From: OCS116 cluster bacterium AG-390-A19
GTDB taxonomy: Bacteria; Pseudomonadota; Alphaproteobacteria; MED-G09
Direction of reading: 5' to 3'
Length of the DNA: 64,000 nt
Assembly (NCBI GenBank): GCA_003278145.1
Contig: QCGV01000001.1
Coordinates: 139,616 to 203,615 of the forward strand
Made by a program: the position numbers and the translations under genes
Notes under the pieces: model-generated
The model's database searches: none
The model's input: only the letters and a program-made list of their open reading frames with translations
Told to the model about the DNA's origin: nothing
Shown here: one piece after another, positions 1 through 64,000 of the stretch
Layout of the letters: every line of letters begins with the position of its first letter
Numbering within the stretch: the stretch's first letter is position 1

Positions 1-1
1 G

Positions 2-601
2 GTTCTTAAAAGAGAGGCATTAAATTGGGGCTTGGATAAAGTTGATCCAATAATATCAAGTAGATTAGCTCAATTAGGTGAGCAATTTTTAGTAAATAAT
101 TTACCTAACGAAGAACTTTCTGAAGAGTCTTTAAATTCTTTTTATAACGAGAACAAACATTTTTATATTGATGATGCAAAAGTTACTTTCTCTCATATTT
201 TTTTTCGTAATAGTGATGAAAAAATAATCAATGATTTAACTTCTTATGTTCGAACTCAAAATGAAGAATTTTTTAATAATAATTTATTAAACAAGATTTC
301 AGTATTTCCGTATCAGAAAAATTATGCACAAAGAAGTGAGTCATTTATTAGAGGACATTTTGGTGAAAAAACAACACAAGAAATTTTTGCACTTGAAATT
401 AGTTCAAAGTGGCAAGGACCAATACAATCTCCTTATGGTTTTCATATAATTAAACTTACATCAGTTACAGAAGCTAAACAAAAATCATTTGAAGAGGTCA
501 GTGACTTAGTTTTAAAAAGATTTATTAGCGAAAGAAGAAAAGCAAATTTAAAATTAGAGTTAGAAAAAAAGATTTCTGGTTATCAAATAATTGATGATTA
601 A
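2..601 (+). CDS. Parvulin/PpiC-type peptidyl-prolyl isomerase-like protein, C-terminal part (5' end lies off the window)
   Basis: The frame is open from base 2, with no stop upstream of the listed TTG at 32. Parvulin-like core GPIQSPYGFHIIKL near the C-terminus. Overall resemblance to the PpiD/SurA-like ORF at 18360-19214. Confidence 0.6.
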   Translation, partial: VLKREALNWGLDKVDPIISSRLAQLGEQFLVNNLPNEELSEESLNSFYNENKHFYIDDAKVTFSHIFFRNSDEKIINDLTSYVRTQNEEFFNNNLLNKISVFPYQKNYAQRSESFIRGHFGEKTTQEIFALEISSKWQGPIQSPYGFHIIKLTSVTEAKQKSFEEVSDLVLKRFISERRKANLKLELEKKISGYQIIDD

Positions 602-1879
602 TTATGCTTTATCAAATTCAATATTTAGGCTATCCAGTCCTCTAAGTAAAACATTTGGACTATAGTTAAAATCATTTTTTTCAGTAAATCTCATATTTTT
701 TAATCTATCTAAAATGATTGGGAAAGCTGTATACATTTCCTTTCTTGATAAATTCATTCCAAGGCAAACATGAATTCCTTGCCCAAATGCAACATGACGA
801 CGAGCATTTTTTCTTGTTACATCAAATTTATCAGGATTTTCAAATAAATCTTCGTCTCTGTTTCCTGAGCCGTAACGAAGGAGTAAAGCTGACCCTGCTG
901 GAATTGCAACACCACCTAATTCAGTATCCTCTGTAGCAATTCTCCACATATTATTCGTCGGTGTAAGCAATCTAAGAGATTCTTCAATCATGTTTGGTAT
1001 TAGGCTATGATCATTAACAACTAATTCCATTTGATCTGGGTTTTCTATTAGTAGCTTTATTGCCTCAGTAATTGAATGTGCGGTAGTAGCATTACCAGCA
1101 ACAAGAAGCTGCTGGATAATTGATAACTGTTCTGGAGTTTCCATTTTTCTTGTAACATCGTTTTCATCTTCAAATTCTAAAGTTGCAAGATCTGATAAAA
1201 TATCATCGGTAGGATTTTTTGCTTTTTCATCTAATCTCTCAGCAAAATATTGTTGAAACTTTACTAGCTTTTTTGCAATTTCAATATGTTCCTCTGGCGT
1301 GCTTGTTCCTGATAATTGATCAGTAAATGCCTGTGAAGATATTCTAAAAAATTCATAGTCATCTGTTGATGCACCTAGCGCTTCAGCAATAACCCTAATT
1401 GGTAAGGGTTGTGCTAATTGAGTTGCAACTTCACATTTTCCATCTTCGATGAATTGATCAATTATAAAATTAGTCTTTTCTTCAATTGCTGGCCCCATAT
1501 CGGAAACTCTTTTAGGAGTAAATGCTTTATCAACCAAACTTCTATATTTTGTATGTCTAGGTGGATCAGCAGTAAGCATTGTGTTAACAGCAGGATAACC
1601 ATCCTTTTCCATGATTTCTGCTGCTTCCTGAGGATAAACATCAGATCCTCCATCCCTTTGTAGTGCACCGAAATCATTAGAAAATACTTTTGCATTTCTT
1701 GCTGCTTCGCATATTAATTCATGTTTTGATACTTGAAAAATACCTGTATTTGGATCTTGATACACAGGAGCTTCATCTCTTAGTTTTTTATAAAAAGCAT
1801 GGGGACATTTCATAAGCTCTTGGTCAAAAATATTTATCTCTTCTAAATTATCTTCAATTGGTTTAATGGCTTCACTCAT
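602..1879 (-). CDS. Cytochrome P450 monooxygenase
   Basis: Heme-thiolate loop FGQGIHVCLG, EXXR motif (ESLR), I-helix AGNATT, length 425 aa. Confidence 0.92.
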   Translation of the reverse strand: MSEAIKPIEDNLEEINIFDQELMKCPHAFYKKLRDEAPVYQDPNTGIFQVSKHELICEAARNAKVFSNDFGALQRDGGSDVYPQEAAEIMEKDGYPAVNTMLTADPPRHTKYRSLVDKAFTPKRVSDMGPAIEEKTNFIIDQFIEDGKCEVATQLAQPLPIRVIAEALGASTDDYEFFRISSQAFTDQLSGTSTPEEHIEIAKKLVKFQQYFAERLDEKAKNPTDDILSDLATLEFEDENDVTRKMETPEQLSIIQQLLVAGNATTAHSITEAIKLLIENPDQMELVVNDHSLIPNMIEESLRLLTPTNNMWRIATEDTELGGVAIPAGSALLLRYGSGNRDEDLFENPDKFDVTRKNARRHVAFGQGIHVCLGMNLSRKEMYTAFPIILDRLKNMRFTEKNDFNYSPNVLLRGLDSLNIEFDKA

Positions 1880-2135
1880 GATTTATGTCTCCTAAAAATC
1901 AACTTTAAATTATTATTATATAAGAGCTTTATGCACCTAATTTCAATAAAAAAGATAGAACTTATTTTTTCCTAAATTGTTGCAAAATAACAACATTTAC
2001 TAGTTTTTATATATAAAATTATTGACTAAAAAGAATTTAATTGAGAAAATTTAAAAAGTTAACTCAAAACTTATCATAAATAATAAAAAGTAAGTCTTTG
2101 AAAAAATTGATAATAATAATAATGGGGAGCTTAAA

Positions 2136-4607
2136 ATGCGTTTTTTTAAGTATATGTTTATTGGTTTCATTTTTGTTGCAATTACATTAATAGCTGATAA
2201 CAGAGCTTTTGCTCAAGAGACAGGTGTTTCTTCAAGACAGATAGACGAAATAATTGTTACTTCAAGAAAAACTGAAGAAAATATTCAGGATGTTCCAATT
2301 GCTGTTTATGCAGTAGATGAGAAAGCTTTAGATGATTTTCGACCAACAACTATGAGAGACTTAGATAGTCTTGCACCTAATTTGCAAGTTGGTATGAATT
2401 CAGCTTCAGGTAATCAAGGTGCAATTTTTGTTCGTGGATGTGGTTATGCCGAAGTAGAAAAAACTCAAAATCCACCAGTAGGCTTAATTGTTGATGGATT
2501 ATTTTTAGGAACTAATACCGGTACTTTATTAGATGCTTTTGATTGGTCTAAGATACAGGTGAATTCAGGTCCTCAAGGTGTTGTTTATGGTAAAAATACT
2601 TCTTGTGGTAATATTGTTGTAGAAAGAAATAAGCCATCAAAAGATTTTGAATTTGACACTGAAGTGTCAATTGGTAACTATGAGGCATATGAATTAGGCG
2701 TCATATTAAATATTCCTATCAATGATAAAGTTTCTTCACGTTGGAACTTTAGAAAACTTGCTCACCAAGGTTATTATGACAATTTATATACTGAAAAAGA
2801 TTCAGGACAATTAGATATTGCTGCGGCAAGTGCTCGTTTTTTAATTGAAGCATCTGAAAATACTGAAATTTATATCATTACAGACTATTATTATGATAGA
2901 GGTGATACAGCACCAGTTTCCTATTCAGGAAATCCTTTTGGTGCAGGATGTGTTCCTAATTTTGGAGCTGGTTTAGGATTGGTTGGAGCAGCTGATAATG
3001 GATGTACTCCTGGTCTGGGAGCAGTAACTGCAACTGAGTTAAGTACAGCTGGTGCAGCAATTGGTATTACTCCTTTTGCTGGTTTTGCAGGGCTTGAGCC
3101 ATTTTTCTCTCAAACTGAGGCACTTCCTCCTCACGTTGTTAATCTTGATAACCCAGAACAATCAGATATGGATTTTCTAAGAGGCAGTATTGAAGTTGTT
3201 TCAGATACTTTGATCGGTGAAGTAACTATTGCTACTTCTTATTTACAGTTAGATGACAATGTTCTTCAAGATTTTGATGCAACTCCAGGTTTTGGTGGTG
3301 GCCAAGGAAATCCTGCTACATTAGGTGGACCTCTTCATACTGCAAGAAATCAACATTTTTCTCAGTTTTCTCAGGAAATTAGAGTTTCTAATGATATAAC
3401 TGACAAATTAAACTTAACTACTGGAATATTTTTATGGAAAGACTCTATAATGCTTCAGCAACATTCTGGTGGAGTTGTTCAAACTTCAGGTCAAGATACA
3501 GAGTCTGTAGCAATTTTTGCATTAGTTAAATATGATGTATCAGATGATTTATCTATTTCTGGTGGTTTTAGATATGTTGATGAATCAAAAGACTTTCATT
3601 CTCAATATAATACTATTGTAGGTCCAGGTACTTATGGAACTGTTGCTCCTCTTGACTCTCCAGTTGTACTACCTAGGTTTACGAGATCAGCATCTTGGGA
3701 TGATTACATGGGTGAAGCATCTGTCGATTGGCAAGTAACAGAGGATAGTCTTTTATACGCTAGATGGGCAAGGGGCTTTAGATCAGGGGGTTATTCTATT
3801 AGATATGCAGCATCGGATACTCTAACTGCCTCTAGAGTAGCAGATCTGAATGCTCAAGGATTTGCTCTGGTTCCTCAAGCACATGCTAGAGAAGGAAGTG
3901 ACTTTAGTGTATTTGATCCAGAACTTACTGAATTATTTGAAATAGGATCTAAAAACACATTTTTAGATGGTTCTTTGCAAGTGAATGGTGCTGTCTTTCA
4001 AACTACTACTGAAGGTTTCCAAGCTTCAAGTATTTTGTCAACAGCTGGTGCGTTTAGAGCAACTGATACTTACATTAATAATTATCAGGAAACAGAAATA
4101 TCTGGTGCAGAGGTTCAAATTGTTTGGTTACCTCCAGTAGACGGTCTAACTCTCAGATTAAATTATGGTATCTTGGATCCAAAGATCAATGATGCTGTAG
4201 TTGATTCTGGAAGATTGGGTGTTGGCGGCAGACCAACCCAAGCAGGAACAATGGTTGATCTAGTAAATTCTGGGGTCACTCCTCAATTAGCGAGAGTTCC
4301 AGAGACAAGTTTTGCATTAACAGCTTTGTATGAATATAAACTTAATAATGGTGCATCGCTTAACACAAATGTAACATACAGAGGTTTCGATGATCAGAAT
4401 TTAACTATTTCATCATTCCCAGATAGTGAAGATGGATATGAGCTTCTAGATGCAACTATAACTTATGATGCTGGTGATTATTCTATTGCACTTATTGGTA
4501 GAAATCTTACTGACGAGGAATATAGAACTCACTCATTAACATCTGTTAGATTCCAAGGTTGGGGTGATCCTGCAACTTACATGTTAGAATTACGAAATTC
4601 TTGGTAA
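2136..4607 (+). CDS. TonB-dependent outer-membrane receptor
   Basis: Signal peptide; plug-type N-terminus (DEIIVTSRKTEENIQDVP, VNSGPQGVVYGKNTSCG); 823 aa with beta-strand-like alternation; C-terminal aromatic residue (..LRNSW); GGGGAG Shine-Dalgarno 7 nt upstream of the ATG. Confidence 0.85.
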   Translation: MRFFKYMFIGFIFVAITLIADNRAFAQETGVSSRQIDEIIVTSRKTEENIQDVPIAVYAVDEKALDDFRPTTMRDLDSLAPNLQVGMNSASGNQGAIFVRGCGYAEVEKTQNPPVGLIVDGLFLGTNTGTLLDAFDWSKIQVNSGPQGVVYGKNTSCGNIVVERNKPSKDFEFDTEVSIGNYEAYELGVILNIPINDKVSSRWNFRKLAHQGYYDNLYTEKDSGQLDIAAASARFLIEASENTEIYIITDYYYDRGDTAPVSYSGNPFGAGCVPNFGAGLGLVGAADNGCTPGLGAVTATELSTAGAAIGITPFAGFAGLEPFFSQTEALPPHVVNLDNPEQSDMDFLRGSIEVVSDTLIGEVTIATSYLQLDDNVLQDFDATPGFGGGQGNPATLGGPLHTARNQHFSQFSQEIRVSNDITDKLNLTTGIFLWKDSIMLQQHSGGVVQTSGQDTESVAIFALVKYDVSDDLSISGGFRYVDESKDFHSQYNTIVGPGTYGTVAPLDSPVVLPRFTRSASWDDYMGEASVDWQVTEDSLLYARWARGFRSGGYSIRYAASDTLTASRVADLNAQGFALVPQAHAREGSDFSVFDPELTELFEIGSKNTFLDGSLQVNGAVFQTTTEGFQASSILSTAGAFRATDTYINNYQETEISGAEVQIVWLPPVDGLTLRLNYGILDPKINDAVVDSGRLGVGGRPTQAGTMVDLVNSGVTPQLARVPETSFALTALYEYKLNNGASLNTNVTYRGFDDQNLTISSFPDSEDGYELLDATITYDAGDYSIALIGRNLTDEEYRTHSLTSVRFQGWGDPATYMLELRNSW

Positions 4608-4630
4608 TATAGTAAAAATAAAGAAATTAA

Positions 4631-4664
4631 AGGATGAAGCACTGGTGTTTCATCCTTTTTTTTT
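4631..4664 (+). terminator. Rho-independent terminator after the first TonB-dependent receptor
   Basis: AGGATGAAGCA / TGTTTCATCCT stem (11 bp including one G-U), 4-nt loop, followed by a run of 9 T. Confidence 0.85.
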
Positions 4665-4693
4665 GTAATATCAAAACTTAAATTCGGAAATCT

Positions 4694-5449
4694 ATGGAAA
4701 ATCTCAAAAATAAAACTTTTATTATTACTGGCGGAGGAAGGGGTATTGGAGCCGAAGCCTCTAAATTAATTGCTTCAAATGGAGCAAATGTGATTTTAAC
4801 ATGCAGAACTGAAAGTCAGGGTTTTTCCGTTGAAAAAGAAATATTAAATAATGGTGATAATGCTAAATTTATTCCTCAAGATGTAACTATAGAAAGTGAT
4901 TGGCGAAAAGTTATTGATGAAGGTCTCGAATTGTATGGTCGTATTGATGGAGTTGTAAATAACGCTGGAACATTCTCATGGAAATCTATGAATGAGTCTA
5001 AATTAGATGATTTTAAAGAAGTTATTGATGTTAATTTAGCTGGATCTTTTCTTGGTTTAAAATATGGGACAGAAGCTATTAGAAAACACGGAGAGGGTGG
5101 TTCTATTGTTATGATTTCTTCAGTTCTTGGTAAAGTAGGAGCACCAAATACTACTGCAGTTTGTGCTGCTAAAGGTGGTGTAAGACTTTTAGCAAAAGCA
5201 GGTGCTTGCGAATTAGGACCAGAAAAAATAAGAGTTAATTCAATTCATCCAGGCTTAACTGACACTGAGGTTGGAAAAGTTTTTACTTCTGGTTTAAGTG
5301 ATAAGCAATTTATCCAATCAAATATTCCTATGGGTAGAATGGCTAGATCAGAAGAAATCGCAAAAACAATTTTATTTTTAGTTTCCGAAGAGTCTTTTTT
5401 TATGACTGGTGCTGAATTGACTATTGATGGAGGTTTTACCGCAGGGTAG
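4694..5449 (+). CDS. Short-chain dehydrogenase/reductase (SDR) paralogue lacking the catalytic tyrosine
   Basis: TGGGRGIG cofactor motif, NNAG, ISSV serine. The expected Y-x3-K reads V156-C-A-A-K160 (codon GTT at 5159-5161). Confidence 0.85.
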   Translation: MENLKNKTFIITGGGRGIGAEASKLIASNGANVILTCRTESQGFSVEKEILNNGDNAKFIPQDVTIESDWRKVIDEGLELYGRIDGVVNNAGTFSWKSMNESKLDDFKEVIDVNLAGSFLGLKYGTEAIRKHGEGGSIVMISSVLGKVGAPNTTAVCAAKGGVRLLAKAGACELGPEKIRVNSIHPGLTDTEVGKVFTSGLSDKQFIQSNIPMGRMARSEEIAKTILFLVSEESFFMTGAELTIDGGFTAG

Positions 5450-5454
5450 TAATT

Positions 5455-6222
5455 ATGGGTAAATTAGATCAAAAAGTTGCAATTGTTACTGGTGCTACAT
5501 CAGGTATTGGAAGAGAAACTGCTATCTTGTTATCTCGAGAGGGAGCCTCAGTTGTATTCACTGGCAGAAATAAAGATGCTGCTGAAGAGACATCAGACCT
5601 TATTTCTAAAGAAGGAGGTAAATGTTTATTTATTCAGCATGATGTTGCCGATGAGAATAATTGGATTGAAGTTATAAAAACTACAAAGGATCATTTTGGT
5701 TCATTGGATATTTTAGTTAACAATGCCGGACAATTTTTTCTAAAACCAATAATGGAAACCTCTTTAGAGGATTTTAATCAAATTTGTTCAGTTAATATTG
5801 ATGGTGCATGGTTGGGTATGAAACACTGTCTACCTGAAATGAATGATGGTGGCGCTATTGTCAATGTGTCCTCCTTAATGGGCCAAATGGGTCTTCCTGA
5901 TGCCTCAGGTTATTGCGCCTCAAAAGGTGCGGTTACATCTATGACTAAGGCTGCTGCATTAGAGGTTGCAGATAGAAATATTAAAATAAATGCTTTACAC
6001 CCAGGCGTCATTTGGACACCTATGGTTGGAGCAGGTTCTGAGGGTGATAATGATCTAAAAAGTTTTTTTCAATTAGAAACCCCGCTTAGAGAAGTAGGGT
6101 TACCAAAAAATATGGCAGATGCTATATTATTTTTATGCACTACTGAGTACCTTACAGGATCAGATTTAAATGTAGATGGCGGAAGATTTGCTGATGGCGC
6201 TATGGGCAGTAACGCTAGTTAA
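5455..6222 (+). CDS. Classical SDR oxidoreductase
   Basis: TGATSGIG, NNAG, SSLMG...YCASKGAV (intact Y-x3-K), PG motif. Lies 5 nt after the preceding SDR. Confidence 0.88.
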   Translation: MGKLDQKVAIVTGATSGIGRETAILLSREGASVVFTGRNKDAAEETSDLISKEGGKCLFIQHDVADENNWIEVIKTTKDHFGSLDILVNNAGQFFLKPIMETSLEDFNQICSVNIDGAWLGMKHCLPEMNDGGAIVNVSSLMGQMGLPDASGYCASKGAVTSMTKAAALEVADRNIKINALHPGVIWTPMVGAGSEGDNDLKSFFQLETPLREVGLPKNMADAILFLCTTEYLTGSDLNVDGGRFADGAMGSNAS

Positions 6223-6230
6223 CAATTCTA

Positions 6231-7490
6231 ATGACAACATCTATTAAAACTTCACCGAAAGAGAGAAAATTAGGATTCAGGGTTCTGTTTCTTGCTATGT
6301 TTGCAATTGGAACTGGTCAGACTCTTTTTATTGCAGTTTTACCTCCTTATGCAAGAGGACTAGGTTTATCAGAAGTTCAAGTTGGATTTATATTTTCATT
6401 ATCAGCACTCGGTTGGATGATAATGAGCCCATTTTGGGGAAGAAAAAGTGATTTCATAGGTAGAAAATCTATAATAATTCTTGGTCTTTTAGTATACGCA
6501 TTTACAACAATTTTAATGGGGCTTGAATTTAGATTGAATGAGTTAGGGTATATTAATTTAAGTACTTTGTTTGGCTTATTAATCTTTACTAGAGGTTGTT
6601 ATGGTTTTTTAGGTTCAGGTGCCCACTCAGCATCGATGGCTTATGTAGCTGATCGAACTACTGAAAAAGAAAGATCAGGTATTATGGCTGTAATGGGTTC
6701 CGCTTTCGCAATTAGTGGCATTGTTGGCCCTGGTTTAGCCTCTGCTGCAGTTATGTTGGGTCCATTGGTACCTTATTTTCTTTTTGGTTTTATTACAGCA
6801 CTTATTGCTTTATTGATTTTTATTTTCTTACCTGAAAAAACTAAACCTATTCGTCCTGCTAAAGTCCATGAAGCAAGACTTACACCATATGATACACGAG
6901 TAATTACTTTTGCTTTGATGGGTTTATGTATTAGCCAAACATCAGCTGTTGTTATGCAAATTTTATCATTATATCTGCAAGATAAGTTTGGTTACAGTAA
7001 TACAGAAGCTTCAGTATATACTGGCTCAATGTTAATTTTTACTGGAGTTGCTACATTAATTGTTCAGTTAGGTATTATAAGAAATATTTCACCAACTCCA
7101 TCAATTTTACTAAGGCTTGGCTCAATAGCGACAATTATATCCCTAATATTGATTGTTGCCTCTAAAGACTTATATTTAATGGGTTTTGCAATGGCTATAT
7201 ATGGAGTTGGTGGAGCATTGATGGGACCAGGCTTATTTACAGGTCTATCACTAGCAGTTGGTAAAGATGAACAAGGTGCAGCAGCAGGTATTTTGGTAAG
7301 CTCTTATGCAGCGGGTTTTCTTATAAATCCTTTAACAGGTATGCAATTATTTATCATAAATGTTAACTTTCCTTATTATCTTGGGGTTGCATTAATGTTC
7401 ATATGCTTGTTGATTGCTTTTTTTGATAAAAGGCTAAATAGAGTTGTAGAATATGAGGACAATGTTGACTTTCAAAGTCATAATGGTTGA
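6231..7490 (+). CDS. Major facilitator superfamily transporter
   Basis: About 12 hydrophobic segments and an MFS loop motif (GRKSDFIGRK) between the predicted TM2 and TM3. Lies 8 nt after the SDR pair. Confidence 0.85.
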   Translation: MTTSIKTSPKERKLGFRVLFLAMFAIGTGQTLFIAVLPPYARGLGLSEVQVGFIFSLSALGWMIMSPFWGRKSDFIGRKSIIILGLLVYAFTTILMGLEFRLNELGYINLSTLFGLLIFTRGCYGFLGSGAHSASMAYVADRTTEKERSGIMAVMGSAFAISGIVGPGLASAAVMLGPLVPYFLFGFITALIALLIFIFLPEKTKPIRPAKVHEARLTPYDTRVITFALMGLCISQTSAVVMQILSLYLQDKFGYSNTEASVYTGSMLIFTGVATLIVQLGIIRNISPTPSILLRLGSIATIISLILIVASKDLYLMGFAMAIYGVGGALMGPGLFTGLSLAVGKDEQGAAAGILVSSYAAGFLINPLTGMQLFIINVNFPYYLGVALMFICLLIAFFDKRLNRVVEYEDNVDFQSHNG

Positions 7491-9587
7491 TTAAAAAGTT
7501 CCTTCAAGTTCGATTTTAAAAAAGCTATGCTCGTTTATATCAAAATTTTCTTGAATAAGTAGATCGTTATTTGATTTAAATCCATTATAAATTAATTTTC
7601 TTCCAAAGCCAAAATTTGTATCTAAAATATTTTTTGCAATAAAGTTAAAATTTAATCTTGGATTAATCTTGGCAGTAAAACCAAAACTTAAAGTAGGATC
7701 TTGTGCAAATCTTCCCCATAAATAAGGGTCATAAATATTAAATTGTGATTGGGATCTATAAGTTAAGCCCCAACTATATTTTCCTCCTGGGATATCTTGC
7801 CTTAAACCAATCATAGTTTGCCATCTTTTATACCATGAAAAATCTCTTTTAATATTTGTTACAGGATCGATCACTTCTGTACTTTGAAGATAGCCCATAA
7901 ACCTAAAAACACCTCCTTCAAGAAGTTTATTTATTCTAATACTCCCATCAATTCTTGCTTGAGTTTTTTCTCCTGAGCCTAAATTTCCTATCCCAGCATA
8001 ACCATCAATAGGAAGCCTATCTACTGGACCATCTATTTTACTAGCTAAACCTTTTATGGTTACAACCCCTCCATCATTAGGTAATCTCCATTCATGTTCT
8101 AATTTGACTTCCCAAGATGTTTCTGGTTTTAAGTCTGGATTTCCTGCACGAATAGTTTCTTCAAATTGGTCATAGCTTGAGATAAAGTCATCAAAATTAA
8201 TTTGACCAACATTTCTCTCAATATTAAATCTTATCTGCCGATTATTTTTATAGTCCCATTTAATATCTATTCTAGGTTTCCAATATTTAAACTCTCTTGA
8301 TAAATTTATATCTCCGGATTGGCTGATTTCTGACCATTCATAATTTAGGGCTAATTCTGTTCTAATTTTTTTTGATAAAGGAATGTTATATGATAAAAAT
8401 CCTTCATATCTATCTTCTTCTACTAATCCAGATGTATTAATTAGACCGGCGTTAGTAGCTACGGAGTCTTTATCGAAGTATATAAGATTAAAAGTCCTAT
8501 TTAATTTATTATAAGCGCTTTCAATACCGTATTCGAGTGAATTACTTTTGCCTATTAGTTTGTTAAAACTTAATCTAATAATTCTTTCATTTTCTTTTCT
8601 GATATTTGTTTCATCACTATTGTTGTAAGAGTCTATAGTGTCATCTAAGAACGAAGTATCATTTTGATCCTCATTCTCTTCTGTTAGCACAACTCTTAAT
8701 TTAAATGAGTTGTTTTTATTAATTTGATATTCCCAGTCACCTCCAAATTCCCATCCATCATTATCTTCTCTTCTATCCCAGTTAATTTTTTTGTAAAACG
8801 TCTCGTTATTGATATCTGAAGGTGAAAAATATTCTTGAATTTGTGGGGCATTTTCTTTGCCATTAAACCACACCAAAGTATTTATTCTTATAGTATTTTT
8901 ATCATTAATTTTTGAATTTAGATCTATATTTACCCTGTTACTCGATTGGTACTCAATTGTTTCTCTTAATCTATAATACAGAAGTGACTGTTCTTGATCG
9001 ACAGTAAATTCATTATATTTTCTGCTATTTAGATCACCAATTCTTTCAAATCCTATAACAATATCGGTTTTTTTTATTTTTGTTGCCCAAGATCCTATTC
9101 CTCGCCAGTTACTACTGCCAGAGGTTAGATATCCTAAAGCAGCACTCCAGGTTCCCGAGCCTTTTGATAAATTACCATCCACTATTATATTAACAATTAT
9201 TCCATCTGAACGAACATCAAGGCCTGCTTCCGAGCCTCTAATAACTTCTATTTTAATTAATGAGTCAGCATTTATTCTTTCTAATGTTTTTATAATGTTA
9301 TTACTTTTGGAGGATTGTCTTTCACCATTAATTAAAATTTGAGCCCCAGAAGAACCAAAACCTCTTTTTTTATTATTACTTCCTGGTTCGTAATTCTCTG
9401 AATAATTACCAGAGCTTAAATTTTCAACACCTGGTATTCTTTTAATGGCATCAGCGGCATTAGTTATATTGTATTGTCTAAAGTAAGCTTGATCATAGAT
9501 AATTTTATTACTTTCTTGAGAGAAAGCCTCAAGAGGAAATAAAATTAAAATAAATAAATAAAAAAAAAATTTTTTCCAAAAAATCAT
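7491..9587 (-). CDS. TonB-dependent receptor-like outer-membrane beta-barrel protein
   Basis: Signal peptide; plug-like segment (AADAIKRIPGV, IEVIRGSEAGLDV); long amphipathic beta-strand region; C-terminal Phe (..LEGTF). Lies 8 nt downstream of the dioxygenase gene on the same strand. Confidence 0.7.
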   Translation of the reverse strand: MIFWKKFFFYLFILILFPLEAFSQESNKIIYDQAYFRQYNITNAADAIKRIPGVENLSSGNYSENYEPGSNNKKRGFGSSGAQILINGERQSSKSNNIIKTLERINADSLIKIEVIRGSEAGLDVRSDGIIVNIIVDGNLSKGSGTWSAALGYLTSGSSNWRGIGSWATKIKKTDIVIGFERIGDLNSRKYNEFTVDQEQSLLYYRLRETIEYQSSNRVNIDLNSKINDKNTIRINTLVWFNGKENAPQIQEYFSPSDINNETFYKKINWDRREDNDGWEFGGDWEYQINKNNSFKLRVVLTEENEDQNDTSFLDDTIDSYNNSDETNIRKENERIIRLSFNKLIGKSNSLEYGIESAYNKLNRTFNLIYFDKDSVATNAGLINTSGLVEEDRYEGFLSYNIPLSKKIRTELALNYEWSEISQSGDINLSREFKYWKPRIDIKWDYKNNRQIRFNIERNVGQINFDDFISSYDQFEETIRAGNPDLKPETSWEVKLEHEWRLPNDGGVVTIKGLASKIDGPVDRLPIDGYAGIGNLGSGEKTQARIDGSIRINKLLEGGVFRFMGYLQSTEVIDPVTNIKRDFSWYKRWQTMIGLRQDIPGGKYSWGLTYRSQSQFNIYDPYLWGRFAQDPTLSFGFTAKINPRLNFNFIAKNILDTNFGFGRKLIYNGFKSNNDLLIQENFDINEHSFFKIELEGTF

Positions 9588-9595
9588 TAGTTTAT

Positions 9596-11005
9596 TTATG
9601 CTCTATTTTCAAACCAGCCATGGAAACCATAAGGCACTCTATGAGGGAGTTGAGCCGTAGCTACTGGACCATCATCAACATGTTGAGCATCTAAGAAGAT
9701 TAAATTTGATCTATTTTCAGCACCGTTATATTCCGTAGCTATTAACCATCCTTCTCCATCTTTACTGTCCTTTGATTTAGGTGCAAAAACAGGCTCACCT
9801 ACTGCTCCACCTTCAGCAGTGGTATAAGATTTTCTTTCACCAGTATTATAATCATAATGAATAATTGAATTAAGAGACATACCCTTAGGATGGTTCCCAA
9901 TACTTCCAGCATAGTAACCATGAGCGTATTTACGTAGTGCAAACCTTTCATCAAACCTTGGGAATTCCCCTGTTATATTATCTAATGAAGTTTTAATTAA
10001 TTTAGAATTCTTTATATCAATTTCCCATCTTGCATGTTTAGCTTCTGCTTCTGATTGTTTTGGCATAGTACCATCTGCATATGGGAATAAAGGTGGAAGT
10101 CCAAATTCCATACAATCACATATTATAGAACCATTTTCTTCATAAGAATTCATATAATGAAATACAAAGGTTGGATCTGCTTCAATCCATTTTGCATCTT
10201 TAGCAGTACCATTTCTAGGCATTACACAAATGTGGCTTCCTTTTTCAGGTTCCCATGCAAAAGCTGGACCCCCATTTATTACTCGCTCAAAATCACCCGT
10301 TAAAGGAAAAACAGGTATTATTATATAATTTTCAGTGGCAAAAAAATCATGAACCATTGATGGAAATGGTGCCTTAATTAACTCAGATTTTGAAATCTTT
10401 CCATCCTTTGATACAGATGTATACCTTATTGTATCACTAAAAAAACCATCAGCCATATATCCAAAAAATAATAATTCTCCTGTAACTGGATCTACTTTAG
10501 GATGGGCTGTAACAGGACCTTGAAGTTTACTATCAAATGTATGGGATCCAATTGACTTAAGAGTAAATGGATCAAACTCAAAAGGTGCATGTGCCTCTTC
10601 AAGCGCTAAAAGCTTTCCAGCATGAGAAACTATCGAAGTATTTGCTAACCCATCGGTTTCTAAACCCTGAACTGAAGGATCAGTATCTGTAGGGTCCATT
10701 CCACTTGGAAATAGTGCCTCACCGGCTTCGTGTTCTTTAAGCCACTTTACAGTTCTCATCCAACGGTTAATGTATGAAACTTTTCCATTATTGATATGAA
10801 AGGCATGAACCATTCCGTCGCCACCAAACCAATGAGATTTACCTCCTCTAGGAGAAAATTTTGGATCAGGACCATTTCTGTAATAGCTACCATTTATTTC
10901 TAAAGGAACATTACCCTCTATTATTAAATCATCAACGTTACTTTCCATTCTTAGTGGTGCAAAATTTCCTATGAGATGATCTTCTTTTGGATATGGTTTA
11001 GCCAT
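9596..11005 (-). CDS. Carotenoid-cleavage/lignostilbene dioxygenase family (RPE65/CCD) enzyme
   Basis: All four family iron-ligand histidine contexts are present: TAHPKVDP, MVHDFFATENY, VFHYMNSYEE, YGFHGWFE. Length 469 aa. Confidence 0.88.
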   Translation of the reverse strand: MAKPYPKEDHLIGNFAPLRMESNVDDLIIEGNVPLEINGSYYRNGPDPKFSPRGGKSHWFGGDGMVHAFHINNGKVSYINRWMRTVKWLKEHEAGEALFPSGMDPTDTDPSVQGLETDGLANTSIVSHAGKLLALEEAHAPFEFDPFTLKSIGSHTFDSKLQGPVTAHPKVDPVTGELLFFGYMADGFFSDTIRYTSVSKDGKISKSELIKAPFPSMVHDFFATENYIIIPVFPLTGDFERVINGGPAFAWEPEKGSHICVMPRNGTAKDAKWIEADPTFVFHYMNSYEENGSIICDCMEFGLPPLFPYADGTMPKQSEAEAKHARWEIDIKNSKLIKTSLDNITGEFPRFDERFALRKYAHGYYAGSIGNHPKGMSLNSIIHYDYNTGERKSYTTAEGGAVGEPVFAPKSKDSKDGEGWLIATEYNGAENRSNLIFLDAQHVDDGPVATAQLPHRVPYGFHGWFENRA

Positions 11006-11142
11006 TTTTAATTCCCCTTTATTTATTTCTTCTTCATGTATTATAAATTTTTATTTTTTATATGTAAAAGGGATTGTTGCTTTAGATTTACTGTGCTGTA
11101 ATAAAGATGTTTATAAGGCATTTATGAGAAGGAGATAGTTAA

Positions 11143-12573
11143 ATGAAAGAATGTATGCAATTTTATATTAACGGTGAATGGGTAGATCCAGTTGACCCAA
11201 AGTCTTTAGATGTTATTAATCCCGCAACAGAAGAAGTAATTGGTAAAATAGCTATGGGTAACAGCCAAGATGTTAATAAAGCTGTTGCTGCTGCGAAAGA
11301 AGCATTTGAAAGTTTTTCTCAAACAACAAAAGAAGAGCGTTTAGCTCTTATGGGAAAAATTCTTGAAGTTTATCAATCACGTTATGATGAAATTGCAGAA
11401 ACAATTTCTTCTGAAATGGGTGCACCTTTGTGGCTTTCAAAGGCGGCTCAAGCTGCTACTGGAGCAGGGCATTTTGGTACATTTATGGAAGTTTTAAAAA
11501 ATTATAACTTTGATGAAGATAAGGGAACAACCAGACTCAGAAAAGAGCCAGTTGGTGTCTGTGGTTTGATTACTCCTTGGAACTGGCCAATCAATCAGAT
11601 TGCTTGTAAGGTTGCACCAGCATTAGCTGCAGGATGTACTATGGTTTTAAAGCCATCAGAAGTTTCTCCGTTAAATGCAGTAATATTTGCTGAAGTTCTT
11701 CATGAAGCAGGAGTTCCTGCTGGAGTATTTAACCTTGTAAATGGTGATGGTTTAAGTGTCGGTGAAGCAATGTCCTCTCATCCCGATATTGATATGATGT
11801 CGTTTACGGGTTCAACTAGAGCAGGGGTTGCTGTAGCTAAAGCTTCTGCAGACACTGTAAAAAGAGTTTCTCAAGAATTAGGTGGTAAATCAGCTAACAT
11901 TATTCTTGATGATGCTGATTTCAATCAATCAGTTGCCGGCGGTGTTACAGGTTGCTTTATGAATTCTGGTCAATCATGTAATGCACCTACTCGAATGCTT
12001 GTTCCTGCTGATAGGCAGGATGAGGCTGTTGCTATTGCTAAAGCGACTGCAGAGGCAACTGTAGTAGGCGATCCCAAAGAAGTTGCAGCTGGAGGAATTG
12101 GTCCAGTTGTAAGTGAAGTTCAATTTAATAAAATTCAAGGATTAATTGAAAAAGGTATTGAGGAAGGCGCTACACTTGTTGCTGGTGGCCCAGGAAAGCC
12201 TGAAGGTTTTAATGCTGGTTATTATGTTAAACCAACTATTTTCTCAGATGTATCGAATGATATGACTATTGCCAGAGAAGAAATTTTTGGTCCTGTTTTA
12301 TCAATTCTTCCATACAAAGATGAAGATGATGCTATATCAATTGCCAATGATACAGAGTATGGATTATCAGGCTATGTATCTGGAAGTCAGGAAAAAGCTC
12401 AAAAGTTTGCTGAGAAATTTCGTTCAGGTAATGTTCATGTTAATGGCGCAGGTCCAGATTTTAATGCACCGTTTGGCGGCTATAAGAAGTCGGGTAATGG
12501 TAGAGAGTGGGGTGATCTTGGTTTTGAAGAATTCTTAGAAATCAAAGCGATTCTTGGCTATAACGCTGCTTAA
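11143..12573 (+). CDS. NAD(P)-dependent aldehyde dehydrogenase
   Basis: Catalytic Glu motif ELGGKS, catalytic Cys context NSGQSCNAPTR, PWNWP, EEIFGPV. AGGAG Shine-Dalgarno upstream. Confidence 0.93.
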   Translation: MKECMQFYINGEWVDPVDPKSLDVINPATEEVIGKIAMGNSQDVNKAVAAAKEAFESFSQTTKEERLALMGKILEVYQSRYDEIAETISSEMGAPLWLSKAAQAATGAGHFGTFMEVLKNYNFDEDKGTTRLRKEPVGVCGLITPWNWPINQIACKVAPALAAGCTMVLKPSEVSPLNAVIFAEVLHEAGVPAGVFNLVNGDGLSVGEAMSSHPDIDMMSFTGSTRAGVAVAKASADTVKRVSQELGGKSANIILDDADFNQSVAGGVTGCFMNSGQSCNAPTRMLVPADRQDEAVAIAKATAEATVVGDPKEVAAGGIGPVVSEVQFNKIQGLIEKGIEEGATLVAGGPGKPEGFNAGYYVKPTIFSDVSNDMTIAREEIFGPVLSILPYKDEDDAISIANDTEYGLSGYVSGSQEKAQKFAEKFRSGNVHVNGAGPDFNAPFGGYKKSGNGREWGDLGFEEFLEIKAILGYNAA

Positions 12574-12595
12574 ACTAAACTAAATTAAATTTAAG

Positions 12596-12623
12596 AAGGC
12601 TGCTCTTTTGTGCAGCCTTTTTT
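12596..12623. terminator. Bidirectional rho-independent terminator between convergent ALDH and PCu(A)C genes
   Basis: AAGGCTGC / GCAGCCTT 8-bp stem, 8-nt loop, then a T-run that reaches the stop codon of the minus-strand gene. Confidence 0.75.
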
Positions 12624-13047
12624 ATTTGATAGGTGGTTTAATTTTTAAAATTGGTTCTATAGAAATATTTTCATGATTTTGAAAAATAAGATTAATAAGG
12701 ATTTTATCTCCTAGCTTTAAATTTTTATCAATACTAGATAACATTATATGAAAACTTCCCGGTTGGAATAATACTGAGTTATTTGCAGGTATTTTTGTTC
12801 CATTAGAATGGTGTTTCATATGAGTCATGTTGCCCATTCTCTGGGTCTCATGGATCATTACAGACTTAGCATTCGGAGAAGAGGCTTTTATCAAAAAATC
12901 ATCTTCAGTATTTGTATTTTTAATTTCAAAATATACTGCACCCATTCCATTTGGAGTAAGTCTAGCCCATTCATTATCGATTATTATCTTTGCATAACCA
13001 TTGTTAAAACAGAAAGTAAGGGCTGCTAATATTAAAAATTTTTTCAT
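12622..13047 (-). CDS. Periplasmic copper chaperone PCu(A)C (DUF461 family)
   Basis: Signal peptide. Met/His copper motif of the H-x10-M ... H-x-M type (IHETQRMGNMTHM ... SFHIM). Length 141 aa. Confidence 0.75.
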   Translation of the reverse strand: MKKFLILAALTFCFNNGYAKIIIDNEWARLTPNGMGAVYFEIKNTNTEDDFLIKASSPNAKSVMIHETQRMGNMTHMKHHSNGTKIPANNSVLFQPGSFHIMLSSIDKNLKLGDKILINLIFQNHENISIEPILKIKPPIK

Positions 13048-13602
13048 TTAATTATTAGGAAGTATTTTCTCTACAGCTTTTACAAGGCTACCGGACATAG
13101 GTTTTGTTAGAGATGTAAATGATTTATTAAAAGATCCGTCAGGAGCAATTAAGTATTTATGAAAATTCCATTTTGGCGTTCCTGCAGATTGTGTAACAAG
13201 CCATTTATAAAAAGGGTGAGCATCATCACCTTTAACACTAACTTTTGAGGTCATTGGAAAATCTATTCCAAATGTAGTTTCACAAAATTCTTTAATCTCA
13301 CCATCGTTTCCTGGCTCCTGAGATTTAAAATTATTTGCGGGTACTCCAATAACAACCAAACCTTTGTCTTTATAATTTTCCCATAATGTTTGAAGACCTT
13401 CATATTGCCCTGTAAAACCGCATAAAGATGCAGTATTAACAACTAAAAGTGCTTTACCTTTATATTGATCAAGATTTAAATCGCCTCCTTCAATAGATTC
13501 AAAGCTAAATGAAAAAGCATTTGTATTTGATGCATTATCTGCAATAACATTGCTTTGATTAAAGCCAAAAAATACTAGAAGAGTTAACAAAAATTTTTTC
13601 AT
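13048..13602 (-). CDS. Glutathione peroxidase family protein with signal peptide (Cys-type)
   Basis: VVNTASLCGFTGQYEGL, NNFKSQEPG and KWNFHKYLI motifs. The active-site residue is encoded by TGC, not TGA. The stop codon abuts the PCu(A)C start with 0-nt gap. Confidence 0.85.
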   Translation of the reverse strand: MKKFLLTLLVFFGFNQSNVIADNASNTNAFSFSFESIEGGDLNLDQYKGKALLVVNTASLCGFTGQYEGLQTLWENYKDKGLVVIGVPANNFKSQEPGNDGEIKEFCETTFGIDFPMTSKVSVKGDDAHPFYKWLVTQSAGTPKWNFHKYLIAPDGSFNKSFTSLTKPMSGSLVKAVEKILPNN

Positions 13603-13807
13603 AACAATACCTATAAGTTAGTTTCAAAAATGAAAATATAATATCTTCAAAATTTTGGCCAATCTAACTGGTGTTATAATCTTTGTAAAATTAAATTTAT
13701 TTAATTAGTGCGATATTTTGACCTTTAAATCTTAAATTTTTAAGAAATATGAATGATTTATATCTAAATTTTCTATATCATAGTAGATAATTATAAAGAG
13801 AACAAAA

Positions 13808-15010
13808 ATGGATTTAAACGCTGGACCTGAATATATTGATTTTAGAGAAAATGTTCTCTCTTTTCTTGAAAAAAATAAACATATGGCTGGTAAAGCAAGA
13901 ACCCCTGTTAGGCCAAGTAGCGAGGAGCTTAAATGGCAAAAAAAATTAATCGATAATGGTTATGCTGCTAGAACTATTCCAAAAAAGTATGGCGGGTATG
14001 GAGCTCAGTCAGACGTTTTAAAATCACGAATAATTGCTGAGGAATTTAGTAAAGCTAATATCCCTATGGGTATGGCTAATCAAGGTATTTCTATGTTAGT
14101 GCCAACTCTTTTAGAATTAGGATCAGATGATCAAAAAAATGAGTGGATAAGCAAAACTATTTCAGGAGAGGTGATTTGGTGTCAGGGTTACTCTGAGCCT
14201 GGTTCAGGGTCTGATCTTGCTTCCTTACAAACAAAAGCAATTGTCGATGGTGATGATTTTATCATAAATGGTCAGAAAATCTGGACGTCAGGCGCTCAAA
14301 TTGCTGACATGATGTTTTGTTTAGTAAGAACTGAGCCTGAGGCTGCAAAACATAAAGGAATATCTTATATTTTAATTGATATGAAAACTCCTGGAATTGA
14401 AGTTCGACCTTTAATGACAATGACAGGACATGCAGAATTTAATGAAGTTTTTTTTACCGATGTAAGGGTTCCTAAAAACCAAATTGTTGGAAAAAGAGGA
14501 GAAGGTTGGTATGTGGCAAACGCAACTTTAACTCATGAAAGAGGGATGCTTGGTGATCCTAATCAGTCAGCGACACGTTTGAATGAGATTATTGATTTAA
14601 TGCATCAAGAAACCATTAACGGTGAGAAATTAATTAATAACCCTATCCATTTGGATAGATTAATGAAGCTTCAGGCAAGGGTGCTAAGTATGTCATTTAA
14701 TAGTTTGAGATTGTTGACGGCATCCCATAAGAAATTAGATGCCAAAATGGCAAAATTAATTGTTAAGTTAAATGGATGTCAGCTTAATCATGATCTTGCT
14801 GGTTTTGCGATTGACCTTCTTGGAGAGCTCGGCACAATTTATGGTAAAAGTAATCATGATCACGGCTCAGGAAAATGGCAATGGAAGTATATGTTTGACC
14901 TAGGATTAATTATTGGGGGCGGAACAGCTCAAATACAAAAAAATATAATAAGTGAAATAGGTCTTGGAATGCCTCGTGAACCAAAACCAATGGTTAATGG
15001 AAAAAAATAA
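13808..15010 (+). CDS. Acyl-CoA dehydrogenase, FAD-binding (alpha-like) subunit
   Basis: CQGYSEPGSGSDLASL FAD/substrate motif, INGQKIWTSGA, C-terminal GGGTAQIQKNIISE. Confidence 0.88.
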   Translation: MDLNAGPEYIDFRENVLSFLEKNKHMAGKARTPVRPSSEELKWQKKLIDNGYAARTIPKKYGGYGAQSDVLKSRIIAEEFSKANIPMGMANQGISMLVPTLLELGSDDQKNEWISKTISGEVIWCQGYSEPGSGSDLASLQTKAIVDGDDFIINGQKIWTSGAQIADMMFCLVRTEPEAAKHKGISYILIDMKTPGIEVRPLMTMTGHAEFNEVFFTDVRVPKNQIVGKRGEGWYVANATLTHERGMLGDPNQSATRLNEIIDLMHQETINGEKLINNPIHLDRLMKLQARVLSMSFNSLRLLTASHKKLDAKMAKLIVKLNGCQLNHDLAGFAIDLLGELGTIYGKSNHDHGSGKWQWKYMFDLGLIIGGGTAQIQKNIISEIGLGMPREPKPMVNGKK

Positions 15011-16092
15011 TGGAATTTGCATTATCAGAAGAACAAGAAATTCTAATGGACAGTGTTAAAAAGATGCTAGATGAAAATATTAGCATCGATAATCTACGTG
15101 AACACTCCAAAGGAGATGATTCATTAAGAAAGTCCTTACGAAAATTGATTATTGATATGGGTTTACCAGGTTTAATGATCCCAGAAGAGTATGGGGGATC
15201 TGGTTTAGGAGTTTTGGAAGCAAGTTTGGTAGCTGAACAATTAGGATCTTATGCAGCACCATCACCATGGATTGGAAGCTCTATAATGGCACCAACTGCA
15301 ATTTTATTTGATAAGGAAAATAATTTGGCTGAAAAATGGCTTCCACTGATTGCATCTGGTGAAATTACCGCTTGTGTGTCCCTTAGTGAAGTTATTGGAA
15401 AGAGAAGTGATTTAGGTTTAGTTTTAGATGGCACAAATGTTTCAGGGGTAAGTATTTTTGGAATAGATGGCGAGCTAAATCCAACAATAATAATAACAGC
15501 AGTAGATGATAATTTAATACTTGTTGAGACAGATAATAACGGTGTTGAAATCAATGAGATACCAACAATAGATTCAACCCGTCCAGTTGTTGAAATAATT
15601 TTTGATTCTTCAAAATGCCAAATAATAACTGGTGGTAAAGATGCCATTCAAAAAACAATTGATGTAGGAAGAATTGGTTTAGCAGCAGATTTGCTTGGTG
15701 CTAGCCAGAACATGATTAATAAAGCTGTTGAGTACTCGCTTGAGCGAAAACAGTTTGAAAGAGTTATAGGATCTTTTCAGGCGGTAAAACATATGTGTGC
15801 TGAAATGGCAGCTGACTTAGAGCCCTGTAGATCTTTAATGTGGTATGCGGCTTATTCACAAGATTTTATTAAAGATGAAGCAAGTCTTTTAGCATGTCAT
15901 GCAAAAGCTCATCTATCTGAGATTGGTCAAGATATTGCAAGAACTTCAACGCAAGTTTTTGGAGGAATGGGCTTTACCGATCTTTTAGGTATGCACTATT
16001 GGTTTAAAAGAGTAGGTTTATCAAGACAAATTCTTGGCGGTCCAGAAAGGGTTAGAAAAGAAGCAGCATTAATTCAGGGCTTTGAATTATAA
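15010..16092 (+). CDS. Acyl-CoA dehydrogenase family protein with a degenerate FAD motif (beta-like subunit)
   Basis: ACAD C-terminal helices (ERKQFERVIGSFQAVKH, QVFGGMGFT). The position of the TEPxxGSD motif reads CVSLSEVIGKRSDL. The start overlaps the upstream stop (TAATG). Confidence 0.8.
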   Translation: MEFALSEEQEILMDSVKKMLDENISIDNLREHSKGDDSLRKSLRKLIIDMGLPGLMIPEEYGGSGLGVLEASLVAEQLGSYAAPSPWIGSSIMAPTAILFDKENNLAEKWLPLIASGEITACVSLSEVIGKRSDLGLVLDGTNVSGVSIFGIDGELNPTIIITAVDDNLILVETDNNGVEINEIPTIDSTRPVVEIIFDSSKCQIITGGKDAIQKTIDVGRIGLAADLLGASQNMINKAVEYSLERKQFERVIGSFQAVKHMCAEMAADLEPCRSLMWYAAYSQDFIKDEASLLACHAKAHLSEIGQDIARTSTQVFGGMGFTDLLGMHYWFKRVGLSRQILGGPERVRKEAALIQGFEL

Positions 16093-16109
16093 AAATTGGG
16101 GGTTTATTC

Positions 16110-18353
16110 ATGAAAAAAATTATTCTTATTGCACTATTGGTTATTTTTGCAGGTGTTCTATATTTTTCAGGAGGCCTTTATTATGGTTGGACAGGTAAAT
16201 ATGAGAGAGCAGGTTCAATAAAAGGTAAAACAATACCTAACGAAATCATATCTAAAAGAACAGCTAATCAAATAAATTCCGCAAAAACCCTGGGTATTAA
16301 AGAACCTAAACAAATTCTTTTTGGCGACCTCCATGTTCATACAACATTTTCAACTGATGCTTTTTTATGGACTTTACCAATGTTAAATGGAACTGGTTCG
16401 GCTCCTATGGCTGATGCTTGTGATTATGCTAGATATTGTTCTGGAATAGATTTTTGGGCAACAACTGATCATGCTGAGGCATCAACTCCTAGAAAATGGA
16501 AAGAAACCAAAGAACTTATTCGTCAATGTTCTTTTGCAACTGATAGTGAAGAGAGTACTGATGTCATCCCATTTATTGGATTTGAATGGACACAGGTTGG
16601 AGCATTTCCATCTGAACACTATGGTCATAAGAACGTTATTTTCAAGGACCTGGATGATGAAAAAGTTGCAAAAAGACCTATTGCTGCATCTGGTGTTGCA
16701 GTAAATGCTTTGAGAAATAATACTGATAATACCGATAATGATTTTCGATTACTAGGGTTTACAGATCTTAAAAATTGGCAAGAATATGCCAATCTTCAGG
16801 CTTTTTTAAAAGAACTTCGTGATGTACCTTTTTGTGATCAGAATCTATCTTCAGATCAGCTACCTTTAGATTGTTTTGAACAAGCTAAAGACCCTGGTGA
16901 GTTGATGAGGCGTTTAGAAGAGCAATCTCTTGATCCATTAGTAATTCCTCATGGTTCATCTTGGGGTTTTTATACACCACCAACTTCAGCATGGGATAAA
17001 CAACTTAAGAAAGATATGAGACCAGAGTCTTTTCCTATTATTGAAGTTATGTCAGGACATGGAAATACTGAAGAATATAGATCATATAGACAAGTTATTG
17101 GTGAAATAGAAAACCCTATATGCCCCAGTCCGACTGAAAATTTTTTACCTTCATGTTGGCGTGCGGGTCAAATTATTGAAACTAGATGTTTAAATTCTGG
17201 TTTAGATGAAAAAGAGTGTTCTTCAAGAGCTGAAAAGGCCAGACAAGTAACAGCAAACCTTGGTGTTGGTTTTCATATAGCCGTACCAGGTGAAAATACT
17301 GAAGATTATTTAAATTCTGGCCAATGCCAAGATTGTTTTTTACCAGCGTTTAACCATAATCCAACAACATCGGTTCAGTATGGACTTGCTATTACAAACT
17401 TTGATGAAGATGAGCCAATAAATTTTAATTGGGGTTTTATTTCTTCTTCGGATAATCACAGGGCACGCCCTGGAACAGGTTACAAACCGGTTGATAGAAA
17501 AACTACCACTGAGTCTGCTGGAGCAAGGAGTGAATATTATAGAGGGTTACTTTTACCTAATCAGGGTCAAGAAGCAGATCCAAATATACTTCCTTTAACA
17601 CGTGAAGAAATTTTAGCTTCTAATGCCGGTTTTGCTTTAACTGAGCTTGAGAGGCAGCAAAGTTTTTGGACTCAAGGAGGTTTAGCAGCTGTTCATTCAG
17701 AAGGAAGAAATAGAAATGCAATTTGGGATGCTATGGAAAGGAAAGAAATTTATGGAACCTCAGGTCCTAGAATTTTACTTTGGTTTGATGAAGTTTCAAA
17801 TCAGGAAATTAACCCAATGGGCTCATCTTTATCCTTATCAAATAATCCAAAATTTATTGTAAAAGCTGTTGGTTCTTTCAAGCAAAAACCTGGTTGTGAA
17901 GACTTTGTTATGGATGGTTTACCAAGAGAAAAAATTGATACCTTGTGTGGAGGTGAATGCTATAATCCATCATCCGAGAGGTTAAATATTACTCGTATTG
18001 AAGTTATTAAAATTACTCCTCAAATATCATCTAATGAGAAAGTTGATGACCTCATTCAAGATCCTTGGCTAGTTTTACCATGTAATGGAGATAATGGTTG
18101 TGAAGTAGAATTTGAAGATCCAAGCTTTATTGAAAATGATAGACATTCGATTTACTATGTTAGAGCTATTCAAGAACCTACCGATACCATTAATGGTGAT
18201 AGCTTGAGGTGTAAGTATGATAGCGAGGGTAATTGTATAGAGGTAAATCCTTGCTGGGGAGATTATAGAGTAGACTCTAATGATGCGTGTTTATCTAAAG
18301 AAGAGCATAGAGCCTGGTCATCTCCAATTTATATATCCAAAAATAATAGTTAA
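16110..18353 (+). CDS. Membrane-anchored DUF3604-like protein (PHP-type metal-dependent hydrolase fold) with a Cys-rich C-terminus
   Basis: N-terminal TM helix. GDLHVHTTFSTDAF, TTDHAE and IPHGSSWG metal-site-like motifs. C-terminal 150 aa with multiple Cys pairs. GGGGG Shine-Dalgarno upstream. Confidence 0.7.
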   Translation: MKKIILIALLVIFAGVLYFSGGLYYGWTGKYERAGSIKGKTIPNEIISKRTANQINSAKTLGIKEPKQILFGDLHVHTTFSTDAFLWTLPMLNGTGSAPMADACDYARYCSGIDFWATTDHAEASTPRKWKETKELIRQCSFATDSEESTDVIPFIGFEWTQVGAFPSEHYGHKNVIFKDLDDEKVAKRPIAASGVAVNALRNNTDNTDNDFRLLGFTDLKNWQEYANLQAFLKELRDVPFCDQNLSSDQLPLDCFEQAKDPGELMRRLEEQSLDPLVIPHGSSWGFYTPPTSAWDKQLKKDMRPESFPIIEVMSGHGNTEEYRSYRQVIGEIENPICPSPTENFLPSCWRAGQIIETRCLNSGLDEKECSSRAEKARQVTANLGVGFHIAVPGENTEDYLNSGQCQDCFLPAFNHNPTTSVQYGLAITNFDEDEPINFNWGFISSSDNHRARPGTGYKPVDRKTTTESAGARSEYYRGLLLPNQGQEADPNILPLTREEILASNAGFALTELERQQSFWTQGGLAAVHSEGRNRNAIWDAMERKEIYGTSGPRILLWFDEVSNQEINPMGSSLSLSNNPKFIVKAVGSFKQKPGCEDFVMDGLPREKIDTLCGGECYNPSSERLNITRIEVIKITPQISSNEKVDDLIQDPWLVLPCNGDNGCEVEFEDPSFIENDRHSIYYVRAIQEPTDTINGDSLRCKYDSEGNCIEVNPCWGDYRVDSNDACLSKEEHRAWSSPIYISKNNS

Positions 18354-18359
18354 AATATT

Positions 18360-19214
18360 ATGAAAAAATCCTTTGTCTTTTTCGGGGTCTTACTTGGGTT
18401 GTTTTTAATTTTTATTGGTATCTTTAATTCTGATAAAAAACAAAAATTATCTGATGATATTGTTGCTCTTGTTGATAATCACCCTATTTTAAAATCTGAT
18501 CTAGATTTAGCTTTAAAAGCTTTATCAATGAATAAAGATAATCAGATAACAAGTGAGCAGATCCAGCTGGTAAAAGACAGACTAATTGACGAGCAACTTT
18601 TGTTACAAAGAGGTATTGATCTTGATTTACATCAAACATCAAACCCAATTAGAAAATTAATCGTTAATTCAATGATCGATAGTATCCTATCGGAAAATAA
18701 TGACTTTTTAATAGATGATAAAAATTTAAAGAAATTTTATAACGATAATATTTCTTTTTTTCTTCCATCAAAAGAATTGAGATTAAAATTGATTTTTTTA
18801 AAATTTAGATCTCAAGAAGAAGATGAAAAAAGATTAGACACTATTAGAGAAAGATTAATTAATGGGGATGATTTTGATATCGTCTCTAGAGAAGAGGGTG
18901 ACGAATTCCTGCCTAAAATACCTGACACCTTCCTTCCTGAAAGGAAGCTAAAAGATTATATTGATCCTAATTTAGTAAAAAATGCTTTTAATTTAGAGGA
19001 TGGTCAAATTACTAGCGAAATAGAGACTGATAAAGGTTATAGCTTTTTATATTTGGTTGAGTCTGAAAAAGGGGAGCCTTTACCGTTTGAGAGTATGAGG
19101 GATAAAATTAGAGGCGAATATAAGCGTCGTAAGGATGAGGAGGCTTTGCTTAATTATATCGAATGGTTAAGAAAAAAATACGATATTATTTATAATGAGA
19201 CTATTGATGAATAA
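18360..19214 (+). CDS. SurA/PpiD-like parvulin-domain protein with a degenerate PPIase core
   Basis: N-terminal signal anchor and a SurA-N-like helical region. The C-terminal parvulin-like region reads TDKGYSFLYLVE where parvulins have G-x-H-I/L-I. Confidence 0.6.
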   Translation: MKKSFVFFGVLLGLFLIFIGIFNSDKKQKLSDDIVALVDNHPILKSDLDLALKALSMNKDNQITSEQIQLVKDRLIDEQLLLQRGIDLDLHQTSNPIRKLIVNSMIDSILSENNDFLIDDKNLKKFYNDNISFFLPSKELRLKLIFLKFRSQEEDEKRLDTIRERLINGDDFDIVSREEGDEFLPKIPDTFLPERKLKDYIDPNLVKNAFNLEDGQITSEIETDKGYSFLYLVESEKGEPLPFESMRDKIRGEYKRRKDEEALLNYIEWLRKKYDIIYNETIDE

Positions 19215-20424
19215 GCTAAAAATATTTTTAATAGTAATCCTATGCTCTTTTTTTAGTTTCCCTGCAAACTCTCATCAGATAAGTCAGTCATTCTCAAATT
19301 GGACAGTAGAAGAAAAAAATATAACAGCAGTTTTTTCAGTTGCCCCAAGGTACATTACTCTTCTACCAGTTCTAGATGGTTATTATGATAGTTTGGAAGA
19401 TCAGTTATCAAATCATTTAAAAAAGAATATAAAAATATTTTCTAATGAAAAACCCTGTGAAATTTCTTCATCAATACTTACGAAAAGAAATGAAGATAAT
19501 TCAATTAAAGCAATGTTAAATTTTGAATGTCTTGAGACTGGTAATACTCTATCAATTGAAAATAATTCGTTTTTTGATGCATCGGCGGGACATATTCATT
19601 TTGCCAGAATAAAAATAAATTCAAATGATTGGGAAGAAACAATTTTTACCTCAACAAGAAAAAAGAATGAATTTTCTCTCATTTCTGGGAAAAACCAACA
19701 AAGCTCTTTTGAGGTCTTTTTTGATTACATAAAGCTTGGATTTGAGCATATTTTACTTGGATTTGATCATTTAGCATTTTTAATGACACTGCTCTTAGTT
19801 AGCTTAAATTTAAAGAAAGTTTTCTTTACGGTTACTGGCTTTACTATTGGGCACTCTATTACACTTGCCTTGGCTGCTTTGGGTTTAGTTCAACCTTCGT
19901 CAGTAGCAATTGAGGCTTTGATTGGTTTCACAATATTATTAGTAGCAAGCCAAGCACTACTATTAGAGGATAAAAAAAGCCCTATTTTTTTGAAAAGCTC
20001 TGTCGGGTTTTTAATTATTCTTGGATTAGCCTCTATAATTTTTGGAGGAATTGTATCACCGTTAACCTGGATAGGCTTAATTATATTTATGATAAGCTAC
20101 TCTTATCTTGTTGAGGTAAAAAAGGATGCAGAAAAGTTTAATCCAGCTTTAACACTTATCTTTGGTTTGATACATGGTTTTGGCTTTGCAAGTGTATTAC
20201 TTGAATTAGGTTTGCCAAAGGGTAAGGCCGTTTCATCTCTTTTTGGATTTAATCTAGGTGTTGAGCTTGGGCAGATACTTGTAGTTACCCTTGCGATTTT
20301 CACTCTTTACGTGCTAGGGAAAACAAAGTTAATTAATTATAAAGATATTTTTTATAATGTTTCGGCTTTATTATTAATTGCACTTGGGACTTTTTGGTTT
20401 GTTGGGAGAGTTTTCTCTCTCTAG
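19195..20424 (+). CDS. HupE/UreJ-family membrane protein with a ~190-aa N-terminal extracytoplasmic domain
   Basis: HILLGFDHLAFLMTLLL signature followed by about 6 TM helices. Alternative start ATG 19207 (MNKLKIFLIV.. signal peptide). Either start overlaps the upstream gene, by 20 or 8 nt. Confidence 0.75.
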   Translation: MRLLMNKLKIFLIVILCSFFSFPANSHQISQSFSNWTVEEKNITAVFSVAPRYITLLPVLDGYYDSLEDQLSNHLKKNIKIFSNEKPCEISSSILTKRNEDNSIKAMLNFECLETGNTLSIENNSFFDASAGHIHFARIKINSNDWEETIFTSTRKKNEFSLISGKNQQSSFEVFFDYIKLGFEHILLGFDHLAFLMTLLLVSLNLKKVFFTVTGFTIGHSITLALAALGLVQPSSVAIEALIGFTILLVASQALLLEDKKSPIFLKSSVGFLIILGLASIIFGGIVSPLTWIGLIIFMISYSYLVEVKKDAEKFNPALTLIFGLIHGFGFASVLLELGLPKGKAVSSLFGFNLGVELGQILVVTLAIFTLYVLGKTKLINYKDIFYNVSALLLIALGTFWFVGRVFSL

Positions 20425-20439
20425 TTAAAGAGATTTAAA

Positions 20440-21300
20440 ATGGAAGCAGAAAAAGTAATTTTACAATTTAGTTGCCCAGATAAACCTGGTGTATTAGCTG
20501 CTGTCACGCAATTTTTATTTAAAAACGATGCTTTTATGACTGAAGTTTCATCCTTCAGTGCGCATGATACAAAAAGATTTTTTAATCGTATTGCCTTCCA
20601 GAAAAGCGACTCGTCTAGTTTTAATTTAGACACTTTAGAAAAAGATTTTCTAGCTGATCTTAACGATTTTAATATTGATTGTAATTTCTATAATGCTGAA
20701 GTTCCATGTAGGACTGTAATTGCCGTTAGCAAATATAGCCATTGTTTGAATGATATTATTCATCGTTGGGAGGTTGATGCTTTACCAATTGATATTAGGG
20801 CAATAGTTTCTAACCATGATGATGCTCGAAGTTTCTCTGAGTGGAATAAGATTCCTTATCATCATTTACCTGTTTCAGCAGAAACAAAAAAAGATCAAGA
20901 AAAACTTTTTAAAGATGTTATTGAAGATAATGATGCTGAATTAGTAATTCTTGCAAGATATATGCAAATACTATCACCTGAGTTTTTAGATGGATTGACA
21001 TCTGACTGTATAAATATTCATCATTCTTTCCTTCCAGGTTTTAAGGGTGCAAAACCTTACCACCAAGCATATGACAGAGGTGTTAAAATTATCGGTGCGA
21101 CTGCACACTATGTTACAGACGACCTAGACGAGGGTCCAATTATTGAGCAAGATATTCGTCGTGTTGACCACAGCACTTCTCCAGAAAGCATGCAGCAAAG
21201 TGGATATGATATTGAATCATCAGTTCTTTTAAGAGCAGTAAGGCTCTATTCTGAACGACGCATTATGTTGAATGGAATAAAAACTGTCGTTTTTAATTAA
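20440..21300 (+). CDS. purU: Formyltetrahydrofolate deformylase
   Basis: N-terminal ACT-like domain plus formyltransferase core (NIHHSFLPGFKGAKPYHQAY, GATAHYVTDDLDEGPIIEQD). Confidence 0.93.
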   Translation: MEAEKVILQFSCPDKPGVLAAVTQFLFKNDAFMTEVSSFSAHDTKRFFNRIAFQKSDSSSFNLDTLEKDFLADLNDFNIDCNFYNAEVPCRTVIAVSKYSHCLNDIIHRWEVDALPIDIRAIVSNHDDARSFSEWNKIPYHHLPVSAETKKDQEKLFKDVIEDNDAELVILARYMQILSPEFLDGLTSDCINIHHSFLPGFKGAKPYHQAYDRGVKIIGATAHYVTDDLDEGPIIEQDIRRVDHSTSPESMQQSGYDIESSVLLRAVRLYSERRIMLNGIKTVVFN

Positions 21301-22751
21301 TCAGGATAATTTGAAGGTGGTATAAAATTATAACCTTCTTTTTCTAACAGCTTGGCAAGCCCAATTGTTTTTAAATCACCGTATTCAGGCCCAATAATTT
21401 GAATTCCTATTGGAAGTCCTTCCTTAGTTAAGCCAGTAGGTATAACTGTTGATGGAAGATAGCTAGCTATAGCAATACCTGCCCAAAAAACTTGCTCAAA
21501 ATATGGTCTCTCATCGTTGTCTACCATTATTGTCCTTTCTCCATAATTAAGATGATTATGATCAAAGGCCTCTGTAGCCATAACTGGAGTGATTAAAGCA
21601 TCATATTTTTTAAAGAATTCATGCCATTTCCATCTTAGATGTGTTCTGTCGTTGTTTGCATTATTATAATCTCTTAGAGAAGATGTTTGTTTTCTTAATG
21701 TGTAGGCGGATTCGCTTGTATCATTAGGATCAAGCTTTGAGAGTTTTTCTTTCAATAGATTATATTCATCATGACTTGTTCTCGATGCCATTGTTGGTAA
21801 AAGAAGAGATTGATATGTATCCATAGCTTTCAGCATATCGAAATCAGGTCGAGCTTCAAAATTTACCTCACCTCCAGCATCAGAAATTGTCTTGGCTACT
21901 TTTAACACTCTATTTTGAACCTCTTGATTTACAGGCGCAATATCGTCATTAACCCAAGCTGCAATTTTGTATTCTTTTAAATCTTTTTTTTCAGATTTCT
22001 GCAGGTCCATTTTTAATCCAGCGCTTTGTATTTCATCTGGACCTCCCATTATTAAAACACCTGTCTCTAAATCTTTAGCGCTTCTTCCCAAAGGCCCAAT
22101 AACAGTAAGATCTGATTGTGCTAAAGAGCCTGGAAGTGCATGACCCCTTGGCGGTAATAATCCCCAGGTTGGTTTATGTCCAAAAACTCCGCAGTAATGC
22201 GCTGGGTTTCTTATTGATCCACCAATATCTGAACCAGTTTCATAACCAGTAAGGCCAGCTGCTAAGGCTGCTGCAGATCCACCAGAGGATCCACCAGGTA
22301 CCTTTGCAAGATTCCAAGGATTATTTGTTGTGCCATAAATATCATTATAACTTTGAAAATCAGCTAGATTAAATGGAACATTTGTTTTACCAAAAATTAC
22401 TGCACCTGAATTTTTCAGTCTCTGAATCGACAAGGCGTCTTCTTTAACAATATTATCTTTTAAATCCGGCCTTCCATAAGTTGTTGGTGTATTTTTTACA
22501 CCATATGACTCTTTAACAGTCATTGGAACACCGTGCAAAGCACCTAAAATTTCACCTTTGAGAAGTTTTTCGTCTAATTCACGTGCTTGTTTTCTTGCTT
22601 CATCATAATTTTTAACAATAATTGCATTAATTGAAGGATTATAACTTTCAACTCTTTTAATAAAATACTCCAAAAGTTCAGAGCTGCTTATTTCCTTGTC
22701 TAAAACCATTTTAGCAAGTTCATTGGCTGATTTATATGATAGTTGTGTCAT
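21297..22751 (-). CDS. Amidase-signature family amidase
   Basis: GGSSGGSAAALAAG signature with GSDIGGSIRNPA. Length 484 aa. Confidence 0.9.
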   Translation of the reverse strand: MTQLSYKSANELAKMVLDKEISSSELLEYFIKRVESYNPSINAIIVKNYDEARKQARELDEKLLKGEILGALHGVPMTVKESYGVKNTPTTYGRPDLKDNIVKEDALSIQRLKNSGAVIFGKTNVPFNLADFQSYNDIYGTTNNPWNLAKVPGGSSGGSAAALAAGLTGYETGSDIGGSIRNPAHYCGVFGHKPTWGLLPPRGHALPGSLAQSDLTVIGPLGRSAKDLETGVLIMGGPDEIQSAGLKMDLQKSEKKDLKEYKIAAWVNDDIAPVNQEVQNRVLKVAKTISDAGGEVNFEARPDFDMLKAMDTYQSLLLPTMASRTSHDEYNLLKEKLSKLDPNDTSESAYTLRKQTSSLRDYNNANNDRTHLRWKWHEFFKKYDALITPVMATEAFDHNHLNYGERTIMVDNDERPYFEQVFWAGIAIASYLPSTVIPTGLTKEGLPIGIQIIGPEYGDLKTIGLAKLLEKEGYNFIPPSNYPD

Positions 22752-22808
22752 TATTTCCCCCTTTTGATAATATAAGGGAATTTTTTTACATTAGAAGAGT
22801 ATAAAAAA

Positions 22809-24104
22809 TTAAATTGAAATCCAATTACCTTCTGGAGACAATTGCTCATCCTGATCGTTATAAAAACTTTCAGCATTATTTTCTTTGAGAACTTTCAGCA
22901 TGTAAGGAAGCTCCATACCTTCCTTTTCAAGTTTATCAATAATTTTGTAAGGACCTATATTATCCATTGCCTTGAAAGGACCATTACTCCAATTAAAACC
23001 CCATTGCATTGCACGATCAACGCTAACAATATCATCGGCAATAATTGGTACTAGATTTGCCGCATAACATAATGTTGCTCCGTAAACATCCCATGCAAGA
23101 ATACCATCAGGGCCATCATCAAATAAAATATTAATATCATTTATATCTAACTCTTCTTTTTTTTGTGGTCTCCATGTCTTTGTTAAGAGATCAAAGGTTT
23201 CTTTATTTCGCGAACCATCCTCATTTTTAGTCATTCTGAAAAAACCGCCACCAGTTTTTCTTCCGAATTGGCCATTTGTTATCATTTCTTTTTCTGCTTC
23301 AGGAAATTCACCGTATTGTTTTCCTAGGTCTCCTTCAGGAAGATTAACTGCAAAGTTTTTACCTATCATTTCCATTACATCCAAACCTATAAGATCATAC
23401 AGGCTATAAAGTCCGGTTGATGGAAGCCCTATTGGGGTTGAAAGTATTGCATCTACTCTTTCTTGGCTTAATCCTTTATCCAATGCTTCTTTACCTTTAT
23501 GTAAACCAATAAACATAAAGAAACATCCAATTCTATTAGCAATAAAACTAATTGTATCTTTTGCAATAACAACCCCTTTTTCTAGGGTTTGAGTGCAAAA
23601 AAGATTGAGAGCTTCAACTGTTTCTGGATCTGTATCATTTCCAGGAACTATCTCTAATAATTTCATTGCTTTTACAGGATTAAAAAAATGAGTTACAGCT
23701 AAATTCTTTTTTAATCTGTCTGGCATTCCTTCTGAAATTTCTTTCAATAATATTCCTGAGGTATTTGAGGTAAGAATTGTGTGATCAGATCTAACTTCCT
23801 CAACTCGTTTTATAAGCTCTCTTTTTGCTTCAGCATTTTCAATAATTGCTTCGCAAATCCAATCATAATTTTTTAGCTTTTCTAAATCTTTATCGAAAGT
23901 ACCTGTTTCAATATTTGCCATTTTTTCTGGGTTATCAATTGGAGCAGGTATTCCGTTTAGCAATCTATCTTTTGCAGCATCAACTGCATCTTGATTAATC
24001 TCTAGAATTAGCACCTTTATATCCCTTTCAGCACATAAACCAGCTATACCAGCACCCATAGTACCACCACCAAGAACTGCCACAGATTTAATTTCTTTTG
24101 TCAT
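22809..24104 (-). CDS. 3-hydroxyacyl-CoA dehydrogenase (NAD-binding plus C-terminal domains)
   Basis: VLGGGTMGAGIAG Rossmann motif and the HFFNPV motif. 431 aa with no enoyl-CoA hydratase domain. Confidence 0.88.
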   Translation of the reverse strand: MTKEIKSVAVLGGGTMGAGIAGLCAERDIKVLILEINQDAVDAAKDRLLNGIPAPIDNPEKMANIETGTFDKDLEKLKNYDWICEAIIENAEAKRELIKRVEEVRSDHTILTSNTSGILLKEISEGMPDRLKKNLAVTHFFNPVKAMKLLEIVPGNDTDPETVEALNLFCTQTLEKGVVIAKDTISFIANRIGCFFMFIGLHKGKEALDKGLSQERVDAILSTPIGLPSTGLYSLYDLIGLDVMEMIGKNFAVNLPEGDLGKQYGEFPEAEKEMITNGQFGRKTGGGFFRMTKNEDGSRNKETFDLLTKTWRPQKKEELDINDINILFDDGPDGILAWDVYGATLCYAANLVPIIADDIVSVDRAMQWGFNWSNGPFKAMDNIGPYKIIDKLEKEGMELPYMLKVLKENNAESFYNDQDEQLSPEGNWISI

Positions 24105-24112
24105 ATTGTTTC

Positions 24113-24592
24113 CTAAAATTTAAGTTCTTCTTTTGAAACTACAATCCCATCCTCATCTGCATAAATAAAATCGCCATCAGAAATTGTAATATTTGCAAAA
24201 TTTAATGTCACATTAAATTCACCACCATCATTTTTTATAGATTTTTTTGGATGAGCAGCTAACGCTTTAACGCCAATTTTTTCAACTATGATTTCTAGTT
24301 GATCTCTCACACATCCATTTATAATTATACCAGACCAATTATTTTCAGAGGCCATGCTTGCTAAATTCCCACCAAGTAGGGCACAATTCATTGAACCTTC
24401 GCCATCAACAACCAAAACCTTATTAGTCCCGTCAGACTCAAGAGAAGATCTTACCTTTGTATTATCATCAAGAGTCTTAAGGGTAATAGCTTTACCGAAA
24501 AAAGCAGTTCTGCCTCCAAAATCCTTAAAAATTGGTTTTGCAACTAAAGTACTCTCCGGGTACTTATCGCATATATCTGCCGTTGGTAGCAT
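24113..24592 (-). CDS. RraA / 4-hydroxy-4-methyl-2-oxoglutarate aldolase family protein
   Basis: Collinear with E. coli RraA: DFGGRTAFFGKAITLK, VLVVDGEGS, GIIINGCVRD. Length 159 aa. Confidence 0.85.
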   Translation of the reverse strand: MLPTADICDKYPESTLVAKPIFKDFGGRTAFFGKAITLKTLDDNTKVRSSLESDGTNKVLVVDGEGSMNCALLGGNLASMASENNWSGIIINGCVRDQLEIIVEKIGVKALAAHPKKSIKNDGGEFNVTLNFANITISDGDFIYADEDGIVVSKEELKF

Positions 24593-24607
24593 AAAGCTTA
24601 GAGTTTA

Positions 24608-25882
24608 CTAAAATTGATCTGCTTCAGTAGAGTCACTTAATGCTGTTGTTGATGATTCACCACCTGCAGCAGCTTCAGAAACCATATCAAAATAGCCTGT
24701 TCCAACCTCTCTTTGGTGACGAGTGGCAGTATAACCATCTTTTTCAGAACCAAATTCTGCTTGCTGAAGTTCTGAGTAAGCACCCATACCTCGATCTCTA
24801 AAGTTAGATGCCAATTCAAACATTCCATAATTTAAAGAATGGAAGCCGGCTAATGTAACAAATTGATATTTAAAACCTAATTTTCCGATTTCTTCGCGGA
24901 AAGTCTCAATAGTATCTTTATCGAGGTTTGCTTCCCAATTAAAGCTTGGAGAGCAATTGTATGCTAACATTTGATTAGGATAAGCAGCTTTAACTTGTTT
25001 CGCAAATTCTGCGGCTACTTCAATACTAGGTACTGAGGTCTCCATCCAAATTAAATCTGCATGAGGTGCATAAGCAATTGCCCTTTTTACACAGTTATCA
25101 AAGCCTGAGCCTTCCTTAAGTCTATAAAAGCCTTCCGGAGTTCTATCGTCTCTATCAATAAACTCATGATCTCTCTCATCAACATCTGATGTAATTAGTT
25201 TAGCGCTTTCAGCATCTGTTCTTGCGACAATTATTGTAGGCACACCACAAACATCAGCTGCAAGTCTTGCTGCATTTAGATTTCTGATATGTTGTTTAGT
25301 TGGTATTAAAACTTTACCACCCATGTGACCACATTTTTTTTCAGAAGCAAGTTGATCCTCAAAATGAACGCCAGATGCACCAGCATCAATATAAGCTTTC
25401 ATAATTTCAAAACAATTTAGAGGTCCACCGAATCCTGCTTCAGCATCGGCAATAATAGGTGCAAACCAATCTCTTTTTGCTCCACCTTCAGATACTTCAA
25501 TTTGATCAGCTCTTTGAAGGGTTTTGTTAATCTTTCTTGCTAACTCAGGACCTGAATTGGCAGGGTATAAACTTTGATCAGGATATGTTGCACCAGCAGT
25601 ATTATTATCTGCAGCTACTTGCCAGCCTGACAAATAAATTGCTTTTAAACCAGCTCTTACCATCTGCATGGCTTGATTACCTGACAAGGCACCTAAAGAT
25701 GATACTTGATCCTCAGTATGAAGCATATTCCAAAGCTTATTTGAGCCTCTTGTAGCTAATGTATATTCAATTGGAAATGACCCTCTCAGTTTTTCAACAT
25801 CTTCAACTGAGTATGGTCTCTCAATACCATCGAATCTTCCTTCAGGAGCAGAAGGAACTAAATCATAAAAACTTTTTGCCAT
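24608..25882 (-). CDS. aceA: Isocitrate lyase
   Basis: KKCGHMGGK active-site signature. Length 424 aa. Confidence 0.95.
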
Positions 25883-25909
25883 GTTTTTCCCCTTTATTTA
25901 TTTGAAAGC

Positions 25910-27523
25910 TTATTTATTTAAAGAAATTATTTCTTCATAAGCTGATAGTGTTAGGAATTCTTTACAGTCAGGAGATATAGACATTTTCTCAAATAATTCA
26001 ATAGCTTTTTCATATTTTCCATCTTTCCATTGATTTTCTCCAATTATTTCTTTTAGACCTTTGATTTCATCGTCAAGAATTGATTTAAAAAATTCAACAG
26101 TAACAGTTCTTCCATCGCTAAGTGATGTTGAGTGTTTAAGCCATTGCCAAATCTGAGCACGAGAAATTTCAGCTGTTGCAGCATCTTCCATTAAATTATA
26201 AAGAGGCACAGCACCTCTTCCGCCTAACCATGCAGCTATATATTGAATACCAACCCTAATGCATTCTCTCATTCCATCCTCAGTCTTTTCTCCTTTGTGA
26301 ACCTCTAACAAATCTTTTTGCGTAATATTTATATTATCTAAAGAGACATCAAGTTGATTTTCCCCTGATATTGATGTGCTGAATACTTCGAGAGCAGTTG
26401 GAACGAGACCTGGATGAGCAACCCAAGTACCATCATGACCATTCTTTACTTCTCTTTCTTTATCTTTTTTTACTTTATCAAAAGCAGCATTATTTTTTTC
26501 ATCATCATCTTTGACAGGTATTTGTGCTGCCATACCGCCCATAGCAAAGGCACCTCTTTTATGGCATGTTTTTATAAGTAATAGTGAATATGCATTTAAA
26601 AAAGCATCACCCATAACAACCTGAGATCTATCAGGTAATATATAGTCTGGATTATTTCCTAATCTTTTAATGTAACTAAAAATATAATCCCATCTTCCGC
26701 AATTGAGACCAACTATATGATCCTTAAGTTCATATAAAATCTCATCCATTTGAAAAGCTGCCGGAAGAGTTTCTATTAATACTGTTGCTTTACATGTACC
26801 TATTGGTATGTTTAGTATTTCTTGCGCTTTATTAAAGACTTTATTCCAAAGTCTTGCTTCTAAGTAACTTTCCATTTTTGGTAGATAAAAATAAGGCCCT
26901 GTATTTTTTTCAAAAATATTTTTATGATTATGAAATAGATAAACTGCATAATCAAAGATACCTCCAGAAATTCTCTCACCGTCAATTTCAATATGCGCCT
27001 CTTCTAGATGCCATCCCCTTGGTCTAACTATAAGGACTGATGGGTTGGGATTAAGTTTATATTCTTTTCCAGAGTTTGGATCTTTGAAATCTATTTCATC
27101 ATTCCATAAATCCATTAAATTAATTTGTCCTTGAATTATATTTTCCCATGTTGGTGACATTGAGTCTTCAAAATCCGTCATAAAAGTTTTGGCATCAGAA
27201 TTTAGAGCATTAATAATCATTTTACGATCAACAGGACCAGTTATTTCAACTTGCCTATCAAGAAGATCATTAGGTATTGATGCAACTTTCCAATCTGACT
27301 CTCTTATAGATTTTGTTTCTTCTAAAAAATCAGGTAATGCACCATTATCAAGATCAAACTGTTTTCTTAGTCTTTCTTGAAGAACTCCTAATCTTTCTCT
27401 TTTAAACTCTCTTTCAAGCTCAGCAACAAATGCTAAGCATTCTTTAGTTAGTATTTTTTCAATTCCAGGATGATCCGGACCAAGGATTTCTACACCTTTT
27501 GGTGTTTCTAAATTCAATGCCAT
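25910..27523 (-). CDS. aceB: Malate synthase A
   Basis: 537 aa. Motifs typical of the A-type enzyme: GLNCGRWDYIFS, FYLPKMES, DGTWVAHPG. Confidence 0.93.
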   Translation of the reverse strand: MALNLETPKGVEILGPDHPGIEKILTKECLAFVAELEREFKRERLGVLQERLRKQFDLDNGALPDFLEETKSIRESDWKVASIPNDLLDRQVEITGPVDRKMIINALNSDAKTFMTDFEDSMSPTWENIIQGQINLMDLWNDEIDFKDPNSGKEYKLNPNPSVLIVRPRGWHLEEAHIEIDGERISGGIFDYAVYLFHNHKNIFEKNTGPYFYLPKMESYLEARLWNKVFNKAQEILNIPIGTCKATVLIETLPAAFQMDEILYELKDHIVGLNCGRWDYIFSYIKRLGNNPDYILPDRSQVVMGDAFLNAYSLLLIKTCHKRGAFAMGGMAAQIPVKDDDEKNNAAFDKVKKDKEREVKNGHDGTWVAHPGLVPTALEVFSTSISGENQLDVSLDNINITQKDLLEVHKGEKTEDGMRECIRVGIQYIAAWLGGRGAVPLYNLMEDAATAEISRAQIWQWLKHSTSLSDGRTVTVEFFKSILDDEIKGLKEIIGENQWKDGKYEKAIELFEKMSISPDCKEFLTLSAYEEIISLNK

Positions 27524-27618
27524 AAATTTTTTCCCTAATTTTTTAGATAAATGTTAATGGAAGGTATATCATAGAAAAATTATTTGGATAATGATATTTA
27601 TTTGATTCTAAAATTTTT

Positions 27619-29121
27619 TTGCGGAGAATTTTAAGCTTGGAAAAAAAGAAAAAAATTAAACCACAAAGACCTAGAGGCTTTGAAGATTTATCAGGAAGTA
27701 GCTTGAGTGAGCTTGTTCAATTGAGAGATTCCATTCAAAAAGTTTATGGTCTTTATGGTTTTGAACCTCTTGAAACTGGAATCATTGAATATTCAGATGT
27801 AATAGGGTCTTTTTTACCTGATCAAGATCGCCCAAATGAAGGTGTTTTTTCTTTTGAAGATGATGATAAAAGGTGGGTTTCATTAAGGTATGATTTGACT
27901 TCTGGCTTAGCTAGGTATGTAGCTGAGAATTTTGATAGCCTGCCTAAACCATATAGAAGATATCAATCAGGATGGGTTTTTAGAAATGAAAAACCAGGCC
28001 CTGGAAGATATAGACAATTTTATCAAATTGATGCTGATACAATTGGAAGTGATAATGCTCTTTCAGATGCCGAGATGTGCATGATGTTTTCTGATGCAAT
28101 ACAAAATACCGGTATTGAAGTAGGAAATTATGTAATACGTTTAAGTAATAGAAAAATTTTAGATGGGATTATTGATAGTCTTAATATTAAAGGAAATTCA
28201 TCAGGGTCTGAAATTAATCTATCAATTATGAGATCAATAGACAAGCTTGATCGACTGGGTTTAATGGGTGTAGAACAACTTCTTGGTGAAGGTAGAAAAG
28301 ATGATTCGGGAGACTATACTAAAGGCGCAGGTTTAGAGAAATCAGATATTAAACAAATATTATCATTTTTAGAAAGCGGAATTGAGTCAAAAATGCTTTC
28401 AAGAGAAGCATGTCTTAAAAATTTATCAAATCAATTTGGCACTAATGAAATTTTTAACGAAGCTCTAGAAGAATTGAATGAAATTTCAAAGATAATCGAT
28501 GCTGCTGGATATGATGAAAATAAAATTATAATTGATCCATCGGTTGTAAGAGGATTAGGATATTACACTGGTCCAGTTTATGAAGCTGATTTAACTTTTG
28601 ATATGGAAACAGATCAAGGGTTAGAAAAGTTTGGATCAATAGGTGGGGGTGGCCGTTATGATGATTTGGTTGCTAGACTAAAAGGAGTTAGAGTTCCTTC
28701 CACAGGTATCTCAGTTGGTGTTAGTAGATTAAGTAGTGCTTTAAAATACATAAATCAGTCAGAAGAAAATTCTGAGACTTTATCAGTTGTTGTTCTTGTG
28801 ATGGATAAAGAAAAAAGATCTGAATATTATAAAATTGCATCTAATTTAAGAAATGAGGGTATTAGTTCAGAGTGCTATTCTGGGGATGGAGGAATGAAGG
28901 CTCAGTTAAAGTATGCCGATAAACGAAATGCAAGGCTTGCTATTATTATTGGTGAGGATGAAGCTTCTTCCAAATCTGCAACAATTAAAGATTTATATAT
29001 TGGAAAAGAGTTTTCTGATAAAATTTCTGATAACAAAGAGTGGAGAAGCGGAAAAGATTCTCAGCAAAATGTACCAATTAAAGACCTTATTAACTCGGTA
29101 AAATCAATACTTTCAAAATAA
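27619..29121 (+). CDS. hisS: Histidine--tRNA ligase (long alphaproteobacterial type)
   Basis: Class II motifs (RYQSGWVFRNEKPGPGRYRQFYQIDAD, GGGGRYDDL). The in-frame TTG at 27637, 11 nt after GGAG, is a plausible alternative start. Confidence 0.92.
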   Translation: MRRILSLEKKKKIKPQRPRGFEDLSGSSLSELVQLRDSIQKVYGLYGFEPLETGIIEYSDVIGSFLPDQDRPNEGVFSFEDDDKRWVSLRYDLTSGLARYVAENFDSLPKPYRRYQSGWVFRNEKPGPGRYRQFYQIDADTIGSDNALSDAEMCMMFSDAIQNTGIEVGNYVIRLSNRKILDGIIDSLNIKGNSSGSEINLSIMRSIDKLDRLGLMGVEQLLGEGRKDDSGDYTKGAGLEKSDIKQILSFLESGIESKMLSREACLKNLSNQFGTNEIFNEALEELNEISKIIDAAGYDENKIIIDPSVVRGLGYYTGPVYEADLTFDMETDQGLEKFGSIGGGGRYDDLVARLKGVRVPSTGISVGVSRLSSALKYINQSEENSETLSVVVLVMDKEKRSEYYKIASNLRNEGISSECYSGDGGMKAQLKYADKRNARLAIIIGEDEASSKSATIKDLYIGKEFSDKISDNKEWRSGKDSQQNVPIKDLINSVKSILSK

Positions 29122-29177
29122 ATTCATATTTTATGAATAATTATATTGATTCTTAAATAAATTCATAATATATGAAT
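29122..29177. promoter_or_regulatory. Two copies of a perfect 17-bp palindrome, ATTCATA-N3-TATGAAT (candidate operator pair or RNA hairpins)
   Basis: Copy 1 is 29122-29138 (ATTCATATTTTATGAAT). Copy 2 is 29161-29177 (ATTCATAATATATGAAT). Both sit inside a 24-nt direct repeat, AAATAAATTCATAnnnTATGAATA, with 39-bp spacing. Copy 2 ends 4 nt before the hisZ ATG. Confidence 0.5.
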
Positions 29178-29181
29178 ATTT

Positions 29182-30540
29182 ATGATTAAGGAAACTAATA
29201 AAATTATTGACTTATTGGGAGGAACAGGCGCTTTAGCAAAGTTGTTAGATGTTAATCTTTCTGCTGTATCTAATTACAGAAAAAAAGGATTTCCAGATAG
29301 ATTACATTATAAAATTGCAACTTTATGCAATGAAAGAGATATTACTATCGATAGTAAAATTTTTGGCGAATTTTCTAATACTTTACCAGCTATTGATACC
29401 AGACCTTTGGAGATTTTAAGTGAAGTTTCTATAAAAGTTATCGAAAGTTTAACCGGCGATGATTTCGAGTTGATTGATCCACCTGTTTTAGTTTCCGCTG
29501 ATAAAGTTCTTGATAGATTAGGTGAGAATATTGCCGATAAGCTATATATATTTTCTGATCCAGCTGGCTCTAGACTCTGTTTGAGACCAGATCTTACGAT
29601 ACCAACATGTATCCATTATTTAAATAATGGTTTTAATGGTATTAAAAAAAACTATGCATATCATGGAAAGGTATTTCAGTTTCAAAATCCATCATCTAAT
29701 GAGCCAAATGAATTTACTCAGGCTGGTCTCGAGATTATTGGTGGTAATAGCTGTATTGAAAATGAAATAGAAGTTTTTTTTAGAACTTATAAGTCTATTG
29801 AACAGTCCGGAATTAGAAACTTCAATATTATTCTTGGAGATGTTTCTTTATTTTCGATTTTAATAGATGTTCTTGATATACCTGTTATATGGAAAGATCA
29901 GCTAAAAGCTAAATTTTGGAATGATAAAAATTTCAAAAAACTTCTAGATGAGCTAACTGTTAAGAAAAAAGTAAACAATAAGTTATTTCAAAAAATATCA
30001 AATTTAGATAATGATACTGCTGAAATTTTTGTTAGGGATACAATTGGATTGTTAGAAAATCAATCGCCTGTTGGAAGAAGTTTGAAAGAAATAACTCAAA
30101 GGCTGATAAAAAAATCTCAAGAAATAAAAACTGACCCACTTTCAAAACCAACTGTAAAACTTATAAAGGAATTTTTATCTATCTCTGATAAACCTCTGCA
30201 AGCCCTAAAAAAACTGAGGTCTATTTCTAAAAATATTGATAGTAGATTAAATTCTCAAATTGATTCTATGTCAGAGAGAATCGAAATGATGCTTAAGTTA
30301 AAGGTTGATATCAAAAATTCAATTTTATCAGTGGAAAAAGGGAGGATGGTTGAGTACTACACAGGATTTTTATTTGATTTTAATTCGAGTGATTTAAGAA
30401 ATAATCTAAATATCGCAGGAGGGGGCAGATATGATGATTTGATCAATTCTGTGAGTGATGAAAATAATATACCTGCTGTTGGTGCTGCTATTAATTTAGA
30501 TAGACTTGAAAAAATAATTTCTTCGGAGAAATTTAAATGA
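29182..30540 (+). CDS. hisZ: ATP phosphoribosyltransferase regulatory subunit HisZ with an in-frame N-terminal Cro/YdaS-like HTH domain
   Basis: Residues ~66-452 are HisS-paralogue-like (LRPDLTIPTCIHYL, QAGLEIIG, GGGRYDDL). Residues 1-65 (IIDLLGGTGALAKLLDVNLSAVSNYRKKGFP) resemble E. coli YdaS (VVGGQSAMARLLGVSPPSVNQWIKG). No stop codon and no internal ATG between the two parts. Confidence 0.8.
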   Translation: MIKETNKIIDLLGGTGALAKLLDVNLSAVSNYRKKGFPDRLHYKIATLCNERDITIDSKIFGEFSNTLPAIDTRPLEILSEVSIKVIESLTGDDFELIDPPVLVSADKVLDRLGENIADKLYIFSDPAGSRLCLRPDLTIPTCIHYLNNGFNGIKKNYAYHGKVFQFQNPSSNEPNEFTQAGLEIIGGNSCIENEIEVFFRTYKSIEQSGIRNFNIILGDVSLFSILIDVLDIPVIWKDQLKAKFWNDKNFKKLLDELTVKKKVNNKLFQKISNLDNDTAEIFVRDTIGLLENQSPVGRSLKEITQRLIKKSQEIKTDPLSKPTVKLIKEFLSISDKPLQALKKLRSISKNIDSRLNSQIDSMSERIEMMLKLKVDIKNSILSVEKGRMVEYYTGFLFDFNSSDLRNNLNIAGGGRYDDLINSVSDENNIPAVGAAINLDRLEKIISSEKFK

Positions 30541-31514
30541 GCTCAATATTGTTAGCACTACCTTCAAAAGGTAGGCTCCATGACCAAATGAATAAATTTT
30601 TTGAATCTTCTGGAATAATTCTTAAAAGATCTGGAGGTCAGAGGACTTATTCGGGTTTTATAAAAGATATAGAGGAAATAGAAATTATTTATCTTTCTGC
30701 AACAGAGATCTCTAGTGAACTATTAAAGGGTAATATTCATATGGGTGTTACCGGCATTGACTTAATTGAAGAAGGTAGAACAAGTGCATCAAAAGATGTT
30801 ACTCTGCTATCAAGGTTGGGTTTTGGAAAAGCCAATGTTGTAATAGCTGTCCCAGATCACTGGATAGATGTAGAAAATATAAGAGATTTATCTGAAGTAT
30901 CATCAGAATTTCGATCTTACAATAATAGAAGAATGAGAGTTGCTACAAAATTTACAAATATAACAAGAAATTTTTTCACAAAAAATGGTATTAATAACTA
31001 TAGACTTGTTGATAGTGCTGGAGCTACTGAGGGATCTCCTGCAGCAGGTACCTCTGAAATAATTGTTGATATAACAGAAACAGGTCAAACAATTGAGGCT
31101 AATAATTTAAAGGTTCTTGAAGACGGCATAATGCTTAAAAGTGAAATATGCATTTTCTCAAGTACAAATGATATTTGGAAAGATATTGATCTTAAACCTG
31201 TAGAGAGGTTTTTAAGAATAATTTCTGCACGATCTGAAGCATTAGGAAATGCTGAATTACTTTTTGACTACAATAGAGAGGATAAAGATCTAGAAATAAA
31301 TTTATTTAGAGAGTTTAATTCGTCATTTGTTAATGGTTCTCCAAATATTGGAGAGAGTGTTTCACTAATTACTCCAATCTCAATGGTACCATCTTGTACT
31401 TATTATTTAACAAGTAATGGATATGGACCAGTAAGAACAACAAGACCTGATTTTATTTATAATCAAGACTCTCGATCATGGAAACTTTTAAAAAACTCTA
31501 TTAATTTAAAATAA
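30537..31514 (+). CDS. hisG: ATP phosphoribosyltransferase
   Basis: LALPSKGRL N-terminus, DLIEE, ATKFTNITRNFF, IVDITETGQT. ATGA start/stop overlap with hisZ. Confidence 0.92.
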   Translation: MSSILLALPSKGRLHDQMNKFFESSGIILKRSGGQRTYSGFIKDIEEIEIIYLSATEISSELLKGNIHMGVTGIDLIEEGRTSASKDVTLLSRLGFGKANVVIAVPDHWIDVENIRDLSEVSSEFRSYNNRRMRVATKFTNITRNFFTKNGINNYRLVDSAGATEGSPAAGTSEIIVDITETGQTIEANNLKVLEDGIMLKSEICIFSSTNDIWKDIDLKPVERFLRIISARSEALGNAELLFDYNREDKDLEINLFREFNSSFVNGSPNIGESVSLITPISMVPSCTYYLTSNGYGPVRTTRPDFIYNQDSRSWKLLKNSINLK

Positions 31515-31543
31515 AAAAAGGCCATCTGGATAGATGGCCTTTC
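31513..31543. terminator. Bidirectional terminator hairpin between convergent hisG and groEL
   Basis: AGGCCATC / GATGGCCT 8-bp stem (31519-31540) with a 6-nt loop. Flanked by A7 on the left (a U-run for the minus-strand transcript) and TTCT on the right. Confidence 0.8.
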
Positions 31544-31568
31544 TAAATTTCAAATGAGTTTTTTTGGA

Positions 31569-33236
<1,668 letters not shown>

Positions 33237-33261
33237 TTATTCCTCCAATTAATGACTAATA

Positions 33262-33549
33262 TTAACTAATAATACCAAGAACATCTGACTCTTTCATAAT
33301 CAGTAATTCTTTACCATCGACAGTCACTTCTGTTCCTGACCATTTACCAAAAAGTATTTTGTCACCTGATTTTACATCAAGAGGTGTAACAGAGCCGTCT
33401 TCAGCTTTTGTTCCTGATCCAACAGCAACAACTTTACCTTCAGATGGTTTTTCCTTTGCTGTATCAGGTATAATTATACCACCAGCAGTTTTTTCATCTT
33501 CATCAATGCGTTCAACTAAAACACGGTCGTGTAAAGGACGAAATTTCAT
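33262..33549 (-). CDS. groS: Co-chaperonin GroES
   Basis: [12 protein letters not shown].., [13 protein letters not shown] mobile loop. Length 95 aa. Immediately upstream of groEL. Confidence 0.97.
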
Positions 33550-33850
33550 TTTTTTTTCTCCACTTTAATTTAAAAAAAATAACTAAATCCTTGATCTTTC
33601 CCATAATAAGATCTCGGGTCAACCTTAGGTAATTATCGTTTACCTCAGTGTCAAGTACTTAAACTCAATTTTTTGGATATTTTTTGAGTTTTTTACACTT
33701 TTTTTGTAAATTACTGATATATTTTGTTAAAAAATATATAAAATTTATTAAAAAACACCTAAATTTTATTAAATTTATACTTTTTTTTTATTTTTTTTCG
33801 AATTTTAATAATTATTTACATGTTTAATTAATAGACTATTAATTTTTTGA

Positions 33851-34786
33851 TTGTTAAATAGAGATATGTTTTTTCAAGCTTTACTTTTTCCAGTAGGTAT
33901 TTTGCTCCTGGCAGTTGGAGGGGATAGATTAGTTATAGGATCAGTTGCTCTTTCAAATAAACTTAATATTCCAGCATTTATAACGGGAATATTTATCATT
34001 GGATTTGGTACATCTCTTCCAGAGTTATTTGTGACACTAAGTGCTTTAAGTAAAAATGAAGCTGATATAGCAATTGGAGCTATTATTGGGTCAAATATTA
34101 TTAATATTCTTCTAATCTTGGGTTTATCACTAGTCCTTTCAAATAAGAAATCCCTAGAGTCCATTTCATATAAAGATATTTTAGTAATGATCTTATGTGC
34201 TTTCTTATTTTCATATTTTTTACAAATCGGTCTTATAAATAACCTTTGGTCAATAATTATGATTATTTTATTGCCGATTTATCTATTTGTTTCTTACAAA
34301 TTTTTTAATAACAATAATCAGTTGACTAACGATAGTTCACAAAATGGATCAATAATTTTTAATCTATTGATTGGATTTATTGCAATAATTTATGGATCAG
34401 AGATTTTTATAGAGGGTCTAATTTATATTTCAGAAGTTTTAAATATTCCTGAAGCAATTATTGGAATTAGTCTTGCAGCAATAGGGACATCTCTTCCAGA
34501 ATTAGCGGTAACAATTGCTTCTTTTATAAGAGGTAAGGGAAGTGTTGCTATTGGTAATGTTGTTGGTTCAAATATATTTAATATATTAGGCGTTTTAGGT
34601 TTATCTGCATTTATAAGCGGGCAGATTAGTTTTTCAAAATCCTTCTCAGGTATTGATACAGCTATTTTAATTCTTTCAAGTTTATGGGTTTTTATCCTAG
34701 TAAGAAATGGATCCACAAATCCGAAATTATATGGTTCCATTTCATTAATTGGATATTTTAGTTACATGATCTTTTTATATTCTTAA
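33851..34786 (+). CDS. Ca2+/Na+ antiporter family (CaCA, YrbG-like) membrane protein
   Basis: Two alpha-repeat motifs GTSLPEL (GFGTSLPELFVT and IGTSLPELAVT) in a ~10-TM protein. The listed start is TTG; ATG 33866 is an alternative. Confidence 0.85.
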   Translation: MLNRDMFFQALLFPVGILLLAVGGDRLVIGSVALSNKLNIPAFITGIFIIGFGTSLPELFVTLSALSKNEADIAIGAIIGSNIINILLILGLSLVLSNKKSLESISYKDILVMILCAFLFSYFLQIGLINNLWSIIMIILLPIYLFVSYKFFNNNNQLTNDSSQNGSIIFNLLIGFIAIIYGSEIFIEGLIYISEVLNIPEAIIGISLAAIGTSLPELAVTIASFIRGKGSVAIGNVVGSNIFNILGVLGLSAFISGQISFSKSFSGIDTAILILSSLWVFILVRNGSTNPKLYGSISLIGYFSYMIFLYS

Positions 34787-34788
34787 AA

Positions 34789-35703
34789 CTAAAAAGGCTC
34801 ATAAGGAAATACACTTACAGTAGCCCCTAAATCAGGTGCAATTGAGTCAAATGCTGGAAAAGCAGAATTCAATAGCTTTTCTGGTGTCCAGCCCTCAATA
34901 TCAGCAATACTTTTTATAGGCCTTGGTTGACTGAATAAAGCAACTTCATTTCCTCTAACTGACAAGATTTGGCCTGATAATTTACAATCAGGGGCCGCTA
35001 AAGCTACAGCAGTCTGAGCTACCTGATCGGGACGCATAGCATTTTTCATTCTTTCAACTCTTTGTTTTGATGCCTCGTCTTTGATAGGAATAGTCGCAAT
35101 CATTCTTGTCCATGCAAAAGGTGCAATAACATTTGACCTTACGTTTTTTATTTCATTTTCCATTGCAATTATTCTTGATAATCCGTGAATACCAAGCTTA
35201 GCTGCAGCGTAGTTAGCTTGACCAATATTGCCAATTAAACCTGTTGTTGAAGTAAATAAAACAAAATTACCTTCTTCTTTTTCTCTAAAATAGTTAATTG
35301 CAGACCTACAAACATTAAAAGACCCCTTTAGATGAACTGATAAAACTGAGTCCCAGTCTTCTTCATCCATCTTGTGAAACATTTTATCTCTAAGTATCCC
35401 TGCAGGATTTATTATCGAGTGAAGTTCACCATATTCATCAAGAGCTTGTTGAATCATATATTCTGTTCCTTTTCTATCGGTTACAGAGTCATTATTCGAT
35501 ACAGCCTGACCACCAGCAGAAATTATCTCTTTTTTTACAAGCTCTATGGGACCTTTATCCCCTTCATCACCCCCTGCTACAGAACCACCTAAATCATTTA
35601 TGACTAGTTTTGCACCTTCTCTTGCAGCAAGAAGAGCTGTTTCCTTTCCTATACCATTTGCTGCACCAGTGATTAATATAACTTTACCATCAAGAACACC
35701 CAT
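34789..35703 (-). CDS. SDR oxidoreductase of the multifunctional-enzyme-2 / hydroxyacyl-CoA dehydrogenase type
   Basis: ITGAANGIG, VINDLGGSVAGGDEGDKGP insert, YAAAK. Start moved to ATG 35703 because AGGAGG lies 8 nt upstream; the ORF track extends to 35745. Confidence 0.85.
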   Translation of the reverse strand: MGVLDGKVILITGAANGIGKETALLAAREGAKLVINDLGGSVAGGDEGDKGPIELVKKEIISAGGQAVSNNDSVTDRKGTEYMIQQALDEYGELHSIINPAGILRDKMFHKMDEEDWDSVLSVHLKGSFNVCRSAINYFREKEEGNFVLFTSTTGLIGNIGQANYAAAKLGIHGLSRIIAMENEIKNVRSNVIAPFAWTRMIATIPIKDEASKQRVERMKNAMRPDQVAQTAVALAAPDCKLSGQILSVRGNEVALFSQPRPIKSIADIEGWTPEKLLNSAFPAFDSIAPDLGATVSVFPYEPF

Positions 35704-35772
35704 AATAATAATCCTCCTAAAATTTTTTAAATTGTTATAAAACAATAATTACAAATCAGGTATATTTTTTTT

Positions 35773-36342
35773 ATGGTTGACTTAAAAAATATTATTAAAA
35801 GCGCTGAAACTGCTAATAAAGAATTTCATGATGGTTATCCTCCGGTTGAAAAATGGAATCCTGAACATTGTGGAGAAATAGGTTTAGAAATTAAAAGCGA
35901 TGGCACTTGGTATTACATGGATTCACCAATTGGTAGAAAAAGATTAGTAAATTTATTTGCAAGAATTTTAAGGAAAGAGAAAGATGGCAGTTATGTTTTA
36001 GTAACTCCTGTTGAAAAAATAATTATTAAAGTAGAAGATGCGCCCTTTATAGCCATTGACGTTTCTGTTGAAGGATTAAATAAAAATAAAATTTTAAAAT
36101 TCACAACCAATACCGGCGATACTGTAATAGCTTCAAAAGATTATCCAATAAGAGTTGAAATAGACAAAAAGACTAAGGAACCATCACCGTACATTTTAGT
36201 AAGAAGTAATCTTGAAGCAAAAATATCAAGATCTGTATTTTATGACCTTGTAAATATTGGTGATGATCATAAAGATTATTTTGGTATTTGGTCGGGCGGG
36301 TATTTTTTTCCTTTTATGAAGTCTAGTGAATTAAAATTCTAA
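35773..36342 (+). CDS. DUF1285 family protein
   Basis: Family-typical stretch DGTWYYMDSPIGRKRLVNLFARILRKEKDGSYVLVTPVEKIIIKVEDAPF. Usual alphaproteobacterial position upstream of the NUDIX gene. Confidence 0.75.
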   Translation: MVDLKNIIKSAETANKEFHDGYPPVEKWNPEHCGEIGLEIKSDGTWYYMDSPIGRKRLVNLFARILRKEKDGSYVLVTPVEKIIIKVEDAPFIAIDVSVEGLNKNKILKFTTNTGDTVIASKDYPIRVEIDKKTKEPSPYILVRSNLEAKISRSVFYDLVNIGDDHKDYFGIWSGGYFFPFMKSSELKF

Positions 36343-36344
36343 TT

Positions 36345-36977
36345 ATGAATATAAATTATAAATCTCTAATTGAGTCTGCTGTTGAAAAAAATCCACCCTC
36401 TGTAGGTGAGTTAGAAAAGTCACCTGGCATTAAAAGTGATTTTGATCTTATCGAGCAATATAATGATAGAATTAGTCCATCTAATTTAAAACCCGCATCG
36501 GTTGTAATTGGAATAATTGAGAGAGAAAGACCTTATATTTTTCTTACTAAGCGCTCCACTAATCTTTTACAACATTCAGGACAAATAGCTTTTCCAGGGG
36601 GAAAAGTTGAAAATGGCGAAACTTTTACAGAAGCTGCTTTAAGAGAAGCAAAAGAAGAGGTTGGTTTAGACTCTTCAGCGTTTAAAATATATGGATATTT
36701 GGACACCTATGAAACAGGTACTGGTTATAGAATTTTACCAGTCGTTGGTTTTATTGATTCAAAATTTGTACCTAGAATTAACAAAGAAGAGGTTGCTGAG
36801 ACATTTGAAGTACCTTTTGAATTTATTATGAATGAAGACAACCATCAATTACAATCTGGTGAATGGAAGGGTGTTGTAAGAAACTATTATACTATACCAT
36901 ATCAGGGGTATAATATTTGGGGTGCAACTGCTGGAATGATCAGAAATTTATATGAAAGGATAAAAAAAATTGATTAG
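36345..36977 (+). CDS. NUDIX hydrolase, CoA pyrophosphatase type
   Basis: Nudix box GGKVENGETFTEAALREAKEEVGL, preceded by the CoA-type motif LTKRSTNLLQHSGQIAFPGG. Confidence 0.85.
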   Translation: MNINYKSLIESAVEKNPPSVGELEKSPGIKSDFDLIEQYNDRISPSNLKPASVVIGIIERERPYIFLTKRSTNLLQHSGQIAFPGGKVENGETFTEAALREAKEEVGLDSSAFKIYGYLDTYETGTGYRILPVVGFIDSKFVPRINKEEVAETFEVPFEFIMNEDNHQLQSGEWKGVVRNYYTIPYQGYNIWGATAGMIRNLYERIKKID

Positions 36978-37215
36978 GATTATTTATTATTTATCTATTT
37001 TTCTATCGCCTTTAATAATTTACTTGTTTTGGATTTTTTTATCAAAAGGTAAGATTATTGAATTAAGAATTTTTTGGTCTCTTTTGATTGGATTATTTCT
37101 TATGGCTATTACACTATTTTCTACAGCCATTTTTAATAATGTTCCCATTGAAAAAAAATATGTACATCCTGAAGTAATAAATGGTGAACTGAAAGAAGGC
37201 CATTTTATTGAATAA
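36970..37215 (+). CDS. Small two-TM membrane protein of unknown function
   Basis: 81 aa with two hydrophobic helices. Overlaps the NUDIX gene by 8 nt and abuts cca. No recognisable motif. Confidence 0.4.
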   Translation: MIRIIYYLSIFLSPLIIYLFWIFLSKGKIIELRIFWSLLIGLFLMAITLFSTAIFNNVPIEKKYVHPEVINGELKEGHFIE

Positions 37216-38466
37216 ATGACTAATGAAATTCAATATAATTTTTTGAAAGATAAAATATGTATGAAAATTTTTTCTCTTTTGAATGAGAAAGAGGATACAT
37301 CTCGTTTTGTAGGAGGTTGTGTAAGAGACTCTATAATTGGCCTTAAAACAAATGATATAGATATTGCTACCAAATTAAAGCCAGAAGATGTTGTAAAGAT
37401 TTTAGGTTCTGAATCAATCAAAGTTGTTCCTACAGGAATCGATCATGGTACTGTTTCTGTTTTTTCAAAAGATTTTAACTTTGAAATAACGACATTAAGA
37501 TCTGATATATCAACTGATGGACGACATGCCGAAGTCATATTCTCTGATAGTTGGGAGGAAGATTCTCTAAGAAGAGATTTTACAATAAATTCTATTTATT
37601 TAAAACAAAATGGTGAAATATATGATCCTCATAATGGTATTCAGCACTTAAAGGAAAGAAAAATAATTTTTATTGGAAATCCCGATGAAAGAATTAATGA
37701 AGATTATTTGAGGATCTTAAGATTTTTTAGATTCAATGCTTTTTATGGAAATAGTAATTTAAAGTTATCTAGTTATTCAATTAAAGCATGCGCCAAAAAT
37801 AAGAATAAAATAAAAAAATTATCACCAGAGAGAGTTCAAAATGAATTTTTTAAAATTCTAAATTCATCAAATCCATATTTTATAATTAGTATTATGAAGA
37901 AAATAAAAATTCTTGATCTTTTATTTGAACATAAAACTGAAATAAAAATTTTTAAAAAATTACTATTAATTGACAAAGAAAATTCTTTTTCAAAAAATCA
38001 TATTTTAAGATTTGCATCTTTGGCTTTAAATAATAAGAAAATCAATTCAAATAATTTACAAATGTTTAATTTTTCAAAAAAAGAAAGAAAAGAGTTATGC
38101 TTCCTAACGAATCAAGAATTTGAAATTCATAATAAATTGAATAAATCGGATATAAAAAAAATTTTATATTCTATAGATAGAAAAATACTAAAGGATATGG
38201 CTAAGCTTTCTTGGGCTTTAAGTAATAATAGAGTAACAAACAAAAATTGGAAAACTGTTCTTACCCAAATAGATAAAGTTGCAATACCTATTTTTCCATT
38301 AAAAGCTAAGGATATATTAGATTATGGATTAGAGGAGGGGCCGATTATTGGCGAGATTTTAAAAACAATGGAACAAGATTGGTTAGATTCAAATTTTAAA
38401 CACAATAAAGAAGATTTACTATTTAAATTAGAAGCAATTATAAATAGAAAAAAACATGATAACTAA
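37216..38466 (+). CDS. cca: CCA tRNA nucleotidyltransferase / poly(A) polymerase family
   Basis: GGCVRDSIIGLKTNDIDIAT, RRDFTINS and YLRILRFFRF motifs. Confidence 0.85.
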   Translation: MTNEIQYNFLKDKICMKIFSLLNEKEDTSRFVGGCVRDSIIGLKTNDIDIATKLKPEDVVKILGSESIKVVPTGIDHGTVSVFSKDFNFEITTLRSDISTDGRHAEVIFSDSWEEDSLRRDFTINSIYLKQNGEIYDPHNGIQHLKERKIIFIGNPDERINEDYLRILRFFRFNAFYGNSNLKLSSYSIKACAKNKNKIKKLSPERVQNEFFKILNSSNPYFIISIMKKIKILDLLFEHKTEIKIFKKLLLIDKENSFSKNHILRFASLALNNKKINSNNLQMFNFSKKERKELCFLTNQEFEIHNKLNKSDIKKILYSIDRKILKDMAKLSWALSNNRVTNKNWKTVLTQIDKVAIPIFPLKAKDILDYGLEEGPIIGEILKTMEQDWLDSNFKHNKEDLLFKLEAIINRKKHDN

Positions 38467-38579
38467 TAGTGTAGTATTATGTCGCATTATCAAATATTTC
38501 CTTTACTTTCTCAAAAAGATATTTCATACACATTATCAAATTAACATATCAAATATTTTTAGATTTATTGGTAAATAAA

Positions 38580-39101
38580 ATGACAGATACTAATGACAAT
38601 CAAGACCCTTCAAGAAGAGATTTTTTATATATTACAACTGCAGTATTTGGAGCTACCGGAGCTGCAAGTGTTGCTTGGCCACTGATCGATCAGTTAAATC
38701 CAAGTGCTTCTGTTTCAGCTCTTTCAAGCATTGAAGCAGATATATCTTCAATTCCAGAAGGTGGGTCAATGAAAGTAGCTTGGAGAGGGAAGCCTATTTT
38801 TATAAGAAGGCGAACTAAAGAAGAAATTGAACTTGCAGAGAGGGAGGATTCTCTAAATCTGCCACATCCTGAAAAGGATTTAGATAGAGTTATAAACAAG
38901 GAATGGTTAGTTGTTGTAGGTGTATGTACTCATCTAGGATGCGTTCCTATAGCTGATAGCGGTGATTTTGGTGGTTGGTTCTGTCCATGCCATGGATCCC
39001 ATTATGATATATCGGGGCGAATAAGGAAAGGACCTGCTCCAACAAATCTCGAAATTCCTCCTTATGAATTTGTTAGTGAAAATATTATTAAGATTGGATA
39101 A
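38580..39101 (+). CDS. petA: Ubiquinol-cytochrome c reductase Rieske iron-sulfur subunit
   Basis: Rieske boxes CTHLGCVP and CPCHGSHYD. Tat-like SRRDFL. ATG 38580 preferred over the listed TTG 38568. Confidence 0.93.
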
Positions 39102-39106
39102 TAAAA

Positions 39107-40384
39107 ATGAATCATGATTATCAATACACTCCTAAAAATGGCTTTTCAAAATGGTTAGATAAAAGATTACCATTAATGCGGTTTGCAGATGAAAATCTTT
39201 TAAGCTTTCCAACTCCTAAAAATTTAAATTATTTTTATACTTTTGGTTTTATATTAACGATGTGTCTCGTAACTCAGATTATTACTGGTATAGTTTTGGC
39301 AATGCATTATGTACCAAATACATCTTTAGCATTTGATAGTATCGAACATATAATGCGTGATGTTAATTATGGTTGGTTAATAAGATATATGCATTCAAAT
39401 GGTGCATCCATGTTCTTTTTAGCAGTATTTATTCATATGTTTAGAGGTTTGTACTATGGTTCTTATAAGGAGCCGAGAGAAATTATATGGATTTTAGGTG
39501 TTGTAATTTTCTTGCTTATGATAATTACTGGTTTTATGGGATATGTCCTTCCATGGGGGCAAATGAGTTTCTGGGGTGCTACTGTTATCACAAATCTTGT
39601 TGCGACTATTCCTGTTATAGGAGAACCAGTTTTGACCCTTTTATTAGGAGGTTATAGCGTTGATAATCCAACTTTGAATCGTTTCTTTAGCTTACATTAC
39701 CTTCTACCATTTGTAATTTTTGGAGTAGTTATTCTTCATATTTGGGCACTGCATGTTACAGGAAATAATAATCCTACAGGTATTGAAGTTAAAGATGATA
39801 AAGATACAATTTCTTTCCACCCATATTATACTGTAAAAGATCTTTTTGCTTACGTTGTATTTTTATTAATGTTCTGTTATTTCATCTTTTACAATCCAAA
39901 TATTTTAGGTCATCCAGATAATTATATTGAGGCTGACCCAATGTTAACTCCTGCTCATATTGTTCCTGAATGGTATCTACTCCCATTTTATGCTATTTTG
40001 AGAGCTGTTCCAGACAAGCTAATGGGAGTTTTATTAATGTTTGGTTCAATTGTTGTTTTATTCTTCTTACCTTGGTTAGATACGATGAAAGTTAAATCAG
40101 CGCGTTACAGACCACTGTATAAAATATTTTTTCTTTTCTTTGTTATTTTTTGCCTACTTTTGGGTTATTTAGGTGCAAAGCCTCCTGAGGGTATATATTT
40201 GTTACTCTCTAGGGTAAGTACTATTTATTATTTTGCTTTTTTCTTAGTAATAATGCCAATTTTAAGCCGAATAGAAAAACCATCACCAATGCCTATTGGT
40301 ATATCAAATCCAGCCATTAACAATACTTCTGATAGTGATGGTGGAGTTTCAGGTACGCCATCATACGCAATGGATAGTAAATAG
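39107..40384 (+). CDS. petB: Cytochrome b
   Basis: [27 protein letters not shown] and [13 protein letters not shown] motifs. Length 425 aa. Confidence 0.95.
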
Positions 40385-40393
40385 GTATCAAGT

Positions 40394-41185
40394 ATGAATA
40401 TTTTTAGAAATATCTTTAAAAATAATATGTTTATTTTTCTTGTCTTAATTTTTGGCTTTAGTGTGACTGCTAATTCTGCTGAAGGAACAACTTTTAAAAA
40501 TTTGAAACCTGGTTTTTCTTTTGAAGGCCCATTCGGTAAATTTGACAAAGAAAGTTTAAAAAGAGGTTATCAAGTTTATTCTGAAGTTTGTTCTTCTTGC
40601 CATGGGCTGAAACAATTATCTTTTAGAAATTTATCACAACCAGGTGGACCTGAATTTTCTATCGAAAGGGTAAAAGAAATTGCTTCAGGATACTCTATTA
40701 CTGATGGATTTGATGAGTATGGCGAGCCCTTAGAAAGGTCAATGTTGCCAAGTGACCGTTTTCCAAGACCATATGGCAGTAAGGAAGAGGCAAAAGGTGC
40801 AAATAATGGAGCTTATCCTCCTGATTTATCTCTTATTGTTAAAGCCCGTGCTGATGGATATAATTATCTCTATTCTCTTTTAAAAGGATATGAAGAAGAA
40901 ATTCCTGAAGATTTAGATATTGGTGATTTGAGTTATAATCCCTGGTATCCCGGTGGAGCAATAGCCATGTATCAACCTTTATATGACGAGTCTGTTGAGT
41001 ATGAGGATGGTACTTTAGCTACTATAGATCAAATGTCATATGATGTTGCAAATTTTCTTACCTGGGCAGCTGAACCTACTATGGAAGAAAGAAAAAGATT
41101 GGGTTTTATAGTAATGGGATTTTTAATTATTTTTGTTATTTTGATGTATTTAAGCGTAAGTAGATTATTTAGAGATGTTCATTAA
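40394..41185 (+). CDS. petC: Cytochrome c1
   Basis: CSSCHG heme-binding motif, GAYPPDLS, C-terminal TM anchor. Follows petB. Confidence 0.92.
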   Translation: MNIFRNIFKNNMFIFLVLIFGFSVTANSAEGTTFKNLKPGFSFEGPFGKFDKESLKRGYQVYSEVCSSCHGLKQLSFRNLSQPGGPEFSIERVKEIASGYSITDGFDEYGEPLERSMLPSDRFPRPYGSKEEAKGANNGAYPPDLSLIVKARADGYNYLYSLLKGYEEEIPEDLDIGDLSYNPWYPGGAIAMYQPLYDESVEYEDGTLATIDQMSYDVANFLTWAAEPTMEERKRLGFIVMGFLIIFVILMYLSVSRLFRDVH

Positions 41186-42283
41186 TTAATTATTAAATCT
41201 AAAGTTCATAATATCCCCATCTTTGACTTCATATTCTTTGCCCTCAAGTCTTATCTTTCCAGAGTCCTTTGCTTCATTGTAACTTGAGTAGTTTATAAGT
41301 TCATCGTAATTAATTGTTTCTGCTCTAATAAATCCCTTCTCAAAGTCAGTATGTATTTTACCAGCAGACTCTGGTGCCAATGTATTTCTAGGTATTGTCC
41401 ATGCTCTTGTTTCTTTTGGTCCAGAAGTAAAATAAGTAACTAGGTCTAATGCGTTATAACCTTCATTAATCAAAGTATTTAATCCTGGTTCAGCTAAGCC
41501 TAGAGAATCAATATATTCATTTCTATCCTCATCATTTAAAACAGATATTTGACTCTCAATACTTGCAGAAATTTTTATTACATCAATTTCTTTAGTTGCA
41601 CCATACTCATCAATTTCTTTTGAGTATTTATTTCCAGAATTAGCGCTTACCTCGTCAACATTACAAACATAAATCATTTTTTTGCTAGTAAGGAGTGAAA
41701 ATTCTTCAAAATACTTTATATTTTTTTCATCAAGAGATTTGAAATCAAACAAACTATTATTATTTAGTTTTTCTAATATTTCATCGATTAATATTAATTT
41801 TTCTTTAGAATCTTTATCATTGCTTTTTGCTTTTTTTTCTAATGATACTTGTCTTTTTTCTAAGTTAGAAATATCAGATAGAAGGAGTTCTGTTTCAATA
41901 ATCTCAATATCTTTTATTGGATCAATTTGTCCATTAACATGTGTGATATTATCATCTTCAAAACATCTTACAACATGAGCAACTGCATCAACTTCTTTTA
42001 TGTTAGATAAAAATTGATTACCAAGACCTTCGCCTTGAGATGCACCTTTGACAAGACCAGCAATATCCACGAAGGTCAATCTTGCAGGTATAATTCTCTC
42101 AGATTTATTTAATTTTGATAATACTTCCAACCTTTTGTCAGGAACATCAACTTCTCCAATATTTGGTTCAATGGTACAGAAAGGATAATTTTCAGCTTGT
42201 GCAGCCGATGTTCGCGTAAGAGCATTAAATAAAGTTGATTTTCCAACATTTGGTAAACCAATTATTCCACAACGAAAGCCCAT
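41186..42283 (-). CDS. ychF: Ribosome-binding ATPase YchF
   Basis: GIIGLPNVGKSTLFNALT P-loop, TGS and C-terminal domain (EGKEYEVKDGDIMNFRFN). Confidence 0.95.
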   Translation of the reverse strand: MGFRCGIIGLPNVGKSTLFNALTRTSAAQAENYPFCTIEPNIGEVDVPDKRLEVLSKLNKSERIIPARLTFVDIAGLVKGASQGEGLGNQFLSNIKEVDAVAHVVRCFEDDNITHVNGQIDPIKDIEIIETELLLSDISNLEKRQVSLEKKAKSNDKDSKEKLILIDEILEKLNNNSLFDFKSLDEKNIKYFEEFSLLTSKKMIYVCNVDEVSANSGNKYSKEIDEYGATKEIDVIKISASIESQISVLNDEDRNEYIDSLGLAEPGLNTLINEGYNALDLVTYFTSGPKETRAWTIPRNTLAPESAGKIHTDFEKGFIRAETINYDELINYSSYNEAKDSGKIRLEGKEYEVKDGDIMNFRFNN

Positions 42284-42286
42284 AAT

Positions 42287-42871
42287 TTATTTTTTAAATT
42301 GAAGAATATTCTTCTGAAATTTTTTTTCATCGCCCTCGATAAGGGTAGATATATTTTCAGCAATCGAGGTTAATATTTTTTGAAGTGTTTCAGCATCTTC
42401 TTTTGAGAGGTCTCCTAAGACATGACCAGTAACTTTTTCTTTCTCACCAGGGTGACTAATACCTATTCTTATTCGAAAATAATCTGTTCCAATATTCTCA
42501 TCTATAGATTTTAGACCATTATGGCCAGCATGACCGCCACCTTTTTTAACTCTAACCTGCCCAAAAGGTAAATCAAGTTCATCATGAAAAACAATTATTC
42601 TCTCCGGGCCTATTTTATAAAAATTTGACGCTTCTCTTACTGCTCTTCCAGATTCATTCATAAAGGTTTGAGGTTTGAAAGAAATCAACTTTCTTTCATC
42701 AAGAGAACCCATTGCGGTTCTACCTAAAAATTTTGTTCTGCTTCTTCCAAATTTATGAAAAGATGAAAGACAGTCTAAAGCCATAAAGCCAACATTGTGT
42801 CTGTTATTTTTATGCTTTTCACCAGGGTTGCCAAGCCCAACAAAAAGAATTGTATCGTTTGATAAAGCCAA
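42287..42871 (-). CDS. pth: Peptidyl-tRNA hydrolase
   Basis: VGLGNPG..HNVGF, HDELDLPFG, GGHAGHNGLKS. Confidence 0.95.
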   Translation of the reverse strand: MALSNDTILFVGLGNPGEKHKNNRHNVGFMALDCLSSFHKFGRSRTKFLGRTAMGSLDERKLISFKPQTFMNESGRAVREASNFYKIGPERIIVFHDELDLPFGQVRVKKGGGHAGHNGLKSIDENIGTDYFRIRIGISHPGEKEKVTGHVLGDLSKEDAETLQKILTSIAENISTLIEGDEKKFQKNILQFKK

Positions 42872-42880
42872 GGTTTCTAA

Positions 42881-43585
42881 TTATTCCTTTTCTTCTGAAT
42901 CAGCTGCATCGGTCTCTGCTTCTTCACTTCCCTCTGCTTGATCATCACCTTCGGCAGCCTCTGGTGCTTCAGGAGCTTCCGCATCAGCAGCATCAAGAGC
43001 TTCAATTTCTTCTTCACTCTTAGGAGCTGCAATACTTGCAATAGTAATATCTCTATCAGTAATTGCAGAGACGATACCTTCAGGAAGCTTGACATCGGAT
43101 AAATGAACTGTTCCGCCAATTTCGAGACCAGTGAGATCCACCTCAACCACTTCTGGAATATTTGTAGCTGGGCAGTCGAGCTCTACTGTATAACGACTTA
43201 CATTAAGAATACCACCTTCTTTTAATCCAGGTGATTCTTCTTCAGCAATAAAACTAACTGAAACTTCAACCGAAATTCTAGCATCGGCACCAAGGCGAAG
43301 AAGGTCTACATGAATGATATTGCCTTTGACTGGGTGAAGTTGAACATCTTTTGATATTGCTTTAAATTTTTCACCACTTGATGTTTCAACATCTATTAAC
43401 TGAGATAACATTTTACCTGAGTTATATAGTTTTAAGGCTTCAATAGCGCTTAGACTTGCTGCCATAGGTTCTTTTTTGTCACCATAAATTATACACGGTA
43501 TCTGACCGTTTTTTCTAATTAACCTAGCTTGAGACTTACCTGTTTCTTCTCTTTCTTCAGCTTTCAATAAGGTGGTTTCTGCCAT
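42881..43585 (-). CDS. rplY: 50S ribosomal protein L25 / general stress protein Ctc, with an acidic C-terminal tail
   Basis: ARLIRKNGQIPCIIYG and HPVKGNIIHVDLLR motifs. Located between prs and pth. Confidence 0.9.
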   Translation of the reverse strand: MAETTLLKAEEREETGKSQARLIRKNGQIPCIIYGDKKEPMAASLSAIEALKLYNSGKMLSQLIDVETSSGEKFKAISKDVQLHPVKGNIIHVDLLRLGADARISVEVSVSFIAEEESPGLKEGGILNVSRYTVELDCPATNIPEVVEVDLTGLEIGGTVHLSDVKLPEGIVSAITDRDITIASIAAPKSEEEIEALDAADAEAPEAPEAAEGDDQAEGSEEAETDAADSEEKE

Positions 43586-43658
43586 CCTTTCTCTCCAAAA
43601 AATATAATTAAAATTTTTCCTGTGGCGCGTTATAACCCTGCTTTGGAATCAAATCAAG

Positions 43659-44591
43659 TTAATCAAACAAACTTGATACAGATTTTTCGTCAGATATTCT
43701 TTTAATTGCTTCTCCAAGAAGGGATGAAATTGAAATAACATCAATTTTATCTGATTTTTTTACTGCATCTGACTCTTCAATTGTGTCAGTAATTAATAAT
43801 TTTGTTAAGGATGAATTATTTACTCTTTCAACTGCTTTTCCCGAGAGCACACCATGTGTTACATATGAATATACTTTTGTAGCCCCTTGTTTAATAAGGG
43901 CATCAGATGCATTACAGAGTGTACCTGCAGAGTCAACAATATCATCAATCATAAAGCATTCCCTTCCTTCAACATCACCAATAATATTCATTACCTCAGA
44001 TTCTCCAGCTCTTTCCCTTCTCTTATCAACTATTGCAAGATCAGCGCCAATTCTTTTAGCTATAATTCTTGCTCTAACAACACCTCCAACATCGGGCGAG
44101 ACAATTATAGGGGTATCTTTCGTTAATTTACTTTTTATATCTTCAACTAAAACAGGAGCTGCAAATAAATTATCAGTTGGAATATCAAAAAAACCTTGGA
44201 TTTGACCTGCATGCAGATCCATTGTTAAAACTCTGTTTGCACCAGCTTTATCTATCATATTTGCAACTAGTTTTGAAGTAATGGGTGTTCTTGGCCCTGG
44301 CTTTCTGTCTTGTCTTGCATAACCATAATATGGAATAACAGCTGTTATTCTTTTTGCAGATGCTCTTCGAAGGGTATCAATAATAATTAATAGTTCCATT
44401 AAATTGTCATTTGCTGGATAAGATGTTGATTGAATAACAAACACATCTTCTCCACGAACATTTTCTTTCATTTCAACAAAGATTTCATTATCAGCAAATC
44501 TTTTTACATCACAATTTGATAACTCAAGACCAACATATTTACTAATACCATCAGCTAATTTTAAATTTGAATTCCCAGTTACTAACTTCAT
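43659..44591 (-). CDS. prs: Ribose-phosphate pyrophosphokinase
   Basis: [21 protein letters not shown] and DDIVDSAGT motifs. Confidence 0.96.
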
Positions 44592-44615
44592 TATGTCCCC
44601 ATTTTATTCGGATTA

Positions 44616-45689
44616 TTATTCTATATTTGTCGTTGTACCACAGGTAAATCCCTCAAGCGAGGGGAAATTTTTTGGTGCAAGAGCAATCACTTTAAACAAT
44701 TCTCCCATTTCATTATCATTCATTAATCTATTTAAACCATTCCTTAACTCTTGCTTCTGATGATCATTTGCAGTTTTTTCTAGAATATCTAATCTTTCTA
44801 AAGCTCCCATGTTTTTTAAGAATAAACCTTGTGTGTTGGGTCCATATACATCAATTTTATTCTCCTTTGCATTTAACTGGATATCTTTGAAATTTACATG
44901 ACTTGTTAAATCAATAAAACCAGGATCATCTAGTGGATTAGCAAATTTATTATTTTTAACCCCTTGAAAACTATCTCCATTACCTTCTAAATATCCATAA
45001 TCAAAAAATATTGCTGCACCTGAGTTTTTTTTAATAAAGCTTGAAATATAATTAATTATTTTTCTAATCTTAAAGTTAATTTCGATTATGGATCCTTCTT
45101 TTATGTCATTATGATCATTTTTGAATAATTTTTTTGATAGCTCTGTATTTTCGTATGAAAAAAATAGCTTATTATTCTTTGAGCTTATGCAGACTTCCTT
45201 CCAACTCTTATCTTTTTTAATAAATTGATGTATGGGCAATGCGTCTAAAAACTCATTTCCTATAAAAATAGTAGTTTTATTTGGTATATCCTCAATTTTT
45301 TTAAAGTGTGAGGCATCTTTTAATGCCTTTTTTTGTTGTTTTTTTAACTCATCATTAATATCTACAAAAACAAAATTACTGACTTTACCCTTTAGAACTC
45401 TATTAATATCTTTTAGCAAAGTACCTCTACCACCACCTAAATCCACAACTTGAAAATTTTTTGGTTTATTTAATTTAATCCATATATCTAATATCCATAT
45501 TCCAATTATTTCTCCAAAAATTTGAGATATGTCAGGAGATGTAACAAAATCACCACCAGACCCAAGTGGCATTTTTTTTCTGTAATATCCGTATTTTTTA
45601 TCCCCTAGAGATATTTCCATAAATTTAGCTAATGAAATGGGACCATTTTCATTAATTAGATTATGTATTTTCTTTTTAAGAATATTCAT
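44616..45689 (-). CDS. SAM-dependent methyltransferase, MidA/NDUFAF7 (DUF185) family
   Basis: GDFVTSPDISQIFGEIIGIW, VDLGGGRGTL and NEFLDALPIHQF motifs. Confidence 0.75.
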   Translation of the reverse strand: MNILKKKIHNLINENGPISLAKFMEISLGDKKYGYYRKKMPLGSGGDFVTSPDISQIFGEIIGIWILDIWIKLNKPKNFQVVDLGGGRGTLLKDINRVLKGKVSNFVFVDINDELKKQQKKALKDASHFKKIEDIPNKTTIFIGNEFLDALPIHQFIKKDKSWKEVCISSKNNKLFFSYENTELSKKLFKNDHNDIKEGSIIEINFKIRKIINYISSFIKKNSGAAIFFDYGYLEGNGDSFQGVKNNKFANPLDDPGFIDLTSHVNFKDIQLNAKENKIDVYGPNTQGLFLKNMGALERLDILEKTANDHQKQELRNGLNRLMNDNEMGELFKVIALAPKNFPSLEGFTCGTTTNIE

Positions 45690-46491
45690 TTTTTAAAGAT
45701 TGAAAAATTAGAATTAAACCAGCGATTAAAAAAGGAAGAGATAATATCATACCCATTGTAATATTTAGAAAAATATATCCGATGTGAAAGTCTGGTTCAC
45801 GAAAGTTTTCTACTAGTATTCTTGATAAAGAATAAAAGAATAGAAAGGTACCACTGATTAATCCTCTTTTCTTGAGTCCATTTGAGAAAACGAGTGCACA
45901 TAAAATAATAAATAGAGCTAAACCCTCTAAACTAGCTTCATATAATTGACTTGGATGCCTTGGATTAATTCCTGCATTTGGAAATATTACTCCCCAAGAT
46001 AAATTTGTCTCTTTTCCCCATAATTCTCCATTAATAAAGTTAGCAATTCTTCCAAAAAAAAGACCTATTGGAACAACTGCGCAAACTACATCACCCGTTT
46101 CCAAAATTGGAATTTTATGATATTTGGAATAGGAAATTATAGCTATAATAACCCCTAATGCACCCCCATGAAAAGACATACCTCCTTCCCATAAAGACAA
46201 TATTAGTAGTGGATTGTTAAGATAGAAATCAAAATTATAGAAGATTACATAACCAAATCTTGCACCAAAAATTATACCAAAAACTATCCAAATAAAGATT
46301 TCATCAATATTTTTTTTTGTAATTAATAAATTGCAGTTTTCTTTTTTTGCCTCAACTATTTTTAGAGCATAAAAAAGGCCTAAAACCATTCCTGCCATAT
46401 ACGCAAGGCCATACCAATATACATTTATTGGGCCAACTGAGAAGGCTATTGGATTAATATCTAATATATAATTTTTCATATAAGAATTCAT
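45676..46491 (-). CDS. lgt: Prolipoprotein diacylglyceryl transferase
   Basis: WYGLAYMAG, GGMSFHGGALG, GRIANFINGELWG, RHPSQLYE. Confidence 0.92.
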   Translation of the reverse strand: MNSYMKNYILDINPIAFSVGPINVYWYGLAYMAGMVLGLFYALKIVEAKKENCNLLITKKNIDEIFIWIVFGIIFGARFGYVIFYNFDFYLNNPLLILSLWEGGMSFHGGALGVIIAIISYSKYHKIPILETGDVVCAVVPIGLFFGRIANFINGELWGKETNLSWGVIFPNAGINPRHPSQLYEASLEGLALFIILCALVFSNGLKKRGLISGTFLFFYSLSRILVENFREPDFHIGYIFLNITMGMILSLPFLIAGLILIFQSLKNEYS

Positions 46492-46594
46492 ACATATTTA
46501 TATCACTAATTTGAAATTTTTTATCATTATTAGCTATTATCTTTTTTCAATTTGTAGTATGATAAGTCTTTTCAAATACTATATGTGGTAATTT

Positions 46595-47086
46595 ATGGCA
46601 TTAGCAAAAAATATTGAAATTTTTGAACATCCTCTTGATACTGTTGAAATAGTTGCAAGTTTGAGAGACTGGACTTACGAGAGAAGTGAAACAGAGGTTT
46701 CTATACTTGCTAAAGGAAAATGGTCAGATTATCAAATATCAGTTACCTGGGTTGATGATTATGAGGGTATTAATATAGTTTGTGGTTTTGATTTAAAATT
46801 TCAAAATATACATAAAGATAAAATACTTGAATTAGTGACATCTATTAATAATCAAATGTGGCTTGGTCATTTTGATGTTTGGGTTGATGATGGTATTGTT
46901 TTGTATAGAAACACTTCTTTATTTAATAGAGATAGAGTTTCTCAAGAACAGTTAGATAATGTGATGGTTAGGGCTGTATCAGCTTGCGATCAATTTTTCC
47001 CAGCATTTCAATATATTTTATGGGCTGGAAAGAATTCAAAAGAAGCATTGGAGGCTGTTCTTTTTAATACTGAGGGTGAGGCATAA
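46595..47086 (+). CDS. YbjN-like domain protein (unknown function)
   Basis: Size, charge pattern and position directly upstream of proC match the alphaproteobacterial YbjN-type gene. No catalytic motif. Confidence 0.5.
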   Translation: MALAKNIEIFEHPLDTVEIVASLRDWTYERSETEVSILAKGKWSDYQISVTWVDDYEGINIVCGFDLKFQNIHKDKILELVTSINNQMWLGHFDVWVDDGIVLYRNTSLFNRDRVSQEQLDNVMVRAVSACDQFFPAFQYILWAGKNSKEALEAVLFNTEGEA

Positions 47087-47098
47087 AACTTTAGGGTA

Positions 47099-47920
47099 AT
47101 GAATGATTCTCAAAAATTATTGATTATTGGCCTAGGGAAAATGGGAGCTAGTCTTTTAAAAGGATTAATCTCAGAAAAATCACTTAATTTAGGAATATCA
47201 GTTGTAGAGCCTAATGCAAATAACATAAATACAGACTTTATTAGTAATAATATTGATCACTACTTATCTATTGATGAAATTAATAATTTTGATTTTGATA
47301 TAGTCATTTTTGCTATTAAACCGCAAATTGTTAAAGAGGTTTGTGAAGAAATTTTATCAGTTTCTAAGAATAAGACTTTCTCCTTAATATCAATTTTAGC
47401 AGGAACAAAAATAAAAACATTTGAGAGGTTTTTTAATAACTATCCAATAATTAGAACAATGCCTAATTTAGCTGCCTCAGAAGGAAGTAGTATAACAGCT
47501 CTCTACGGAAACAGTTTTGTGAATAATAATTTGAAGATACTTACAGAAGAAATTTTTTCTAAAATCGGTGATCATTTTTGGATCAAAAATGAAAATGATA
47601 TGGATATTATAACCGCTATATCTGGTTCGGGGCCAGCATACTTCTTTTATTTAACTGAGTGTTTAAGTACTATTGCTATAGAAATGGGATTAAATGTAAA
47701 AGATATAGATAAATTTACAAAAATGGTTGCAAAAGGCTCGTCTGACTTAATGCTGTCCTCAGATAAATCAGTAAGTGAGTTGAGAGAAAATGTTACTTCA
47801 AAGGCAGGAACTACAGAAGCTGCTTTCGATGTATTAGATGACTCAGAAAAAACTTTCTATAATCTTCTAAGAAGTGCAATAAAAAATGCAATAAAGAGAA
47901 GTAAAGAATTGAGTGATTAA
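47099..47920 (+). CDS. proC: Pyrroline-5-carboxylate reductase
   Basis: IIGLGKMG Rossmann motif, RTMPNLAA, SGSGPAYFFY, TSKAGTTEAA. Confidence 0.9.
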   Translation: MNDSQKLLIIGLGKMGASLLKGLISEKSLNLGISVVEPNANNINTDFISNNIDHYLSIDEINNFDFDIVIFAIKPQIVKEVCEEILSVSKNKTFSLISILAGTKIKTFERFFNNYPIIRTMPNLAASEGSSITALYGNSFVNNNLKILTEEIFSKIGDHFWIKNENDMDIITAISGSGPAYFFYLTECLSTIAIEMGLNVKDIDKFTKMVAKGSSDLMLSSDKSVSELRENVTSKAGTTEAAFDVLDDSEKTFYNLLRSAIKNAIKRSKELSD

Positions 47921-49248
47921 GAAATCTTTGGAAGATTGATTTCAACTTTTAAACCACCCATTTCACTCTTTGAGAGATTAAGATCTCCATCAAGAGTTTT
48001 TATGATATCTTGGGAGATTGATAATCCGAGCCCTGATCCGGCTATATTTTGGTTTCTTGATGAGTCCAGCCTCTGAAATGGTTTTAAGGCTTTTTCATAG
48101 TCTTTCTCACTTATTCCAGGTCCATTATCCTCTATATTAATATTGATTTCATTATCTGACTCTGAAAGTTTAATAATAATTTTATCACCATATGCTTTAG
48201 CATTATTAATAATATTAATAATACATCTTTTGAGTGCAATATATTTACATTTATGATTAATTTCATTTTTTTTCAGAGGCTTGAAAATAATAAACTTGTT
48301 CTCATCTTTGCTTGTATCAATAACCTCTTCAATCAATTTATTAATGTTCACTAATGAACTTTCCTCGCTCGAAACGGTTTGTGAAAAATCTAAGTATGTT
48401 TCAAGCATATATTGCATCTCATCTACGTCTTTAAGTAGTTCTTCATTTTCTCTATTTTTTGAAAGCATTTCCAGTTGAAGTTTTATTCTTGTAAGAGGCG
48501 TTCTTAAATCGTGACTTACACCTGCCAACATTAAGGTTCTTTGCTCAATAAATTTTTCGATTCTTTCTTGCATTTTAATATATGCATCAGCAGCCTTTCT
48601 TACTTCAGAAGCACCGGATGGTTTAAAATTCTCAATTTTCTTACCCATTCCAAAAGACTCAGCAGCCTTAGCAAGCTTTTCAATAGGTTTAATTTGTTGT
48701 CTCAAAAATAATATGGCGATTGATAAAATTAATATCGAAGATATAACCATCCATACTAAAAAAATATGACTATTTGTAGCATATACATTTCTTCTAGGAA
48801 TCAAAAACTCAATAATACTTGAACCGAGAGGAATTATTACTTTTACTTTTTTTTCTTCAGGAAAATCCTGGACCCATGTTTTTGTATCCAATCTCTCTCC
48901 AATTTCTCTCACAAGAGTTCTTTCAACAATTGTTTTGGGAATATTATTGTCTAAGGATATTTCCTGATTTGAATAGTAATTAATTGAAATATCATAGAAT
49001 TCTTTAGCATAAGAAGAAATTGTCTCTTGATCAGTTTCTTTCTGCATTTTAATAATCATTCCAATTTCAGAAACAACTGATGAGGATAATTTTTTGGTTA
49101 CTAACTGCCAATGCCTCTCAAGAAATACAAAAGTTAAGATTGCTTGCAATACAACTATGGGTGCTATTATTATAATTAATGATCTTGTATAAAGACCATT
49201 AGGTGAAATTTTTTTTAATTTTTTAAATATTGGTATGTCAATTTTCAT
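47917..49248 (-). CDS. Two-component sensor histidine kinase (EnvZ-like, two TM plus HAMP)
   Basis: H-box SHDLRTPLTRI, N-box NAKAY, G-boxes DNGPGI and GSGLGLS. Start set at ATG 49248, which forms an ATGA overlap with the regulator stop; the ORF track extends to 49299. Confidence 0.88.
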   Translation of the reverse strand: MKIDIPIFKKLKKISPNGLYTRSLIIIIAPIVVLQAILTFVFLERHWQLVTKKLSSSVVSEIGMIIKMQKETDQETISSYAKEFYDISINYYSNQEISLDNNIPKTIVERTLVREIGERLDTKTWVQDFPEEKKVKVIIPLGSSIIEFLIPRRNVYATNSHIFLVWMVISSILILSIAILFLRQQIKPIEKLAKAAESFGMGKKIENFKPSGASEVRKAADAYIKMQERIEKFIEQRTLMLAGVSHDLRTPLTRIKLQLEMLSKNRENEELLKDVDEMQYMLETYLDFSQTVSSEESSLVNINKLIEEVIDTSKDENKFIIFKPLKKNEINHKCKYIALKRCIINIINNAKAYGDKIIIKLSESDNEININIEDNGPGISEKDYEKALKPFQRLDSSRNQNIAGSGLGLSISQDIIKTLDGDLNLSKSEMGGLKVEINLPKIS

Positions 49249-49943
49249 GATGAGTTTGGTCTTAAAATATAGCCTTTTCCTCGAACAGTTTGAAGCCATA
49301 TTGGCATAGTTGGGTCATCTTCAATTTTTTTTCTTAATCTATTAATGCCTACATCTATAGCCCTTCCTGGTTCATCAACCCCAGCTAATTCTTCTCTACT
49401 CATTGGTAGACCAGAATTTTTTGCAAGAGATATCAGCAGGTTTAATTCTTGTTCGGTTAAATAAACTCTTTTTCCAGATTTAGTAAAGTTTCTAGTTTCA
49501 ATGTTTAAAGTGAATTCACCAAAATTAACTTCTGGATTTAAAATTTTATCATTATTTGATCTTCTTAAAATTGAATTTATTCTCAGTAATAATTCTTTTG
49601 GGTTAAATGGTTTCGTTACATAATCATCTGCGCCTATTTCTAATCCTTCAATTTTAGAGTCAATTTCAGATTTGGCAGTTAATAAAATTATTGGTGTTTG
49701 AGATATTTCTCTTATTTCATTAGTGAATTCAAATCCATCAAAATTAGGCATCATTACATCTAAAATAATAAGGTCAAAATCTAATATTTTCATTTTCTGA
49801 CGTGCTGTAATAGCTGAGTCAGCTGTCGAAATAATAAAACCTTCATTAACAAGATACTCTTTTAATAATGTTCTTATTCTCTCATCATCATCAACGACAA
49901 GAAGATTTTTTAAGTTGTTTTTATTAATATCTATCTCATTCAT
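49245..49943 (-). CDS. OmpR-family response regulator
   Basis: Receiver domain (DDDERIR, DLIILDVMMP, LTAK) plus a winged-helix output domain (LTEQELNLL, RGKGY). Confidence 0.92.
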   Translation of the reverse strand: MNEIDINKNNLKNLLVVDDDERIRTLLKEYLVNEGFIISTADSAITARQKMKILDFDLIILDVMMPNFDGFEFTNEIREISQTPIILLTAKSEIDSKIEGLEIGADDYVTKPFNPKELLLRINSILRRSNNDKILNPEVNFGEFTLNIETRNFTKSGKRVYLTEQELNLLISLAKNSGLPMSREELAGVDEPGRAIDVGINRLRKKIEDDPTMPIWLQTVRGKGYILRPNSS

Positions 49944-50077
49944 AATTCATTAATAGTATAATAATTAAGATTATAAAATATTTTAAATTTCTATTTATTT
50001 TTTTAATAATCAATTTTATTGACTACATTAAGTCTCAATGATACCGATTTTTACTATATAAATAAATTTTTTTTGGA

Positions 50078-50971
50078 TTGGGAGATTATAATTTGGCTGA
50101 ATCTATGGAAAATCGTGATGGTTTAATCTGGTTTGATGGAGAATTTGTCGACTGGAAGAGTGCTAATATTCATATTCTCAATCATGGACTTCATTATGCT
50201 AGTTCAGTTTTCGAGGGTGAAAGGTCCTATTCTGGTAAAATTTTTAAAGTAAGAGAGCATACAGAAAGACTTTTTAGTTCTGCAGATGCTCTTGATTTAA
50301 AAATACCATTTTCTATTGATCAAATTATAGATGCTTCCTATGAGTCAATAAAATTGAATAACTTGGAAGATGCCTATTTAAGACCAATTGTTTGGCGGGG
50401 TTCTGAAATGGGTGTTTCTGCACCCGATGCTCCAGTACATTGTGCAATTGCAGTTTGGGAGTGGCCTTCATATTTTACGCCTGAAGAAATTTTGAAAGGT
50501 ATAAAAGTTACATTATCTGAATGGAAAAGACCTTCGCCTGAAACAATTCCATGTAAAGCCAAAGCTGCAGGTTTATATATGATTTGCACACTTGCCAAAC
50601 AAAAGGCTGAGTCAAAAGGTTTTTCTGATGCACTGATGCTTGATTATAGAGATCAAATTGCAGAAACAACTGGAGCAAATATCTTTTTTATAAAAGATAG
50701 AGAAATACATACACCTGTACCAGATTGTTTTTTAGATGGTATAACAAGGAGAACGGTTATCCAAATTGCAAAAAATCTTGGATTTAAAATAGTTGAAAGA
50801 GCAATGTTTCTTGACGATTTAAAGGACTTTGAACAGTGCTTTATAACTGGAACAGCTGCTGAGGTAACACCAGTTTGCGCAATAGATGATCATAATTTTG
50901 TTGTTGGAGATGAAATTAAAAAGATTTCTTCATCTTATATAGATTTAGTAAATAATTGGTCTGGTGATTAG
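50078..50971 (+). CDS. ilvE: Branched-chain amino acid aminotransferase (class IV)
   Basis: HGLHYASSVFEGERSY, YLRPIVWRG and GITRRTVI motifs. The listed start is TTG; ATG 50105 is an alternative. Confidence 0.9.
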   Translation: MGDYNLAESMENRDGLIWFDGEFVDWKSANIHILNHGLHYASSVFEGERSYSGKIFKVREHTERLFSSADALDLKIPFSIDQIIDASYESIKLNNLEDAYLRPIVWRGSEMGVSAPDAPVHCAIAVWEWPSYFTPEEILKGIKVTLSEWKRPSPETIPCKAKAAGLYMICTLAKQKAESKGFSDALMLDYRDQIAETTGANIFFIKDREIHTPVPDCFLDGITRRTVIQIAKNLGFKIVERAMFLDDLKDFEQCFITGTAAEVTPVCAIDDHNFVVGDEIKKISSSYIDLVNNWSGD

Positions 50972-51408
50972 AAATTTATCTCTAAATCTCTTCTATTTTG
51001 TTTTACCCATTTAGCACCTTTTGGTGAATGCTCTTTTTTCCAAAACGGAGCGTTTATTTTTAAAAAATCTATAATGTATTCATTAGCCTTAAATGCATCT
51101 TTCCTATGTTTTGTTTGAGTTATAACTAGGACTATAGGTTCATTAACTTCTAATTCTCCAAATCTATGAATAATTAAGCATTGACTTAGGCTCCATTTTT
51201 TAAAAGCTTTCTTAGCTGTTTCTTTTAAAACTTTTTTTGCCATTTTTGGATAATATTCAATTTCTAATTTTTCCAATGTTTCTTTTGGTTCAAGATCCCT
51301 TACCGATCCAAGAAAACAAACTACTGCTCCATCTATTTTATTATTTTGAAAATTTTTAACTTCTTGACTGAAATCAAATTCATTTGACTGTATTCTTATA
51401 TCAATCAT
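50968..51408 (-). CDS. moaE: Molybdopterin synthase catalytic subunit
   Basis: GAVVCFLGSVRD, LEIEYYPKMA, APFWKKE. Confidence 0.88.
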   Translation of the reverse strand: MIDIRIQSNEFDFSQEVKNFQNNKIDGAVVCFLGSVRDLEPKETLEKLEIEYYPKMAKKVLKETAKKAFKKWSLSQCLIIHRFGELEVNEPIVLVITQTKHRKDAFKANEYIIDFLKINAPFWKKEHSPKGAKWVKQNRRDLEINF

Positions 51409-51656
51409 TATCCACCTGTAACCGGAGGAAATATTGCAATTTCCTTTGTTTTGTTAATCTCATAATTCATATCCACCAGCTCTTCATCACAGGCAATGAG
51501 AAAATCGTAATTTTCAAAGACATTGTGATAAATTTTATTATGATTTTTAAGAAACACTATTAAATCTTCGATTGTTTTTACACTATTGGGAAAAGATATC
51601 TCTTCTTCGCTTTTTCCAATTAATTCTCTAATTTTTGCAAAATAAATAATTTTCAT
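51408..51656 (-). CDS. moaD: Molybdopterin synthase sulfur carrier subunit
   Basis: 82 aa with a ubiquitin-like pattern, ending in FPPVTGG. Directly upstream of moaE. Confidence 0.8.
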   Translation of the reverse strand: MKIIYFAKIRELIGKSEEEISFPNSVKTIEDLIVFLKNHNKIYHNVFENYDFLIACDEELVDMNYEINKTKEIAIFPPVTGG

Positions 51657-51657
51657 C

Positions 51658-52245
51658 TTATTTTTGTTTAATTAAGTCTAAAGCAGATCTAAAATAATTA
51701 AATCCAGTGCTAATGGACATAATAGAGGACAGCCAAAGTAGAATAGAAAATAATAAATAAAAATAATAAACATTATTTTCAATAATAGGAAAAATAATAA
51801 AGCCTGAAATTGCAATAAATTGTATTGCGGTTTTCCATTTTGATTGATTAGTGACGTTAACTTTGATTGATTTCTCACCTAAATACTCTCTTAAGCCAGA
51901 GACAAAGACCTCTCTATAGATTATTATTAGGGCGGGAATTATGTTTAAATTAGTTATTATAGAATTTACCATAAGTGCTATTAATATAGAAATAACAAGT
52001 ATTTTATCAGCTATAGGGTCGAGCATTTTTCCTAGTTCACTTACCTCGTTATTTTTTCTTGCATACCACCCATCAAAGAAATCAGTTATTCCGGCTACAC
52101 AAAAAAGAATAAAACTAACGATATAAATCAGTTTACTTGGAAAAATAATTATTATACCAGTTGTTATTACTGATAGAAGAATTCTGGTTATTGTTAAAAA
52201 ATTCGGCATCTTTCCAACTTGTATTTTATTCATTAAACCAATCAA
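51658..52245 (-). CDS. pgsA: CDP-diacylglycerol--glycerol-3-phosphate 3-phosphatidyltransferase
   Basis: CDP-alcohol phosphatidyltransferase motif DFFDGWYARK...GKMLDPIADK. The true start may be ATG 52209 (MPNFLTITRILL). Confidence 0.9.
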   Translation of the reverse strand: MIGLMNKIQVGKMPNFLTITRILLSVITTGIIIIFPSKLIYIVSFILFCVAGITDFFDGWYARKNNEVSELGKMLDPIADKILVISILIALMVNSIITNLNIIPALIIIYREVFVSGLREYLGEKSIKVNVTNQSKWKTAIQFIAISGFIIFPIIENNVYYFYLLFSILLWLSSIMSISTGFNYFRSALDLIKQK

Positions 52246-54082
52246 AGATCTTATTGGCCATATTTATAGAAACACCATCTACAGATGTTAATTCATCGGC
52301 TCTTGCCTGACTAACTGCACGGGCCGATCCAAAGAAATTTAGTAGAGCCTTTTTTCTTTTTAATCCAATTCCAGGTATCTCATCAAGGGGATTCTTTGTA
52401 AATTCTTTCTTTCTTTTTGCTTTGTGAGTTCCAATTGCAAATCTATGAGCTTCATCACGAAGTCTTTGAAGATAAAAGAGCATTGGATCATTCGGTTTGA
52501 ATAAATATGGCTTGTCTCTATCAGTGTAAAATTTTTCTCTACCAGCGTTTCTTTTTTCACCTTTTGCAATTGAAATGATTTTGACATCGCTTATACCTAA
52601 ATTATCAAGTGCCTTTTTTGTAGAGCTATATTGACCTTTACCTCCATCAATAAGAATAATATCAGGATATTTTAAACTATCATATGGTTTACTTTTTTTA
52701 ATTTTTTTAAACCTTCTTTCTATGACTTCATTCATCATTGCAAAATCATCATTTGTTTGAGCATTTTTAATATTAAATTTTCTATATTCACTTTTATCTA
52801 AACCTTCCTCATTCGCCACAACCATCGCTCCAACGGCATAGGAGCCCTGAATGTGACTATTATCATATATTTCAATTCTCTTTGGTATCTCTTTGAGTTC
52901 AAAAGCTTTTTGAAGTAATGAGAGATTTTTCTTATTACTTAACAAATTATTCTGATATCTTTGAAGTGCGTTTTTTGAATTTTCTAAGGCATGGTTAATT
53001 ATTTTTTGCCTTTCACCTTTTTGTGGTTTGATTATATTTATTTTTCTTTTTTCTTTTTTTGAAAAAGTTTCCGAGAGTAGTTTCTTTTCAATTAAATCAT
53101 GACTTGTTAGAATTAATTTTGGTATCGGTTTATTTTGGTAAAACTGGGGTATAAATGATTGAAGTATATCTTTTTCAGAAACATCATTTAAATGAATAGG
53201 GAAATAAGATTTATTTCCAAGATTCCTCCATGATCTAAAGAAAAAAACTTGAACACATGATTTATTATTAATTTTGCTTACAGCAAAAACATCAGCCTCT
53301 TCTAAAAATTGAGGATTAATAGTGTCTGATTTTGTCATATTGGCTAATGCACTAATTCTATCTCTATATTGAGCAGCAGTTTCATATTCTTTATTTTTTG
53401 AGGCAATCTGCATCTTAGTAGATAGTTTTTTTTGAATTAAAGTAGATTTACCACTGAAAAAATTTCTTACATCATTGACGAGTTCTTTATAATCCTCCTT
53501 ACTTATCATACTACCGCATGGACCAGAGCATCTTTTTAGGTGATAATTTAGACATGGTCTGTCACCTGCCTCAACCTCTCTATCTGTACAAGAACGTAAT
53601 AAAAATACTTTTTGTAAAGTATTTAGCGTTCTATTAACTGCCCCAGTATTTGCAAAAGGGCCATAATAGTAACCTGGTTTTGTTCTTGATCCACGATGCT
53701 TCTCTAACCTTGGAAAATCATGTTCTTTAGAGATAAAAATATATGGAAAAGTTTTATCATCTCTTAGCATAATATTATATCTTGGCTTTTTCTCTTTAAT
53801 TAAATTGAGCTCAAGAAGAAGGGCATCCATTTCTGTTTCGGTAATAGTGATCTCAACATCTTTAATAAGACTTATCATTTTAGTTATACGATTGTTATTA
53901 CCATTAGGTCTTGTATAACTTAGGAGTCTTTTCTTTAAATTTTTTGCCTTTCCAACATAAAGTACATTTTTTTTAATACCAATCATTCTATAGACACCTG
54001 GTTTTTCAGGCATATCTATTATTTTTTTCTGAAGAATTTCTCTTCCTGTAATATTGTTTTTTTCTAAAATTTTATTTTTCAT
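52226..54082 (-). CDS. uvrC: Excinuclease ABC subunit C
   Basis: GIY-YIG N-terminus (GVYRMIG..VLYVGKAKNLKKR), UVR domain, C-terminal HhH. Length 618 aa. Confidence 0.96.
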   Translation of the reverse strand: MKNKILEKNNITGREILQKKIIDMPEKPGVYRMIGIKKNVLYVGKAKNLKKRLLSYTRPNGNNNRITKMISLIKDVEITITETEMDALLLELNLIKEKKPRYNIMLRDDKTFPYIFISKEHDFPRLEKHRGSRTKPGYYYGPFANTGAVNRTLNTLQKVFLLRSCTDREVEAGDRPCLNYHLKRCSGPCGSMISKEDYKELVNDVRNFFSGKSTLIQKKLSTKMQIASKNKEYETAAQYRDRISALANMTKSDTINPQFLEEADVFAVSKINNKSCVQVFFFRSWRNLGNKSYFPIHLNDVSEKDILQSFIPQFYQNKPIPKLILTSHDLIEKKLLSETFSKKEKRKINIIKPQKGERQKIINHALENSKNALQRYQNNLLSNKKNLSLLQKAFELKEIPKRIEIYDNSHIQGSYAVGAMVVANEEGLDKSEYRKFNIKNAQTNDDFAMMNEVIERRFKKIKKSKPYDSLKYPDIILIDGGKGQYSSTKKALDNLGISDVKIISIAKGEKRNAGREKFYTDRDKPYLFKPNDPMLFYLQRLRDEAHRFAIGTHKAKRKKEFTKNPLDEIPGIGLKRKKALLNFFGSARAVSQARADELTSVDGVSINMANKIFDWFNE

Positions 54083-54126
54083 TGCTTTTTATTGATTATA
54101 TTAAAAATATTACTCAAAGAATAGCC

Positions 54127-54135
54127 TGTGGATAA
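54127..54135 (-). promoter_or_regulatory. Consensus DnaA box (TTATCCACA on the minus strand) in the uvrC upstream region
   Basis: The plus strand reads TGTGGATAA, an exact reverse complement of the E. coli-type consensus. On the minus strand it covers the -35 position relative to a TAATAT hexamer (54107-54112). Confidence 0.3.
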
Positions 54136-54379
54136 CTATGTTGACAACTCAACTGCTTAACTACGATTATATAATATATAAGAAATTTTAATTTTTTTTA
54201 TTAGAATATTATAACTTATTGAATTAATTGAATAATACTGAATTTTCATAAAATTTTAAAAATTTACAATAAATTAATTTTTCTTTCTAATATTGTGTAA
54301 TTGTAACTGTTAACAAGTTATATTTTTTTTAAATAAAGTGATCTAACTTATTGTTTAATATAGAAACTTAATTAATTTA

Positions 54380-55162
54380 TTAATCTTTAAAATTTTTATT
54401 TTCTTTTTTTATCCAGTCTAAGTGCTCACCGCCATCAAGAGTAATCATTTGACCGGTAAAAGAGGGTATATTAATTATAAATTTTACTGCCTGATATATC
54501 TCTCCTGGATTTGAACCAACTTTTAGTGGCGTGGATAAACATTGATTTTCAAAATCTTTTTTTGATTGTCTGGCTCCTTGAAGAGTAGGCCCTGGTCCAA
54601 TTGCGCATACTCTAATTTGAGGGCTAAGTGCTTGGGCTAATGTTTGAGTAAGCCACATAAGAGATTGTTTTGATGAAGTATATGAAATAAAATCTGGATT
54701 AGGAAAGAAAATTCTTTGGTCTATAATATTAATAATTAATCCTGGAGTATTTTTTCTTAGCTGATTGTTAAAATCTCTTGATAAAATAAGAGGAGCTTTT
54801 AAATTAATGTTATTATGACTCTCCCAAGACTCTAAATTAAGATTTTTGATATCATCGTTTTCAAATTTTGAAGCATTGTTAATTAAAAGTGATATGTTAC
54901 CAAATTTCTTCTTGGACTTTTCAATTAAATTTTTCACAGAATTGTTATTGTTTAAATCACATTTTATAATTGCTGCCTTACCTTTTCTTTTTATTATTTG
55001 ATTTTTAAGATTTTTAGCAGCAATGCTATTTGTATTATAATGAATAATTACCTTCCATCCATCATAAGCTAAGTTTTTTGAAATTTCTTTTCCTATCCTT
55101 TTTGCACCGCCTGTAATAAGCGCCACTCCTGGTTTTAATTCTTTTGTATGAATTGGAATCAT
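54380..55162 (-). CDS. SDR of the pteridine reductase / FolM type
   Basis: The cofactor motif reads TGGAKRIG (TGX3RXG rather than TGX3GXG). Also VIIHYNTNS and YTSSK (Y-x3-K). Lies 16 nt downstream of uvrB. Confidence 0.7.
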   Translation of the reverse strand: MIPIHTKELKPGVALITGGAKRIGKEISKNLAYDGWKVIIHYNTNSIAAKNLKNQIIKRKGKAAIIKCDLNNNNSVKNLIEKSKKKFGNISLLINNASKFENDDIKNLNLESWESHNNINLKAPLILSRDFNNQLRKNTPGLIINIIDQRIFFPNPDFISYTSSKQSLMWLTQTLAQALSPQIRVCAIGPGPTLQGARQSKKDFENQCLSTPLKVGSNPGEIYQAVKFIINIPSFTGQMITLDGGEHLDWIKKENKNFKD

Positions 55163-55178
55163 TTTCTCTATTATCTAT

Positions 55179-57275
55179 CTATAATTTCGCCATAGGATTT
55201 TCACTTAAAATTAAAGAAATTTCATTAAGCCTATTTATCTCATCTCTAATTTTAGCCGCTTCCTCAAAGTTTAAATCCTCTGCAGCTTTTAACATTTTAT
55301 CTTCTAATGATTTAAGATGTTTTTCAAGATTATTACCAATAAATAAATCATTATCAGTATGATCAGGCGCCTCAATTTGTACATGATCCTTCTCATAAAT
55401 ACTGCTTAGAATATCCTTTATGTTATTTTTAATACTTGAGGGAGTAATGTTATTTTTCTTATTATATTCTTTTTGTTTTTTTCGTCTTCTTTTTGTTTCA
55501 TTTAGGGCTCTCTCCATTGAACCAGTAATTTTATCCGCATATAAAATTACTTTTCCATCAACGTTTCTTGCTGCTCTTCCCATAGTTTGTATTAGTGAGG
55601 TTTCTGATCTTAGAAAACCCTCCTTATCAGCATCAAGAATTGCAACTAGAGAGCATTCTGGGATATCTAAACCTTCTCTAAGAAGATTTATACCTACTAG
55701 AACATCAAATACGCCTGTTCTCAAATCTCTAAGGATTTCTATCCTTTCTAGTGTATCAATATCCGAATGAAGGTATCGAACTTTAATATTTTGTTCATTC
55801 ATATATTCAGTTAAATCTTCAGCCATTTTTTTTGTTAAAACTGTCACAAGAACTCTTTGCCCTTTTTTTGCTGTTAATTTGCATTCATATATTAAGTCAT
55901 CAACTTGATTAGATGCCGGACGGATTTCACTTTTAGGATCAATTAAACCTGTTGGTCTAATGATTTGCTCTGAAAAAACACCACCTGACTGATCAAGCTC
56001 CCAAGGACCGGGGGTAGCAGAAACAAAAATACTTTTTGGTCTCATCAAATCCCATTCTTCAAATTTTAATGGACGATTATCCTTACATGAAGGTAAACGA
56101 AAACCATGCTCTGAAAGAGTTGATTTCCTGTTAAAATCACCTTTATACATTCCTCCAAGTTGAGGGATTGTTACATGACTTTCATCTGCAAAAATAATTG
56201 AGTCCTTAGGTAAATATTCAAATAATGTTGGAGGTGGTTCACCTGGCTTCCTACCTGTGAGATACCGGGAGTAGTTTTCAATTCCTGCGCAGCTTCCTGT
56301 AGCATCCATCATTTCTAAATCAAAAATTGTTCTTTGTTCTAATCTTTGCATTTCTAAAAGTTTATTTTCTTTTTCAAGCTCTTTGAGCCGCAAAAATAAT
56401 TCTTTTTTAATTTCTTGTGCTGCTTGTTGAAGTGTTGGTCTAGGAGTTACATAATGAGAATTAGCATATACTTTTATATTTTGTAATTCTCTAATTTTCT
56501 CTCCTGTGAGAGGATCAAATTCATTAATTTTTTCTACTTCATTGCCCCAAAGTGAAATTTTCCAGGCCCTGCCTTCTAAGTGTGCTGGCCAAATTTCAAC
56601 GACATCACCTCTTACCCTAAAAGTACCTCTAACAAATTTTGTATCATTTCTCTTATATTGAAGGGAAACAAGGTTATTCAAAAGGTCCTGTCTTTCAATT
56701 ATTTGTTCAGTTTCAATAGCTAAAGTCATTGATGAATATGTTTCAACTGATCCAATACCATAAATACATGATACAGATGAAACGATAATAACATCATCTC
56801 TTTCCATTAAAGATCTGGTAGCTGAATGTCTTAGTCTATCAATATGTTCATTTATACTTGCATCCTTTTCAATAAAAGTATCAGTTCTTGGAACATATGC
56901 TTCAGGTTGATAATAGTCATAGTATGAAACAAAATACTCAACAGCGTTATCAGGAAAGAATTCTTTAAATTCTGAATATAATTGAGCAGCTAGTGTCTTA
57001 TTTGGAGCAAGAATCAATGAGGGCTTTTGAGTTAATTCAATAATTTTCGCCATTGTGAAAGTTTTACCTGACCCTGTAACACCAAGAAGAACCTGTGATC
57101 TCTCATCATTTTTAATTCCTTCAACAAGCTCTTTAATAGCATTAGGTTGATCTCCAGATGGATCAAAATTTGAAACTAACTTTAGAGGAATTCCAGATTC
57201 GGTCTTAATATTTTTTTTCGGATGTTCTAATATCGGACCTATTTCATCATTTAAAAAAGAGTCAGCTTTATTCAT
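55179..57275 (-). CDS. uvrB: Excinuclease ABC subunit B
   Basis: [10 protein letters not shown] Walker A, DESH box, beta-hairpin region, C-terminal UVR domain. Length 698 aa. Confidence 0.97.
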
Positions 57276-58480
57276 TCTAGCTCATCGCAGAAATCAATTA
57301 TTCTTTTACAGGCTTCTTCAAGTTTTTCAATCGATGTTGCGTATGAAATTCTAAAATAGGGTGATAAACCAAATGCTGAGCCATGAACTACTCCTACGGA
57401 TTTATTTTTAAGTAAATTCATTGCAAAATCCTCATCATTTTTAATTTCTTCGCCACTGGTGAGTTTTTTTCCAATTACACCTTCACATGAGGGATAAATA
57501 TAAAATGCCCCCTTTGGCTTTAGACAGGACAACCCTTTAGCAGAATTTATCATTTCAACAACTTTATTTCTTCTCATCTCAAAGGAATCTAGCCAATCTT
57601 TTAAAAAACTTTGATCACCGTTCAAGGCTTCAACTGCTGCCCATTGACTTATTGATGAAGGGTTTGATGTTGATTGTCCCTGAAGTTTTCTCATAGAGTC
57701 TATAATTTTTTTAGGTCCTCCACAGTATCCTATTCTCCAGCCAGTCATTGAGTAAGCTTTTGAAACACCATTCATTGTTATTGTTCTCGAATTTATTTCA
57801 TCATCAATTTCACCAATTGTTGTAAACTTTTCTTTTTTTTCATATAGAAGATGTTCGTATATATCGTCTGACAAAATATAAATGTTTGGATATTTCTTGA
57901 GTACACTAACAAGAGACTGAAGTTCCTCTGATGAATAAACCTCCCCTGTAGGATTAGACGGAGAATTAATAATTATCCATTTTGTATTTTTTGTAATATT
58001 TTTTTTAAGATCATCAGCAGTAATTTTAAAATTACTATTTCTTGATGTCTCAATAGTAACTGGAGTTCCTCCGGCTAACTTAACTATATCGGGATAACTT
58101 ACCCAAAATGGTTTTGGAATAATTACTTCATCCCCAGGATTTAGCGTTGCAACCATTGCGTTGTAAATAATAGTTTTACCACCTGGAGCGACAGAAATAT
58201 TTTCTTTTAAAAAGTTTAAATTATTGTCCCGGATAAACTTATTTATTATTGCCTCTTTAAGTTCATCAATACCATCAACAGCTGTATATTTTGTTTCACC
58301 CCTAGTAATTGCCTCAATAGCAGCCTTTTTAATATTTTCAGGTGTATCAAAATCTGGCTCACCCGCAGATAAACTTATAACATCTTTCCCTTGATTTTTT
58401 AGATCTCTTGCAAGTTGTGTCATAGCAACAGTTGCAGAAGGAGCAATTTTTTCTAAATTTTTAGATAACGTTATTGACAT
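57272..58480 (-). CDS. Aspartate/aromatic aminotransferase (class I PLP enzyme)
   Basis: [16 protein letters not shown] and [13 protein letters not shown] (PLP lysine) motifs. Start placed at ATG 58480 (MSITLSK..); the ORF track extends to 58504. Confidence 0.9.
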
Positions 58481-58605
58481 AATTTCACCAAATAAAAAGA
58501 GCAAGATAAACTATGATGATTTAACAAACAAGCAATATGCTATTCAATCTTTATGATAATTGATGCACATGCTAGAGTTTATATAGTTTGATATAGTGGG
58601 AATGA

Positions 58606-60375
58606 ATGGAAGATAAAAATAAATATTATACTTTTTATGTGATTAAAAGAATCTGGAAGAATTATGCATCTGGATCTATGAAATTACTTTTAATAGCTCT
58701 TTTTTGTAATGCTATTGTTGCATTAACAACACCTGCTCTTCCTGAATTAATAAGAAGGGTAATTGATGATATTTTTGTGAATTCAAATCGAGAAATGTTA
58801 ACAATTCTTCCTTTAATAGCAATACTGATAATGTTTATTAGAGCTCTTGGAACTTATGGCGCAAATGTTGCAATTAATTACATAGGCCAAAAAATTGTTG
58901 GCTTATTGCAAAAGGATTTATACAAGGCAATTCTTAACTCTGACATGTCTTACATAAACTCTATTCATTCTGCACGATTTATTTCTAGTTTTACTGCTGA
59001 TACAACAAAGTTAAGAGAGACAATGTCATCAGTTGTTGTTAACTTATCGAGAAACATTCTTATGGTTTTAGGATTAGTTGGATATCTCTTTTATGTAGAC
59101 CCTACCTTAGCAACAATTTTTTTCCTTGTATTACCGCCTGCAGCAATTGGCTTAAGAATGCTAGGGAAGAGGTTAAGAAAAGCTATTAGAATGAGTCTTG
59201 AGGAAATAGGAACTCTATCGGCTTTGGTTTCAGAAACTCTAAAAGGTATGAGAATTATTAGAGCCTTTGGAAAGGAGAGAATTCATTCAGAGAAGGCCTC
59301 TTCAATTATTGATCAGGTTGTAAGTTTGTCGATGAAAGGTGTTAAGGCAAGATCTGCCTCAGCACCAATAATGGAAATAGTAACTGGTTTTGCCATTGCA
59401 GGCATAATTTATTATGCAGGAAATAAATCTTTAGATGGCCTTATGAGCGTTGGCAGCTTTATGGCATTTACTACAGCAGCAGGTTTACTCTATGATCCGT
59501 TAAAGGCTGTTGCTAATTTACAGGCTATGCTTCAGGAAGGTGTTGCCGCTTCACAAAGATTGTTTCCAATTTTAGATAATAAACCAAAAATAATAAGCCC
59601 TGATAAACCATTAGAGATTAAGAAATTTAAAGGATCGTTAAAATTTTCTAAGGTTAATTTTTCATATAACAATGATAGACAAGATAAAATTCTTAAAGAG
59701 ATTTCATTAGATATAAAGCCTGGTCAAACTGCAGCATTAGTTGGACCCTCTGGAGCAGGAAAATCAACCTTATTAAATCTAGTACCAAGATTTTATGATG
59801 TCTCAAGCGGTAGCGTGTTGCTTGATGATTATGATTTAAGAGATCTATCTTTGCAAAATGTCAGAAGTGCATCATCTTTGGTTTCTCAAGATGCTCTAAT
59901 TTTTGATATTTCTATTAAGGAAAATATAATTTTTGGATGTGATGGTATTTCAGATGAAATTTTTCTAAAAGTTTGCAAAGACTCTTTGGTAGATGATTTT
60001 GTCAAAGATCTTCCTAATAAGTATCTAACATTAGTTGGTGAGTCTGGGGTTAGATTATCAGGAGGACAAAAGCAAAGAGTTGCAATTGCAAGAGCAATGA
60101 TTAAGGATGCTCCAATACTTTTATTAGATGAAGCAACATCATCTCTTGATAGCGAGTCAGAAAAAAAGGTTCAAGAAGCTCTAGATAAATTAATGAAAGA
60201 TAAAACAGCTTTAATTGTTGCTCATAGATTATCAACTATTAAAAATGTTGATGTGATATATGTTATTGATAATGGAGCTATAGTTGAGCAAGGAACTCAT
60301 AAAGAGTTAGTTAATAAAAATGGCCTCTATGCATTTTTATTTAAAACTCAATTTTTAGGGGATAAAGTTGAGTAA
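58606..60375 (+). CDS. msbA: ABC transporter, fused permease/ATPase of the lipid A exporter MsbA type
   Basis: Six-TM domain plus GPSGAGKST, LSGGQKQR and LLLDEATS. Context with waaA and lpxK. Confidence 0.85.
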   Translation: MEDKNKYYTFYVIKRIWKNYASGSMKLLLIALFCNAIVALTTPALPELIRRVIDDIFVNSNREMLTILPLIAILIMFIRALGTYGANVAINYIGQKIVGLLQKDLYKAILNSDMSYINSIHSARFISSFTADTTKLRETMSSVVVNLSRNILMVLGLVGYLFYVDPTLATIFFLVLPPAAIGLRMLGKRLRKAIRMSLEEIGTLSALVSETLKGMRIIRAFGKERIHSEKASSIIDQVVSLSMKGVKARSASAPIMEIVTGFAIAGIIYYAGNKSLDGLMSVGSFMAFTTAAGLLYDPLKAVANLQAMLQEGVAASQRLFPILDNKPKIISPDKPLEIKKFKGSLKFSKVNFSYNNDRQDKILKEISLDIKPGQTAALVGPSGAGKSTLLNLVPRFYDVSSGSVLLDDYDLRDLSLQNVRSASSLVSQDALIFDISIKENIIFGCDGISDEIFLKVCKDSLVDDFVKDLPNKYLTLVGESGVRLSGGQKQRVAIARAMIKDAPILLLDEATSSLDSESEKKVQEALDKLMKDKTALIVAHRLSTIKNVDVIYVIDNGAIVEQGTHKELVNKNGLYAFLFKTQFLGDKVE

Positions 60376-61048
60376 GTTATTAATAGTAAAAATTTTATCA
60401 TTAATTTTTTTTATTTATTTAAAATTTGTCTCTTACACAATTAGGTGGAATTTAAATCACTATGATATTCCTGAGAGCTTTTGGAAAAGAAAAAAACCTT
60501 TTATTTGGGTTCATTGGCATGGCCAAAGTTTAATGCTACCTGGTAAATGGGATCATAATAAACAAAAATTATTTGCTCTAGTTTCAAGGCATGGAGATGG
60601 AAACTTTATTGCATCACTTTTATCAAAATATAAAATTCAATTAATTAGAGGAGCTGGAAATCCCAAAAAATTAGGTATAAAGGAAAAGGGTGGTGCAATG
60701 GCTCTACGCTCAATGATAAAAACCCTGAAATCTGGTTCATCCGTAGCTCTAACAGCAGATCAACCTCCTGGGCCCGGAAAGATTTGTGGTTTGGGGGTAA
60801 TTTCTCTAGCAAAAATGTCTGGTGCAGCCATCATACCTGTTGCAGCAGCTACATCAAATCGATATGAATTTAATAATTGGGATAATTTCACATTAAATTT
60901 TCCTTTCGGAAGAGGGTCAATAGTTTGGGGGAATCCAATTAAAGTAAAATCAAATGCATCAAGTGATGAAATGGAAGAGATAAGAAAGTTTTTGGAGGAT
61001 CAATTAAATAGTATTTCTGTGGAAGCTAGAGAAAATATTGATATTTGA
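60368..61048 (+). CDS. DUF374 (lysophospholipid acyltransferase-like) protein
   Basis: VSRHGDGNFIA and ALTADQPPGPG motifs. Conserved position upstream of waaA. Confidence 0.75.
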   Translation: MSKLLIVKILSLIFFIYLKFVSYTIRWNLNHYDIPESFWKRKKPFIWVHWHGQSLMLPGKWDHNKQKLFALVSRHGDGNFIASLLSKYKIQLIRGAGNPKKLGIKEKGGAMALRSMIKTLKSGSSVALTADQPPGPGKICGLGVISLAKMSGAAIIPVAAATSNRYEFNNWDNFTLNFPFGRGSIVWGNPIKVKSNASSDEMEEIRKFLEDQLNSISVEARENIDI

Positions 61049-62316
61049 AAATGATTATTTTTAAAATTTATAAACTAATAACTAAAATTATTAGACCTCT
61101 AATGTACCCATTCTTTATCTATAGACTATTCAAAAATAAAGAAGAAAAAGGAAAATACTCTGAAAGAAGAGGCTTTTCTTCAAATGTAAGACCAAAGGGA
61201 AGTCTAGTTTGGATTCATGCCGCTAGCGTAGGTGAGGCTTTATCGTCTATACCATTAATTGAAGAATTAAAGAAACTATCACCAAAAATTAAAATAATTA
61301 TTACAACTGGAACAAAAACTTCAAAGGAAGTAATAATCAAAAAGAATATAGATGGTGTCATTCATCAATATGCTCCATGGGATATAGAAAGTTTTTGTTC
61401 AAATTTTCTAAATTTTTGGCAACCAGATATAGCAATATTTCTAGAATCTGAAATTTGGCCAAATTTATTAAACGAAACCAATAATAAAAGTATTCCCATA
61501 TGCTTAATTAATGCAAGAATAACTAATAGGACTTTTAAAAACTGGTTGAAATTTCCTAAAACCATACAGTATTTATTATCATTTTTTTCAATAATAATTG
61601 CTCAAGATGAATTCAGTAAAGCTAAGCTCGAGAAATTGGGGGCTAAAAATATTTTTGTTTATGGAAATTTAAAAAATGACTCCAAGAAACTACTCTATGA
61701 TATAGAAGATTTAAAAAAATATGACGATTTTCTCAGAGAAAAAGACGTTTTAGTGTTGGCTTCAACTCATGAAGGTGAGGAAAATAATATAATTAATAAA
61801 TTTAGTGAACTTTTAAAAGATTTACCAAATTTATTCCTAGTTATAGCACCAAGGCACCCTGATCGAAGAGCTGATATAATCAAGATATTAAAGAAATCAG
61901 ATTTTACTCATAAAGAATTTATTTTGAGATCAAGTAATAATTATTTAAATGAAAATAAGAAAATATTTATTTTGGATACCATTGGCGAATTGGGTTACTT
62001 TTATGAAAAATCAAATGCTGTAATTTTAGGAGGTGCATTTGAGGGTTTTGGTGGTCACAATCCTATTGAACCAGCCCTTTTTGATAATGCCATCTTTACT
62101 GGACCTAATTTTTTTAATTTTAAAGACGAATATAGTGGATTATTAAAAGCTGGTGGTGCCAGAATAATATCAGATATGAATGATTTATTTATATTAAAAG
62201 ACAAAGAGAAAATAACAGAAATGGCTAATAATTCGAAAATATTTACTAAAAATATTGGAGGAACTGCAAATAAAATATCGAAAAAATTAATTGGTATATT
62301 GAATGAACATTACTGA
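61045..62316 (+). CDS. waaA: 3-deoxy-D-manno-octulosonic acid (Kdo) transferase
   Basis: VWIHAASVGE and GGHNPIEPA motifs. Length 423 aa. Confidence 0.9.
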   Translation: MKMIIFKIYKLITKIIRPLMYPFFIYRLFKNKEEKGKYSERRGFSSNVRPKGSLVWIHAASVGEALSSIPLIEELKKLSPKIKIIITTGTKTSKEVIIKKNIDGVIHQYAPWDIESFCSNFLNFWQPDIAIFLESEIWPNLLNETNNKSIPICLINARITNRTFKNWLKFPKTIQYLLSFFSIIIAQDEFSKAKLEKLGAKNIFVYGNLKNDSKKLLYDIEDLKKYDDFLREKDVLVLASTHEGEENNIINKFSELLKDLPNLFLVIAPRHPDRRADIIKILKKSDFTHKEFILRSSNNYLNENKKIFILDTIGELGYFYEKSNAVILGGAFEGFGGHNPIEPALFDNAIFTGPNFFNFKDEYSGLLKAGGARIISDMNDLFILKDKEKITEMANNSKIFTKNIGGTANKISKKLIGILNEHY

Positions 62317-63316
62317 ACCAAAATTTTGGTGGAATTTTAAACCATCGCTACAAATGAAGTTAATCTCATTTCCTTTTGGGTTAATTATAAAAATTCTTAT
62401 TTTTTTTCGCTATAAATTATTTAAAAAAACCCATCTGATTAAACCAGTAATATGTGTTGGTAATTTTGTTGTTGGTGGGCAGGGAAAAACACCATTTGTA
62501 AGATATTTAAGAAAACTTTTTCAAGATTTTAATTACAAAGCAGTAGTGATTTCTAATGGTTACGGTGGAAAGTTGGATTACCCAAAAATTATTACTTCGA
62601 GTGATAGTAGTATTGAGTGTGGAGACGAGGCATTACTTCACGCTAGTGATGGACCAACAATTGTTTCAAAAAATAGAGCTGATGCTATAAAAATCATTAA
62701 GCAAAATATTTTTGATTTGGTTATATTAGATGACGGATTTCAAAATCCTTCAATTCATAAAGATTTAAATATTATCATAGTTGATGCCTCAAAGGGTATT
62801 GGAAATAATCTTTTAATTCCCTTTGGACCTATGAGAGAGAGTTTAAATTTTGCTTTAAAAAGAATTGATATAATTATTTTAATTAATTCAGTGAATAAAA
62901 ATCATCAATCAATAGATTATATTTTAAAGTCTTGGAAAGGTCTTGTTATTAACGCAGAATATGAAACTTATGTTAATGAGGATATTAATGAGGATGTTAT
63001 TGTCTTTTCCGGAATATCTAATCCAGAAAAATTCTCTTACGGGCTTGAAAAAATTGGCGCTAAAATTAATAAGCATTTTATTTTCCCTGACCATAAAAAT
63101 ATCACTGAAGATAATGCAAAAGAAATATATGAATACTCTAAATCTAAAAACCTTAGAGTTATAACTACCGAGAAGGATCATGTTAAATTAAAAGACTCAA
63201 AAGAAAATTCATATAGAGAAAGTCTCTATTTGAACTCTATAATAGCTAGGGTGAGAATTAGATTAGATAATAAAATTTTAATAAATTTTTTAAGAGAGAG
63301 AAAATTAATTAAATAA
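62303..63316 (+). CDS. lpxK: Tetraacyldisaccharide 4'-kinase
   Basis: VGNFVVGGQGKTP P-loop, GDEALL, ILDDGFQN. Confidence 0.9.
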   Translation: MNITEPKFWWNFKPSLQMKLISFPFGLIIKILIFFRYKLFKKTHLIKPVICVGNFVVGGQGKTPFVRYLRKLFQDFNYKAVVISNGYGGKLDYPKIITSSDSSIECGDEALLHASDGPTIVSKNRADAIKIIKQNIFDLVILDDGFQNPSIHKDLNIIIVDASKGIGNNLLIPFGPMRESLNFALKRIDIIILINSVNKNHQSIDYILKSWKGLVINAEYETYVNEDINEDVIVFSGISNPEKFSYGLEKIGAKINKHFIFPDHKNITEDNAKEIYEYSKSKNLRVITTEKDHVKLKDSKENSYRESLYLNSIIARVRIRLDNKILINFLRERKLIK

Positions 63317-63317
63317 A

Positions 63318-63746
63318 ATGAAAATTATTTTCTACTTACTTTTTATTTATAGTTTTTTGATTGGTAATGCTCAATCTTTTGAGACATCAACTGTAGTAAT
63401 AGAAAATAAGAATTCTTCCAATATTTCTATAATTGCTGAAGTAATGACTACTGAAACTCAACAAGCTCGAGGAATGATGTATAGAAAGTCTTTAGATAGA
63501 GATAAGGGTATGTTATTTTTGTTCAAAGAACCAAAAAAAGCAGTTTTTTGGATGAAAAATACCTATGTTTCACTTGATTTAATTTTTATAAGAGAAGGTG
63601 GTTTCATTGACTCTATTCATGAAAATCTTGAGCCACTAAGTACAAAAAAAATAAAATCAAAAGAAGAGGTTATAGCTGTTCTTGAAATTCTAGGGGGTGA
63701 AGTTAAATTGAATAAAATTGAATTAGACTCAAGAGTTTTGTTTTAA
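63318..63746 (+). CDS. DUF192 domain protein with signal peptide
   Basis: ARGMMYRKSLDRDKGMLFLF ... FWMKNTYVSLDLIFI pattern typical of DUF192. Confidence 0.7.
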   Translation: MKIIFYLLFIYSFLIGNAQSFETSTVVIENKNSSNISIIAEVMTTETQQARGMMYRKSLDRDKGMLFLFKEPKKAVFWMKNTYVSLDLIFIREGGFIDSIHENLEPLSTKKIKSKEEVIAVLEILGGEVKLNKIELDSRVLF

Positions 63747-63760
63747 GAGTAATAAAGTTT

Positions 63761-64000
63761 TTATATATAATCTACCTTAAGTATTTCGTATGACTTTCCT
63801 CCTCCTGGAGTATTAACTTCAACAGACTCACCTACAGTTTTACCTATTAATGCTTTTGCCAAAGGGGACTGGATAGATATTTTTCCAGAATTAAAATCAG
63901 CCTCTATTTCTCCAACAATTTGATATTTTGACTCAACATCTGTTTCTTCATCAACTATTAATATGGTTGCGCTAAATTTTACTTCATCCCCAGATAGGTC
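63761..64000 (-). CDS. greA: Transcription elongation factor GreA, C-terminal 79 codons (5' end off window; not in the ORF track)
   Basis: The reverse-strand translation in frame with the window edge is ..[55 protein letters not shown]. The stop is TAA (plus-strand TTA at 63761-63763). Confidence 0.9.

What the first reader, a model, noticed from the sequence alone, without database searches (positions are those of the whole stretch)
29182..30540. HisZ carries an in-frame N-terminal Cro/YdaS-like DNA-binding domain
**Seen:** the HisS-paralogue part of the ORF begins near residue 66, at NTLPAIDTRPLEIL... and then LRPDLTIPTCIHYL. The first ~65 residues (MIKETNKIIDLLGGTGALAKLLDVNLSAVSNYRKKGFPDRLHYKIATLCNERDI) align convincingly by eye with the helix-turn-helix of E. 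coli YdaS and Cro-like proteins (..GGQSAMARLLGVSPPSVNQWIKG..). There is no stop codon and no internal ATG between the two parts. The gene overlaps hisG by ATGA.

**Established:** HisZ is the regulatory subunit that confers histidine feedback inhibition on short-form HisG. As far as I know it is not described as a DNA-binding protein.

**Inference:** a fusion would couple histidine sensing by the HisZ-HisG complex directly to transcriptional control. That would be attractive in a genome with very few regulators. I cannot tell from memory whether this fusion is annotated in relatives.
Basis: partly seen in the sequence, partly recalled or inferred. Interest (0 to 1): 0.72.

Follow-up and report, generated by a model that had tools for sequence, protein, structure and literature searches.

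The report
HisZ fused to Cro-like repressor
In this marine alphaproteobacterium, the histidine-sensing regulatory subunit of the first histidine-biosynthesis enzyme carries a phage-Cro-type DNA-binding domain and sits behind two conserved palindromic DNA sites, so it very probably controls its own operon directly, which I did not find described for HisZ.

Summary
ORF 29182-30540 encodes one 452-aa protein made of a 62-residue four-helix Cro-type HTH domain, a disordered linker and a complete HisZ body. It overlaps hisG by ATGA.

- **Domain identity.** A family profile matches Xylella prophage Cro (3bd1, E 2e-10) and P22 Cro. The structure model gives the same top hit. NCBIfam catalogues the domain as NF046037 without a function.
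- **Translation.** The domain is under purifying selection as strong as on HisZ (dN/dS 0.07-0.24).
- **Candidate operators (new here).** The 60-bp hisS-hisZ spacer holds two perfect palindromes, ATTCATA-N3-TATGAAT. They are the only such sites in 64 kb. In 20 related loci (about 50-95% identity) they are near-invariant and always 39 bp apart, flanking a conserved TTGNT.
- **Controls and parallels.** Three loci with HTH-less HisZ lack these sites. The same domain fused to CoaBC in SAR116 sits behind TTCACA-N3-TGTGAA. A separately derived YdaS-type HisZ fusion has its own palindrome pair.

Best reading: a bifunctional HisZ that autoregulates hisZG. Its tetrameric core would offer four HTHs to four half-sites. 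Control of DNA binding by histidine is inferred, not shown. The regulon beyond hisZG is unknown, and I found no publication on this fusion.

The parts
27619..29121 (+). hisS (histidyl-tRNA synthetase), upstream neighbour. Its stop codon directly abuts operator O1.
   Evidence: ORF. Pfam tRNA-synt_His plus HGTP_anticodon. The hisS-hisZ-hisG order is shared by related loci.
29122..29138 (.). Distal operator candidate O1: perfect 17-bp palindrome ATTCATATTTTATGAAT.
   Evidence: Exact match and inverted/direct repeat. Present in the same place in all 20 PS1/OCS116 loci. Its columns are invariant in alignment A5.
29146..29151 (+). TTGATT, a -35-like element lying between the two operators. The promoter assignment is inferred.
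   Evidence: T-T-G-n-T is invariant in 18 aligned upstream regions while the flanks vary. The consensus scan did not call it as a promoter.
29161..29177 (.). Proximal operator candidate O2: perfect palindrome ATTCATAATATATGAAT, ending 4 nt before the ATG. It overlaps the place where a -10 element would lie.
   Evidence: O2 is always 39 bp centre-to-centre from O1. TTCA-N7-TGAA occurs only at these two sites in the 64-kb window.
29182..29367 (+). N-terminal Cro-type HTH domain (residues 1-62; helices 5-11, 14-22, 26-35, 39-51).
   Evidence: Purifying selection is shown.
29257..29286 (+). Predicted recognition helix (residues 26-35, LSAVSNYRKK). It contains an A7 run at 29280-29286.
   Evidence: Helix 3 of the AF2 models. 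It aligns to QSAISNWRARG of Xfaso-1 Cro and AAVSQWKE of P22 Cro.
29368..29421 (+). Flexible linker (residues 63-80).
   Evidence: pLDDT is below 50 for residues 63-76. dN/dS is 0.36-1.15 and the sequence is not conserved.
29422..30540 (+). HisZ body (residues 81-452 plus stop): a HisRS-like core without an anticodon-binding domain.
   Evidence: The motifs CLRPDLT, GR..EYYTG and GGGRYD are invariant in alignment A1.
30537..31514 (+). hisG (catalytic subunit), overlapping hisZ by ATGA and therefore probably translationally coupled to it. The likely target operon is hisZ-hisG.
   Evidence: Pfam HisG and TIGR00070 cover residues 5-211, and there is no HisG_C hit.

Best explanation
The gene encodes a bifunctional HisZ.

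**Two parts of the protein.** The C-terminal 370 residues are the normal histidine-binding regulatory subunit that assembles with HisG into ATP phosphoribosyltransferase. The N-terminal 62 residues are a phage-Cro-type helix-turn-helix domain, tethered by a flexible linker.

**Proposed DNA binding.** Pairs of HTH domains, held together by the HisZ oligomer, bind the two palindromes O1 and O2 (ATTCATA-N3-TATGAAT, 39 bp apart). These bracket and overlap the hisZ-hisG promoter, so the protein would repress (autoregulate) its own operon. It would also block read-through from hisS.

**Stoichiometry.** The published HisZ core is a tetramer, which would supply four HTH domains for the four half-sites.

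**Most likely signal (inferred).** Histidine binding to HisZ, which already switches the enzyme complex to its inhibited state, also favours operator binding. The same sensor would then deliver both enzyme-level and transcription-level feedback.

**What is shown and what is inferred.**
- Shown: the domain's identity, its conservation, the operator candidates and their co-occurrence with the domain.
- Inferred: physical binding, the sign of regulation and the dependence on histidine.
For: - **Domain identity.** Family profile to Cro structures at 1.9e-10 and 1e-6. AF2 pLDDT 90 with top Foldseek hit 3bd1. NF046037 hits 82 of 83 family members.
- **Translated and constrained.** dN/dS is 0.07-0.24, equal to or lower than for the HisZ body. 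The full length is conserved in all PS1/OCS116 relatives.
- **Operators in the window.** Two exact palindromes, with no other site at 0-1 mismatch in 64 kb.
- **Operators in relatives.** In 20 related loci they lie at constant 39-bp spacing. In the 18 upstream regions aligned, the invariant columns lie almost entirely in the two palindromes and TTGNT. TTCA-N7-TGAA density is 13.3 per kb upstream against 0.027 per kb elsewhere in the loci.
- **Distant HTH-HisZ loci.** L017, L022, L049 and L053 also carry ATTCAT-N5-ATGAAT upstream.
- **Negative controls.** HTH-less hisZ loci L136-L138 have no such site, and in two of them hisZ overlaps hisS.
- **Parallel cases.** The same domain on CoaBC sits behind TTCACA-N3-TGTGAA. 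A stand-alone homologue sits behind ATTCAAGTAACTTGAAT. The YdaS-type HisZ fusion has two perfect 21-23-bp palindromes of its own.
- **HisZ part intact.** HisZ equivalog at E 4e-87 and conserved motifs. The top PDB hits are HisZ structures. The gene overlaps a short-type hisG by ATGA.
- **Literature.** A tetrameric HisZ core, with HisZ as the histidine-binding subunit, is described in PMC10795190.
Against: - No binding or expression data exist.
- The single sequence scores below the curated cut-offs of PF14549, PF15943 and NF046037.
- The simple sigma-70 scan did not call a promoter using TTGATT, so the promoter overlap is my reading.
- 39 bp is not a whole number of helical turns.
- Some distant fusion loci (L051, L052, L055, L140) show no clear palindrome.
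- No second target was found. The window holds no other site, and no other his gene was found among the 10 further window ORFs tested.
- Nothing tested here bears on whether histidine changes DNA affinity.
Confidence: 0.7

Rival explanations
1. The HTH domain binds O1/O2, but histidine plays no part. The fusion would be a plain negative autoregulator that fixes HisZ/HisG dosage or insulates hisZG from hisS read-through, with HisZ serving only as an oligomerisation scaffold for a weakly dimerising Cro domain.
For: All the operator evidence fits this equally well. The same domain also sits on CoaBC, a different oligomeric enzyme. Stand-alone and phage homologues have no sensor domain at all.
Against: Cro-like domains were joined to HisZ at least three times. 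That points to an advantage tied to this particular sensor protein rather than to any oligomer. This argument is weak and indirect.
Confidence: 0.18
2. The protein is an activator, or a dual regulator. Bound at O1, centred about 50 bp upstream of the start, it would recruit RNA polymerase when histidine is low, while O2 acts in repression or fine-tuning.
For: O1 lies just upstream of the conserved TTGNT, a position typical of class I/II activators. The distantly related lambda CII, which the family profile matches weakly (2e-3), is an activator.
Against: O2 ends 4-8 nt before the ATG and covers the only place a -10 and TSS could lie. That geometry is the classic one for repression. The closest solved relatives are Cro repressors.
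Confidence: 0.07
3. The N-terminal domain does not bind DNA here (for example it mediates protein contacts or is vestigial), and the palindromes are the site of another, unlinked regulator or an RNA element.
For: No direct binding data exist. The Pfam YdaS family is labelled a 'toxin'. The single-sequence scores are sub-threshold.
Against: The palindromes follow the domain onto a different enzyme and onto stand-alone genes, with changed half-sites. They are absent where HisZ lacks the domain. The recognition-helix motif SAVSNY(R) is among the most conserved parts of the domain. The hairpins are AU-rich, and no terminator was called.
Confidence: 0.04
4. The extension is an annotation artefact. 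Translation would really start near residue 70-80, and the upstream part would be untranslated leader.
For: An in-frame TTG exists at about residue 75, and there is no Shine-Dalgarno sequence before the ATG at 29182.
Against: dN/dS of 0.07-0.24 over residues 1-62 shows selection on the protein sequence. The frame is open and the length conserved in more than 40 homologues. The TTG codon is not conserved in relatives. Only 19 of 56 ORFs in this window have an SD-like motif, so its absence says little.
Confidence: 0.01

Closest known systems
Canonical HisZ (regulatory subunit of short-form ATP phosphoribosyltransferase; PDB 1Z7M, 5M8H, 8OY0)
   Same: A HisRS-like core without an anticodon domain, conserved LRPDLT / EYYTG / GGGRYD motifs and coupling to a short-type hisG. 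The published complex has a tetrameric HisZ core that binds histidine (PMC10795190).
   Different: Described HisZ proteins and most alphaproteobacterial homologues (363-399 aa) have no DNA-binding domain. This one adds 80 N-terminal residues and has operator-like sites upstream.
All-alpha phage Cro proteins (Xfaso-1 Cro 3BD1, P22 Cro 1RZS) and the E. coli YdaS/DicC-type prophage regulators
   Same: The same small helical HTH fold and the signature (S/A)AVS(N/Q)W/Y(R/K) recognition helix. Palindromic sites lie next to the protein's own gene. About 80 close homologues on viral contigs are stand-alone proteins of 50-106 aa.
   Different: Here the domain is covalently fused to a metabolic sensor protein and is chromosomal, in a housekeeping operon rather than a prophage switch region.
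Bifunctional enzyme-repressors ('trigger enzymes'): BirA, NadR, PutA, archaeal RbkR (PMC5397151) and BzdR (PMC3602430)
   Same: One polypeptide combines a DNA-binding domain with a metabolic protein whose ligand state is expected to set operator occupancy, and the target is the pathway's own genes.
   Different: The partner is not an enzyme but an allosteric regulatory subunit (an aaRS paralogue) that works inside a hetero-octamer. The DNA-binding module is Cro-type, not winged-helix, RHH or Xre. None of these known systems controls histidine biosynthesis.
HisR (TrpR-family histidine repressor of Firmicutes and some Proteobacteria; PMC9413887)
   Same: A protein repressor predicted or shown to bind palindromes upstream of his operons, in place of an RNA attenuator or T-box.
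   Different: HisR is a separate small protein of another HTH family. It senses histidine itself and is not part of the enzyme.
NCBIfam NF046037 'carph-isopro domain'
   Same: 82 of 83 family members hit this model. The P0117 HisZ fusion and the stand-alone L023 protein exceed its cut-off.
   Different: The model only names a domain, and the library entry gives no function. The window protein itself scores 30.4-30.7 bits against a 38-bit cut-off.

Membership tests
HisZ (ATP phosphoribosyltransferase regulatory subunit) | HisRS-like class II core with no anticodon-binding domain | tested here: met
   PF13393 at E 1.4e-30, with no HGTP_anticodon hit. The neighbouring true hisS does have that domain. 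The best Foldseek and sequence PDB hits are 3OD1, 1Z7M, 8OY0 and 5M8H.
HisZ (ATP phosphoribosyltransferase regulatory subunit) | Scores above the curated equivalog cut-off (NF0089xx / TIGR00443) | tested here: not met
   The best is NF008953 at 292.6 bits against a cut-off of 384. TIGR00443 gives 134 against 271.65. The six best-scoring models, and 15 of the 19 listed, are HisZ equivalogs, with E-values down to 4e-87. I read this as a divergent lineage, not as non-membership.
HisZ (ATP phosphoribosyltransferase regulatory subunit) | Paired with a hisG that lacks the C-terminal histidine-binding domain of long-form HisG | tested here: met
   ATGA overlap with hisG. HisG matches PF01634 and TIGR00070 over residues 5-211 and has no HisG_C hit. 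It does carry about 115 unassigned C-terminal residues.
HisZ (ATP phosphoribosyltransferase regulatory subunit) | Activates HisG and transmits histidine inhibition | not testable with these tools
   Only motif conservation could be checked. CLRPDLT, GR..EYYTG and GGGRYD are invariant in 21 sequences.
Cro/YdaS-type HTH (PF14549, PF15943, NF046037) | Significant match to the family models | tested here: inconclusive
   The single sequence gives 23.2, 21.4 and 30.4 bits, all below the cut-offs of 30.2, 30 and 38. A family profile matches 3BD1 at 1.9e-10 and 1RZS at 1e-6. 82 of 83 relatives hit NF046037, the best at 1.7e-14.
Cro/YdaS-type HTH (PF14549, PF15943, NF046037) | Small all-helical fold with the HTH at helices 2-3 | tested here: met
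   AF2 pLDDT 90.3 with four helices. The Foldseek top hits are 3BD1 chains (prob 0.96-0.99, TM 0.64-0.65), followed by Aca7 and N15 Cro.
Cro/YdaS-type HTH (PF14549, PF15943, NF046037) | Palindromic operator(s) adjacent to its own gene | tested here: met
   Two perfect 17-bp palindromes lie upstream, conserved in 20 of 20 lineage loci. Lineage-specific variants occur in other fusions. Physical binding was not tested.
Bifunctional metabolic protein / transcription regulator (BirA-, NadR-, PutA-, RbkR-like) | DNA-binding domain and metabolic domain in one translated polypeptide | tested here: met
   One open frame, with both parts under purifying selection.
Bifunctional metabolic protein / transcription regulator (BirA-, NadR-, PutA-, RbkR-like) | DNA binding depends on the pathway ligand | not testable with these tools
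   This needs EMSA or fluorescence polarisation with and without histidine, HisG, ATP and PRPP.

The most novel reading that the evidence does not exclude
A phage-Cro-derived HTH module (NF046037 type) has been grafted repeatedly onto oligomeric, metabolite-sensing biosynthetic proteins in marine and freshwater Alphaproteobacteria. It was joined to HisZ at least three times independently, and also to CoaBC.

The result would be minimal one-polypeptide feedback regulators. The allosteric T/R transition and assembly state of the enzyme complex itself (a HisZ4-HisG4 octamer bridging two operators) would gate transcription of the pathway's first step.

This would be the transcriptional regulator of histidine biosynthesis in these lineages. 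I am not aware of a described his regulator in Alphaproteobacteria; this was not searched specifically.
Probability: 0.4. Interest if true: 0.8.

Novelty: new variant of a known kind. Interest (0 to 1): 0.68.

Why it matters
- **A testable candidate regulator.** Transcriptional control of histidine biosynthesis is well understood for enteric attenuators, T-boxes and HisR. To my knowledge it is not understood for Alphaproteobacteria. This finding supplies a concrete candidate with a defined operator for abundant ocean lineages (the PS1/OCS116 clade, and by analogy CoaBC in SAR116).
- **An unusual sensor.** An allosteric regulatory subunit of an enzyme complex would double as the sensor of a transcription factor, merging enzyme-level and gene-level feedback in one protein. 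This is economical for genomes with few regulators.
- **Recurrence.** Cro-like domains were fused to HisZ several times, and each fusion comes with its own palindromes. That suggests a general evolutionary route from phage repressor modules to metabolic regulators.
- **Practical use.** The compact histidine-responsive repressor/operator pair could serve as a biosensor part.

Tried and rejected
- **Regulon search in metagenomes.** None had HisZ, the N-domain or any similarity to the window. It was uninformative, so the regulon beyond hisZG remains unknown.
- **Other his genes in the window.** Ten candidate ORFs turned out to be SDRs, an MFS transporter, Pth, L25, YchF and others. No his genes were found.
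- **Second copy of the domain in the window.** None was found.
- **Terminator reading of the palindromes.** No intrinsic terminator was called, and the stems are AU-rich.
- **Promoter scan.** The scan gave no more hits than shuffled sequence and did not call the TTGATT-based promoter. The promoter overlap is therefore inference.
- **Leaderless mRNA idea.** O2 ends 4 nt before the ATG and there is no SD. However, only 19 of 56 ORFs here have an SD-like motif, so this stays speculation.
- **Literature.** Searches for 'carph-isopro', HisZ with HTH, Cro or DNA-binding fusion terms returned no paper on this fusion. The meaning of the NCBIfam name could not be established.
- **P0117 fusion locus (L140).** No convincing palindrome was found upstream.
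- **SAR11 origin.** I first assumed SAR11. The relatives are in fact PS1/OCS116 'Rhodobiaceae'/Parvibaculales genomes.
Full report
**1. The observation**

The window (32% GC) carries hisS (27619-29121), a 452-aa ORF (29182-30540) and hisG (30537-31514) on the + strand. The 452-aa ORF overlaps hisG by ATGA.

Residues 81-445 are a HisZ. Pfam tRNA-synt_His gives 1.4e-30 and there is no anticodon-binding domain. The NCBIfam HisZ equivalog NF008953 gives 4e-87 (292.6 bits, below its 384-bit cut-off), and the six best-scoring models, like most of the 19 listed, are HisZ equivalogs. The best sequence and fold matches in the PDB are HisZ structures (1Z7M, 3OD1, 8OY0, 5M8H), followed by HisRS. The motifs CLRPDLT, GR..EYYTG and GGGRYD are invariant in an alignment of 21 homologues.

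**2. The N-terminal domain**

On the single sequence, residues 5-56 give sub-threshold hits:
- P22_Cro: 5.8e-5
- YdaS: 2.3e-4
- NCBIfam NF046037 'carph-isopro domain': 3e-7, 30.4 bits against a cut-off of 38

The evidence becomes firm at family level.
- A profile of 83 relatives matches the Xylella prophage Xfaso-1 Cro (3BD1) at 1.9e-10 and P22 Cro (1RZS) at 1e-6, with lambda CII weaker.
- 82 of the 83 relatives hit NF046037.
- AlphaFold2 predicts four helices (5-11, 14-22, 26-35, 39-51) with pLDDT 90 for the isolated domain. In the full-length model these score 81-91, followed by a disordered linker (residues 63-76, pLDDT below 50) and a confident HisZ body.
- The best Foldseek matches for the domain are the 3BD1 chains (prob 0.96-0.99, TM 0.64-0.65, 33-34% id), then Aca7 and N15 Cro, including its DNA complex.
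- Helix 3 (LSAVSNYRKK) aligns with the recognition helix QSAISNWRARG / AAVSQWKE of these Cro proteins.

**3. The extension is translated and selected**

All close relatives are 451-455 aa and cover 98-100% of the query down to about 50% identity. Ordinary alphaproteobacterial HisZ proteins are 363-399 aa.

Codon-level comparison with 11 related genes gives these dN/dS values:

| Region | dN/dS |
|---|---|
| Residues 1-62 (HTH domain) | 0.07-0.24 |
| HisZ body | 0.06-0.30 |
| Linker | 0.36-1.15 |

An in-frame TTG near residue 75 is not conserved. The start-site artefact is therefore rejected.

**4. Who has it**

A scan of species-representative genomes found the fusion in 20 PS1-clade, OCS116-cluster and 'Rhodobiaceae' genomes. 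The closest is OCS116 SAG AG-390-I16 at 95% identity. Two more distant Alphaproteobacteria also carry it.

An exhaustive HMM search of 1.8 billion cluster representatives found 1148 domain homologues at E <= 1e-3. Most of the top 150 are stand-alone proteins of 60-100 aa. About twenty are long proteins, and all of those are HTH-HisZ fusions whose HisZ parts are only 25-40% identical to this one over the aligned stretches. They occur in loci of 40-54% GC, usually in the order hisS-hisZ-hisG.

Source annotations call these proteins simply 'ATP phosphoribosyltransferase regulatory subunit'.

On viral contigs, 80 homologues are all small stand-alone proteins, as expected for cro-like genes.

**5. 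Candidate operators**

The 60-bp hisS-hisZ spacer contains two perfect 17-bp palindromes. O1 is ATTCATATTTTATGAAT (29122-29138) and starts immediately after the hisS stop codon. O2 is ATTCATAATATATGAAT (29161-29177) and ends 4 nt before the ATG.
- There is no other match with 0-1 mismatch in the window. TTCA-N7-TGAA occurs nowhere else in the 64 kb.
- In all 20 lineage loci both sites are present at exactly 39 bp centre-to-centre, even though the proteins have diverged to about 50% identity.
- In an alignment of 18 upstream regions, the invariant columns lie almost entirely in the two palindromes and a TTGNT between them (29146-29150), while the flanks vary.
- Site density is 13.3 per kb in the 150 bp upstream, against 0.027 per kb in the remaining 148 kb of these loci.
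- Distant HTH-HisZ loci L017, L022, L049 and L053 carry ATTCAT-N5-ATGAAT upstream. L051, L052 and L055 are unclear.

**6. Controls and parallel cases**

*Controls.* Three loci with HTH-less HisZ, including Parvibaculum, have no such site. In two of them hisZ overlaps hisS by 4 nt, leaving no regulatory spacer at all.

*Parallel cases.*
- *CoaBC fusions.* In SAR116/Puniceispirillales and related MAGs, the same domain (40-45% id, NF046037 at 30-32 bits) is fused to CoaBC (Pfam Flavoprotein plus DFP). In the larger subgroup (L024-L042) the upstream palindrome is TTCACA-N3-TGTGAA, in one or two copies 31-32 bp apart where two are clear. A second CoaBC subgroup has ATTCAA-N3/4-TTGAAT. Overall, 16 of the 24 CoaBC loci have a TTCA-N7-TGAA site within 150 bp upstream.
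- *Stand-alone homologue.* L023 sits behind ATTCAAGTAACTTGAAT.
- *YdaS-type fusion.* A different, YdaS-type Cro domain is fused to a Parvibaculum-like HisZ (P0052, locus L139, 59% GC). It sits behind two perfect palindromes of its own, ATACTTTCAAATTATGAAAGTAT and AGTGAAAGATATGCTTTCACT, in a 76-bp spacer.
- *Third subtype.* The extension of P0117 scores above the NF046037 cut-off at 43 bits.

*Number of fusion events.* On an NJ tree of HisZ bodies, the SAVSNYR-type fusions need only one change of state. P0052 and P0117 lie inside the unfused clade. This indicates at least three independent fusions, although the tree is crude.

Palindromes therefore travel with the domain, not with hisZ.

**7. 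Mechanism**

Published structures show a tetrameric HisZ core sandwiched by two HisG dimers, with HisZ binding histidine to transmit inhibition (PMC10795190). Four tethered HTH domains per core match the four half-sites of O1 and O2.

O2 covers the only place where a -10 element and TSS could lie downstream of the conserved TTGATT. O1 abuts the -35-like element.

From this I infer the following:
- The protein represses hisZG and blocks hisS read-through.
- Histidine-bound HisZ is the better binder.

Not shown:
- Physical binding.
- The sign of regulation.
- Ligand dependence.
- The promoter itself, which the simple scan did not call.

The 39-bp spacing is not in helical phase. The flexible linker may compensate for this.

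**8. Comparison with what is known**

The arrangement works like the bifunctional enzyme-repressors BirA, NadR, PutA, RbkR (PMC5397151) and BzdR (PMC3602430). It fills the role that HisR plays in Firmicutes (PMC9413887).

It differs in two ways:
- The sensor is an allosteric regulatory subunit, an aaRS paralogue, rather than an enzyme.
- The DNA-binding module is a phage Cro type.

Searches of the held literature found no description of a DNA-binding HisZ or of the 'carph-isopro' domain. NCBIfam does catalogue the domain.

I classify this as a new variant of a known kind.

**9. Limits**

The regulon beyond hisZG is unknown. The window has no other site, and no other his gene was found among the ten further ORFs tested.

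Noticed in passing
L024-L047 (e.g. L033:3992-5440, upstream 3930-3985): In SAR116/Puniceispirillales and Rhodospirillaceae-like MAGs, the same Cro-type domain is fused to the N-terminus of CoaBC (Dfp; 472-512 aa). It is preceded by one or two TTCACA-N3-TGTGAA palindromes. This would be a parallel, apparently undescribed candidate autoregulator of coenzyme A biosynthesis.
   Followed up: partly
L139:2425-2500 and gene 2501-3925 (protein P0052): A Parvibaculum-like genome (59% GC) has a separately derived YdaS-type domain fused to HisZ. Two perfect 21-23-bp palindromes (ACTTTCA-N5-TGAAAGT and GTGAAAG-N5-CTTTCAC) lie in the 76-bp hisS-hisZ spacer. P0117 (L140) carries a third subtype.
   Followed up: partly
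window 29280-29286: An A7 run lies inside the recognition-helix codons. One public assembly (P0139, 78 aa, on a 1.44-Mb contig) has a -1 frameshift exactly here. In L049/L050 the gene is split into a 103-aa HTH ORF and a 334-aa HisZ ORF. These are probably homopolymer sequencing errors, but slippage that uncouples the two domains cannot be excluded.
   Followed up: partly
window 30537-31514 (residues ~212-325 of HisG): HisG is 325 aa, but the HisG models cover only residues 5-211 and there is no HisG_C hit. About 115 C-terminal residues are unassigned. HisG is similarly long (300-343 aa) in both fused and unfused alphaproteobacterial loci, so this extension is independent of the HTH fusion.
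   Followed up: partly
window 29178-29184: There is no Shine-Dalgarno sequence, and only 4 nt separate O2 from the ATG. If the TTGATT-based promoter is real, the hisZ mRNA would be leaderless or nearly so. However, only 19 of 56 ORFs in the window have an SD-like motif.
   Followed up: partly
window 31554-31697 (+), opposite groEL 31569-33233 (-): A 47-aa ORF with an [12 protein letters not shown] repeat is simply the antisense reading of the GGM-repeat C-terminus of groEL. It is very likely not a gene.
   Followed up: no
L049:846-2291, L055:1-1302: In two distant HTH-HisZ loci, the gene upstream of hisS is a 481-aa Xre-HTH plus Peptidase_M78 (ImmA/IrrE-like) plus ScfRs protein. In L049 this lies next to an isocitrate-lyase/PEP-mutase gene. 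Any relation to the his locus is unknown.
   Followed up: no
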